Position numbers and translations under genes: made by a program. Below the pieces are notes generated by a model. That model made no database searches, was not told the DNA's origin, and saw only the letters and a list, made by a program, of their open reading frames with translations. Below, piece after piece: positions 1 to 54,110 of a stretch of 54,110 nt of DNA. Each line of letters begins with the position of its first letter. The stretch's first letter is position 1. Source of the stretch: Microbacteriaceae bacterium (lineage in GTDB: Bacteria > Actinomycetota > Actinomycetes > Actinomycetales > Microbacteriaceae); the NCBI GenBank assembly GCA_021741825.1, contig JAIOXB010000001.1, forward strand, positions 1-54,110. Direction: 5' to 3'.

Positions 1-168
1 ATCTTAGTTTTGAGAAAAGCATTATAGAGTCTCGCCCGTACTAGGTTTGGCTCGTCGTAAAACGGCGACGTTCCTGATTTCGGACATCGCAAACGCTCGC
101 CCTCTCATTTTGGCTCGACAAACCCCAAATCTTATAAGCTTTGCGCACCTGCCTCTGGCAAGTCAAGG

Positions 169-189
169 CGAATACCCGTCGGGCATTCG
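169..189 (-). terminator. Possible hairpin terminator after the GT-C-like gene
   Basis: Minus strand reads CGAATGCCC-GAC-GGGTATTCG (9-bp stem with one G:U), 13 nt past the stop. Weak U tail. Confidence 0.3.
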
Positions 190-202
190 GCAATTCTTGT
201 GG

Positions 203-1567
203 TCAGGACTGAGGTGCAGCGTTGGGCTGATCCTGGGGTTGCTCGTCGGTGCCGTGGAAAGTCCCGTTTTTGCGGAGACCCCCAGCGATAAGCACTCCGA
301 CCAGCGGGAGAACCAGGAGTCCGAAGCGAACTGCAGCGTCAAAGTTGAACCCTCCTTGAAGAAACTGCAAAACGGGCCACGAAACGCCAAAAACCGTGAC
401 TGTTGTAATCCAATTCAACGCCACAACTTGAAAGGCTCGAACGGGGACGTCACCCCAACCCCTTCTCGACGATCCAAGCATCCACGCGGAGAAGCCGAGA
501 AGAACAAGAAACGCGGTGTTAATTACATAAAAGAGCGACGGGATTGTGACGAGACCATTGGAAAAGCCTCCCCATATTTCCATCAAGTGACCAATCGAAT
601 TGAACACCGTTGCTGGTTGAATCACGTCCGTCGTTAAAAAACCCAACAGACTGCGCAAAACAATCCCGGAAGGGACAGTTTCGCGGATTGATTGGTACCC
701 GTGGAAGAGCGCGGAGACTACGCCGGCAGCGACGAACGCCGAACCAGCAAAAATCATTTCTCCGCGTCCAAGTTCCTGCCTGAATCTGGATCGGCGAAGA
801 ACCAATCGCATCAAGGAATAACCGACGATCGCCGTCAGGGCCCCAAACGGGAGCAAAAGCGTTGACGATTTTATGAGCCCAAGCGCAACCCCAATTCCTG
901 TGCCTACGAGCGCAGCCGTTCGACGGCTCCACATAAACGAGGAAATAAGCGCGAGCGCGAAGCCAAGTGCGCCAACGAGGGTAGGTCCATCATTCGACAC
1001 AATCCCCAGCGCATACGTTGCCGACGGCGCGAGCATGATTATGCCGCTCAACAGAACTGTCAACCAGAAACCGAGGCGTAGCTTTCTCGATAGCAAGAAA
1101 AGGAAAAAGCCGCAGAGTCCGATGAGGGCGACTCCGCCCGAATCCCTCACAAAGTTCAGATATTTCTCGGGGCTTTCACCCTGAAAAAATAGGGCCCCCG
1201 GAACATAGGTAACATAACCTAGGGGCGGTTGTTGCGCCTCATAACTGAATCCGTCAGGGGGATACTGTGTCGGATCCCTCAGTTTGGACGAACAATCGTT
1301 AACTCTTTCTGGCTCAAAGGCGTTACCGAGACAATCAGAGATAAGAAGCGTTTCTTGAGCATACTTGTCGCCCCAGGCCGGAATCTGACCATGTGCCAGC
1401 AACCATACATAGTCAAAGTGAGCGGCTTCGTCAATGGGGTCAAAATAAGATTTCCCGTGTTGGCCCCATTGAACACCGATTAAACACAACGCCGCGACAA
1501 CCAAAACCCCGAGCAACCTTGCGATATTGCCACTTATACTGCGGAAGACTCGAGGAAATGCTCGCAC
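203..1567 (-). CDS. Multi-pass membrane protein, GT-C-fold glycosyltransferase-like (DUF2142/PMT-like)
   Basis: 454-aa ORF. One N-terminal TM helix, then a loop with PIDEAAHFDY (DE motif) and YEAQQPPLGY, then many hydrophobic segments and an SND motif. Lies in a glycosyltransferase cluster. Confidence 0.65.
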   Translation of the reverse strand: MRAFPRVFRSISGNIARLLGVLVVAALCLIGVQWGQHGKSYFDPIDEAAHFDYVWLLAHGQIPAWGDKYAQETLLISDCLGNAFEPERVNDCSSKLRDPTQYPPDGFSYEAQQPPLGYVTYVPGALFFQGESPEKYLNFVRDSGGVALIGLCGFFLFLLSRKLRLGFWLTVLLSGIIMLAPSATYALGIVSNDGPTLVGALGFALALISSFMWSRRTAALVGTGIGVALGLIKSSTLLLPFGALTAIVGYSLMRLVLRRSRFRQELGRGEMIFAGSAFVAAGVVSALFHGYQSIRETVPSGIVLRSLLGFLTTDVIQPATVFNSIGHLMEIWGGFSNGLVTIPSLFYVINTAFLVLLGFSAWMLGSSRRGWGDVPVRAFQVVALNWITTVTVFGVSWPVLQFLQGGFNFDAAVRFGLLVLPLVGVLIAGGLRKNGTFHGTDEQPQDQPNAAPQS

Positions 1568-1605
1568 CTTTTCATCTTACTGGTGACGACCGCCCGCGCG
1601 GTGTT

Positions 1606-2601
1606 TCAACTCAAATATGAGCGCACCTTGGGAAAACCACCCATGGAAAGAATCAACTGGGCCACCGTGGGGTAAGTCAAGAGCCACAGTCCGGCTCTTA
1701 TTTTGAGAGTCAGTTTGCCTGCGGGTCGGATTGCGGACGATTCGTAAAGTGTTCGAAGATCACCGGCAATAGCGCGAGCGGATGCGAAGTCCCCTCCTCT
1801 CAGCGCTACAAGATAGTCCAACATGAACGACCTCCGCATGCGCGGAACGAGGAGGTCCCTGACGTGGTGCGAATGTGTTCGAGGATTGTCAGGGAGAAGG
1901 GACGCAATTTTTTCAGCAAAACGCAGCCGACTCGCTCGGAAGGACGGTGACATCGAGCTTCCCGAGCCGTGAATTCGGTAATTGACGCGAGCATCGTCAA
2001 CGTAGTGAGGATTCCAGCCCGCCCTGAACCCCCGCAAATATAGATCGTCATCTTCGTAGCCCTGCAGTGCCGGGTCAAACCCACCCAAATCAAGAAAGGC
2101 GATTCGACGAACCATCGTGGCACTGGGCAATGCCATGATGTCAGCAGCAATGATTTCGTTCACGCCCCGCTTGGGGTGGGAATTATTCGCTCGGGCATTG
2201 AGTCCCACAAGTAGTAGACCGGCGTCCGCGTCAATAGTGTTGATGTCGGAATAGGCCATCGAGCTCGCAGGGTTGTCATCCAGGCACCGCGTCAGGCTTG
2301 CCACATGCCCATCGAGCCACACGTCATCTTGATCGAGAAAGGCAAGGTAATCACCCGAGGCAAGTTGAGCCCCCGCGTTCCGAGCGGCGGATTGTCCGAC
2401 ACCTTCGGTGTGAATCAGGCGAATGGGGACCGCCACCTCTTTTACGAACGCCTCGACGATTGCCATCGAACCGTCTGCGGAAGCATCGTCTATGACGACT
2501 ACTTCAAATACACTTTCGATCTGATTTGCGATCGCGCGCAACGACTGCGCTATGTATCTCTCGCCATTATGAACCGGCATAATGACGCTGACAGTGCTCA
2601 T
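1606..2601 (-). CDS. Family 2 glycosyltransferase
   Basis: Start re-called at MSTVSVIMPVHNGERY (ATG 2601, ATGA overlap with upstream stop). GT-A motifs VIDDASADGS, ARNAG, FLDQDD and EDDDL. Confidence 0.9.
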   Translation of the reverse strand: MSTVSVIMPVHNGERYIAQSLRAIANQIESVFEVVVIDDASADGSMAIVEAFVKEVAVPIRLIHTEGVGQSAARNAGAQLASGDYLAFLDQDDVWLDGHVASLTRCLDDNPASSMAYSDINTIDADAGLLLVGLNARANNSHPKRGVNEIIAADIMALPSATMVRRIAFLDLGGFDPALQGYEDDDLYLRGFRAGWNPHYVDDARVNYRIHGSGSSMSPSFRASRLRFAEKIASLLPDNPRTHSHHVRDLLVPRMRRSFMLDYLVALRGGDFASARAIAGDLRTLYESSAIRPAGKLTLKIRAGLWLLTYPTVAQLILSMGGFPKVRSYLS

Positions 2602-5222
2602 TCCACATCCCATTTCCGTGCGATACCGTCCACCGGGTAGTTCCTGGCGTGAATTCGCCGCTCTTCTGCATGATATGGCCACGAGACACTTGCCGCTGCG
2701 TCTGAGACCTTCGTGGTAATGATCCATGATTGGCCTGCACTGACAAGCGTTGGCATATCTTCGTGCGTTGGCGAAAGCCAATCGGCGTTCGGAACCACCC
2801 GCGCAAAACTAGTTTCCCCCGAGACTATCGTGGAACAGCCGATTTCGTGCGAGAACAGGGTTTGAAGTCCCTCCGCCGAAAAACGAAAGAAGTCATTGGG
2901 TTGGGCGTGAGTTGGCCAAACCCACGGCACAATGTGCCCCATCACCCCGCCCGGTTTGAGTACTCGAAGCATTTCGACAACAGCTACCCACGGCATCGCG
3001 AGATGTTCAAGAACCTGTCCGCTGAAAATTACAGCAAATTTCTTGACCGGAAACTGAGCGCGAAGGTTGTGAACGTCCGCAACAACGTCAACTCCGGGAC
3101 CTGCGTGAATGTCAAGTGAGACCACCTCGCGTTCACCGAACAGTGCCTGCAGCTTGTCATATTGTTCAGTGTCATTCGATCGAATCCCAATCGCAAGGAC
3201 GGGCCCATCGGGAGCGTTCGCTACCTCCATGGCGAATGCGTCGACAAATGCTGAGTCATCCGATGAGGGCGCTGGAGGCAGCGCGTGCCTCGGAAGCTCC
3301 CATCGAATGACCGTGTCACCATTCGAGGTGGAGAGGATCACGTCGAGGAACTCTCCGCGTCCCCCTGAAAGGTAAGCGCGAAACCCACTGCGAGAGTCGC
3401 GGGGCAACTCGGGGAAAATTGCCTCGAGGTCCCGGCGGGCCTTAACGTCGGCGACACATTCCACAACGCCGTGACGGACGTGCACCGCTGTCATCGGTGT
3501 CGAACCGAGGTGAGCCCAGCCTTCCACGAAGATGCCGCTTGCATCACGCCAGTAACTTTCGATCGCGATCTGCGACTGGGGAATTGACCCCAAAATAGTC
3601 ACGCGTGAAAGGAAATCGTCTGCCATGGCATGGCGCGGGGCCCCGAGCCGAGACAGCGCCTCGCTCGCTTCGCGAATCAACGTGACTTCGTGATCGGCCA
3701 CTGTCGGGGACGCAAAGCACCCCTCAATGCACCGAACATAAAAGTCGCCAGCCGTCTCGACAGCGCCGTCTCGTTCACTCATTCCGGCGAGCATAAAAAG
3801 CGCGTCTTGGCCCGCGACTCGATCAGCGGTGGCGTCGCGTGCGATTAAGTTGTCGACTCCACCGGCACAAACCTGAGCAAGCGTTTTTACCGCCGCATCG
3901 TGGCCATTGGCCACCGCCTCCACAAGGACGCGTGCGACGACGTAGTTGCGGTCGATGTCGACGAGATCGAAGCCAGAAAGAGCTTCCCGCTGAGCTTTGT
4001 CGGGATTGATTCGAGCCAAGGATATGAGCCGATTTATGTGCGACTCGCGCGCCAGCGACAGCAGGTGGGGGTTGGGCAGGAACCCCACGCTCAGCCATTT
4101 TCTCACGGCATCGATACACGTCGCAAAACTGCGGGATGCCTGATCGGCATCGCCCAAAACCTCGATGGCAATGATTCCCATTCCATAAGCGAGGGACGCA
4201 ACGCTCGCCAGCGAAAGGCTCGAAGCCCGGTTTTTCGCCGTGCGAACAAGGTAATCAAGGTCATCGCTCGTGAAGCGAATAACCAAGTCCTTTCGAAAAC
4301 TTTCGGCGCGTTCTTGCGCGGCGGTCAGGTTTCCCGCGGCCACTTGGGAATCGAACAATCGACGACCGAGTGCGATTCGAAGGGAAGAACCGGGCTCCGT
4401 GCGCTCGATGGCCGAGGTGTACCACGATTCAATGTCGCTTCGCGAAACATCGTTTTGTGAGAGCAGACTTAGCGCGCCGTGCGATTGCGACGCGGAAACA
4501 AAAAGCGTTCCACCGTCCTCGCGCACGTTGATGTGGATGAAGCCGGCCCTCACGAGAAGTGCTCGCATGCCCGCGGCACTCGCAACAAAGGCGTGAAAAC
4601 CCGGGCTCAGCGCTATCTCGGACATATCGTCGGGGAATTCTGGTGAGACAATCGCGCGATTAGGAGTGCTCAGCAAAAGCACGCAATGCTCGGACATCTG
4701 ACTGCGGAGAGTCTCGACAAACGCGAGCGGGTCTGGAACATGCTCGACGACCTCGCTCGACAAGATAAAATCGGGCGATCCGGCAAGTTTGCTTCCCGAG
4801 GCGAAAAACTCATGACGGATGTCGACTCCGAGCGCTCGTGAGCCGGCGACCCCGAGCGGCGAGGGTTCGAACCCTGACGCGTTCCAGCCACAAACATCAC
4901 GAGCAATTACCAACGAGAATCCGTATCCGCATCCCACATCAACAAAGTTCTTCACCGAATCACGTGGCATGCTGCACACCATGTTCGCAATCGAGTCGAT
5001 TCCCACCCCGGCCTCGAGATAGAAATCTACCTCCAGATCGGTCTGAGAAAAATGTTGGGGCTCAGGGAGAATATCGAGACTCAAACAACGCGGACATTCA
5101 ACCGGTTTGACGGTCGTTCTGGTGCTGGTTTTGAGCCGCAAAACCTGGTGCCCGGTTCCCGCGAAGCCGCACAGCCGACACGAAATTTTTGCGGGGCGCT
5201 TCATCCACGAAATCTTTGTCAT
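2598..5222 (-). CDS. Multidomain protein with two SAM-dependent methyltransferase domains
   Basis: N-terminal CRLC...CPRC, DVGCGYG and SEVVEHVPDP. C-terminal VDVVADVH, QVLEHLAMPW, LKPGG and DFFRFS. Start is ATG 5222 or TTG 5231. Confidence 0.8.
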   Translation of the reverse strand: MTKISWMKRPAKISCRLCGFAGTGHQVLRLKTSTRTTVKPVECPRCLSLDILPEPQHFSQTDLEVDFYLEAGVGIDSIANMVCSMPRDSVKNFVDVGCGYGFSLVIARDVCGWNASGFEPSPLGVAGSRALGVDIRHEFFASGSKLAGSPDFILSSEVVEHVPDPLAFVETLRSQMSEHCVLLLSTPNRAIVSPEFPDDMSEIALSPGFHAFVASAAGMRALLVRAGFIHINVREDGGTLFVSASQSHGALSLLSQNDVSRSDIESWYTSAIERTEPGSSLRIALGRRLFDSQVAAGNLTAAQERAESFRKDLVIRFTSDDLDYLVRTAKNRASSLSLASVASLAYGMGIIAIEVLGDADQASRSFATCIDAVRKWLSVGFLPNPHLLSLARESHINRLISLARINPDKAQREALSGFDLVDIDRNYVVARVLVEAVANGHDAAVKTLAQVCAGGVDNLIARDATADRVAGQDALFMLAGMSERDGAVETAGDFYVRCIEGCFASPTVADHEVTLIREASEALSRLGAPRHAMADDFLSRVTILGSIPQSQIAIESYWRDASGIFVEGWAHLGSTPMTAVHVRHGVVECVADVKARRDLEAIFPELPRDSRSGFRAYLSGGRGEFLDVILSTSNGDTVIRWELPRHALPPAPSSDDSAFVDAFAMEVANAPDGPVLAIGIRSNDTEQYDKLQALFGEREVVSLDIHAGPGVDVVADVHNLRAQFPVKKFAVIFSGQVLEHLAMPWVAVVEMLRVLKPGGVMGHIVPWVWPTHAQPNDFFRFSAEGLQTLFSHEIGCSTIVSGETSFARVVPNADWLSPTHEDMPTLVSAGQSWIITTKVSDAAASVSWPYHAEERRIHARNYPVDGIARKWDVE

Positions 5223-5499
5223 AACGTCCAATCGAATGCTGTTAAGTCAACCTCACACCAACGGTGTCACAACAACGGTATTACAAGACGTGCCGTTGGG
5301 TTGCTGTTTCGCATGCAGACGGCAGCATTCAAGCTTACGGCCCTAACAGTCGAATTGCCTTGCCACGTGCGATCAGGTCATTCTCGTCCCTTTCTATTCC
5401 GCTAACCAGCTCAATTTCATCGTGAATCTAGGCCTTCTCCGTCCGTGTAGCATTTGAGCCGAGCCAGTTGCCAGCGTTTGTAAGTTTCCTAAAGAGAGG

Positions 5500-5769
5500 G
5501 TGCGAGTCAATATGGGTAATAATTTGTTTACAGATAGACATCTGCAGGAAATACCCGACGCTGAAGAGAGACTAAATCATTTACGGGCTAGAGATTTTGA
5601 AATTGCCAACCTCGCCACCAATTTCCAAATGCGATCAAAGATAAATTCTTTGGAGAGGGAGGTTTCTCTATTGAAATCCATTCAAGACACTTGGGTTTTG
5701 ACGAGGTTCAGCAGACTTTATTTCAAGCTAACAAGGTTGATACGGCGCATACTATTCAGTAAGAGCTAA
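5500..5769 (+). CDS. Small hypothetical protein, coiled-coil with basic amphipathic C-terminus
   Basis: 89-aa ORF (alternative ATG at 5512), low GC, ends 2 nt before the GT2 gene. Confidence 0.65.
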   Translation: MRVNMGNNLFTDRHLQEIPDAEERLNHLRARDFEIANLATNFQMRSKINSLEREVSLLKSIQDTWVLTRFSRLYFKLTRLIRRILFSKS

Positions 5770-5771
5770 CA

Positions 5772-7301
5772 GTGCAGTCGCCAAAACTATCCGTCGTCAC
5801 GCCCGTTTTCCAGCCGAACATCAAGGAGCTGCGGGACTGCCTCCGGAGCGCGCGGGGCCCCGGTATCGAACACATTCTGGCTCTCGACGGTTTTCATGCT
5901 GAAAGCCAGGTAAGAAAGATTCGGAAACTGTGCAGGCGCTATGGCGCCAAATTTGAGAGGCTTGAAAAGCAAGGTGGAATCTCGGCTGCATCGAATTTGG
6001 CGGCGTTATCCTCGTCCGGCGAGTTTCTCGTCTTCCTGGACCAAGATGACGTGTTGGCTAAAAATTGGTGGTCTCCGGTTCTAGAGGCTTTAGACGGGGC
6101 GGATTTCATGTACTCCGACAGTTTCGCTGCTGATGAATCGGGCACTGCAGTGCGGTTAGTTCGGAAACCGAATTGGTCACCTCACCGGCTGATTTTCAAT
6201 ATGTATGCGGTTCATTTCATGGCGGTCCGAAAGAAGATATTTGCGGAACTGGGTGGATTTCGTTCGGAGTTTGACGGCTCTCAGGACCATGACTTGGCGC
6301 TGAGAGTTAGCGAAGTGTCCCAGCGATTTGTCCATCTACCGTTGCCGCTATATTCCTGGAGATCAAGCAGAAATTCAACAGCCTCCAATCCCAAGAATAA
6401 GGATTGGGCCTATCTGGCGGGTCAAAAGGCCGCTCAAAATCACATAGAGAAGTTGGTTCCCGGCACTGTTATCGAAAGAATTGAGAAGTACCCTGGCGCT
6501 CTCAAGGCTAAATACCCACGTCGCCACGAACCAGTTTCGATTGTAATTCCGACCGCCTTCAAACTGATCTCAACAGGTTTCTCTCACCTGGACCAGCTTC
6601 TCACGAGTCTAATCCCTTTTTTGGATGCCGACCTCGGCGACGAAATCATTCTGGTTCATGGTGGAGAGAATCCCTCACGGTTTTTTGGGAAAGTCACGAG
6701 CGAATGTCCGGTTGCCATAACCAGTGTTGAGGATAACGAGGACTTCGATTTTTCTCGAAGGAGCAACATTGGTTTCTTGGCGGCTAGTCATGAGCACGTT
6801 TTGTTGCTCAATGACGATATTGAATTTTTCAAAGACAATCCCTTAGACGCTTTATTTGGGATACTGCGAATGCCTAACATTGGCTTAGTTGGAGGCCTTT
6901 TGTTTTACCCCGGTCTATCGGTGCAGCACGGAGGACACACGTTTAATGGGGGTTTGCCAAACCATGCTCATTTAGGTTCTGAATCCCTGGAGGTCGGACT
7001 TTTTGACCTTCTCGTTGATCATGAGGTGGTTGGTGTCACTGGTGCGCTCATGTTTCAGCGGAAATCGACGTGGCAAGCGGTAGGAGGTTTTTCGAGCTTG
7101 TTTCCGATGAACTTCAACGACGTCGATTACTGCCAGAAGATTCGCGCCCTTGGATACACAATCATCCAGGCCAATTCAGTGAAAGCTATTCATCATGAAT
7201 CAGCAACCAGAGAGCCAATTGTTCACTCTTGGGAAATCTCGCGCCTGACAGATAGATGGAAGTTTGCTCTAGCGAAAGATGATTACTCGGTGACGGGATA
7301 A
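5772..7301 (+). CDS. Tandem two-domain family 2 glycosyltransferase
   Basis: Domain 1: LSVVTPVF, GGISAASN, FLDQDD, DGSQDHDL. Domain 2: VSIVIPT, LLLNDDIE, VTGALM, NDVDYC, HHESATR. Confidence 0.9.
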   Translation: MQSPKLSVVTPVFQPNIKELRDCLRSARGPGIEHILALDGFHAESQVRKIRKLCRRYGAKFERLEKQGGISAASNLAALSSSGEFLVFLDQDDVLAKNWWSPVLEALDGADFMYSDSFAADESGTAVRLVRKPNWSPHRLIFNMYAVHFMAVRKKIFAELGGFRSEFDGSQDHDLALRVSEVSQRFVHLPLPLYSWRSSRNSTASNPKNKDWAYLAGQKAAQNHIEKLVPGTVIERIEKYPGALKAKYPRRHEPVSIVIPTAFKLISTGFSHLDQLLTSLIPFLDADLGDEIILVHGGENPSRFFGKVTSECPVAITSVEDNEDFDFSRRSNIGFLAASHEHVLLLNDDIEFFKDNPLDALFGILRMPNIGLVGGLLFYPGLSVQHGGHTFNGGLPNHAHLGSESLEVGLFDLLVDHEVVGVTGALMFQRKSTWQAVGGFSSLFPMNFNDVDYCQKIRALGYTIIQANSVKAIHHESATREPIVHSWEISRLTDRWKFALAKDDYSVTG

Positions 7302-7352
7302 TCACTCTGCTGAGACCACCCTGCGGAAGGTTTTCAACCATTGAATCCGTCG

Positions 7353-9214
<1,862 letters not shown>

Positions 9215-9240
9215 ACACGATGAGTGCGCTGACGGAGAAA

Positions 9241-10122
9241 TCAGAATCCGAGCTTGCCGAGCGCCTTCGGGTCACGTTGCCAGTCCTTGGCGATTGTGAC
9301 GTGCAGGTCGAGATAGATCGTGGCGCCCAAAAGCGCCTCGATTTGCGGTCGGGAGCGCTCGCCGATCAGCCGCAACATCGAGCCTCGATGTCCGATGATG
9401 ATGCCCTTTTGGCTGTCGCGTTCGACGATGAGCGTGACGAACACCTTCGTTCGCCCGTTTTCGCGCACGATGTCCATGAGCGTCACCGCAAGCGAGTGGG
9501 GCAGTTCGTCGCTGAGTTCCTCGAGCACCGCCTCGCGCACGATTTCCGGAATACGGTTCTCGACCGACTCGTCGGACACCGAATCGTCCGGGTACAAGTG
9601 AAGTGACTCGGGCATGATGGGGATGATGCCGTCGAGGAATTCGTCTAGCCCGTCGGCCGTCACCGCACTGAGCGGCACGACGAGAGTCCAATTGCGCAAC
9701 TCCCCCACTTCCGCCAATTTGTTGAGAACAGCGGTGGACGACACGCGGTCGGTCTTGGTCACAATCGCGATGACCTTGGCGCGAGGGTAGCGCGCGAGTT
9801 GTTCGAGGATGAACAAGTCGCCCTTTCCGATAGATTCGTCGGCGGGAAGGCACATGCCGATGACGTCGACGTCCCCCAGTGTCGTTTCGACGAGTGCGTT
9901 GAGTCGTTCGCCCAACAGCGTTCGCGGACGGTGAAGCCCGGGTGTGTCCACGATGATGAGTTGCCCATCGTCTCGCGTGACAATCCCGCGGATGGTCTTG
10001 CGGGTGGTCTGTGGCTTAGACGAGGTGATCGCGATTTTCTCGCCAATCAGCGCATTCATGAGTGTCGATTTCCCCACGTTCGGGCGACCGACAAACGAGA
10101 CAAATCCGCTACGCGAGGTCAC
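9241..10122 (-). CDS. era: GTPase Era
   Basis: GRPNVGKS, PQTTR, DTPG and TKTD motifs, plus KH domain with GIIIG. Confidence 0.97.
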   Translation of the reverse strand: MTSRSGFVSFVGRPNVGKSTLMNALIGEKIAITSSKPQTTRKTIRGIVTRDDGQLIIVDTPGLHRPRTLLGERLNALVETTLGDVDVIGMCLPADESIGKGDLFILEQLARYPRAKVIAIVTKTDRVSSTAVLNKLAEVGELRNWTLVVPLSAVTADGLDEFLDGIIPIMPESLHLYPDDSVSDESVENRIPEIVREAVLEELSDELPHSLAVTLMDIVRENGRTKVFVTLIVERDSQKGIIIGHRGSMLRLIGERSRPQIEALLGATIYLDLHVTIAKDWQRDPKALGKLGF

Positions 10123-11369
10123 GGGACGTCTACGATTCGCGCGATCACCGTGATGAGTCGCTTTCGGCGACGTTCGACCCGGTCGGCGGTGAGTTGCAAC
10201 CCGGCCACCACGACAGTGTCTCCCGACTCGGGGAAACGCCCAAAATTCTTCACAAACAATCCACCGACGGTGTCCACGTCGTCCTCGTCGATAGGAATGT
10301 CAAGGTGCTCGGCGAGGTCGTCAATGTTTGTCGACGCACTGACTCGCGACGACCCGTCGCCGAGGCCGACTATCCCGACCTCGTCATCGTCGTATTCGTC
10401 CGAGATTTCGCCGAGGACCTCTTCGATGAGGTCTTCCATGGTCACCAGGCCCGCGATTCCGCCGTACTCGTCGACGACAAGCGCCATGTGATTCGATTCG
10501 GCCTGGAGAACTCGCAATGCCTCGTCCGCCATTTTTACCTCGGGCAAGAACAGAGCAGGTCGAACCAGTTCAGTGATGAGTGCCTTTTTCGCCTTGGCGG
10601 GATTCGCGCGAACGAACCGGGCGGTGTCTTTGATGTGGGCGATGCCCAGCACATCGTCGTTGTCGACTCCAACAACGGGCATTCGTGAATAGCCGTCCGC
10701 CAGGAACATTCCCAACGCCTCGTCCACTGTTACGGTCGAGTCGAGCGCCGCCATCTCGGTTCGAGCGATCATGATTTCGCGAAGAATCGTGTCCCCGAAA
10801 TCGAAGATTGACCGGATGAGGTCACGGTCTTCTTCTTCGATCGCGTCCGACTCGGTCGCTTCGTCGACCATACTCAGCAACTGTCGTTCGGTGTTGATGG
10901 TCGTGCGCGCACGGCCCGGTGTCACCGCGTTGCCGATTCCGACAAGCACAATCGTGAGCGGGCCGAGGAACAGGCGGATGGCGCGAACCAGTCCGCCGGT
11001 CATGCGAACGATTCTCATTGGATGTGCACGACCGACGCTTCGGGGACTCGAACCAACCAGTACGAAGGTGATGGCGGTCATCGCAATCGCTGAGGCAATG
11101 AGCGACTGCGTGAGGTCGTATCCAAGGCTCACGAACGAGAGGGCAACGAGAATTGCCGCGAATGTCTCGCAGAGCACACGAACGAAGTTCACGGCATTGA
11201 GGTGAGCCGGAACGTCGGCAGCAATCGCGTCAAACACGCGCGCGGTTCTGCCCACGCCCAGGTTGGCAACGTCGTTCCGGGACAGCGACTGATAGGCCGC
11301 GTCAATCGCCGCACAGAGCCCGCCGAACGTAACCAGCACCACGGCGATTACCGCGAACCATCCAGTCAC
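10119..11369 (-). CDS. Hemolysin-family CNNM/CBS/CorC membrane protein
   Basis: N-terminal TM domain, CBS pair (YSRMPV, VVDEYGGIAGLVTMEDLIEE) and CorC-like C-terminus. Confidence 0.9.
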   Translation of the reverse strand: MTGWFAVIAVVLVTFGGLCAAIDAAYQSLSRNDVANLGVGRTARVFDAIAADVPAHLNAVNFVRVLCETFAAILVALSFVSLGYDLTQSLIASAIAMTAITFVLVGSSPRSVGRAHPMRIVRMTGGLVRAIRLFLGPLTIVLVGIGNAVTPGRARTTINTERQLLSMVDEATESDAIEEEDRDLIRSIFDFGDTILREIMIARTEMAALDSTVTVDEALGMFLADGYSRMPVVGVDNDDVLGIAHIKDTARFVRANPAKAKKALITELVRPALFLPEVKMADEALRVLQAESNHMALVVDEYGGIAGLVTMEDLIEEVLGEISDEYDDDEVGIVGLGDGSSRVSASTNIDDLAEHLDIPIDEDDVDTVGGLFVKNFGRFPESGDTVVVAGLQLTADRVERRRKRLITVIARIVDVP

Positions 11370-11824
11370 GAGCGCTCGGAATCCGCGAAAGAGTCCACCA
11401 GCTGACGCTGGAGAGCAAACATGATGCGCTCCTCGGCGGGTGCCGCGTGGTCAAAACCTAGGAGGTGAAGAATTCCGTGTGACAGCAACCAACGAATCTC
11501 GTCATCGGTGGAGTGTTTTGCGGCGATTGCCTGCTGTGCGGCAATGGTCGGACAAATCACGACGTCACCCAACAATCCGGGGTCCGACGGCTTGTCGTCG
11601 TCGCCGGGACGCAATTCGTCCATCGGAAACGACAGAACATCCGTGGGACCCGGCTCATCCATCCACTCGACGTGCAATTTCGTAATCGCGTCTTCGTCGA
11701 CGAACAACACGGCAAGTTCGGCCTCGGGGTGAACTCTCATCTCGGTCATCACGAAAGCCGCGAGGCGGCGCATCGTCTCGAGGTCGATCACTTCGGTCGT
11801 CTCGTTGGCGATTTCGACACTCAC
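11366..11824 (-). CDS. ybeY: rRNA maturation endoribonuclease YbeY
   Basis: PTDVLSFP and HGILHLLGFDH motifs. Confidence 0.96.
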   Translation of the reverse strand: MSVEIANETTEVIDLETMRRLAAFVMTEMRVHPEAELAVLFVDEDAITKLHVEWMDEPGPTDVLSFPMDELRPGDDDKPSDPGLLGDVVICPTIAAQQAIAAKHSTDDEIRWLLSHGILHLLGFDHAAPAEERIMFALQRQLVDSFADSERS

Positions 11825-12816
11825 TTTGCATCTCGCTTTCGGCCGGCGGTCTTGGCGTGTTGTTCCTGTTCGTGACGAGTGTAGGCATCAACAATCTTGC
11901 CCACGAGAGTATGGCGAACGACATCAGCGCTCGTGAGGACGGCGACGAACACGTCGTCCATCCCGTCGAGGATCTCGGTTGCCAGTTTCAAACCGGAAAT
12001 CTCGGACGGAAGGTCGACCTGGGTCGTGTCTCCTGTGATGACCATTTTCGATCCGAACCCCAGACGCGTCAGGAACATCTTCATTTGATTCGGAGTCGTG
12101 TTTTGAGCCTCGTCAAGGATGATGAACGAATCGTTGAGCGTGCGACCGCGCATGTAGGCCAGCGGTGCGACCTCGACAACGCCGGTCGCGAGAAGTTTGG
12201 GGACCAGTTCGGGGTCCATCATGTCGTTTAGTGCGTCGTACAAGGGACGGAGGTAGGGGTCAATCTTCTCGGTCAGCGTTCCCGGAAGAAATCCGAGTCG
12301 CTCACCCGCCTCCACCGCCGGCCGCGTGAGAATGATGCGCGTCACTTCTTTGCGCTGCAGCGCCTGCACGGCTTTAGCCATTGCCAAATAGGTCTTGCCC
12401 GTTCCGGCGGGACCGATCCCGAACGTAATGGTGGTGTGTTCGATCGCGTCAATGTAGTTCTTCTGACCGGCGGTCTTGGGGCGGATGGTCTTGCCGCGAG
12501 CGGACAGAACCGCTTCGCCAAGAACGTCGGCGACTTTTCCGCCGTTGCGGGTGATGGTCGAGCCTTCGACGACATCGCTTTCGGCGAGGTCCACTCCATT
12601 TTCGATCATGTCGATGAGTTCGCGGATGTGGCCCTCGACGCGATTGACTTCGTCGGGTTCGCCGTCGATCGAGATGGCGTTCCCTCGTGAGCGAATGGTG
12701 ACAGAGGGGTAGCGCAATTCGAGCGACGAGAGAAATCGGTCCTGCGGTCCGAGCAATCGAACCATGGCGATACCGTCGACCTCGATGTCGACGCGTGTGA
12801 CGCTACTCTCCGCCAA
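11821..12816 (-). CDS. phoH: PhoH-family ATPase
   Basis: GPAGTGKT, RPAVEAGERLGFLPG and DEAQN motifs. Confidence 0.95.
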   Translation of the reverse strand: MAESSVTRVDIEVDGIAMVRLLGPQDRFLSSLELRYPSVTIRSRGNAISIDGEPDEVNRVEGHIRELIDMIENGVDLAESDVVEGSTITRNGGKVADVLGEAVLSARGKTIRPKTAGQKNYIDAIEHTTITFGIGPAGTGKTYLAMAKAVQALQRKEVTRIILTRPAVEAGERLGFLPGTLTEKIDPYLRPLYDALNDMMDPELVPKLLATGVVEVAPLAYMRGRTLNDSFIILDEAQNTTPNQMKMFLTRLGFGSKMVITGDTTQVDLPSEISGLKLATEILDGMDDVFVAVLTSADVVRHTLVGKIVDAYTRHEQEQHAKTAGRKRDAK

Positions 12817-13144
12817 GGGAACCTTCGGTCAATCCGCCAGCGAGAACGTGGGCGTGAACGTGAAAGACGCTCTGTCCGGCGTTTGCGCCGGTGTTGAAGA
12901 TGAGTCGGAATTCGCCGTCCGCGTGTTCGCGGGCAAGATCCTGAGCGACCGAGACCATTTCGGCGAGAAGCGCGGGATCGGCGGAGGCAAGTTCAGTGAC
13001 GTTCGCGTACGCGTCGGTTTTGGGAACGACGAGGAGGTGAATCGGGGCACGAGGCGCAATGTCGCGAAACGCGATGATGGAATCGGACTCGAAGACGATG
13101 TCGGCCGGAATTTCGCGGGCGATGATGGCGGTGAAAATACTCAT
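12803..13144 (-). CDS. HIT-family nucleotide hydrolase
   Basis: HVHAH histidine triad. Start re-called to MSIFTAII, which has TAGACT 7 nt upstream. Confidence 0.92.
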   Translation of the reverse strand: MSIFTAIIAREIPADIVFESDSIIAFRDIAPRAPIHLLVVPKTDAYANVTELASADPALLAEMVSVAQDLAREHADGEFRLIFNTGANAGQSVFHVHAHVLAGGLTEGSLGGE

Positions 13145-13163
13145 TGGGTACAGTCTATCCGCG

Positions 13164-13898
13164 CTACCAGGTGCCACTCAGGGCGAGGATTGCGGCAATG
13201 GCGGCCGGGCCTGCTGTTGATGTGCGAAGGATTGGACCATCGAGACGAACTGGCGTCGCGCCGTCGGCCACGAACCGCGCAATCTCGTCTTCGGTGATCC
13301 CGCCTTCGGGTCCGACAATGACACCGATTGCCGCTGGGTTGCCGGCGGAGGTGAACCACTCGGTCAGACTCGAGGTCGCACGTGGATCGAGCACAATCCA
13401 GTTCGCCCCCGGTTGACTGCCGCACACCGTCGCGGTCGACACGGGGTCGGTGACTCTCGGTATTCGACTGCGCATAGCCTGTTTACTCGCCTCGCGAACG
13501 ATTGCCGTCCAGCGCGCAACGCCTTTGGCGACCTTGTCGCCGGCCCAACGCGAAACGCTTCGTTCCGACTGCCACGGAATGACGGTGTCGACACCGAGTT
13601 CCGTCGCCATCTGAATCGCCATTTCGTCGCGGTCCCCCTTGGCGAGAGCCTGGGCCAGCACGAGACGCGTCGACGGGACGGGCTCGAACCGAACCTGTTC
13701 GACGTCACACGCGACCACGGACTTGTCGGCCGAAACGACGACCGCGTCGGCGCTCCAACCACGACCATCCGACACGCGAAACCGTTCACCGACGCGAATG
13801 CGGGCCACCTGAACCGCGTGCCTCGCTTCGTCACCCGTCAATTCGACGCGGACAGTCGCTTCGTCGAGGGGCGTGTCGGTGAAATAGAGATTCGCCAT
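13164..13898 (-). CDS. rsmE: 16S rRNA m3U1498 methyltransferase
   Basis: HAVQVARI, ATELGV, VGPEGG and ILRTSTAG motifs. Confidence 0.95.
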   Translation of the reverse strand: MANLYFTDTPLDEATVRVELTGDEARHAVQVARIRVGERFRVSDGRGWSADAVVVSADKSVVACDVEQVRFEPVPSTRLVLAQALAKGDRDEMAIQMATELGVDTVIPWQSERSVSRWAGDKVAKGVARWTAIVREASKQAMRSRIPRVTDPVSTATVCGSQPGANWIVLDPRATSSLTEWFTSAGNPAAIGVIVGPEGGITEDEIARFVADGATPVRLDGPILRTSTAGPAAIAAILALSGTW

Positions 13899-14995
13899 TA
13901 GACGGTGAAGAAACGATCGCGAAGTTTGGCGAAGAGTCCCTGGCGGTGCTCGGCAAGATGAGGTGTCGCCGCGGGTCGAAGCGCGGCGAATTCTTCAATG
14001 AGTTTCGATTCCTTGGCATTGAGCTTGCCCGGCGTCATGACCTGAATGCCAAACTTGGCGTCGCCCCGGCCACTTCCGCGCAAGTGTCCGACACCGCGGC
14101 TTTTCACGACGACGACATCGCCGGATTGTGCACCGGCTTTGATGTCAACCGAAACTTCGCCGTCGAGAGCGTCGAGCGTGACGGTCGTTCCACGAATGGC
14201 GTCCACCATGTCGATTTGTATCGTCGCGAGCAGGTCATCGCCTTGACGCGCCCAGACCTCTGACGGAGTCACGTGGAATTCGACATAAACGTCACCGGCC
14301 GGACCCCCGGCTTCACCGACCTCGCCGACCCCTCGCAGATGAACGCGCTGGCCGGTTTCGATTCCGGCGGGGATGTGAACGTCGAGAGTGCTCCGAGCAC
14401 GAACCCTTCCGTGGCCGGCACAGGTCGGGCAGGCAGCCGCGATGACCGTTCCGTAACCGCGGCACGAGCCACACGGAGTCGCCGTGACGATGTTTCCCAA
14501 CAGGCTTCGCACCTGACGCTGTACAGAGCCACTTCCGCCACACACGTCACACCGCGACGGGCTCGTGCCTGGCGCACAACACGTCCCCTCGCAGGTGTCA
14601 CACAACACGGCGGTGTCGACTTCGATCTGGCGATCATCACCGAATATGACGTCCACGAGCTCGATGTCGACGCGAAGCAGAGCGTCGTTTCCGCGCTGCG
14701 CGCGGGATTGCGGTCCGCGGGATTGTCCTCCGCCGAAAAAAGCGTCGAAGACGTCGCCCATGTTGCCAAAGCCCGGCATTCCGCCAAAGTTGCTCTGACC
14801 GCCCATGTCGTAATTGCGACGCTGTTCGGCATCACCGAGTACGTCGTAGGCGTGGGTCACGGCCTTGAACCGTTCTTCTGCGCCCTCCTCTGAATTCACA
14901 TCGGGGTGAAGTTCGCGCGCCAGTTTCCGATAAGCCTTCTTGATGGCGTCCTGGCTGGCGTCGCGGGCGACCCCCAAAATCTCGTAATGATCCAT
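13898..14995 (-). CDS. dnaJ: Chaperone DnaJ (hrcA-linked DnaJ2 type)
   Basis: J domain with HPD, G/F-rich region and four CxxCxG zinc repeats. Confidence 0.97.
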   Translation of the reverse strand: MDHYEILGVARDASQDAIKKAYRKLARELHPDVNSEEGAEERFKAVTHAYDVLGDAEQRRNYDMGGQSNFGGMPGFGNMGDVFDAFFGGGQSRGPQSRAQRGNDALLRVDIELVDVIFGDDRQIEVDTAVLCDTCEGTCCAPGTSPSRCDVCGGSGSVQRQVRSLLGNIVTATPCGSCRGYGTVIAAACPTCAGHGRVRARSTLDVHIPAGIETGQRVHLRGVGEVGEAGGPAGDVYVEFHVTPSEVWARQGDDLLATIQIDMVDAIRGTTVTLDALDGEVSVDIKAGAQSGDVVVVKSRGVGHLRGSGRGDAKFGIQVMTPGKLNAKESKLIEEFAALRPAATPHLAEHRQGLFAKLRDRFFTV

Positions 14996-16018
14996 TTATG
15001 CGTCGTCTCCCAAAACCTGTGACAAATAGTGTGCAACAGCCTCGACGGCGGCCATGTTGAGCGGGTAGTTCATCCGCGTCGGTCCCAGAATGGCCACGCG
15101 AGAAGAATCGCCGCCCATCGCCGAATACGCGTGCGAAATGATTGCCGTGTCGGACAGGTCATCCGACATCTCACGCCCGATTCGAACGCCGGAGTCGTCG
15201 CCCTGCGCGCGCATTTCTCCGAACAGACGCAAGAGCGTTACTTGCTCTTCGATTGCATCGAGGACCGGCGCCACGGAACCCGCGAAATCAATGTCTGCTC
15301 GAACGAGTTTGGGGGTACCGGCAACGATGAGTCGATCCTTGCGATGCGAGTCGACCTGCGACTTGAGAGCCGTCCGGACGTCATCGATGATCGGCCGAAG
15401 CGTCGGCGGAACGGATGCGGCGAGCGAGGACATCGCTCCGTCTACCTCGCTGAGCGAAACGCTGGACAGACTTGTCGCAACGCGGGCACGGACATCGGCG
15501 AGGGTCGTCTCGTCGAGTTCGGTGTCGAAATCGACCATTCGTCGGTCAACGCTTCCCGCCGCCGTGATCAAGATGATGTAGGCCTTAGACGGAGAAACGG
15601 GGACGATTTCCAGGTGCGCGACGCGTTCGTTGCCCAGAGTCGGAAATTGCACCATCGCGACCTGATTCGTGAGATCAGACAGAAGTTTGACGGTGCGGCC
15701 AAAAAAATCGTCGAGGTCAAGCGACTCGTCGAGGAATCGCTGGATGGCGCCGACCTGCTGAACAGTCAGGGGGCGAATGTCGCTGAGGGAATCGACGAAA
15801 CGGCGATATCCGAGGTCTGTCGGGACGCGACCGGCTGAGGTGTGCGGCGCGTGAATCAGGTTCGCTTCTTCCAAAATCGCCATGTCATTGCGAATTGTCG
15901 CCGCGGAAACCCCAAAATCGTGGCGTTCAACAATCGCCTTCGACCCCACCGGCTCGCGCGAGTCGACGTAGTCCTCGACGATGACGCGCAGGACGTCCAA
16001 CGCACGTTGCGAAACCAC
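14996..16018 (-). CDS. hrcA: Heat-inducible transcription repressor HrcA
   Basis: EPVGSK, SAATIRNDM, PHTSAGRVPT and GPTRMNY motifs. Start re-called to GTG 16018 with SD GGAGG. Confidence 0.97.
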   Translation of the reverse strand: MVSQRALDVLRVIVEDYVDSREPVGSKAIVERHDFGVSAATIRNDMAILEEANLIHAPHTSAGRVPTDLGYRRFVDSLSDIRPLTVQQVGAIQRFLDESLDLDDFFGRTVKLLSDLTNQVAMVQFPTLGNERVAHLEIVPVSPSKAYIILITAAGSVDRRMVDFDTELDETTLADVRARVATSLSSVSLSEVDGAMSSLAASVPPTLRPIIDDVRTALKSQVDSHRKDRLIVAGTPKLVRADIDFAGSVAPVLDAIEEQVTLLRLFGEMRAQGDDSGVRIGREMSDDLSDTAIISHAYSAMGGDSSRVAILGPTRMNYPLNMAAVEAVAHYLSQVLGDDA

Positions 16019-16032
16019 CGAAACCTCCCGAA

Positions 16033-16059
16033 TTGGCACTCGCAGGTGTAGATTGCCAA
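16033..16059. promoter_or_regulatory. CIRCE element (HrcA operator)
   Basis: TTGGCACTC-N9-GATTGCCAA, against consensus TTAGCACTC-N9-GAGTGCTAA. Just downstream of minus-strand -10 TACTAT (16067-16072). Confidence 0.88.
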
Positions 16060-16114
16060 TGCCTCAATAGTACGCGCGGTAAACGCCGTGCGCCGAACAA
16101 CCAAGGAGCGACAC

Positions 16115-16468
16115 ATGGCAACCTCGAAGTCTTCCGCCCAAGCGAACCAACTCGCGGGACTCTCTCACATATTGGGAATCGTCACGAGTTTCGTTGCGCC
16201 TCTCATTATCTGGCTAACCAACTCTTCGCGTGACGCGCAGGTCGACAGCAACGCGAAAGAGGCACTGAACTTCCAGATCACAGTCGGTCTTGCACACCTC
16301 GCTAACGGCATCCTGACGTTCGTGCTGTTCTTCATCTGGCCGGCCATCGCGTGGGCTGCAACACTCGGGATCTGGGCCGTTTGCATCTGGTGGGCGTTCC
16401 TCGGTTTCCAAGCGGCGAACAAGGGTGAACGTTATCGCTACCCCGTCGCGTTACGCATCGTTTCCTAG
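16115..16468 (+). CDS. DUF4870-like small membrane protein
   Basis: SD AAGGAG before ATG 16115. Motifs APLIIW, AKEALNFQIT and GERYRYP. Confidence 0.85.
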   Translation: MATSKSSAQANQLAGLSHILGIVTSFVAPLIIWLTNSSRDAQVDSNAKEALNFQITVGLAHLANGILTFVLFFIWPAIAWAATLGIWAVCIWWAFLGFQAANKGERYRYPVALRIVS

Positions 16469-17679
16469 TCGGATAACAGTGTTCGCGCGACGAAGTCGGC
16501 GAGCAGCCTCCCACGCGAGGTGAGCACGAGTCGGCCGGCGATGGCCTGAGGGCCCTCGACGAGTCCATCGGCGATGAGACCTGCGACGGCCTTTCGTCCG
16601 GTTGGCGTCAGGTCGTCGATGGCAATTCCGTCGCGAACGCGAATCCCGAGCAGTACAACTTCGTCAGCGCGTTGATCGGGGTTCAGAATTTCCCGTTCCA
16701 AGGCAGGAGATTCGCCGGCGGCTATGCGCTCGGCGTACGCCGCGGGGTGCTTGACGTTCCACCAGCGGACACCGTTGAGGTGGCTGTGTGCGCCGGGACC
16801 GAACCCCCACCAATCGGTCCCCTGCCAATACGACAGGTTGTGACGCGACCGCGTGTCAGTACCACGGGACCAGTTGCTCACTTCGTACCAGTCGAATCCG
16901 GCCGCGCCGAGAAACTCGTCCGCCATTTCGTACATGTCGGCGTGGGTGTCGTCGTCGATGGGAGCGAGTTCCCCTCGGCGAATGCGGCGTTCGAGAGCAG
17001 TGCCCTCTTCGACAATGAGCGAATATGCCGAGACGTGGTCGGTTTCGAGCGCGATGGCGGCGGACAGGCTCGCGCGCCACTCGTCCAACGTTTCACCCGG
17101 CGTTCCATAGATGAGGTCCACCGAGGTCTGCAGCCCCGCTTCTTTCGCCCAGGCGACCGCGCTGGCGACGGATTCAGGATCGTGAGTTCGGTCGAGAATC
17201 GAGAGCACGCGGGGCACAGCAGATTGCATTCCGACCGAGACACGGGTGACACCAGCATCCGCGAATGCGCGAAGCGATTCGCGCGTCACCGTGTCGGGGT
17301 TCGCCTCAATCGTGACCTCGGCACCGTCGGCGATTCCGAACGAGGTGCGAACCGCATCGAGGACGCGGGCGATGTCTCCCTCGGGCAAGAGAGTCGGAGT
17401 TCCTCCCCCGATGAACACCGTCGCGGCGGGTCGACGGGGTGTGCCGTTGACAGAGAGAACCCGCTCGGCGAAGGCGATTTCCGCCAGCAGGTCGTCCACA
17501 AACGACTGACGCGTGACGCCACGCAACTCTGTCGAGGTGTAGGTGTTGAAGTCGCAATACCCGCAACGAACCGTGCAAAACGGAATGTGCAGATAGATGC
17601 CGAACGGCGTCTCGGCGAGGCCGACAGATCGAATTGAACCGTCTCGCGGCGCGACCTCGCCTCGTGGAAGGGACGCCAC
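16465..17679 (-). CDS. hemW: Radical SAM heme chaperone HemW (HemN-like)
   Basis: YLHIPFCTVRCGYCDF, GGGTPT and HNLSYW motifs. Start re-called to GTG 17679. Confidence 0.93.
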   Translation of the reverse strand: MASLPRGEVAPRDGSIRSVGLAETPFGIYLHIPFCTVRCGYCDFNTYTSTELRGVTRQSFVDDLLAEIAFAERVLSVNGTPRRPAATVFIGGGTPTLLPEGDIARVLDAVRTSFGIADGAEVTIEANPDTVTRESLRAFADAGVTRVSVGMQSAVPRVLSILDRTHDPESVASAVAWAKEAGLQTSVDLIYGTPGETLDEWRASLSAAIALETDHVSAYSLIVEEGTALERRIRRGELAPIDDDTHADMYEMADEFLGAAGFDWYEVSNWSRGTDTRSRHNLSYWQGTDWWGFGPGAHSHLNGVRWWNVKHPAAYAERIAAGESPALEREILNPDQRADEVVLLGIRVRDGIAIDDLTPTGRKAVAGLIADGLVEGPQAIAGRLVLTSRGRLLADFVARTLLSD

Positions 17680-18041
17680 TACGATCCATTCCAAATGATT
17701 GACATGCGAACAATCATGACCGCGATCGAGAGGGACACGATTCCCATGCCGATTGTTGCGAATCGGGTGCGGTCGACAAGTGCCCAGAGCGTCACGCCGA
17801 TCGACATCGCCAAAGCGGTGACAAGGTACAGCCAAAATTCCAACGCATCGCCGATAGCGGGATTCCCCACGAGCGGTTGGACGATTGCGACGACGAGGAC
17901 GACGACGAGCACGACGGTCACCGCCAGAGTGCTGAGGACAGTCAGGTCACGCGGAGGGTTTCCTCGAATTCCCGAGACAATTGACATCAAACCGGCCGCG
18001 AGAGCGCAGATAACACTTGCGACGGTGAGCCACTCAATCAT
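17679..18041 (-). CDS. Conserved 4-TM membrane protein (GDALEFWLY motif), 'memA'
   Basis: 120-aa hydrophobic ORF overlapping the truB stop and the hemW start. Confidence 0.8.
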   Translation of the reverse strand: MIEWLTVASVICALAAGLMSIVSGIRGNPPRDLTVLSTLAVTVVLVVVLVVAIVQPLVGNPAIGDALEFWLYLVTALAMSIGVTLWALVDRTRFATIGMGIVSLSIAVMIVRMSIIWNGS

Positions 18042-18909
18042 GCGGAAAGCCTGTCACTACTCGAGCGACACCCTTCGACACCGTCGCGATCGCGATGAGA
18101 CGGTCACCGTGGACAACCGCAACGAGAGGCGAATCAGGGGTCGCCGTCGCGATTTTCTTGCCGTGTCCGAAGTCGACGGCTTCGGCATCCGTCGCCGTCA
18201 AGACTGGAAAGAGGTCGCCCGCGATACGGGTGGCGGCAACGAGCCGCTCGGCCGAGATGTCGTCAACTGTGCACGCGTCCTCGACCGACAGCGACCCGAC
18301 CCGGGTCCGCCGCAGCGCCGTGAGGTGCCCGCCGCAATCGAGTGCTGCTCCGATGTCTCGAGCGAGCGCGCGAATGTAGGTGCCCGACGAGCAATCGACC
18401 GTGACATCGACATCGATGGTGCCGGGCGTTCGACGGATGGCGTGTGACTCGAACCGTGACACGGTGACGGTTCGCGCGACGAGAACGACGTCGTCCCCCG
18501 CTCGAACCAGGTTGTAGGCCCGTTGGCCGTCTACCTTGATGGCCGAAACTGCTGACGGACGTTGTTCGATGGCTCCGGTCAGTGCGGCGATCTCGCGTTG
18601 AATGTCGTCGTCGGTGATGGCGTCCATCACGGCACGGTCGGCGATTGAAATCACGTCACCTTCGGCATCGTCCGTGACGGTCGCCGACCCCAATCGAATC
18701 GTCGCGGTGTACGTCTTGTCCGCGCCGACCAAATACGTCAGCAGTCTCGTCGATGTTCCGACGCCCAGAATCAGCAGACCGGTCGCCATCGGGTCAAGTG
18801 TTCCGGCGTGTCCGACCTTACGTGTCCCAAGGGCTTTCCGCGCCGCCGATACGACCCCGTGACTGGACGGACCCGTCGGTTTGTCCACGAGAAGGATTCC
18901 GCTGATCAC
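18034..18909 (-). CDS. truB: tRNA pseudouridine(55) synthase
   Basis: KVGHAGTLDPMATG, SAIKVDG and CSSGTYIRALARD motifs. Confidence 0.97.
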   Translation of the reverse strand: MISGILLVDKPTGPSSHGVVSAARKALGTRKVGHAGTLDPMATGLLILGVGTSTRLLTYLVGADKTYTATIRLGSATVTDDAEGDVISIADRAVMDAITDDDIQREIAALTGAIEQRPSAVSAIKVDGQRAYNLVRAGDDVVLVARTVTVSRFESHAIRRTPGTIDVDVTVDCSSGTYIRALARDIGAALDCGGHLTALRRTRVGSLSVEDACTVDDISAERLVAATRIAGDLFPVLTATDAEAVDFGHGKKIATATPDSPLVAVVHGDRLIAIATVSKGVARVVTGFPHD

Positions 18910-18945
18910 CTTTGGAGGGTACCAGCGCGGTTTAGGCGAATGCCC

Positions 18946-19809
18946 TTAGGCAAGCGACTTCGTGTGCCAGACGGTCTTGATCTCGACGAACGCGGCAATT
19001 CGATTGAACGCCGATTCCGTCGGCCCGAATGTTCCCGGACGCACGACGCGCATGAGCGTCTCTGCTGCCGCCCGTTCGCATTCGACCGCGATTTCACGAC
19101 CAGCTCCGGTCAAATCAATTGCGTTGACATCGGCGTGCGACGCCAACCACGGCGCGACCTCGTCGACCGACCCGGTGAGGATGTTCACGACCCCGCCAGG
19201 GACATCACTTGTTGCGAGCACTTCGGCGAACGTCATCGCCGCACACGGCGCGAGTTCGCTCGCGAGCACAACGACCGCGTTTCCGGTTGTCAACGCCGGA
19301 GCAATCGACGACACGAGACCGAGTAGCGACGAGCCGGCGACGGACGGCGCGACGAGGGCAACCACACCGGTGGATTCGGGAACGGACAGGTTGAAGAACG
19401 GTCCGGCGACGGGATTTGCACCACCGTGAACCTGCGCGAACTTGTCGGTCCAGCCCGCGTGCCAGACGAGACAATCGATCGCCGCGGACACTTCGGCGCG
19501 CGCGTCGGCGGGCTTTGCGCCGGTGGACTCGACAATTTCGGCGACAAACTGATCGAGCCGTCCCTCGAGCATCTCGGCGACGCGATAAAGAACCTGACCG
19601 CGGTTGTAGGCGCTAGCTCCGGCCCAACCGGACCACGCTGCTCGAGCGGCTACGACAGCATCGCGAGCGTCCTTGCGGCTCGCCTTCGCGACGTTGGCAA
19701 TGAACGAGCCCGTCGGACTCGACACTTCCGTCGTGCGACCCGATTCACTGCGCGGGAACTTTCCGCCGATGAAAAGTTTGTAGGTCTTGGGAATGGCGAG
19801 ACGGCTCAT
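18946..19809 (-). CDS. Aldehyde dehydrogenase-like protein, Rossmann domain only (non-catalytic partner)
   Basis: KLFIGGKFPRSESGR and GVVNILTG present; no ELGG or catalytic Cys domain. 287 aa, ATGA-coupled to the upstream ALDH. Confidence 0.85.
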   Translation of the reverse strand: MSRLAIPKTYKLFIGGKFPRSESGRTTEVSSPTGSFIANVAKASRKDARDAVVAARAAWSGWAGASAYNRGQVLYRVAEMLEGRLDQFVAEIVESTGAKPADARAEVSAAIDCLVWHAGWTDKFAQVHGGANPVAGPFFNLSVPESTGVVALVAPSVAGSSLLGLVSSIAPALTTGNAVVVLASELAPCAAMTFAEVLATSDVPGGVVNILTGSVDEVAPWLASHADVNAIDLTGAGREIAVECERAAAETLMRVVRPGTFGPTESAFNRIAAFVEIKTVWHTKSLA

Positions 19810-21254
19810 CGTGCACCTCCGTTAGCGAGGTACGCCGCGAGACCGTGTCGTCCACCTTCGCGTCCGTATCCCGATTCCTTGTAACCGCCGAAGGGGCTCG
19901 TCGGGTCAAACTGATTGAACGTGTTGGCCCAGACGACGCCCGCTCGAAGCGAATCGGCGACGCGAAGCATTCGACTCGCGTTCTGCGTCCAAATCCCAGC
20001 GCTCAGTCCGTAGGGCGTGTTGTTCGCCTTCACAATCGCTTCGTCGGGAGTTCGGAAACTGAGGACCGACAACACCGGTCCGAAGATCTCGTCGCGCGCG
20101 ACCGTGTTGCTCGTGGTTACATTCGTGAAAATCGTCGGACGGAACCAGAAACCCTTCGACGGCAATTCGCAATCGAGCGTCCAGCGGTTTGCGCCTTCCG
20201 CTTCACCCGTCGCCGTGATCGCGGTGATGCGCGCGAGTTGTTCCTTCGAGTTGACGGCTCCGATGTCGGTGTTCTTGTCGAGCGGGTCACCGAGTCGCAG
20301 GGTCGAGAGGCGACGGGTCAGTTTCTCGACGACCTCGTCCTGGATGTTCTCTTGAACGAGAAGCCTCGACCCCGCGCAACAGACGTGCCCCTGGTTGAAG
20401 AAGATTCCGGTGATGATGCCCTCGACCGCCTCGTCGATTGCTGCATCGTCGAACACGATGTTCGCACCCTTGCCGCCGAGTTCGAGCGTTACGCGGGTCT
20501 CGGAACCAGCCAACGTCCTGGCGATCTGACGACCGACCCCGGTCGAACCAGTAAAGGCGATCTTGTTAACGCCCGCGTGCTCGACGAGTGCTTGACCCGC
20601 AACACCGCCGAGCCCCGGAACGATGTTGACGACTCCCGCGGGAAGTCCGGCTTGTTCGCAGATGTCGGCGAACATGAGCGCGGTCAAGGGCGTGGTCTCG
20701 GCGGGCTTGAGCACGACCGTGTTTCCCGCGGCCAGCGCCGGCGCGACCTTCCAGGCGAGCATGAGCAGCGGAAAGTTCCAGGGGATGATCTGTCCGGCGA
20801 CGCCCAACGCCGACGGGTTAGGGCCGAGTCCCGCATAATCGAGCTTGTCCGCCCATCCCGCGTAATGGAAGAACCACGCGGCGACGAGCGGGATATCGAT
20901 ATCGCGGGTTTCGCGAATCGGCTTGCCGTTGTCGAGGGTCTCGGCGACAGCGAACTCGCGAGCACGCTCTTGAATGAGGCGCGCGATGCGGAACAGGTAC
21001 TTGCCGCGCTCGGCGCCGCTCATCCGCGACCACACAGTGTCGTAGCTCTTTCGCGCCGCCGCGACAGCCCGATCAATGTCCGACGCGTCGGCCAACGAAA
21101 TCTCGGCGATGGACTTCTCAGTCGCTGGTGAAATCGTCGTCATCGACCCGCCACGACCATCGGTCCACTCGCCACCGATATACAGGGCATAGGACGGACG
21201 AAGGTTGAGGATCGCGGTCGATTCGGGCGCCGGCGCATAATCACGGAAAGACAT
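19806..21254 (-). CDS. Aldehyde dehydrogenase, catalytic
   Basis: IIPWNFP, FTGSTGVG, LELGGK, NQGHVCCAGSR, EIFGPV and PFGGYKESG motifs. Confidence 0.95.
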   Translation of the reverse strand: MSFRDYAPAPESTAILNLRPSYALYIGGEWTDGRGGSMTTISPATEKSIAEISLADASDIDRAVAAARKSYDTVWSRMSGAERGKYLFRIARLIQERAREFAVAETLDNGKPIRETRDIDIPLVAAWFFHYAGWADKLDYAGLGPNPSALGVAGQIIPWNFPLLMLAWKVAPALAAGNTVVLKPAETTPLTALMFADICEQAGLPAGVVNIVPGLGGVAGQALVEHAGVNKIAFTGSTGVGRQIARTLAGSETRVTLELGGKGANIVFDDAAIDEAVEGIITGIFFNQGHVCCAGSRLLVQENIQDEVVEKLTRRLSTLRLGDPLDKNTDIGAVNSKEQLARITAITATGEAEGANRWTLDCELPSKGFWFRPTIFTNVTTSNTVARDEIFGPVLSVLSFRTPDEAIVKANNTPYGLSAGIWTQNASRMLRVADSLRAGVVWANTFNQFDPTSPFGGYKESGYGREGGRHGLAAYLANGGAR

Positions 21255-21261
21255 GGGACTC

Positions 21262-22449
21262 CTAATCCACGGTCACGTAGTCGGGGCCGCTGTAGTGGCC
21301 GGTGGTCATCTTCTGGCGTTGCAGAAGAACATCGTTGAGCAGGCTGGACGCCCCGAATCGGAAAAGGTGCGGGTCGATCCACTCTTCGCCAGCAACTTCG
21401 GCGACGGCCACGAGGTAGCGAATGGCGTCTTTGGATTGACGGATGCCGCCGGCTGGCTTCACACCAATGCGTTCACCGGTCAGGTTGAACCAATCACGGA
21501 CGACCTCGAGCATCAACACGGTCGTCGGAAGCGTCGCAGCGGGTTGAACCTTGCCGGTCGACGTTTTGATGAAATCGGCACCCGCGAGAATCGCGAGCCA
21601 TGACGCGCGCTTGATGTTGTCGTACGTTCGCAGTTCGCCCGTTTCGAAAATGACCTTGAGATGCGCGCGCGTTCCGTCGGCGCGGCCACACGCGCGGTGA
21701 ACCGCGACAATTTCGTTGAACACGGTGTCGAGGTCTCCGGAGAGAAAGGCTCCGCGATCGATTACCATGTCGATTTCGGTTGCACCCTGAGCGACGGCAT
21801 AGCGCGTGTCGGCCAGTTTGATCTCGAGAGTCGAGCGACCGCTGGGGAACGCGGTGGCAACCGACGCGACACCGATTCCAGTCACACCGTCACCCTTGTG
21901 GGACCCCAAGGCGGCAACGGCGTGCTGCACCATATCGGGATACACGCACACCGCGGCGACGCGCGGCGCCGTCGGGTCGGCGGGATCGGGCAGAATCGCT
22001 TTCCGCACAAGTGACCGAACCTTGCCCGGAGTATCCGCGCCCTCGAGCGTCGTGAGGTCGATGAGTCGAATAATGGTGTCGAGCGCAGCGCGCTTGGAAT
22101 CATTCTTGATAGACCTCGTTGCGAGGCGGGCGGCGCGCTCCTCCAGCCCAATCGCATCAACGGCGGCAAGCCCGCACAAGAACGCGCGAAGTGACGCCGA
22201 GTCGGTCACGCCGTGTGCACGCGAGCGGTCGGTGGCCGTGATGCCGCTTATCGGGCGAATCTCGGCATCATCGGCACTGTCAACAATCGAAATCGCAACG
22301 ATTCCCGATTCTCGGGCGAGAGCCAACAAGCGGCCCGCCTTCCAGCGAGTGATCCCGAGGATGTCCCCGATTTCGTCTTGCGTCTTGCCGTCGTCGTAAT
22401 ACAGTCGAGCTGCGCGAAGCGCGAGCTCGGTGTCCGAAATTTCTATCAC
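21262..22449 (-). CDS. deoC: Deoxyribose-phosphate aldolase fused to an N-terminal SorC/DeoR-type HTH
   Basis: aa 1-57 read AARLYYDDGKTQDEIGDILGITRWKAGRLLALARESGIV. The DeoC core has IDLTTL, EIDMVI, ADFIKTSTG and GVKPAGGIR. One continuous frame. Confidence 0.9.
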   Translation of the reverse strand: MIEISDTELALRAARLYYDDGKTQDEIGDILGITRWKAGRLLALARESGIVAISIVDSADDAEIRPISGITATDRSRAHGVTDSASLRAFLCGLAAVDAIGLEERAARLATRSIKNDSKRAALDTIIRLIDLTTLEGADTPGKVRSLVRKAILPDPADPTAPRVAAVCVYPDMVQHAVAALGSHKGDGVTGIGVASVATAFPSGRSTLEIKLADTRYAVAQGATEIDMVIDRGAFLSGDLDTVFNEIVAVHRACGRADGTRAHLKVIFETGELRTYDNIKRASWLAILAGADFIKTSTGKVQPAATLPTTVLMLEVVRDWFNLTGERIGVKPAGGIRQSKDAIRYLVAVAEVAGEEWIDPHLFRFGASSLLNDVLLQRQKMTTGHYSGPDYVTVD

Positions 22450-22455
22450 TCGTTC

Positions 22456-22495
22456 AGCCTATGCGCATATGCGCAGAATGCCAACATTTGCGCAA
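22456..22495 (-). promoter_or_regulatory. Leaderless promoter and candidate operator for HTH-deoC
   Basis: -10 TAGGCT (22456-22461) is 6 nt from GTG. Perfect palindrome TGCGCATATGCGCA (22462-22475) abuts it. Second palindrome TTGCGCAA at 22488-22495. Confidence 0.7.
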
Positions 22496-22501
22496 CGGCG
22501 T

Positions 22502-23431
22502 CTACAGGTGAATCGTGCCGTCCGCAATGAGCGCTCTGATGTCGGCGAAATCCTTGTGGAGCGCGGCGATGAGATCGTCGACCGACCCGAACGCCTCGAT
22601 GTCGCGAATCCAGTGGGTGAAACCCACCTCCGCGATCGAGCCGTAGGCGTCGAACTCGGCGTCCAGGGCGTGCGCTTCGACTTGGTCGCGGGTGACGTCG
22701 GTGAATGTCGGGTTCTTTCCGACGGAAATACCGGCAAGAAAGTCCTGTCCGTGAACACGCAGGATCCCCGCGTAGACGCCGGGCCTCGGGATCATGCCCT
22801 CGTTGTTCTCCTCGAGGTTCACCGTGGGATACCCCAGAACTCGCCCGCGCTGGTGTCCGTGAACAACAAGCCCGCGAACGCGATGAGGCCTCCCCAGCAG
22901 TTCCGTGGCGGTTTCCACGTCACCCGAACGTAGCGCTTCTCGAATTGTCGAGGACGAGACTTTGGTTTCCCCGTCCACGCAGACGTGGTCGAGCGTGACG
23001 ACCTCGAAGCCTGCCGTCGCGCCGCGAGCAACCAACGTCTCGATTTTTCCGGCACCCTTTGCCCCGAAGCGGAAATCAGAGCCGACGAGAACAAGAGAAG
23101 CGGACAGCCCGGTGACCACAATGTCATCGATGAACGCGTCGGGCGACATCGCCGCGAACTCGGTCGTGAACGGAAGGACGACGACACGGTCAGCACCAGC
23201 ATTCAGCAGTGCCTCGACCTTTTGGGGGACCGACAAGATCGGCTGCGGTGCGCGAGCGGGGTCGAACAATTCCAGTGGATGACGATCAAAAGTGACGACG
23301 ACCACACGCCGGCCGTTCGCCCGAGCACGGAGCTGCGAGACCACTTCGTGGTGCCCAATGTGAACACCGTCGAATTTGCCGATCGTGATGACCGAGTCGA
23401 CGCCGTCACTCGGCAGTGGCCACTCGGTCAT
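22502..23431 (-). CDS. ribF: Bifunctional riboflavin kinase/FAD synthetase
   Basis: GKFDGVHIGH, VSSSTIR, RGRVLGYPTVN and EAH motifs. Start re-called to ATG 23431 (ATGA overlap). Confidence 0.96.
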   Translation of the reverse strand: MTEWPLPSDGVDSVITIGKFDGVHIGHHEVVSQLRARANGRRVVVVTFDRHPLELFDPARAPQPILSVPQKVEALLNAGADRVVVLPFTTEFAAMSPDAFIDDIVVTGLSASLVLVGSDFRFGAKGAGKIETLVARGATAGFEVVTLDHVCVDGETKVSSSTIREALRSGDVETATELLGRPHRVRGLVVHGHQRGRVLGYPTVNLEENNEGMIPRPGVYAGILRVHGQDFLAGISVGKNPTFTDVTRDQVEAHALDAEFDAYGSIAEVGFTHWIRDIEAFGSVDDLIAALHKDFADIRALIADGTIHL

Positions 23432-23793
23432 CGGGTTTCCCACGCCCACCACAGCCCAAGGACGGGAAGCAGCACCGGAGTGTAGCCATATCCAACACCA
23501 AAGTATGACCACACCGAATTCGCATGGAACAACGCCGGGATGAAATAAGTCAACATTCCGACACTCAGCACCCCGATGAGTTCGATGACCATGACGGTGA
23601 TGGCGAATCTACGCCATTTGCGCGCGATGGCCAGGACGGCGAGGAAGTAGTGCGCTGCCGCGATGGCGGACAGCGTGTAGGCAAACGGCGCTTCCGGGAA
23701 CTTCGTCGCAATTTGGAATGCACTCCTGCCAGTCGCCGCCAACGCGAGAATCAGATAACCGACGATCAAGAGTCGCGAGAGTCCAACGGTCAC
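23428..23793 (-). CDS. Conserved actinobacterial membrane protein (LAATGRS motif), 'memB'
   Basis: 121-aa hydrophobic ORF with [12 protein letters not shown], coupled to the lepA stop and the ribF start. Confidence 0.8.
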
Positions 23794-25637
23794 TTCTTGT
23801 CCTTCTTTTCGGTGTCCCCCGACAAGGCGGCGATGAACGCTTCCTGGGGGACTTCGACGCGACCGACCATCTTCATGCGCTTCTTCCCAGCCTTTTGCTT
23901 CTCGAGCAGTTTGCGCTTACGACTGATGTCGCCGCCGTAACACTTTGCGAGCACGTCCTTGCGCATGGCTCGAATACTCTCTCGCGCGATGATGCGCGCG
24001 CCAATGGCCGCCTGAATGGGGACCTCGAATTGCTGGCGGGGAATGAGTTCGCGCAGTCGCGACGTCATCATCACACCGTAGGCGTAGGCCTTGTCGCGGT
24101 GGACAATCGCCGAGAACGCATCGACCTGCTCGCCCTGCAACAGAATGTCGACCTTCACGAGGTCGGCCTCCTGTTCTCCGGACGGTTCATAGTCCAGCGA
24201 CGCATAACCGGCGGTCCGAGATTTGAGGTTGTCAAAGAAGTCGAAAACGATTTCACCAAGGGGAATCGTGTATTTGATTTCGACGCGATCCTCCCCCAGA
24301 TAGTCCATTCCAATCAGGGTTCCGCGCCGAGTCTGGCATAGTTCCATGATCGTGCCGACGTAATCCTTGGGTGCGAGCACCGCCGCGCGGACGATGGGTT
24401 CGCGGACCGACTTGATTTTTCCGACCGGATATTCCGAGGGGTTCGTGACCTCGATTTCTTTACCGTCGTCGGTCAAGACGTTGTACACAACGCTGGGGGC
24501 GGTGGCAATGAGGTCGAGCCCGAACTCGCGCTCGAGACGCTCGGTGATGATTTCGAGGTGAAGCAGTCCGAGGAACCCGCAACGGAAACCGAACCCGAGG
24601 GCGACCGAGGTTTCCGGTTCATAAACGAGCGACGCGTCGCTCAGCTTCAGCTTGTCGAGCGCTTCGCGCAAATCCGGGAAGTCCGCTCCGTCGATCGGGT
24701 ACAACCCCGAGTACACCATTGGCTTCGGGTCGGTGTATCCATCGAGAGCAATCTTTGCCGGCTTCGCGAGGTTTGTCACCGTATCGCCGACCTTTGACTG
24801 TCGGACGTCTTTCACACCGGTAATGAGGTATCCCACCTCGCCAACGCCGAGCCCTTCGGATTCCGTCTGTTCTGGGGACGAGACACCGATTTCCAAAAGT
24901 TCGTGTGCAGCCCGAGTCGACATCATCTGGATTTTTTCGCGCGGACTCAGGGAACCGTCCACGACGCGCACGTAGGTCACGACGCCCCGATAGGAGTCAT
25001 AGACCGAGTCGAAAATCATGGCGCGCGCGGGTGCGGAAGGGTCGCCGACCGGGGCGGGAATCTTCTCGACGACTCGATCGAGGAGTTCGTCCACGCCGAC
25101 ACCGGTCTTTCCCGAGACACGCATCACGTCGTCTGGGTTTCCACCGATAAGAGAGGCGAGTTCCTTCGCGTATTTTTCCGGATCCGCCGACGGAAGATCA
25201 ATCTTGTTGAGTACGGGAATGATTTCGAGATCGTTCTCGAGGGCGAGGTAGAGGTTCGCGAGCGTCTGTGCTTCGATCCCCTGGGCTGCATCGACCAGCA
25301 GAATTGCGCCTTCACACGCCGCGAGCGATCGGGAGACCTCGTACGAGAAGTCGACGTGACCGGGGGTGTCGATCATGTTGAGCGCGTAATCGACGCCGTC
25401 CACGGCCCACGGCATGCGCACGGCCTGGCTCTTGATTGTGATTCCCCGTTCGCGCTCGATGTCCATTCGATCGAGGTACTGGGCACGCATCTCGCGATCG
25501 CCGACAATTCCGGTGATACCCAGCATTCGGTCTGCCAGCGTTGATTTTCCGTGATCGATGTGCGCGATGATGCAGAAGTTGCGAATAATCGACGGGTCCG
25601 TGCGTGACGGAATCGGCGGCTTCAGGGAACGGGACAT
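23790..25637 (-). CDS. lepA: Elongation factor 4
   Basis: [26 protein letters not shown] and [18 protein letters not shown] motifs. Confidence 0.98.
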
Positions 25638-25800
25638 CGTTCTCTATTGTTTCACGCCTCGCGGTCGCTATTCGCCGTTCGCCTCTGGTAACGTAGGTTC
25701 TTGGCTTGCGTGCAAAGGCCCTCTCTCCGATGCACGGAACGACACCGGGATTCGCATTACCCCATCTCGGTTCGACACCACTCACCTAAGGAAACCATTC

Positions 25801-26244
25801 GTGGCAAATATCAAGTCGCAGATTAAGCGAATCAAGACGAACCTCAAGGCGCAAGAGCGCAACAGGGCTGTGAAGAGCGAACTCAAGACCGTCATTCGCG
25901 TCGCGCGCGAGGCAATTGCGTCGGGCGACAAGTCGACCGCCGTCAACGCCGTAGCCGTGGCAACGCGCAAGATTGACAAGGCCGTGTCGAAGGGCGTCAT
26001 TCACAAGAACCAGGCAGCGAACCGCAAGTCGGCAATCGCCGCCCAAGCTGCCGCAATCTCGGGCGACGCCAAGGTGACCAAGGCTCCGGCCAAGGCCGCC
26101 TCAAAGGCCCCGGCCAAAAAGGCTCCGGCCAAGACCGCGGCAAAGGCCCCGGCCAAGAAGGCGGCACCTAAGGCAGCAGCGAAGGCTCCGGCCAAGGCTC
26201 CAGCCAAGGCTCCAGCAAAGAAGGCCGCCGCTCCGAAGGAATAA
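25801..26244 (+). CDS. rpsT: 30S ribosomal protein bS20 with Lys/Ala/Pro-rich C-terminal extension
   Basis: GTG start with [17 protein letters not shown]...[14 protein letters not shown] core of about 86 aa plus a 61-aa tail. Confidence 0.96.
26080..26220 (+). repeat. Imperfect 12-nt coding repeats (AAGGCYCCRGCC) encoding KAPA
   Basis: Seven KAPA units, the last three directly in tandem. Confidence 0.85.
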
Positions 26245-26261
26245 CTCTTTCGATTCACCCT

Positions 26262-26291
26262 CGACGGCTCTCGGGAAACCGGGGGCCGTCG
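26262..26291. terminator. Intrinsic terminator hairpin between convergent rpsT and holA
   Basis: CGACGGCTCTCGG-GAAA-CCGGGGGCCGTCG followed by TTGTGT. Confidence 0.8.
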
Positions 26292-26299
26292 TTGTGTGT

Positions 26300-27286
26300 C
26301 TAGGTGCGGGACGCGACGCGGTCGACCATGCGCTCAACTGCGAATTCTGGGTCGCGACCAGCGCCTTTGACCATCGAATCAGCCTCGGCTACGGCAAGGA
26401 TTGCCTTACCGAGAGTTGGCCCGGTCCATTTCCGAAGCGCGCTGCGAGTCTTGTCGATCATCCACGGCGGCATGCCCAATTCTTTGGCCGCGTTACTTGG
26501 CGACCCCGTGTACCCGCCGACCTTGGCGAGTTGTCGAAGTTTGGCCGCAAACGCTGCGATCAGCGGGACGGGGTCGACGCCGGATTGAATCGCATGGCGC
26601 AACAACCGGAGTGCCTCGGCCCGATTGCCATCGATCGCCATGTCGGCCACCGCGAACGATGTCACTTCTTCACGCCCTTGGTAATAGGTGTCAACGAATT
26701 CCTTCGTGATGGGTTTCCCCAGCGCGTCACTCGCGATTTGGTCACACGCTGCGGCGAGTTCCGCAAGGTCCCCCGCGAACGCCTCGACAAGAGCGCCTAC
26801 GGCGGCGCGGTCGGCCTTCGCTCCGAGTCGATTGAATTCCGCAGCGACGAACTGGGCGCGGTCGGCGTCCTTTTTGATCTCGGCACATTCGACCTCGAGG
26901 GTTGTCGGATGGGCCCGAAGAGTGTCCAGCAATTTCTTGCCACGGTTGCCGCCGCCGTGTCGCACGATGACGATGACATCGTCGGCGATCACCTCGAGAT
27001 AGGACTGGATGTCAGCAACGAATTCGTCCCCGCCCGATTCGCCGTTGGCGATTCGAATCATGCGGGCTTCGCCGAACAACGAGGGGCTAGCGACGTCAAG
27101 GAGTGTCCCGACCGCATAGTTAGCCGCGTCGAGATCGGTGACTTCGAGTTCGGGTTGCGCAATTCGCACGCGGTCGCGCAACTCGCGGAAAACGCGATCG
27201 GCGAGGTAGGACTCAGAGCCCGTCACGAGCACAATGGGGGCTTCGCGCATACCGTGCCACGGCACTACCTCGGTTTTCGACATCAT
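26300..27286 (-). CDS. holA: DNA polymerase III delta subunit
   Basis: SPSLFGE motif and LGMPPW; standard position after comEC. Start re-called to ATG 27286. Confidence 0.9.
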   Translation of the reverse strand: MMSKTEVVPWHGMREAPIVLVTGSESYLADRVFRELRDRVRIAQPELEVTDLDAANYAVGTLLDVASPSLFGEARMIRIANGESGGDEFVADIQSYLEVIADDVIVIVRHGGGNRGKKLLDTLRAHPTTLEVECAEIKKDADRAQFVAAEFNRLGAKADRAAVGALVEAFAGDLAELAAACDQIASDALGKPITKEFVDTYYQGREEVTSFAVADMAIDGNRAEALRLLRHAIQSGVDPVPLIAAFAAKLRQLAKVGGYTGSPSNAAKELGMPPWMIDKTRSALRKWTGPTLGKAILAVAEADSMVKGAGRDPEFAVERMVDRVASRT

Positions 27287-29157
27287 TCCTCCATGTTCAG
27301 TGTAAATCGGGGCTCGGTCGCTCGTTCGCGCCACACCCGCAACTCACCGGCAGCCGTTCGCCACACAAGGACGATTCCATTGAGGTCGCTTCGCGCGACG
27401 GTCGACCCGGCGCCCGCGAGCACATCGAGGGTCTCGGCCGTCGGATGACCGTACTCGTTGTCGGCGCCCACCCCGATTAGCGCGACGGGAGCTCGGACAC
27501 GGCGATACAGTTCGGGATCCTGGTCTCTGGACCCGTGGTGGCTGACCTTGACGACGTCTATCGACACGATGCCACCAGCGAGGCGCATCATTGTTTGTTC
27601 CGCTCGCGGTAAATCTCCGAGGGCGAGACCTGTCACGCACGTCGAGTCACACCCGGTGGTTCGTTCGACAAGAAGGGTCACGCTCGAGGGATTCCCCAAC
27701 TCTCGAGGATTGCTGTCGCTCGGCCACAACACCCGCCAGTGCAGTCGGCCTATCGCCCCGGTGAGTCCGCGTTCGGCGGATACGATTCGGGCACCACCCG
27801 CCCGTAGCTCTTCGATGATTGCGATGTCGGCGTCACCGTCGGGTGGCCCGTGAAGAACGGTTTCGACACGCCCGACTACTGCGCCATAGCCCCCCGCGTG
27901 ATCGACATCGAAATGCGTGAGCACAAGGATGTCGATGTGGGCGACGCCGAGCGCCGAAAGGCATTCTCGAATGGGCGGTTCTGTTCGCCCGGTGTCGATG
28001 AGCGCAACCACCCCGGCGTCGCGCACGAGGACGGCATCGCCCTGTCCTACGTCGCACTGCGCCCAGGACCAATCGTGAGGTGCGCTCGCCCAGGCGACGC
28101 GACTCGCGCCGAGGGTTGACGCGAGGCCCAGTGTTGCCGCGACCACCGCGACCAGCCCGCCCAGAGCGCGCCAGCGCCCTAACACCACCGCGACGATTCC
28201 GAAAGAAACCGAGGCCGCGAGCACAATCCCCCACTCCCCCGGTGGCCACGGAAGACGAGCGACGGGAAGCGCCGCTCCTGTTCGCGCGATTGCCGCAACG
28301 AGGCCGGCCATTGCGGTCGCCATCGCCAGCAGTCCGTCCGACACGAACGGCATCGGGGACAGCACGATCGCCAACAACCCGAACACGGTTGCGAAGGGAA
28401 TCAAGGGCTCGGCGAGAATGTTCGCCACGATTCCGTACATCGGTATGTATGGCGAGAACCCGAGGACGATGGGTTGACACGCAATGGCCGCACTCAAGGG
28501 GATTGCCACCGCGATCGCGACCGGAGTCGGCATCCACCGTGTGGCAATCTTTGTCAACGGTCGTGCGAGCACCAGTAATCCCAGCGTTGCGGATACGGAT
28601 AGTGCGAAGCCGACGGAGTGAGAAAGCGTCGGATCGAACATCAACGCCACGAGAATCGCGGCGCACAGCGCGGTTGCTCCGGCCACGGGACGTCCCCACA
28701 GTAGAGCGGCGAGCCCGATGGTCGCCATGATGGACGAACGAATGACGCTCGGATCTGGCCCGACCACGATGACGAAACTCGCAAGAGCGACCGCGCTCGC
28801 GGCAACCCGTCCCCACAGGGGTGCTCGGCAGAGCGCCGCAATTCCAAACGCAAGCCCGACCACGATGGCGCAATTCGACCCGCTCACGGCCATGAGGTGC
28901 GTCAACGATGTGACCTGCATCGCTTCGGACAACGATTCAGAGATTGCATCGGTGTTTCCCAGAACCAATCCGGGGACAAGCGCCCCCGCGTCGCCCGCCC
29001 ACCGCGATGCGCGGAGCAGAAAGTCCTCGTGAAGGTCGTCAACCCACGGGAAGAGTTGGCCGGCCTCGCGCCGATAGCCCGTTGACTTTGTTAACCACCA
29101 GGCGACGATCCACGCTGCTGCTGCCGGGAAAGCGAGAACCGGAACCCGGTTGATCAC
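27283..29157 (-). CDS. comEC: ComEC/Rec2 DNA uptake channel with MBL domain, N-terminally shortened
   Basis: HLMAVSGSN, PSVIRS, GFALSVSAT, DVGQGDA, THFDVDH and KVSHHGS motifs. Confidence 0.92.
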   Translation of the reverse strand: MINRVPVLAFPAAAAWIVAWWLTKSTGYRREAGQLFPWVDDLHEDFLLRASRWAGDAGALVPGLVLGNTDAISESLSEAMQVTSLTHLMAVSGSNCAIVVGLAFGIAALCRAPLWGRVAASAVALASFVIVVGPDPSVIRSSIMATIGLAALLWGRPVAGATALCAAILVALMFDPTLSHSVGFALSVSATLGLLVLARPLTKIATRWMPTPVAIAVAIPLSAAIACQPIVLGFSPYIPMYGIVANILAEPLIPFATVFGLLAIVLSPMPFVSDGLLAMATAMAGLVAAIARTGAALPVARLPWPPGEWGIVLAASVSFGIVAVVLGRWRALGGLVAVVAATLGLASTLGASRVAWASAPHDWSWAQCDVGQGDAVLVRDAGVVALIDTGRTEPPIRECLSALGVAHIDILVLTHFDVDHAGGYGAVVGRVETVLHGPPDGDADIAIIEELRAGGARIVSAERGLTGAIGRLHWRVLWPSDSNPRELGNPSSVTLLVERTTGCDSTCVTGLALGDLPRAEQTMMRLAGGIVSIDVVKVSHHGSRDQDPELYRRVRAPVALIGVGADNEYGHPTAETLDVLAGAGSTVARSDLNGIVLVWRTAAGELRVWRERATEPRFTLNMEE

Positions 29158-29753
29158 AGGGTGATTTTGTCGCGCATCCCCGCCAGGGTGAGGTCGCCGA
29201 TTCCGGGTACCTCTAAGAGCGATTCCACTCCCGCGAAGGGTCCGTGTTGGTCGCGGTACGCGACGATTCTTTCCGCCAGCGTTGCCCCGATTCTAGGAAG
29301 CGTGTCGAAGTCTTGTGCCGTCGCCGTGTTGATGTTCACCTTTTCAGATTGAGAACTTGCGGCGCGACGTGACCGAGCGTCGCCCGTTGCCCCGACGATG
29401 ATTTGCTCGCCGTCTTGAACGATTCGGGCCAGGTTGAGGGAAGCCGGGTCCGCGTTCGCCGCTAGTCCTCCCGCCATCGAGACGGCATCCATGACCCTCG
29501 AGTCCATGGGCACTTCGTACACGCCCGGCTCAGCGACTGCGCCGACCACTTGCACAATCAGAGTCTCGGTTGACAGTGTGTTGACGTGTGCACCGGCCGT
29601 GGGTTCCACCGCGACCTCGCCCGAGCCACTCGTGGCGTTCGACCACAGTGAACCGATCACCGCGACAGCGGCGACTCCCGCACCAGCCGAGACGAGCAAT
29701 TTACGACGTGACGTCGGATTTTCGGGAACCGCCTTGACGAACCATTCGACCAT
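29154..29753 (-). CDS. comEA: ComEA DNA receptor (TM-SLBB-HhH)
   Basis: VQVVGAVAEPGVY, LNLARIVQDGEQI, VNINTA and LPRIG motifs. Confidence 0.93.
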   Translation of the reverse strand: MVEWFVKAVPENPTSRRKLLVSAGAGVAAVAVIGSLWSNATSGSGEVAVEPTAGAHVNTLSTETLIVQVVGAVAEPGVYEVPMDSRVMDAVSMAGGLAANADPASLNLARIVQDGEQIIVGATGDARSRRAASSQSEKVNINTATAQDFDTLPRIGATLAERIVAYRDQHGPFAGVESLLEVPGIGDLTLAGMRDKITL

Positions 29754-29813
29754 GGCGACACGCTATTCGCTCAGGATGAGCCGCGGGCTCGCCGCGGGCC
29801 GATTGTGGAAAAC

Positions 29814-32291
29814 CTAGTCCGCGACCACGATGTTGACGAGTTTGGGGGGTCGAACGATGGTCGTGCGAATCGTCTTTCCCTGCAGCGCTCCTGAAACCGC
29901 CGCGAGGGCCCGCTCGGACAACTCCGCCTCGGAAATGTCGGGCGAAACATCGAGCCGCTCCTTGACCTTGCCGTTGATTTGAACTACGGCGACGATCGTG
30001 TCCTCGACTAAAAGTCTCGCATCCGCAACCGGGAATTCCTGAAGCCCCACGAACGGTTCGTGTCCGAGCAACGACCACATGTCCTCTGCGGCGTGCGGAG
30101 CGAACATCGACAATCCCATCGACACAACCTCGGCCGCTTCGCGCACGGCGGGATCAGCCGGCCCGACTCCCGAGTCAATCTCCTTACGGACGTGATTCAC
30201 GAGGTCCATGAGTCGAGCAATCACGACATTGAACTTGTAACTTTCGACCAGTCCCCCGACGTCAGCGAGGAATTTGTGAGTGAAACGCCGAAGTCCCGCC
30301 GCACCGGTCGATGCGTCGGCACCGACGTCGCTTGTGACGTCTTGTGCCATGCGCCATGCGCGGGCGATGAACTTGTGCGAACCCGTGACGGACACTTCGG
30401 CCCAATCGATGTCGTCCTCGGGCGGACCGGCGAAAGCCATCGTGACACGCACGGCGTCCACACCGAAGTTGTCGAGTTCTTCGCCGAAGAAAACAATGTT
30501 TCCCTTTGATTTGGACATCTTGGCGCCGTCGAGGATGACCATTCCCTGATTCAACAACGCCGTGAAGGGCTCGTCGAAATCGAGATAACCCAGATCAAAC
30601 AAAACCTTGGTGATGAATCGCGCATAAAGCAGGTGCAAGATTGCGTGCTCGACACCGCCGACGTATTGATCGACGGGAGCCCACTTCTTGACCGCCTCGA
30701 CGTCAAACGCCCTGGTGTCATCTCGAGGCGAGAGGAATCGAAGGAAATACCACGATGAATCGACGAAGGTGTCCATCGTGTCGGCGTCACGTTTCGCCGG
30801 ACTTCCGTCGCGCGGGTCGGGAACGTTGACCCAGTCGTCGGCCGCACCGAGCGGCGACGAACCCTTCGGGCGAAGGTCCAAGCCCTCGGTCGGCGGCAGA
30901 AGGACGGGAAGTTGGTCGGCCGGAACCGGGATTTCTTCGCCGTCAGCGCCATGAATAATTGGGATCGGCGTGCCCCAGAATCGCTGTCGCGAAATCAGCC
31001 AGTCACGCAGCCGATAGGTGGTGGCCCCCTTTCCCGTTCCGTCTTTCTCAAGAACCTCGACCATCGCTGCGATCGCGTCGGCCTTGCGGAGGCCGTCAAG
31101 TGGACCCGAATTGATGTGCGGTCCGTCACCGGTTGTCGCGACGAGAGTAACTGCGGGATCGTTTGGTTCGTCCGACGGAACATCCACAACGACTCGAACC
31201 GGAAGGTCGTATTTGAGAGCGAAATCGAGGTCGCGCTGGTCGTGCGCGGGGACGGCCATGATTGCTCCCGAACCGTAATCCGCAAGAACATAATCGGCCG
31301 ACCAAATCGGCACGCGCTCCCCGTTCACCGGGTTGATTGCGAAACACCCGAGGAACACGCCGGTCTTCTCGCGAGTCGCATCCTGTCGCTCGATTTCGGT
31401 CTTCTTTTGAACTTCCTCGAGATACGCCACGAACGCCATCCGAACGGCGGGGTCCGCTTCGGCGACGAGTTCGCTCGCGAGATCGGAATCGGGTGCGACG
31501 ACCATGAACGTCGCTCCGTACAGCGTGTCGGGTCGGGTCGTGAAGACGGGCACAGTGCGGTCGCTGCCGTCCACCGCGAACACCACCTCGGCGCCGCGCG
31601 ATCGTCCAATCCAGTTGCGCTGCATCGTGAGGACCTTTGCCGGCCACGCGCCTTCGAGTCGGTCCAGGTCCGCGAGCAACCGATCCGCGTAATCCGTGAT
31701 GCGGAAGTACCACTGCGTGAGCTTCTTCTTGACGACCGTTGCGCCACTGCGTTCGCTCGTGCCGTCGGGCAAGACCTGCTCGTTCGCGAGGACCGTCTGG
31801 TCTACCGGGTCCCAGTTGACCCACGAGTCCTTGCGATACGCCAAACCCTTTTTGTAGAGCTCGAGGAACAGCCACTGGTTCCACTTGTAATACTCGGGGT
31901 CCGAGGTGTGCAACACACGCGACCAGTCGAAGGACGCCGCGTATCGTTTCATCGACGCGCGTTGCTGAGCGATGTTCTCGTAGGTCCAGTCGCGCGGGTT
32001 CACACCCCGCTTGATGGCCGCGTTTTCGGCCGGAAGTCCGAAGGAATCCCACCCGATGGGGTGCAGAACCTGATACCCGCGAAGGCGCCAATACCGCGCG
32101 AGGACGTCGCCGAGCGCATAGACCTCGGCGTGGCCCATGTGCAGGTCACCCGAGGGGTACGGGAACATGTCCAAGATGTACTTGTGCGGGCGAGGGTCGT
32201 CCCCGTCGGGGACATCGAAGGGTCGTTCGGATTCCCACACGGGCGCCCACTTCGCTTCTACCCGGCGGAAATCGTATTCGTTCTCGTCCAC
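29814..32291 (-). CDS. leuS: Leucine--tRNA ligase
   Basis: [13 protein letters not shown] (HIGH-type) and KMSKS motifs. Confidence 0.98.
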
Positions 32292-32329
32292 GGAACCCTT
32301 TCACAGCGCGCACACGCGCGTTCCCAATT

Positions 32330-33610
32330 CTATTCCGTGTAGAGGTAGGGGTTCGGCGAGGCTCCGAGCACACCGAGCATCGCTGCGGCCTTGACTCCGA
32401 CCTCGATGATCTCTTGGTCCGAAACCGATCCCGACGTGATTCCGCCCCCGACTCCGATGTGAGCGCCGCTGTCGTCGACGACAATCGACCGAATGGTCAT
32501 CGCGAGGGTCAGATTGCCTCCACCGGCATAGCCAAATGCGCCGGCGTACATTCCACGTTCGGCGGATTCCAGTCGCTCCAGAATCTGCACGGCGCTGCGC
32601 TTGGGCGCTCCGGTCATCGACCCAGCGGGGAACAGGGCCCGCGCCGCATCCGCCGCCGAGCATTCGGGCAACAATTCCCCGGTGACAGTGCTGACCAATT
32701 GGTGAACGGTCGAATAGGTTTCGACACGGTGCAGGGACGTCACGTTAACTGTCCCCGGCTCGCACACTTGAGACAGGTCGTTACGGCACAAATCGACAAT
32801 CATCAGGTTCTCGGCCCGCTCTTTTTCCGACGTCTCCAACTCGCGCTTGAGAAGATAGTCCTCCGCCGGGTCCATGCTGCGCGGGCGGGTGCCCTTGATT
32901 GGGCTCGTTGTTGCGTGTCGACCGCGAACAGTGAAATACGTCTCGGGCGATGCACTGAGCAGGCTGATCCTGCCGATTCGCACGAACGCCGCGTTTCGCG
33001 TGGGAGCAACCGTTCGAAGCGCACAGTAGGTTTCGACCACGTCCACCTCGCCGTATACGTCGATTCCGGTCGTGAGACACAACTGATAAGCGTCACCGTT
33101 GCGGATGTGCGTGAGGCACTCATCGATGTACCCCGCATAAGTCGCCGGATCGTCGCGCCAGATTGCGGTGCGGACTGGAGCGCGCGGTGGTTCCGGCGCG
33201 ACCTGGCCGCCCAAGGACTCGACGGCAGAAACCAATTCGTCGAACTCGGCATCGCGCTGAAGTCCGATCACTGTTACCTCGTTGTCGCGGTGATCGACCT
33301 CGATTGCGAGGCGAACGGACAGCACTGTCGAGCGCGGCTGCGGCTCGATTCCGACTTCGACCCCCAGTGACTCGGCGCGAGCTCCGTAACCAATCCAACC
33401 GACACGCGAGACGGGAAAGTCGTCGGCCGTCGCGAAAGCAGAGAAGGAATCGGCGGTCTCGATGCGGGTGCCGACACCCAGATACGACACGGTTTCCGAC
33501 AACGAATCGTCGAGCCAGAAACCGCCGTCGCAATCGGCAATCAGAGTTCGAAAGATGACAACCGGATCAACGCGTGCGGCAATAACGTGCCGAACGTATC
33601 CCTCTGTCAT
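32330..33610 (-). CDS. pabB: Chorismate-binding enzyme, aminodeoxychorismate synthase component I-like
   Basis: SPE, PIKGT, KERAENLMIVDL and PAGSMTGAPK motifs. Start re-called to ATG 33610. PIKGT and the adjacent class IV enzyme favour PabB over TrpE. Confidence 0.75.
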   Translation of the reverse strand: MTEGYVRHVIAARVDPVVIFRTLIADCDGGFWLDDSLSETVSYLGVGTRIETADSFSAFATADDFPVSRVGWIGYGARAESLGVEVGIEPQPRSTVLSVRLAIEVDHRDNEVTVIGLQRDAEFDELVSAVESLGGQVAPEPPRAPVRTAIWRDDPATYAGYIDECLTHIRNGDAYQLCLTTGIDVYGEVDVVETYCALRTVAPTRNAAFVRIGRISLLSASPETYFTVRGRHATTSPIKGTRPRSMDPAEDYLLKRELETSEKERAENLMIVDLCRNDLSQVCEPGTVNVTSLHRVETYSTVHQLVSTVTGELLPECSAADAARALFPAGSMTGAPKRSAVQILERLESAERGMYAGAFGYAGGGNLTLAMTIRSIVVDDSGAHIGVGGGITSGSVSDQEIIEVGVKAAAMLGVLGASPNPYLYTE

Positions 33611-33625
33611 AGCCTTTACTCTATG
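33608..33625. promoter_or_regulatory. Bidirectional leaderless promoter
   Basis: CATAGCCTTTACTCTATG reads TAGCCT-N7-ATG on the plus strand and TAGAGT-N7-ATG on the minus strand. Confidence 0.65.
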
Positions 33626-34414
33626 GTCGAGCCGAGGGTTTTCCGATGGGCGAATGGTTCCGTCGTTGAAGAGGACTGGTGCGACCCTCATGCCGGATCG
33701 ATTCGGGTTGCCGATTCGTGGCTTGTGGTCGACGGTTGTGCCGTATCGCTCGAACGGCATCTCGAACGATTCGCGACTTCGCTCGCGGCCGTGGATTCCG
33801 CCCTGGATGCCCGAGCATTCGCGGCCGACGCCATCGCCATGATTCCTGCCGACGGACGATGGTTTCCGCGCCTTGAGGCGATCGATTACGGCGAAGGCGC
33901 TTTGCTGCGATTCCACCTTCGGCAGGCTCCCACAGCTCTCACCGACGTCACCCTGGCGACCGCATCTCGCGACCCTCGAACTCAAACGAATGTGAAGGGC
34001 CCCGATCTCGCCGCGCTGGGTGCCCTTCGACGGGAACTCGACGTCGGCGAGGCCGTCATTCTCGACGACGGATTCATCGCCGAGGGGGCGTGGTCGTCGA
34101 TTGTGTGGTGGCAAGACGACACCCTCCACGTCGTCGATTCCAGCATCCCTCGTCTGCCCGGAGTCACCGAACCCACAATTCGCGCCCACGTGGAGTTCAT
34201 CGGCGCACCCGTTGTCGCGGCGACAGTCCGACCGGAAGACCTCGACGGAGCCGAGGTGTGGGCGCTATCCGCTCTGCACGGAATCCGCGTAGTTACCGAG
34301 TGGCGAGATGGACCCGCCGTTCACATCGAACCAGGTCGGGTCGACTACTGGCGTCAGCAATACCTTAATCGTCGCCAGCTGTGGAGCTCGGAACAGGTAC
34401 GCTCACAGTCATGA
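33623..34414 (+). CDS. pabC: Class IV PLP enzyme, aminodeoxychorismate lyase-like
   Basis: HLERF, KGPDL, EGAWSS and LPGVT motifs; divergent from pabB. Confidence 0.65.
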   Translation: MVEPRVFRWANGSVVEEDWCDPHAGSIRVADSWLVVDGCAVSLERHLERFATSLAAVDSALDARAFAADAIAMIPADGRWFPRLEAIDYGEGALLRFHLRQAPTALTDVTLATASRDPRTQTNVKGPDLAALGALRRELDVGEAVILDDGFIAEGAWSSIVWWQDDTLHVVDSSIPRLPGVTEPTIRAHVEFIGAPVVAATVRPEDLDGAEVWALSALHGIRVVTEWRDGPAVHIEPGRVDYWRQQYLNRRQLWSSEQVRSQS

Positions 34415-35052
34415 ATGCCTTCCTCGATTGGTTTCTCAGCGGAGTCGGATCCGTCGACCCGGTGCTCCGCGTTGGGCTGGCTGGTCTCGCCATCATGCTC
34501 GAAACGAGCGTCCTCGTCGGACTCGTGATCCCGGGCGATACCGTCGTTCTTGTGGCCGCGACCGGCACCGCGTCAACCGAGGAATACATCGCGCTGATTG
34601 TGGTCATCATCATCGGTGCACTGATCGGCGAGAGCATCGGATTTGCGCTCGGGCACGCATTTGGTCCGGCCATCCAACACTCGAAGGTCGGCAAATGGGT
34701 TGGTCACAAAAACTGGAAGGCCGCCGAACGCTTTCTCGAGCACCGAGGCGGATGGGCGATTTTCATTTCGCGGTTCTTACCCGTTCTGCACAGCATCGTC
34801 CCGTTGACCGCAGGAATCACGGGCATGGATTACCGACGGTTTATTGCGTGGACTGCACCAGCGTGCACGCTGTGGGCGATCGCGTATGTGACGGTCGGAC
34901 GTACCGCCGCTCTGACCTATGAACAGCTGAGCCAGAGTCTGCACTTCGCAGGCTTCATCTTTGCGGGGATTATCGTCCTCTTCATCGTCGTTATGGCGTT
35001 AGTGAAGAAATCCCTGGAGCGCTATACCAAGCACCACCACGACGACGACTAG
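34411..35052 (+). CDS. DedA-family membrane protein
   Basis: LETSVLVGLVIPGDT and SRFLPVLHS motifs. ATGA overlap with the upstream gene. Confidence 0.92.
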   Translation: MNAFLDWFLSGVGSVDPVLRVGLAGLAIMLETSVLVGLVIPGDTVVLVAATGTASTEEYIALIVVIIIGALIGESIGFALGHAFGPAIQHSKVGKWVGHKNWKAAERFLEHRGGWAIFISRFLPVLHSIVPLTAGITGMDYRRFIAWTAPACTLWAIAYVTVGRTAALTYEQLSQSLHFAGFIFAGIIVLFIVVMALVKKSLERYTKHHHDDD

Positions 35053-35690
35053 TTCGCGAGGCCGGACAACGACGCGACCGACGCCCGTGCGGCATCGACA
35101 AACACGGCGTCGCCTCGGTCATCATTGAAAAAGGCACGAGCGAGCAATGCGTCCACCGTGACCAGCGATTTCTCTATTTCCAGAACAGTCGCGGCGTTGT
35201 TCGCAAAACCGAAGCGAACGCTGAGCTGTTCCGTCATCGTGCGGGCGGCCGTGGTGAGACGAGATTCACGATTTCGAGGCCGAATGTCGAGCACGTCGCC
35301 CAGGCGAAGTGAACGAAAGCCGGGTTCTGTTCGGAACATTTCGAGATACATATTGAACATCACGTCCATCGCGGCGTTGGGTTCCGCGCCCGTTACCTGC
35401 TCGAGCGAGTCGCGGAATCGTCGATCGGTGCGTTCGAGGTTCCGAATCGCGAGAGCCTCCAGCAACGTGACGCGGTCTTCGAAGTAGCGGTAGACGGTTC
35501 CGATCGAGGCACCGGCTGCTTCGGCAACATTCGCCGTGGTGAGCTCTTCGTAACCTTTGTCATGAACAACCTTGGCTGCCGCGTCCAAAAGGGCCGTGAC
35601 TCGCGCGTTGCTGCGTGCCTGAACCGGCGTGTTGATAAGGAGTCCCGATTTGAATAATTCTTCGCTTGCCGGGATGTGTTGGATTGGCAA
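35049..35690 (-). CDS. TetR/AcrR-family regulator (start uncertain)
   Basis: PVQARS...LTTANVAEAAGASIGTVYRYFED HTH. Confidence 0.88.
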   Translation of the reverse strand: MPIQHIPASEELFKSGLLINTPVQARSNARVTALLDAAAKVVHDKGYEELTTANVAEAAGASIGTVYRYFEDRVTLLEALAIRNLERTDRRFRDSLEQVTGAEPNAAMDVMFNMYLEMFRTEPGFRSLRLGDVLDIRPRNRESRLTTAARTMTEQLSVRFGFANNAATVLEIEKSLVTVDALLARAFFNDDRGDAVFVDAARASVASLSGLAN

Positions 35691-35837
35691 TTTACTTTTC
35701 CTTGTTAGTGGGTGGCTAGCTAAATTTTCGAAGAATAAAACCTGTAGCGGCAAAGGTATCAGAGTAGTCTAAGAATGTGCCCTACGTGTTAGCAACTAAC
35801 TGAAAAACCGTCGAGTTAGACCAAGCCGATAGTCTTG

Positions 35838-36887
35838 ATGACAATGCCACCCGAAACGACCCCTACCGCCAAAATGCATATCGCGGCACGAATCGAAGAT
35901 GCGTACACTGCTTTTCGTGCGAGATCTGCTCGTGCATCAGGGCAACTCCCAACCGTAGTCGCTTTTCGTGGCTACGGAACTGCCAGCTCGATTCGCATTC
36001 TTGCGCGAGTGTTGTACATCAACCCCGACCCACGCACTCACAAGGTTCGAAAATATGTCCGTGGATGGCGGGCATTCACAGGAGTGCCTGTTGCCCACAC
36101 CAAAGTTACGGTCAAAATCGGCAACCACAAGTTCAAGGTAAAGAGCGACCGCGGCGGAGTGATTGATGCGAGCTTGCCCGTGAACTTGCCCGTCGGACTT
36201 CATACCGTGCTCATGCGCGTCACCAAAGGGAACGGCTGGGCCTCGAGCGACGTCACGGTAGTCGACATATCAACGACTGTCGGTGTTGTCTGCGACATTG
36301 ATGACACGGTCATGGTCACGGCGCTTCCCCGACTTCTATTGGCGGCGTGGAATACGTTTGTGCTGGACGAGCACGCTCGGCGACCGGTGCCGGGAATGGC
36401 CGTGTTCCTCAACAAATTGGGCTCGTTCTATTCCGGGGCGCCAGTGATGTACCTGTCCACCGGACCGTGGAACGTTGCCCCCACTCTTGAGCGCTTCCTG
36501 TCTCGTCACATGTACCCCCGCGGGCCTCTCTTGTTGACCGACTGGGGAGCGACACCCGATCGAATCTTCCGAAGCGGCCGTGCACACAAAGTCAACAGTC
36601 TCGATCGACTAGTCGCAGAGTTTCCGAACATCAAATGGATCCTGATTGGCGATGACGGTCAGCACGACGAGACAACATATGGCGATTTCGCCCGCCGACA
36701 CCCCGACCACATCCTTGGTGTCGGGATTCGGCGCCTCTCTCGTCCGGAGGCCGTCCTCGCGGGCGCTCCGATAACCCACCCCGACCCGGTCCCCGGGCTC
36801 CCCTGGGTGTACGGACATGATGGCGCGGAACTCGCGGAAAACTTTTTTGACGCCGGGTTACTCGGCGGAACCTTGCGCCACCGCTAA
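35838..36887 (+). CDS. App1/DUF2183 phosphatidate phosphatase-like HAD protein
   Basis: DIDDTV, YLSTGPWN and LIGDDGQHD motifs. Start 35838 or 35844. Confidence 0.85.
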   Translation: MTMPPETTPTAKMHIAARIEDAYTAFRARSARASGQLPTVVAFRGYGTASSIRILARVLYINPDPRTHKVRKYVRGWRAFTGVPVAHTKVTVKIGNHKFKVKSDRGGVIDASLPVNLPVGLHTVLMRVTKGNGWASSDVTVVDISTTVGVVCDIDDTVMVTALPRLLLAAWNTFVLDEHARRPVPGMAVFLNKLGSFYSGAPVMYLSTGPWNVAPTLERFLSRHMYPRGPLLLTDWGATPDRIFRSGRAHKVNSLDRLVAEFPNIKWILIGDDGQHDETTYGDFARRHPDHILGVGIRRLSRPEAVLAGAPITHPDPVPGLPWVYGHDGAELAENFFDAGLLGGTLRHR

Positions 36888-37939
36888 CGCGCGGGAACCG
36901 CCGCCAGCATGTCGCGAACGAGCGGGACTACCTTGCTGCCGTACAACTCGATTGACGACATGAGCTGCGAGTGCGGCATCGGTCCGTTGGAATACTTGAG
37001 ATCGAACTGCTGGGCGCCGACGGATGAAAGCGCGTGTGCGATCTTCCGTGCAACCGTCTCGGGTGACCCGGCGTAAACCGAACCGTGGGTTACCTCGCCC
37101 ATGAAGTGTTCTTTCGTGATGGGGCCCCAGCCTCGCTCGCGGCCGATACGACCGAACGACGCGACGTAGTGAGGCCACAATTCTTCGGCGGCCTGTTCGT
37201 CGGTCTCTGCGATGTGCCCCGGTGAGTGGATCGCGATGGGCAATTCGTCCCGTCCGAACGCCTGTAATTGGTCCCGATACAACTTCGCGAATGGAGCGAA
37301 GCGCGCCGGGTCGCCGCCGATGATGGCAAGTGCCATCGGGATACCCAGACGAGCGGCACGCACGACGGACTCAGGGCTGCCGCCGACCCCGACGCGCAAT
37401 CCGATTCGCCCGTTTTCCGTCTTGGGGTAAACCTCTTGGTTTGCCAGCGGTGCACGGGTGGTTCCCGACCAGGTGACGGGCTTCTCCTCGAGAAGTTGAA
37501 CGAGCAGTTCGAGCTTCTCGTCGAATAGCGCGTGGTAGTCGTTGAGGTTGAACCCGAACAGGGGGAACGATTCGGTAAACGAGCCTCGACCCGCGGTGAT
37601 CTCGGCGCGACCGTTCGACAGCGCATCGATGGTGGCGAAGCGCTGGTAAACCCGGACCGGGTCTTCGCTCGATAACACGGTGACACCCGTCCCGAGGATG
37701 ATCGACGACGTGCGGGTTGCGATGCCCGCGAGCACCGTGTCCGGGGCACTCACGGCGAAATCGTCACGGTGGTGTTCGCCGATGTGGATCGCGTGAATTC
37801 CCAATGAATCGGCGAGGACGGCCTGTTCAACGAGATTCCGCAGGACCTGTCCAGCGGTCTCTGGGGTTCCGTCGTCCTTGAACGTCATGTCGCCGAACGT
37901 GTCGAGCCCGAACTTGATGTCGTCGATGTTTGTCGTCAT
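36884..37939 (-). CDS. LLM-class flavin-dependent oxidoreductase
   Basis: GEHHRDDF, VLSSEDPVR and GRGSFTESFPLFG motifs. Confidence 0.92.
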   Translation of the reverse strand: MTTNIDDIKFGLDTFGDMTFKDDGTPETAGQVLRNLVEQAVLADSLGIHAIHIGEHHRDDFAVSAPDTVLAGIATRTSSIILGTGVTVLSSEDPVRVYQRFATIDALSNGRAEITAGRGSFTESFPLFGFNLNDYHALFDEKLELLVQLLEEKPVTWSGTTRAPLANQEVYPKTENGRIGLRVGVGGSPESVVRAARLGIPMALAIIGGDPARFAPFAKLYRDQLQAFGRDELPIAIHSPGHIAETDEQAAEELWPHYVASFGRIGRERGWGPITKEHFMGEVTHGSVYAGSPETVARKIAHALSSVGAQQFDLKYSNGPMPHSQLMSSIELYGSKVVPLVRDMLAAVPAR

Positions 37940-37974
37940 ACCTGTTCCCAGTTGTGTCGCGGTCAAGTTATTCC

Positions 37975-38610
37975 CTAGGGCTGCAATCGGGTGACGTTCC
38001 AGACATCACCGTCGCGCTCGAAAGCGATGCGGTCGTGCATTCGATTCGAACGACCCTTCCAGAATTCCATTCGGGTCGGGACGATTCGATAACCACCCCA
38101 GTGTTCCGGTCGGGGCACGGTGTCGTCGTTCGCGAAGCGTTGGGTGGTGTCCTCGTATTGCTGGTCGAGCGCATCACGCGACTGGATCGGACGGGATTGT
38201 TCACTCGCCCAGGCGGCGAGCTGTGATCCGCGCGGTCGTGAATCGAAATACTCATCCGAATCGGTCACCGAGACGCGCTCGGCGCGACCTTCGATGATGA
38301 CCTGGCGGTACATCGAATACCAGCCGAAGACGGCAGTGACATCCGACCCACCACCGATTGCGTCACCCTTGCGCGACAGATAATTGGTCGCGAACAACAG
38401 TCCCGAATCGAGGCCCTTCAACAGAACTGTTCGAGCCGAGGGTCGCCCCGTGGAATCGATCGTGCCGAGAACGAATGCGTTGGGTTCGTAGATCTCGGCT
38501 TGTTCGGCATCCACCAACCAGGCCGCGAGCTGCGCGAGTGGGTCACTGACCATGTCGGTCTCGCGTAATGAGGCTTGGCCGTAGTCTTCGTGACGCGAAA
38601 GAGAATCCAT
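37975..38610 (-). CDS. pdxH: Pyridoxamine 5'-phosphate oxidase
   Basis: RTVLLK, SRPRGSQ, WAS-QS and EFWKGRSNRMHDR motifs. Confidence 0.95.
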   Translation of the reverse strand: MDSLSRHEDYGQASLRETDMVSDPLAQLAAWLVDAEQAEIYEPNAFVLGTIDSTGRPSARTVLLKGLDSGLLFATNYLSRKGDAIGGGSDVTAVFGWYSMYRQVIIEGRAERVSVTDSDEYFDSRPRGSQLAAWASEQSRPIQSRDALDQQYEDTTQRFANDDTVPRPEHWGGYRIVPTRMEFWKGRSNRMHDRIAFERDGDVWNVTRLQP

Positions 38611-38634
38611 GCGTCTATCTTCGCATCAGCGCGA

Positions 38635-39381
38635 CTAGACGCGAAGTCGGCGCGATATCTCGGTGGCGGTCGCCTGTGCCTCGCGGGCGAGTTGTTCAAC
38701 ACCGACGGTGCCCTCGGGGAACGTCAGCGCGATCGATGCGAGCGGCCATCCGACCCGATCGAGAACCGGGACGGCCACCGACTCAAAACCGGCGGTGATT
38801 TCCCCGTGTTCTGTTGCAAATCCGCGTTCCCGCGCCAGCCGCAACACTTCGCGCAGTCCGCGCCGGGTCAGTGCGACGTCTCCTCGGCTGGTCAACGATT
38901 CGTCGTTCGGGTACAGCGCAAGAACCTGTTCGCGTGACATCGCCGCGAGCATTGAGCGACCGCTTGCCGTGAGATGCGCGGGAAGTCGAACACCGACGTC
39001 GGTGATAAGGGATGGTCGGTCGGGCGCCCGGCCTTCGACAACGTAGACAACATCCCGACCGTGCAATACGGCCAGGTGGGCGTTCTCCCCGACCGAATCA
39101 GCCAATCGGGTGATGAGGTTTCGGCCGACCAGTGCCAGTGGTTGTTGTCGCAAGTAGCCGGTCCCGAGGTCATGCGTTGCAACCCCGAGCGCCCAGCGAC
39201 GGTCACCGTTGACGACATAACCGTGGTCGAGCAGCGTGGTGAGCAGGTGATACGTCGTCGATCGCGGCAAATCGAGTGCCGTGGCGATGGTCGTGGCGGG
39301 AACACTTCCGCGCTGACGCGCGAGAAAACTGAGAATGCGAAGCGCGCCATCCGCTGCGGGCACTTGCACTTTGTCTGGCAT
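38635..39381 (-). CDS. IclR-family regulator of hut genes (HutR-like)
   Basis: LDLPRSTTYHLL HTH and VGVRLPAHLTASGR; divergent from hutH. Start re-called to ATG 39381. Confidence 0.88.
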   Translation of the reverse strand: MPDKVQVPAADGALRILSFLARQRGSVPATTIATALDLPRSTTYHLLTTLLDHGYVVNGDRRWALGVATHDLGTGYLRQQPLALVGRNLITRLADSVGENAHLAVLHGRDVVYVVEGRAPDRPSLITDVGVRLPAHLTASGRSMLAAMSREQVLALYPNDESLTSRGDVALTRRGLREVLRLARERGFATEHGEITAGFESVAVPVLDRVGWPLASIALTFPEGTVGVEQLAREAQATATEISRRLRV

Positions 39382-39389
39382 ACCAGACA
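39372..39389. promoter_or_regulatory. HutR-type operator palindrome
   Basis: TGTCTGG-CATA-CCAGACA. The core resembles the corynebacterial HutR site TCTGwwATwCCAGA (from memory). Overlaps the regulator's ATG. Confidence 0.75.
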
Positions 39390-39442
39390 GAATACCGCTG
39401 TGGACCAATGACAGGCTCGCGCGCGGGGTGTGTAATCGAGAC

Positions 39443-40975
39443 ATGGTCGTCATCATGGGAATTGGTCCGCTCACCGACAACGAGCTCATCCGCATTTCGC
39501 GCCACGGAGACACCGTCGAGCTCGATGTCGCAGCCGTCACGAACGTTGCCACGACCCGCACCGCGATCGAAGCGCTGGCGAACGATCCTGACCCGCACTA
39601 CGGAATCTCGACTGGTTTCGGCGCGCTGGCAACCACCTTTATTCCGGGGGGCCAACGAGCTCAACTGCAACGTTCACTCATCCGTTCACACGCTGCCGGA
39701 ACCGGACCCGAAATCGAGACCGAAGTCATCCGCGGATTGATGGCGCAACGTCTATCGACGCTCATGACCGGTCGAACCGGCGTTCGCCCTGTCGTGGTCG
39801 AAACATATGCCGCCGTCTTGAACGCAGGGCTTACCCCCATCGTCTACGAGTACGGATCGCTCGGTTGCTCTGGCGACCTCGCCCCGCTCGCCCACTGCGC
39901 ACTCGTGCTCATGGGCGAGGGACGCGTTCGAAACCGCGCCGGTGACGCACTCGATTCCGCCGACGCACTCACCGCCGCCGGAATCACGCCCGTTGAACTC
40001 CGCGAGAAAGAGGGCCTCGCCCTCATCAACGGAACCGACGGCATGACCGCGATGCTTGTCCTGGCAATCGAGGACATGCGTCACCTGTTGCGTGTCGCCG
40101 ACATCGCTCTGTCGATATCGGTTGAGGGACTTCTCGCGACCGACAAGGTGTTCGCCGATGACCTGATGATACTGCGTCCGCACCCCGGTCAACGGGCGTC
40201 CGCCAGTAACGTTCGTGCGTTGCTTGACGGGAGCCCGCTCGTCGCTAGCCACGCGGGACCCGACGACCTGCGCGTCCAAGATGCCTACTCGATTCGATGT
40301 GCGCCGCAGGTACACGGCGCCGCCCGCGACACGGTCGATCACGCCGAGCGCGTGGCCCGCCTCGAATTGGCGTCGGCGATCGACAACCCCGTCGTCACGC
40401 TCGATTACCGCGTCGAATCGAACGGGAACTTCCACGGCGCACCTGTCGGATACGTCCTCGACTTTCTTGCGATCGCCGTTGCCGACGTTGCCTCGATGAG
40501 CGAACGTCGAACCGACCGGTTCCTCGACCAGACGCGAAGCTATGGGCTTCCCCCGTTCCTCGCGCACGAGGCCGGCGTGGACAGTGGCTTGATGATTGCG
40601 CAGTACACCGCGGCCGGAATCGTCAGTGAACTGAAGCGCTTGGCGATGCCCGCCTCGGTCGACTCGATTCCGTCTTCCGCGATGCAAGAAGACCACGTGT
40701 CGATGGGCTGGGCCGCTGGGCGCAAGCTCCGTCGGGCGATCGACGGTCTCTCGCGCGTTCTTGCCATCGAACTCCTTACCGCTGCGCGGGGTGCCGCGTT
40801 GCGCGACGCGAAAGCATCCGCAGCCACGGGGCCCGTTGTTGACCTCGTCAACGCGGCCTCCGGAGGTCCCGGCCCCGACCGATTCCTCTCCCCCGAGATT
40901 GACGCCGTTGTCGCACTCGTCCAATCAGGACAGATTCTTGCGACAGCGGAAAAGACCACCGGAACACTCGACTAA
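39443..40975 (+). CDS. hutH: Histidine ammonia-lyase
   Basis: [20 protein letters not shown] (MIO), [17 protein letters not shown] and QEDHVSMG motifs. Confidence 0.96.
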
Positions 40976-40986
40976 AGGACACACAG

Positions 40987-42675
40987 ATGGCTATCATCCC
41001 CGTAGGCGGTTCGGTACCCGGACACGAACCACGAATTGTTCGCGCGGCGCACGGCAACACCATTTCGACCAAGCACTGGTCGACCGAGGCCGCCAAGCGG
41101 ATGTTCATGAACAACCTGGACCCCGACGTTGCCGAGCGCCCCGAAGATCTCGTCGTTTACGGTGGGACGGGTCGCGCGGCACGCAACTGGCTTGCCTTCG
41201 ATGCCATCGTGCACGCCTTGGACGATTTGGAGCCCAACGAGACGCTCCTGGTGCAGTCGGGCAAGCCGGTCGGAATCTTTACCACCCACGAATGGGCACC
41301 TCGAGTTCTAATCGCGAACTCGAACCTCGTCGGTGATTGGGCAAACTGGCCCGAGTTCCGCAAGCTCGAAGCCGAAGGGCTCACGATGTACGGTCAGATG
41401 ACGGCCGGGTCGTGGATCTATATCGGCACGCAGGGAATCCTGCAGGGAACGTATGAGACGTTCGGCGCGGTCGCCCGTGAGAAGTTCAACGGGACCCTCG
41501 CCGGCACGCTGACTCTGACCGGTGGTTGCGGTGGAATGGGCGGCGCACAGCCGCTCGCCGTGACGATGAACGACGGAGTGGTGCTCATCGTGGACGTCGA
41601 CGCGGACCACCTTCAGCGTCGCGTCGACCACGGTTACCTCGACGAGATGACGGACGACATCGATTTCGCCATCGAACGGGTGTTGGATGCGAAAGAGAAG
41701 CGAATTCCGCGCTCGGTGGGCCTGGTCGGAAACGCCGCCACCGTCTTCCCCGAAATGCTCGAGCGCGGCGTCGCGATCGACATCGTGACCGACCAGACGA
41801 GCGCACACGACCCGCTGTCGTATCTGCCCGAGGGCGAGACCGTCGCGGACTGGCTCGGCGACGCGGCAAAGGACCCGGAGGGCTTCACCGACCGTTCACG
41901 CGCCGCCATGGCGAAGCAGGTCAAGGCGATGGTCGAATTCCAGGACAAGGGTGCCGTCGTATTCGATTATGGCAACTCGATTCGTCGCGAGGCCGAACTG
42001 GGCGGATACGAGCGCGCATTCGATTTCCCGGGATTCGTTCCCGCCTATATCCGGCCCCTTTTCGCCGAAGGCAAGGGCCCGTTCCGTTGGGTCGCGCTAT
42101 CGGGCGACCCTGCCGACATCGCCGCAACGGACAAAGCGATTCTCGAGTTGTTCCCCGACGACGAGCACTTGAAGCGCTGGATCACCAAGGCTAGTGAGAA
42201 GGTCCACTTCGAAGGTCTCCCCGCACGCATCTGCTGGCTCGGGTACAAGGAACGCCACCTCGCCGGACTTCGGTTCAACGAGATGGTCAAGAACGGTGAA
42301 GTCAGCGCACCGATTGTCATCGGGCGCGACCACCTCGATTCCGGTTCTGTTGCGTCGCCTTATCGCGAGACCGAAGCGATGCTCGATGGCAGTGACGCCA
42401 TCGCCGACTGGCCGCTGTTGAACGCGTTGTTGAACACTGCCAGCGGCGCGACCTGGGTGTCACTCCACCACGGCGGTGGCGTCGGCATTGGTCGCTCGAT
42501 CCACAGTGGGCAGGTGCTCGTCGTGGACGGCACCGATCTCGCCGCTGAAAAGGTATCGCGCGTATTGGTCAACGATCCGGGTTCAGGCGTCATGCGTCAC
42601 GTCGATGCGGGCTATGAACGGGCCGAAGAAATCGCCCGCGAACGCGGCCTTCGCGTTCCGATGTGGGAGATTTGA
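40987..42675 (+). CDS. hutU: Urocanate hydratase
   Basis: [31 protein letters not shown] and HHGGGVG motifs. Confidence 0.98.
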
Positions 42676-42688
42676 GTAGCCTGACGTC

Positions 42689-43846
42689 ATGACCACTCTG
42701 CTTCGCAACATCGGCGAACTTGTCACGAACGATCCGCGGTGGGGCGACCGTTTCGGAATACTCCACGACGCCGCACTCGAATGGTCAGAGGGCGTGGTCA
42801 CCTGGGTCGGGTCCGACTCCGACGCCCAGTCTCGCGTAAGCAACGCGACCGAAGTCCTCGACGCAGAGGGACGAGCAGTAATCCCCGGTTTTGTCGACTC
42901 GCACACGCACATCGCATTCGCCGGCGAACGATCGCTCGAGTTCGCGGCACGCATGGCAGGGACCGCCTATAGCGCAGGTGGCATCAACACGACGGACGCG
43001 GCAACTCGAGCCGCGACCGACGATGAATTGCGTGAACTCATTGGGGGGCGCATCAGCGAGATGCGAGCCCAAGGAACGACGACCGTCGAGGTCAAGACCG
43101 GATACGGACTCACCATCGAGCACGAAGTACGTCTCGCTCGGATTGCCCGTGAGTTCACCGACCACGTAACATTCCTCGGCGCACATGTCGTCCCGGAGGA
43201 ATATGTCGGTCGAACCGACGACTATGTCGATCTCGTCTGCGGTGAGATGCTCGATGCCGTCGATTCTTTTGTCACCGCGATCGATGTCTTTTGCGAGGAC
43301 GGCGCCTTTTCCGTTGACCAGTCCCGGCGAATCCTCGAAGCAGGTGTAAAGCGCGGATTGAGGACACACATACACGCGGCTCAACTCGGGTCCTCCACTT
43401 CTGTGCAAATGGCTGTTGAATCCGGGGTCGCGAGCATCGACCACGGAACGTTCGTGACCGATGTCGATGTGCACGCTTTGTGTAAGTCGGGGGCAGTGCT
43501 GACACTGTTGCCGGGGTCCGACTTTTCGACGCGCCAGCCCTATCCCGACGCTCGCCGATTCATTGACGCAGGAGTCACCGTCGCGTTGGCCACGAACTGC
43601 AACCCCGGCTCGTCGTACACAACATCGATGGCGTTCTGTATCGCGATTGCGGTGCGCGAGATGGGGATGACCCCCTCCGAAGCTCTGTGGTCCGCGACCA
43701 AAGGTGGATCGATTTCTCTCGGGTCGCCTCTCCTCGGAAACTTTGAGGTCGGTTCGCTCGCGCACATCGTCGAACTCGACGCCCCGAACCACATTCACCT
43801 CGCGTATCGCCCCGGCGTTAACCTGGTTCGCACAGTCTGGGGCTAG
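42689..43846 (+). CDS. hutI: Imidazolonepropionase
   Basis: PGFVDSHTH, EVKTGYG, DVFCE and NPGSS motifs. Confidence 0.95.
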   Translation: MTTLLRNIGELVTNDPRWGDRFGILHDAALEWSEGVVTWVGSDSDAQSRVSNATEVLDAEGRAVIPGFVDSHTHIAFAGERSLEFAARMAGTAYSAGGINTTDAATRAATDDELRELIGGRISEMRAQGTTTVEVKTGYGLTIEHEVRLARIAREFTDHVTFLGAHVVPEEYVGRTDDYVDLVCGEMLDAVDSFVTAIDVFCEDGAFSVDQSRRILEAGVKRGLRTHIHAAQLGSSTSVQMAVESGVASIDHGTFVTDVDVHALCKSGAVLTLLPGSDFSTRQPYPDARRFIDAGVTVALATNCNPGSSYTTSMAFCIAIAVREMGMTPSEALWSATKGGSISLGSPLLGNFEVGSLAHIVELDAPNHIHLAYRPGVNLVRTVWG

Positions 43847-44736
43847 CGCTCAGCCAGTCCCGCAAGCGCTTCGAGAACACACAACGCGGTGAGGCGCACG
43901 GTTCGGCCGTCCTCGGCATCTACACCGGCATCGACTTCGGCGAGATCGATTGTCGAGACGCGGTCATCGCGGGCGAACCCGCGGGCGAATTGCCGCATCT
44001 CGTAAGCACTGAGTCCGCCGGGGATTGATGCCGGGCAGGCCGGCGCCACCGATCGGTCGCAGGCGTCAATGTCGAGGTCGACGTGAATCGGTCCACCGTC
44101 AGCACCCGCGATGGCGAGGGCTTCGTGAACAACGGCGTCGACACCTCTGCGGGCAACGTCATCCCGCGTGATAACAGTGACGCCCCAATCGCGAACGCGG
44201 CGAAGGTACTCGTTCGAGTTAGCGAAATCAGCAATCGCAATCTGAACAACCCGCGCGGGGTCGACTCCGAAATCTTCGATGAGGCGGCGGACGGGCGAGC
44301 CGTTGCTCACACCGTCGCGAACATCAAGGTGCGCGTCGACCGTGATGAGCCCGGCCGTCGCGATCTGGTCTCCCCACGCCGCGACCGCCACGGGGACCGT
44401 GAGCGCGTTGTCTCCGCCGATAGCGACTAACAGGCGTGTGCGGGAAACCGCCTCGGCAATCACGCGAATCGCGCCGGCTTCGTCACCGTCGGGGTCAACG
44501 ACGTCACCGAAATCGTTTCGTGCAAGCGCGGCCGAGGTGAGGATGTCGGAGCCCGATTGAAACGCTTCGGAATAACGCGGAAGTACTTCGCGAACCGCGT
44601 CCGGTGTCAGGTTTGTCGAACCGGGCGTGATCGACGTCGAAAAGGTCGGTACGCCGATGACTCCGAAATCTACGTCACCATCAGGCGCACTCCAATTGCC
44701 GGCCCGGGGCCAAAGAGGATCGTGTGACAGTGCCAT
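43843..44736 (-). CDS. hutG: Formimidoylglutamase (arginase family)
   Basis: GGDN, DAHLD, DLDIDACD and PGG motifs; hut context. Start re-called to ATG 44736. Confidence 0.8.
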   Translation of the reverse strand: MALSHDPLWPRAGNWSAPDGDVDFGVIGVPTFSTSITPGSTNLTPDAVREVLPRYSEAFQSGSDILTSAALARNDFGDVVDPDGDEAGAIRVIAEAVSRTRLLVAIGGDNALTVPVAVAAWGDQIATAGLITVDAHLDVRDGVSNGSPVRRLIEDFGVDPARVVQIAIADFANSNEYLRRVRDWGVTVITRDDVARRGVDAVVHEALAIAGADGGPIHVDLDIDACDRSVAPACPASIPGGLSAYEMRQFARGFARDDRVSTIDLAEVDAGVDAEDGRTVRLTALCVLEALAGLAER

Positions 44737-44762
44737 GTGGTTGCCCGTTAACGTTGGAGCAC

Positions 44763-45716
44763 CTAGCAGCGCGCCTCTGGCCGGGGTGCGCACATCGACT
44801 CAAAGTAGACTTTGACCGCGGTCGGCTCGAAAAAGTCTGCAAGACCCATGATGCCGTTCGGACCAAAATCAACGCCATGAAGATTAACGAGTGGTGCCGA
44901 TTGCGGGTACCACGTCGCCGGCGTCACCGAACTGCCGTACACAGATGAGTCATAAATGGCGACGCCAGTTGACCAATAAGCGACTGCTACTTTCCCGTCG
45001 GGCGTGAGCGCAATGTCAGTTGAAGTAAGCGTTGCCAGTGCCGAATCGATGAGTATCGTCTTCGTCGGCTCCGAGACTCCCGATGCGCTGGGGCTGTAAA
45101 CCTCGATCGGGGTGTTATTACTATCGCCCTGCATCACGAAAACCGTGCCGTCTGCTAGCGCAACCAACTTGCTGAAATACCGGAACTCGCCTTTTATCGT
45201 GCGAACCGGACGTTCATTTCTGCGAAGCGGCAAGACGAATTCATCAATTCGATTGCGGTGGAGAACGAAAAGGCTGCCGTCCGCGTTGGGAAACGCATCA
45301 AGGGGAATTGATCGCCCACGGAGTTCTACTCGGCGCTCCTTCCGAACCGTGCCCGAATCGGTAACTCGCCATGTAACGATTTCCTTCTTACGTGAATTGG
45401 TGGCAAAAGCTCTACCGTCCGGCCCAAACCTTAGCGTGTTGACGATCAATTTCTTAGCCCTGACCGTCTGGACGCGCGCCCAGCCTCCCGACACTTTTTC
45501 ATAAATTGCGAGGCGGGGTCCAATTGTTTCATTGCTACCAGTGTTCCAAATCCAGGCACGGCCAAGAGCGTCAAAACGCATTGATTGCGACAATTGGTTG
45601 TCGAACGTAATCTCGCTCGACGGCGAAATACTTTCCGTCGCGGCAGTGGCAGGAGTCAAGGGCACGAGTAACGCACTAATCAAGGCAGCGACAAGTGCTT
45701 TAGATATTCTTCTCAT
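44763..45716 (-). CDS. Secreted protein, probable six-bladed beta-propeller
   Basis: Signal peptide MRRISKALVAALISALLVPLTPATAA, six xx(P/A)DGxx-type repeats, lower GC than its flanks. Confidence 0.65.
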   Translation of the reverse strand: MRRISKALVAALISALLVPLTPATAATESISPSSEITFDNQLSQSMRFDALGRAWIWNTGSNETIGPRLAIYEKVSGGWARVQTVRAKKLIVNTLRFGPDGRAFATNSRKKEIVTWRVTDSGTVRKERRVELRGRSIPLDAFPNADGSLFVLHRNRIDEFVLPLRRNERPVRTIKGEFRYFSKLVALADGTVFVMQGDSNNTPIEVYSPSASGVSEPTKTILIDSALATLTSTDIALTPDGKVAVAYWSTGVAIYDSSVYGSSVTPATWYPQSAPLVNLHGVDFGPNGIMGLADFFEPTAVKVYFESMCAPRPEARC

Positions 45717-45752
45717 GGGGCAAGGATAATCTACGCAGCCGCTCAGTGGGAG

Positions 45753-46922
45753 TTAGCGGAAGGCGTCTTCACCAGTCAAGGCGCGGCCGACCACGAGTGC
45801 ATGGACCTCATCGGTGCCCTCGTAGGTGCGGACCGATTCCAGGTTCATCATGTGGCGCATGATCGGGTAGTCGGCCGTGACACCGTTTCCGCCGAGGATT
45901 GAACGAACCGTCGCGACGATTCCAACAGCCTCGCGCACGTTGTTGAGCTTGCCGACTGAAATCTGGTCGTGAGTAATCGTGCCCGCATCCTTGAGTTTGC
46001 CGATGTGGTGCGAGAGCAGGACACCTTTTTCAAATTCGAGGAAGCAATCGGCGAGCTTGGTCTGCGTGATTTGCGTCGCAGCGAGGGGCTTGCCGAAAAG
46101 GATGCGCTCTTTCGAGAACTTCACCGCGACGTCGATGGACGCGCGGGCGGCACCCATGACACCCCAGATGATTCCGTAACGTGCCTCGTTGAGACAAGAG
46201 AACGGTGCGCCGAGCCCCTTGGCATTCGGAAGGCGCAATGCCTCGGGGATGCGAACGTCCTTGAGGTCGATGTCGCACTGAATCGATGCACGCATCGACA
46301 ACTTGTTGGAAATCGGCGTGGCCGTGTATCCGGGCGTGTTGGTCGGAACAATGAAGCCCCGGACGCCGTCTTCGGTGTCGGCCCAGATGATGGCGTAGTC
46401 AGCGATGCTCGCAATGCCGATCCAACGCTTGGCACCGTTGATGACCCAGTGGTCGCCGTCCTTGACGGCCTTCGTGAGCATGTTCGATGGGTCAGATCCA
46501 CCGTGGGGTTCCGAAAGACCAAAGCAACCGGCCATTTCGCCGCGGGCGGATGCGGGCAGGTATTCCTGCTTTTGTTCTTCGGACCCGAACTTCGAAATAG
46601 CCGCCATCGCGAGCGAACTGAGAACCGAGATGTGAGTGCGCCACGAGGTGTCGACCGCTTCGAGTTCGTAACACACGAGACCATAGGAGACGGAGCTAGC
46701 ACCGGCACACCCGTAGCCCTCGATGTGCATTCCGAGCATCCCGAGTTCGCCCATTTCACCAATCAACTCGGTGCGAAGGCGCTGAATTTCGAAGTCTTCG
46801 TCGATCTTCGGCTGAATGCGCTCGAGTGAGAATTTCCGCGCCTTATCGCGCCAGGAGAGTTCCTCTGCGGTGAAGAGTGCATCGAACCCCATCACGGATT
46901 CTGCGGTGGAGAAATTCGACAT
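45753..46922 (-). CDS. Acyl-CoA dehydrogenase, glutaryl-CoA dehydrogenase-like
   Basis: CFGLSEPHGGSDP, NGAKRWI and TYEGTDEVH motifs. Start re-called to ATG 46922 with SD GGAG. Confidence 0.88.
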   Translation of the reverse strand: MSNFSTAESVMGFDALFTAEELSWRDKARKFSLERIQPKIDEDFEIQRLRTELIGEMGELGMLGMHIEGYGCAGASSVSYGLVCYELEAVDTSWRTHISVLSSLAMAAISKFGSEEQKQEYLPASARGEMAGCFGLSEPHGGSDPSNMLTKAVKDGDHWVINGAKRWIGIASIADYAIIWADTEDGVRGFIVPTNTPGYTATPISNKLSMRASIQCDIDLKDVRIPEALRLPNAKGLGAPFSCLNEARYGIIWGVMGAARASIDVAVKFSKERILFGKPLAATQITQTKLADCFLEFEKGVLLSHHIGKLKDAGTITHDQISVGKLNNVREAVGIVATVRSILGGNGVTADYPIMRHMMNLESVRTYEGTDEVHALVVGRALTGEDAFR

Positions 46923-46984
46923 CCTGGCTCCTTCGCGCCTCTCTAATACATTCAATACTAGTGTTTTTTGCGAAGTGATGAGAG

Positions 46985-47057
46985 TGGACCTGAGGGGATT
47001 CGAACCCCTGACCCCCTGCATGCCATGCAGGTGCGCTACCAGCTGCGCCACAGGCCC
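46985..47057 (-). tRNA. tRNA-Ala(GGC)
   Basis: GGGCCTG/CAGGTCC acceptor stem with G3:U70, anticodon arm CCTGC-ATGGCAT-GCAGG, T loop GGTTCGAATCC. CCA is not encoded. Confidence 0.97.
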
Positions 47058-47098
47058 TTTCGGGCAACCTGTTCAGATTAGCCTACGGGCGAGTTTTC

Positions 47099-47485
47099 TC
47101 ACAAATCGCCGGCGAGTGTTTCCTGCTCAGGCAGAACAATGGGAATCACGGGGCAGTCGTGCCAGAGTCGCTCGAGGCCATAAAACATGCGCTCCTCCTC
47201 GTGGAAGACGTGCGCGACGACGTCACCGAAATCGAGCAGGATCCAACGGCCGAGGTCACGGCCTTCTCGTCGAAGCGTCTTGTTACCGTTCGCCAACATC
47301 TGGTCTTCGATTTCGTCGGCGATTGCTTGGACATTTCGCTCATTGCGCCCAGTGATCATGACAAACGCATCGACTATTCCGATGGGCCCGCTCACATCGA
47401 GAGCGACAATGTCCTCGCCTTGTTTGGCGTCCGCCGCGGAGGCGACGATGGCGACGTGGTCGATGGCATTTACGGTTGCGGGCAC
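47099..47485 (-). CDS. rsfS: Ribosome silencing factor
   Basis: NERNVQAIADEI and WILLDFGDVVAHVF motifs. Confidence 0.95.
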   Translation of the reverse strand: MPATVNAIDHVAIVASAADAKQGEDIVALDVSGPIGIVDAFVMITGRNERNVQAIADEIEDQMLANGNKTLRREGRDLGRWILLDFGDVVAHVFHEEERMFYGLERLWHDCPVIPIVLPEQETLAGDL

Positions 47486-47494
47486 TGTGTTCCT

Positions 47495-48079
47495 TTAGAT
47501 GAGGTCTGTGAAAAAAGCGAGCCACACGAGTACCGCAACGGCTAATCCGAGGAAGGTGGCGAATCCCGCCGTGATTCCTTGTCCGGTAGACGAAATCTTG
47601 CGACTTTCGGTGATGGGTGAGGCTCGACCGATGATCGAGAGAGCCTCGGTCGCACGCCGCGGGATTCCGAGTGATTCGAGCTGCGGACTGGCATCAATGG
47701 CGACGGGAGCGGACATCTTGCTGGGCACGCCGGCGACGACAATCGGGCCGGTGAGGATGATTTCACCGGTGTTGTCGATGGGTCCAGAGATTTCGCCGGT
47801 CGGAAACTGTTCGACGTGGAGCGTCGTGACAGCCGCATTGGGTTGCCCCACGGGGGACGATGGGGTAATCCACTCGCTCCCAAAATCGTCATAGCCGTAG
47901 TCGTGCGGAAGTCCGCTGGATGGTTGCCGCCGAGACCGTCGCGATGGCAGTTCTTCTGCTGGTCGGACTGGAACAATCGTGGACGGCGCGGCCAACAAAC
48001 CATCTGCCGGACCTTCCGCCACTGCACGAGCCTCGCGCTGCGCGCGTCGGCTAGGCAGTGCAGTGAAGTTGTCCGTCAT
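47495..48079 (-). CDS. Hypothetical protein, disordered N-terminus and C-terminal TM anchor
   Basis: ATG 48079 overlaps the nadD stop. TGEIILTG motif and hydrophobic C-terminus. Confidence 0.7.
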
Positions 48080-48675
48080 GTCTGACCACGATACAACGCA
48101 TGCTTTGCAATGTACTGAACGACGCCGTCGGGCACGAGGTACCACACGGGCGCCCCAGCGCGGACTCGCGTGCGACAATCGGTCGACGAGATGGCAAGCG
48201 CGGGAATCTCGAGTTGGCTCACTTTCTCGACGGGTAGTCCGGAAACGGACAGCGTGTGCCCGGGGCGAGTGACCGCGACGAAGTTCGCAAGCCCCCAGGC
48301 GTCGTCGATGTCTTTCCATTCGAGAATCTGCTCGATGGCGTCGGCCCCCGAGATGAAGTACAGGTCGGAATCCGGATAGTCGTGTCGCAGGTCTCTCAAC
48401 GTGTCAATCGTGTACGTCGGTCCTTCGCGATCGATATCGACTCGTGAAACGGTGAAGCGAGGGTTCGCCGCCGTCGCAATCACCGCCATCAGGTATCGAT
48501 GCTCCCCCACTGTCACGTTCTTTTTGTGGGACTGCTCTCCGGTGGGAACGAAAACGACCTCGTCCAGGTCGAAGTGAGTTGCCACTTCACTCGCGGCAAC
48601 AAGGTGCCCGTTGTGAATGGGGTCGAACGTCCCACCCATGACGCCGATTCGTCGGCGGGTGCGTTCGACGGACAC
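48076..48675 (-). CDS. nadD: Nicotinate-nucleotide adenylyltransferase
   Basis: [17 protein letters not shown] and ISST motifs. Start re-called to GTG 48675. Confidence 0.96.
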
Positions 48676-48682
48676 GTGAGAC

Positions 48683-48856
48683 CTAGTGGTGTGAGGATTC
48701 GCTCGAGCCGCGACGCGGGTTACGGTGCGCAACGTCGCGGTTCGCGAGAACAACGACCGCAAGAGCGATGAACCCAAGGGCAAAGATGCCGGCCCAGACG
48801 ATGGCCGGAAAGACGAGCGGCGCAAGTTCTTCCGTGGCGCGGATGACGATGTTCAC
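48683..48856 (-). CDS. Small single-TM hypothetical protein
   Basis: SD GAGGGAG before GTG 48856; one hydrophobic helix; fills the proA-nadD gap. Confidence 0.6.
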
Positions 48857-48889
48857 GTTGTTCTCCCTCAAAAAGCTGTTATGACAAGA

Positions 48890-50140
48890 TTACTCGCGCC
48901 ACTGCCCATTTCCGCGCACAATCCACTTCGTGCTCGTCAATTCGCTCAGCCCCATCGGTCCGCGGGCATGGAGTTTCTGAGTCGAGATTCCTACTTCGGC
49001 GCCAAAGCCGAATTCGCCCCCGTCCGTGAACCGCGTCGAGGCGTTGACCATCACAACCGCAGAGTCGACCTCGGCCAAGAACTTTTCCGCATTCGCCATG
49101 TCATTCGTAATGATCGCGTCCGTGTGATGAGTCGAATGCAGACCGATGTGTTCAATGGCGTCCTCAAGAGAATCGACGACCTTCACCGCGAGGTCGAGCG
49201 ACAGATATTCGTGTCCCCAGTCGTCGGCGGTCGCCACGTCGGCGCGAGGGAAAATCTCACGCGTCGCTTCATCGGCGTGGATCGTGACCCCCGACTCGAC
49301 CATTCGTTCGAGGATTGCAGGAATGAGCCGTACCGCCGCATCCCGATGGACGAGCAGAGTTTCGAGGGCGTTGCACACGCCGACCCGCTGTGTTTTGGCG
49401 TTGTGAACGATGTCACTCGCCATGTCGAGTTCTGCACTGGCATCAAGGAAAATGTGGACAACGCCGGAGCCAGTTTCGATCACGGGAACACTCGAATCGT
49501 TGACAACAGCGCTAATCAGCGAGGCACTGCCGCGCGGAACGAGAACGTCAACGAACCCTCGCGCGTTCATCAGCCGGTTCGCGCCGTCTCGACCAAACGG
49601 ATCGATTGTCTGAACCGCTGTTCGCGGCAAACCGCAGTTCTCGAGCGCAGTGCCGATTACATCAACCAGGACCGTGTTCGTGTTTTCCGCGGCGCTTCCA
49701 CCTCGCAGGATTGCGACATTGCCACTCTTGAGCAAAATGGCGGCAAGATCGACCGTCACGTTCGGCCGCGCCTCATAAATCGCACCAACCACACCGAACG
49801 GAACGCGAACCTGAGTGAGCTGCAGACCGTTCGGCAGCGTGCTCCCGCGCAGTACGTCACCGATGGGGTCCGGCAGCGCCGCGATGTCACGCACCGCGAG
49901 CGCGAGCCCCGTGACGCGCGCGGGCGAAAGAGCCAGGCGGTCGAGCAGCCCCTCGGCCATCCCGTCGCCTCGGGAAAGATTGAGGTCGTGGGCGTTCGCG
50001 GTCACGATACGATCAGAGTTATCTTCGAGCGCGGTCGCGATGGCCAACAGCGCCTGATTCTTAACCGTCGTCGGGGTTTGCGCAAGAACGACGGATGCTG
50101 CACGAGCATCATCGAGGATTTGCTGGAACGCGTCGGTCAT
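48890..50140 (-). CDS. proA: Gamma-glutamyl phosphate reductase
   Basis: YEARPNVT, CNALET, NASTRFTDG and ISTQKLHARGPMGL motifs. Confidence 0.97.
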   Translation of the reverse strand: MTDAFQQILDDARAASVVLAQTPTTVKNQALLAIATALEDNSDRIVTANAHDLNLSRGDGMAEGLLDRLALSPARVTGLALAVRDIAALPDPIGDVLRGSTLPNGLQLTQVRVPFGVVGAIYEARPNVTVDLAAILLKSGNVAILRGGSAAENTNTVLVDVIGTALENCGLPRTAVQTIDPFGRDGANRLMNARGFVDVLVPRGSASLISAVVNDSSVPVIETGSGVVHIFLDASAELDMASDIVHNAKTQRVGVCNALETLLVHRDAAVRLIPAILERMVESGVTIHADEATREIFPRADVATADDWGHEYLSLDLAVKVVDSLEDAIEHIGLHSTHHTDAIITNDMANAEKFLAEVDSAVVMVNASTRFTDGGEFGFGAEVGISTQKLHARGPMGLSELTSTKWIVRGNGQWRE

Positions 50141-50164
50141 GGTTGACAGTTTAGGTTCCCGACA

Positions 50165-50950
50165 CTATCGAGACGAAGCCTCAAACCATGTGCCGACCGA
50201 ATCACCCGACAGGGCCGGCCCGATGTTGGCCGCAGAGGTGAGTATCACCGGGATACCCGCACTGGTGGCGTGCATTGCCGCCGCGATTTTGGTTTCTGCT
50301 CCACCCGTACCGACACCCGCGGAACCGATTGATCCGATTTCGATTCCGGACAGGTCGTCTCCGTGGGTGACGAACTCGATTTTTTCCGCTCCGGGCTCTC
50401 CTGGCGGGCGCGAATACAGCGCGTCCACATCACTCAGCAACACCAACAGGTCAGCACTGACGAGTTCAGCAACCAGGGCGGCGAGCCGGTCGTTATCGCC
50501 GAACCTGATTTCGTGGGTCGCAACGGTGTCGTTCTCGTTAACGATCGGGAGGAACGTGAGTTCCAAGAGTTTGTCGATTGCGGCCTTTGCGTTCTCGCGC
50601 GTTGCGTCGGATTCAAGGTCGCCCGAGGTCAGCAACACCTGTGCCGCAACGATCCCAAAACGGTTGAGACTGTCCTGATAACGAACCATGAGCATCGTCT
50701 GACCGACCGCTGCGGCCGCCTGTTCCGTGACGAGGTCGTTCGCGGGGCGGGCGGTTAGTCCGAAGTGCGGAAGGGCCGTAGCAATCGCACCACTCGACAC
50801 GAGCACGACGTCGACGTTTCGCGAGTGAGCGTCGGCCAGTGCATCGACGATTGTTGCCAATTGGTGAACGTTGTCACCGCTAATCGACGATGACCCGACC
50901 TTTACGACGATTCGCGTCGCCGCGGTCACCTCACTCCGCTTTTCCACCAT
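50165..50950 (-). CDS. proB: Glutamate 5-kinase, short form without PUA domain
   Basis: [19 protein letters not shown] and FGDNDRLAA motifs. Start re-called to ATG 50950; 261 aa. Confidence 0.94.
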
Positions 50951-52454
50951 CGCCCTCTTCTGTCCAAATCCCTGCTTCACGTTCTCGTTCCAACTCGGCT
51001 CGGGCGGCGGCTTTGGCGTCCATCCGTTCCTTGTACGACTTTCGTCGGTCGGACGTCGTGGCCCGATCGCTCTCGTGCAGTCGAGCGTCAGTTCCACGCG
51101 GGCTGACCATCATCTCGGCGGCACTCGTCATCGTCGGTTCCCAATCAAACACAAAACGGTCGCCGTCGCCAATATAAACGGTAGCCCCCGGAACCGCGCC
51201 GGCCTTGTAGAGGTGGTCGTCGAGGTCGATCTTGGCGAGACGGTCGCTGAGATACCCCACGGCTTCCTCGTTGTTAAAGTCAGTCTGTTGGACCCAGCGC
51301 TCAGGCTTTGGTCCGCGAACCCGATAGGTCACGTCGTCGCCTCGGTGCTCGACGAGGACGGTGAGTTGCTTCTCGTCAACCGCGCGTGGGCGGATGATGA
51401 TCCGCTGGCGCGATTCTTCCGCCGCGAGTCGCTCGGCACGATCGGCTCCGACCATCTGGCCGATTCGAAGCGTGAGGTCACGCAGACCCGCGCGCGTTGC
51501 GGCCGACACGGCAAACACCTCGTATCCGAGAGCTTCGAAATCAGCACGGACAAGCTCGGCGAGGTCGGCCGCTTCGGGAACATCAATCTTGTTGAGGACA
51601 ATGAGTTGTGGGCGTTCAATCAGCGAAACCGAACCGTCGGGAACCGGGTAGGCCGCAAGTTCCGCGCGAATTATGTCGAAGTCACTCATCGGATCGCGCG
51701 CCGGCTCGAGGGTCGCGCAGTCAATCACGTGAATGAGGACGCGGCAGCGTTCGACGTGGCGAAGAAAGTCGAGCCCTAGTCCCTTACCCTCGGACGCACC
51801 CGCGATGAGCCCCGGGACATCCGCGATTGTGTAACGGTACTGTTCGACGTCGACGACCCCGAGATTCGGGTGCAGTGTCGTGAAGGGGTAATCTGCGATT
51901 TTCGGTTTGGCTGCAGACACCGAGGCGATCAGCGAGGACTTTCCCGCGGACGGGTAACCGACCAGGGCGACGTCGGCAACGGTCTTGAGTTCGAGAACGA
52001 TGTCGCCGTCCCACCCGAGTGTGCCGAGAAGTGCGAAACCGGGAGCCTTGCGTTTGAGCGATGCGAGTGCCGAATTCCCGAGACCGCCCTGACCGCCAGG
52101 CGCAACGACGTATTCCATGTTCGGTTTGTCGAGGTCAATGAGCACCTCGCCGTCGACGTCCTTGATGACCGTTCCGACGGGGACGGGCAGCGTCAACGAT
52201 TCGCCCTTGTGTCCGCTGCGGTGGTCACCCATGCCGAAGCCACCGTTTTCGCTCGAGCGGTGTGGTCGATAGTGGAAGTCGAGGAGGGTCGTCACCTGGG
52301 GATCGGACACGAGAATGATGTCTCCGCCGTTTCCGCCGTTTCCGCCGTCGGGACCGGCGAGGGGCTTGAACTTTTCGCGCTTGACCGAGACGCAACCGTT
52401 GCCGCCGTGCCCAGCTTTGAGGTGCACGGTCACTTCATCGATGAACGAGACCAT
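50931..52454 (-). CDS. obgE: GTPase ObgE/CgtA
   Basis: Gly-rich Obg fold, [18 protein letters not shown] and NKID motifs. Confidence 0.97.
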
Positions 52455-52487
52455 GTGTCACCTCCTTCTACTGCGAAAATACGACAA

Positions 52488-52505
52488 GGCGGGCCGAAGC
52501 CCGCC
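52488..52505 (-). terminator. Hairpin terminator after rpmA
   Basis: Minus strand reads GGCGGGC-TTCG-GCCCGCC followed by TTGTCGTATTT. Confidence 0.7.
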
Positions 52506-52521
52506 CCGCCGAGTGAAAAAC

Positions 52522-52776
52522 TTAAGCGCTCTGAACGATGTTGATGACCTTGCGGCCACCCTTGGCACCGAACTGCACTGATCCAGCTACGAGAGCGAAG
52601 AGAGTGTCATCGCCACCGCGTCCGACGCCGGCGCCGGGGTGAAAGTGAGTGCCACGCTGGCGCACGATGATTTCGCCAGCCTTGACGACCTGGCCACCAT
52701 AGCGCTTGACGCCCAAGTACTGGGGGTTCGAGTCGCGTCCGTTACGAGTGGACGACGCTCCTTTTTTATGTGCCAT
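52522..52776 (-). CDS. rpmA: 50S ribosomal protein bL27
   Basis: [16 protein letters not shown] and IVRQRGT motifs. Confidence 0.98.
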
Positions 52777-52794
52777 GTCGCTATTCTCCCTCGA

Positions 52795-53103
52795 CTACTT
52801 GATGCTCGTAATTTTCACGCGGGTGAGGTCAGCGCGGAAGCCCTGACGCTTGTGGTACCCGGTCTTGTTCTTGAACTTGTGAATGACGATCTTGGGGCCA
52901 CGAAGGTCTTCGAGAACCTGAGCCGTGACAGTCACTTTCGCGAGCGCAGCGGCGTTCGATTCGATCTTGTCACCGTCCACGAGAAGGACCGGAGCGAGGG
53001 AAATCGATCCCTTGTCGTCGGCCTTGATGCGGTCGACAGTGAGGATGGTCCCAACCTCGACCTTTTCCTGTCGCCCTCCGGCGCGCACAATCGCGTAAAC
53101 CAC
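52795..53103 (-). CDS. rplU: 50S ribosomal protein bL21
   Basis: [13 protein letters not shown] and KNKTGY motifs. GTG 53103 with SD AAAGGA. Confidence 0.97.
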
Positions 53104-53164
53104 GGTGATGTCCTTTCGAAAACTCGGTGCGGGCCTGAACTTTGGCATTGCGCACCAACGGTCA

Positions 53165-53193
53165 AGAATAGCCGAATGGTGCCGTTCAGGCAA
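53165..53193 (-). promoter_or_regulatory. Housekeeping-sigma promoter of rplU-rpmA
   Basis: TTGCCT-N17-TATTCT. Confidence 0.65.
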
Positions 53194-53199
53194 ATCCAA

Positions 53200-54110
53200 T
53201 TAGCCGGTCGGCGTCGATTCGTCGGAAGAGGTGTCCGAGGTTGCTTTCTTTGTGGCCCGGCGAGGTCGACGAGCGGTTCGCGCGCCTGGTTCCGGTGCCT
53301 CGGGAAGCGAATCGAGAAGTGAATCGAGATCCGCGATCGGCTTGCCCTTGACGCCCGCCGTTGCGCCTTCGGCGCTGTCGTGGTTTACGGTCGCCGTTGC
53401 GATCGCGGCGAGTGCACTACGGGCGCTGTCGGTGATTTCGTGAGTACCCGTCTGGCCTTGTTGCTGCTTGGGCTGAGTCATCTGTTTCCCGCGACCGCGA
53501 CGCGATGCGCCGGGCTCTGGGGAGCCTTCGACTCGAGCCTTTCCAACGGGTTCGTGGTGAATGATGAGTCCGCGGCCTGCACAGACCTCACACGCTTCTC
53601 CAAAGGTCTCGAGTAGTCCAAGACCCAGCTTCTTTCGAGTCATTTGGACCAGACCGAGGCTCGTGATTTCGGCGACCTGGTGTTTGGTTCGGTCTCGCGA
53701 CAAGCACTCGATGAGGCGGCGCTGAACCAAGTCGCGATTGGTTTCGAGCACCATATCGATGAAGTCGATGACCACGATTCCGCCGATGTCGCGCAAACGC
53801 AGTTGGCGAACGATTTCCTCGGCCGATTCGAGGTTGTTCTTCGTCACGGTTTCTTCGAGGTTTCCCCCCGAACCGATGAACTTGCCGGTGTTGACGTCGA
53901 TGACGGTCATCGCCTCGGTACGGTCAATGACGAGCGAACCGCCCGACGGCAACCACACCTTGCGATCGAGAGCTTTGATGATCTGCTCGTTGATCCGATA
54001 GGTGTCGAACGGGTCAGTTCCATCGTTGTGATCGATGATCCGTTCAATCAAATCAGGCGCAACCTGGGCGAGATAATCCGAGATGACGGCCTTGGCTTCG
54101 TCACCGTGGA
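53200..54110 (-). CDS. rne: Rne/Rng family ribonuclease, 3' part (runs off the window)
   Basis: GGSLVIDRTEAMTVIDVNTG, RQLRLRDIGG, IDFIDM and CEVCAGRG motifs. Confidence 0.95.
   Translation of the reverse strand, partial: HGDEAKAVISDYLAQVAPDLIERIIDHNDGTDPFDTYRINEQIIKALDRKVWLPSGGSLVIDRTEAMTVIDVNTGKFIGSGGNLEETVTKNNLESAEEIVRQLRLRDIGGIVVIDFIDMVLETNRDLVQRRLIECLSRDRTKHQVAEITSLGLVQMTRKKLGLGLLETFGEACEVCAGRGLIIHHEPVGKARVEGSPEPGASRRGRGKQMTQPKQQQGQTGTHEITDSARSALAAIATATVNHDSAEGATAGVKGKPIADLDSLLDSLPEAPEPGARTARRPRRATKKATSDTSSDESTPTG

What the first reader, a model, noticed from the sequence alone, without database searches (positions are those of the whole stretch)
21262..22495. HTH-DeoC fusion with a palindrome at its own promoter: candidate self-regulating 'trigger enzyme'
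Seen: one uninterrupted 395-aa frame joins a ~57-aa SorC/DeoR/LsrR-type HTH, through a short linker, to a DeoC that keeps its catalytic motifs (ADFIKTSTG, GVKPAGG). The sugar-phosphate effector domain that SorC-family regulators normally carry is absent. A perfect palindrome TGCGCATATGCGCA directly abuts the -10 (TAGGCT, 6 nt from GTG), and a second TTGCGCAA lies upstream. No clear SD precedes the internal in-frame GTG at 22209. Known: SorC-type DeoR repressors sense deoxyribose-5-phosphate, which is also the DeoC substrate. Inference: an in-frame deletion fused regulator to enzyme, and the aldolase may now supply oligomerisation and ligand sensing for autorepression of deoC-ALDH-ALDH.
Basis: partly seen in the sequence, partly recalled or inferred. 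Interest (0 to 1): 0.82.

Follow-up and report, generated by a model that had tools for sequence, protein, structure and literature searches.

The report
Repressor head grafted onto deoxyribose aldolase
In a clade of small-genome freshwater Microbacteriaceae, the DNA-binding head of a sugar repressor is fused in frame to the deoxyribose-phosphate aldolase gene and its binding site now sits inside the promoter core, so the enzyme likely represses its own gene, with unfused sister species available to show how such enzyme-regulators likely arise.

Summary
The fusion is real and clade-wide. 26 of 31 genus genomes carry it; 3 keep the ancestral two-gene layout (SorC repressor, then deoC); 2 lack the locus. 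Fused genomes form one clade in an rpoB+lepA tree, and the SorC effector domain was found in none of them. The HTH is not decaying: dN/dS 0.049 against 0.034 for the aldolase barrel, with an invariant recognition helix. The palindrome is a variant of the family operator TGCTCANNTGAGCA. Unfused loci carry it upstream of the -35; all 27 fused loci lost that copy and 25 carry a new one between -35 and -10, conserved far beyond neutral sites. A homodimer through both head and aldolase is predicted. Autorepression is likely (about 0.8). No report of this architecture was found in three paper searches or among this scan's earlier notes; the neighbouring split ALDH16 was noted before on other DNA.

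The parts
21262..22449 (-). Fused gene: SorC/DeoR-type DNA-binding domain + linker + DeoC, 395 aa, leaderless GTG start
   Evidence: full-length in 26 of 31 genus genomes and 57 protein clusters
22282..22437 (-). DNA-binding domain (res 5-56), recognition helix TRWKxGRLL at 22324-22350; R35 and R40 align to DNA-contacting R34 and R39 of B. subtilis DeoR
   Evidence: dN/dS 0.049; R35, W36, K37, G39, R40 invariant in 57 fused and 27 unfused
22282..22302 (-). Beta-strand (res 50-56) that dimerises SorC/DeoR heads; retained, with fixed post-fusion change at E54
   Evidence: PMC11229326 sections 4, 20; predicted interface res 49-57
22246..22281 (-). Linker (res 57-68): variable sequence, nearly fixed length; ancestral deoC ATG and its SD are gone
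   Evidence: dN/dS 0.30; pLDDT under 50 at 53-63; spacing 41 or 42 aa in 56 of 57
21265..22245 (-). DeoC (res 69-395) with D227, K265, K295, K331 invariant
22462..22475 (.). Operator site C, in the -35/-10 spacer; new in the fused clade
   Evidence: top matrix hit of the 948-kb assembly; score over 11 in 25 of 27 fused loci, absent from 3 of 3 unfused genus loci; 1.42 vs 6.55 changes per site
22481..22494 (.). Operator site B (half-site TGCGCA plus AATG, right half overlapping the -35); ancestral in the genus, kept in fused and unfused
   Evidence: 0.6 changes per site over 10 positions
22479..22484 (-). Inferred -35 (TTGGCA), 17 nt from the -10
   Evidence: sequence; TTG invariant
22456..22461 (-). 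Inferred -10 (TAGGCT) of a leaderless promoter, 6 nt before GTG
22501..22514 (.). Decayed position of ancestral operator site A, overlapping the ribF stop
   Evidence: matrix score 20.6-24.8 in 3 unfused genus loci, at most -7.4 in all 27 fused loci
19806..21254 (-). ALDH16-type aldehyde dehydrogenase, catalytic part (second gene of the operon)
   Evidence: best PDB match 6MVR res 11-475, E 9e-167
18946..19809 (-). Free-standing C-terminal domain of the same ALDH16-type enzyme (third gene)
   Evidence: best PDB match 6MVR/6MVU res 499-762, E 1e-59

Best explanation
The gene is a clade-wide in-frame fusion of a SorC/DeoR DNA-binding head to an intact deoxyribose-phosphate aldolase, and the full-length protein likely binds the conserved two-site operator in its own promoter and represses the deoC-ALDH16 operon, with the aldolase predicted to replace the deleted effector domain as the oligomerising scaffold and the loop most likely setting the enzyme's level rather than sensing substrate. 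Shown: fusion, ancestral two-gene state, loss of the effector domain, loss of the internal start, purifying selection on the head, operator identity and its shift from A+B (upstream) to B+C (promoter core). Inferred: DNA binding and repression (about 0.8), aldolase as scaffold (predicted), ligand-blind feedback (simplest reading; only slightly ahead of the sensing rival).
For: Fused in 26 of 31 genus genomes, unfused in 3; one clade, UFBoot 100. PF04198 in 0 of 28 other genus genomes, including 8 of the 10 that are at least 90% complete, so no full-length SorC was found that could own the operator. dN/dS 0.049 head, 0.034 barrel, 0.30 linker. Site C gained and site A lost together; site C 1.42 changes per site vs 6.55 at four-fold sites, 0 of 100,000 resamples as low. 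Same motif upstream of 23 of 32 unfused heads in further loci. Fixed head changes at predicted dimer positions: E15R (57/57 vs 27/27), E54 to S/T/A. Homodimer score 0.64, best control 0.00; mark reached by 20 of 30 solved pairs and 1 of 23 single chains; runs agree in at least 90% of contacts, pLDDT at least 87; interface uses head res 11-19, 45, 49-57 and aldolase loops (may reflect likeness to solved DeoR and DERA dimers). In DeoR the heads dimerise by themselves but need the second domain for avidity (PMC11229326 sections 20, 21, 24). For ligand-blindness: floppy linker, no confident head-to-aldolase contact among listed interchain pairs.
Against: No binding, expression or enzyme data exist; the one RNA run gave only a 138-nt piece at the deoC/ALDH boundary. 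Site C is weak in G016 (5.0) and G005 (-3.5). lepA alone places the unfused genomes inside the fused ones (92/92 protein, 76 nucleotide) and the DeoC tree is unresolved. A ligand-blind loop gives a smaller benefit than a sensing one, and all four named precedents (RbkR, BirA, NadR, PutA) are described as trigger enzymes. An unrelated transcription factor binding the site cannot be excluded.
Confidence: 0.45

Rival explanations
1. True trigger enzyme: the protein represses its operon and the aldolase active site is the new sensor; dR5P bound as a Schiff base at K295 (or a product) shifts the aldolase dimer and loosens the heads from the operator.
For: All evidence for autorepression above. The predicted aldolase dimer is built from active-site-face loops (res 135-140, 200-207, 229-237, 269-272, 300). 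Linker length is nearly fixed. Fixed new residues flank the linker (G69, S76, V81, D83) and the interface (R274, 57/57). A stronger site placed in the promoter core is easier to justify if it can be lifted. Precedent: RbkR uses its kinase domain as sensor (PMC5397151 passages).
Against: No coupling shown. Linker pLDDT under 50 and dN/dS 0.30. For other DERAs dimer contacts affected stability, not activity (PMC4725968 passages). Ancestral repressor lacks the DeoR lysine, so ligand continuity is not established.
Confidence: 0.36
2. The head is kept for a non-regulatory job (extra dimerisation, stability, docking of the ALDH16 partner or general DNA tethering), and the operator is bound by another factor or kept as promoter sequence.
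For: The beta-strand interface is retained and retooled. Site B overlaps the -35. No conserved second target was found in fused genomes.
Against: The DNA-reading residues, not only the dimer strand, are invariant. Site C matches this head's own family motif, lies in a spacer that varies at other leaderless promoters of the genus (dcd, thyX), and appeared together with the fusion.
Confidence: 0.12
3. Relic or artefact: a harmless leftover head, an internal start giving plain DeoC, or a misassembly.
For: Streamlined genomes often lose regulators (general knowledge); no proteomic evidence.
Against: 26 genomes and 57 clusters share the junction; independent contigs bridge it; dN/dS 0.049; no start-type codon between res 57 and 100 in 13 of 27 fused genes and none with an SD in any; the GTG at 22209 is GTG in only 8 of 24.
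Confidence: 0.03

Closest known systems
SorC/DeoR subfamily repressors (B. subtilis DeoR, PDB 8R7Y/7BHY; E. coli LsrR; Klebsiella SorC)
   Same: Homologous HTH plus dimerising beta-strand; two-part operator overlapping the promoter; the ancestral gene is a full SorC repressor (E 6e-40 to 8R7Y) upstream of deoC, as in B. subtilis (PMC11229326 introduction).
   Different: The family's hallmark effector-binding domain is absent and replaced by the regulated enzyme itself; different operator sequence.
RbkR riboflavin kinase/regulator of Archaea (PMC5397151), and BirA, NadR, PutA as listed there
   Same: DNA-binding domain fused to an intact pathway enzyme that is the only copy in the genome; operators before pathway genes.
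   Different: Different head (SorC HTH, not MarR-like wHTH) and enzyme (class I aldolase of sugar catabolism; the paper places the known cases in cofactor and amino-acid metabolism). Those are ancient; this one is confined to part of one genus with unfused sisters extant. Function here is untested.
DeoC/DERA class I aldolases (E. coli 1JCL; long actinobacterial type)
   Same: Passes TIGR00126; fold match TM 0.89 by target; catalytic lysines conserved.
   Different: 68-residue N-terminal addition carrying a DNA-binding domain.

Membership tests
SorC family repressor | N-terminal homeodomain-like HTH of 50-60 aa | tested here: met
   three helices at 6-19, 24-31, 35-47
SorC family repressor | Beta-linker dimerising the heads (SorC/DeoR subfamily) | tested here: met
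   V51, I53, I55 invariant; predicted interface
SorC family repressor | C-terminal sugar-binding effector domain (PF04198), the family hallmark | tested here: not met
   absent from the protein and not found in 28 of 31 genus genomes; so not filed as a SorC member
SorC family repressor | Tetramer on a two-part operator, released by a phosphosugar | not testable with these tools
   two conserved sites 19 bp apart; only a dimer could be modelled
DeoC / DERA aldolase | Curated family score and TIM-barrel fold | tested here: met
   TIGR00126 167.4 vs 117.3
DeoC / DERA aldolase | Schiff-base lysine and pKa-lowering lysine (E. coli K167, K201) | tested here: met
   K295 and K331 align and are invariant in 24 of 24; roles from PMC4725968 passage
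DeoC / DERA aldolase | dR5P cleavage activity | not testable with these tools
   no assay
Bifunctional enzyme-regulator / trigger enzyme (RbkR, BirA, NadR, PutA type) | DNA-binding domain fused to an intact enzyme, both under selection | tested here: met
Bifunctional enzyme-regulator / trigger enzyme (RbkR, BirA, NadR, PutA type) | Fused form is the genome's only copy of the enzyme | tested here: met
   single match in all 8 fused genomes at least 90% complete; second matches in G004, G014, G042 are contig-end pieces
Bifunctional enzyme-regulator / trigger enzyme (RbkR, BirA, NadR, PutA type) | Cognate operator before pathway genes | tested here: met
   comparative only:
Bifunctional enzyme-regulator / trigger enzyme (RbkR, BirA, NadR, PutA type) | Demonstrated DNA binding and repression | not testable with these tools
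   inferred
Bifunctional enzyme-regulator / trigger enzyme (RbkR, BirA, NadR, PutA type) | DNA binding controlled by substrate or state of the catalytic domain | not testable with these tools
   indirect hints both ways

The most novel reading that the evidence does not exclude
A trigger enzyme caught just after birth: one deletion swapped a repressor's sensor domain for the enzyme it controlled, the aldolase active site became the new sensor, and the operator and the head's dimer interface were rebuilt to suit, with pre-fusion sister species still alive for comparison.
Probability: 0.36. Interest if true: 0.87.

Novelty: new variant of a known kind. Interest (0 to 1): 0.74.

Why it matters
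Known enzyme-regulator fusions are old, so how they start is inferred, not observed. Here before and after exist in one genus: the two-gene ancestor, the fused gene, a relocated operator and fixed changes in the head. That makes 'how does an enzyme become a transcription factor, and does sensing come with the fusion or later' testable with small soluble proteins in vitro or in E. coli. It is also a case of genome streamlining that shortens a regulator by about 750 bp but apparently keeps the regulation, and it would extend such fusions to sugar catabolism.

Tried and rejected
Independent fusions elsewhere: none found. Outside the genus no match covered head and aldolase in one frame among 300 family genomes, 400 order genomes, 150 further loci (its 4 fused loci are of the same type) or the best 150 of 8,179 hits among 50%-identity representatives (25 long ones scanned). 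P0155 (839 aa) looked like a second fusion but reads as a frameshifted read-through of the ordinary operon. Regulon shrinkage after fusion: rejected for dcd, whose site is in 2 of 2 unfused genus genomes, 0 of 24 fused and 0 of 10 family outgroups, so it was gained in the unfused sister clade; the kynureninase site (4 of 4 unfused-clade, 0 of 19 others) has no outgroup test; thyX only in G041 (1 of 26). No operator near the pyrimidine phosphorylase gene in 5 genomes (best 7.5). Genome-wide motif counts in fused genomes do not exceed the reversed control. Linker derived from the repressor's C-terminus: not demonstrable, the junction is too diverged and that tail is in another frame. Codon-model omega from IQ-TREE could not be read out; counting method used instead. 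ESM Atlas gave no usable hit. The native locus of the short variant P0057 was not retrieved. RNA evidence: one small contig only, no start site or strand. One search picked a wrong frame for outgroup G203 and was redone without it. A search for the DeoR Schiff-base lysine in print found nothing.

Full report
Setting. The window is contig C45 of a 948-kb, 68% complete, 60% GC assembly. Named relatives are labelled Microbacteriaceae or Actinomycetota MAGs, genus genomes are 0.7-1.6 Mb and public runs holding the stretch are mostly lake or freshwater metagenomes. The gene order on the minus strand is ribF, the fused gene, and two ALDH genes, which match the N-terminal (res 11-475) and C-terminal (res 499-762) parts of PDB 6MVR; the name ALDH16 for that entry comes from earlier scan notes.

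Observation. The 395-aa frame, both domains, the palindrome at 22462-22475, TAGGCT and the 6-nt gap to GTG are as described. The palindrome alone is weak evidence: 104 perfect palindromes of 14 bp or more occur in the assembly. The promoter reading is sound: TAGRCT-6 nt-start is enriched genome-wide (42 vs 1-7; 16 at spacing 7). Contigs of six other runs cross the junction without gaps.

Spread and origin. 56 other protein clusters at 76-96% identity cover the whole query. Of 31 genus genomes, 26 show the fusion, 3 (G011, G013, G041) have a 315-aa SorC repressor whose stop overlaps the deoC start, and 2 incomplete ones have no match. 24 of 25 best other-genus family loci also show repressor then deoC, so the two-gene state is ancestral. 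The fusion removes about 750 bp: the effector domain, the deoC SD and its ATG (ancestral Met aligns to residue 68, never Met in 24 fused genes). PF04198 is found in the 3 unfused genomes only. An rpoB+lepA tree (24 genomes, codon positions 1+2; G203 dropped for a wrong frame; genomes lacking rpoB not included) gives the fused genomes as one clade and the unfused ones, with G002, as sister, both UFBoot 100. Against this, lepA alone nests the unfused clade among fused ones and the DeoC tree is open at that node. Shared fixed residues and the identical position of site C favour one origin. No fusion was found outside the genus.

Selection. On 10 disjoint pairs (20 of 24 full genes; Nei-Gojobori counts, Jukes-Cantor corrected) dN/dS is 0.049 for res 10-56, 0.034 for the barrel, 0.079 for the DeoC N-terminal helices and 0.30 for the linker. 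T23-Q24 and R35-W36-K37-x-G39-R40-L41-L42 are invariant in 57 fused and 27 unfused proteins. R35 and R40 align with DeoR R34 and R39, named as base-contacting in PMC11229326 (section 20). Some head positions switched and fixed with the fusion: E15 to R (57/57 vs 27/27), E54 to S/T/A, H57 to D/E/S; 15, 54 and 57 lie in the predicted head-head interface. No conserved internal start exists. Catalytic residues are invariant in 24 of 24.

Operator. A 14-bp palindrome TGCTCANNTGAGCA (site A) precedes 24 of 24 other-genus repressors (at least 10 of 12 positions) and 3 of 3 unfused genus repressors, upstream of the -35 and 19-21 bp before a weaker site B. A matrix trained on the 24 other-genus sites also scores over 12 before 23 of 32 further unfused heads; the 9 misses are 7 loci of other actinomycete families and 2 cut by contig ends. 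In all 27 fused loci (26 genomes) site A has decayed (best -7.4), site B is kept, and a site C lies 19 bp downstream of B in the -35/-10 spacer: over 11 in 25, 5.0 in G016, -3.5 in G005; the unfused genus loci score -3.3 or less there. The window's site C is the best matrix hit in the assembly. On the 24-gene tree its 12 informative positions change 1.42 times per site, site B 0.6, flanks 4.5-7.6 and four-fold sites 6.55. So the operator moved by one unit into the promoter core in step with the fusion, in genomes where the fused head is the only SorC head found.

Structure. AlphaFold2 gives a three-helix head, a low-confidence stretch at 53-63 and a DERA barrel. The homodimer scores 0.64 against a best control of 0.00 (mark reached by 20 of 30 solved pairs, 1 of 23 single chains; contacts agree at least 90%, pLDDT at least 87), with a head-head beta-strand interface and an aldolase interface made of active-site-face loops. 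Both resemble solved dimers, so the pass may be from memory. PMC11229326 (sections 4, 20, 21, first part of 24 read) says DeoR heads dimerise on their own, half-operators do not bind detectably, and the effector domains supply avidity and sensing; a dimerising aldolase could supply the first of these.

Mechanism. Most likely the fusion is both the cell's deoxyribose-phosphate aldolase and the repressor of its own leaderless promoter (about 0.8). Whether the loop senses substrate is open. I put ligand-blind level-setting at 0.45 and aldolase sensing at 0.36. The ancestral effector is itself unknown: 27 of 27 ancestral repressors have Asn at the position of DeoR Lys141, a residue I recall as the covalent anchor; the paper read says only that dR5P binds covalently. 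No conserved second target was found in fused genomes; extra sites at dcd and kynureninase belong to the unfused sister clade.

Comparison and novelty. It works like RbkR, BirA, NadR and PutA (PMC5397151, passages only) but is not shown to be a trigger enzyme; it is a DeoC by all tested features; it is not a SorC member because the hallmark domain is missing. Searches for the architecture (listings only) and scan notes found no report; subscription journals and regulon databases were not searched, and the supplements of PMC11229326 were not read. PMC4725968 was seen as passages. Verdict: new variant of a known kind, well supported comparatively, untested biochemically; interest 0.74.

Noticed in passing
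window 18946-21254 (-): The two ALDH genes are the N- and C-terminal halves of a 6MVR-like (ALDH16) enzyme; a DeoC-ALDH three-part fusion exists elsewhere (P0242, 1142 aa).
   Followed up: partly
L245:2513-2526 (G041), L257 (G011): The operator sits just before the -10 of dcd (dCTP deaminase) in the unfused sister clade only; absent in 24 fused genomes and 10 outgroups, so a recent regulon gain.
   Followed up: yes
L244:2515-2528, L248, L250, L252: Operator-like palindrome about 75 nt before kynureninase, at a divergent promoter, in 4 of 4 unfused-clade genomes and 0 of 19 others.
   Followed up: partly
L249:2545-2558 (G013); L251:2510-2523 (G011): Operator-like sites before an NCS1 nucleobase permease plus deaminase, and before a probable ABC sugar-binding protein.
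   Followed up: no
genome contig C48:28055, 34033, 34709: Three copies of the palindrome GTTTCACGTGAAAC (14-24 bp), the parS consensus as recalled, marking the likely origin region.
   Followed up: no
P0057: A 389-aa fused variant with a 4-aa shorter linker and unresolved tree position; its locus was not retrieved.
   Followed up: partly
P0191, P0195, P0222, P0235: DeoC fused to phosphomutase (PGM/PMM) domains in unrelated organisms.
   Followed up: no
whole assembly: Strong leaderless-promoter signature, TAGRCT 6-7 nt before start codons.
   Followed up: partly
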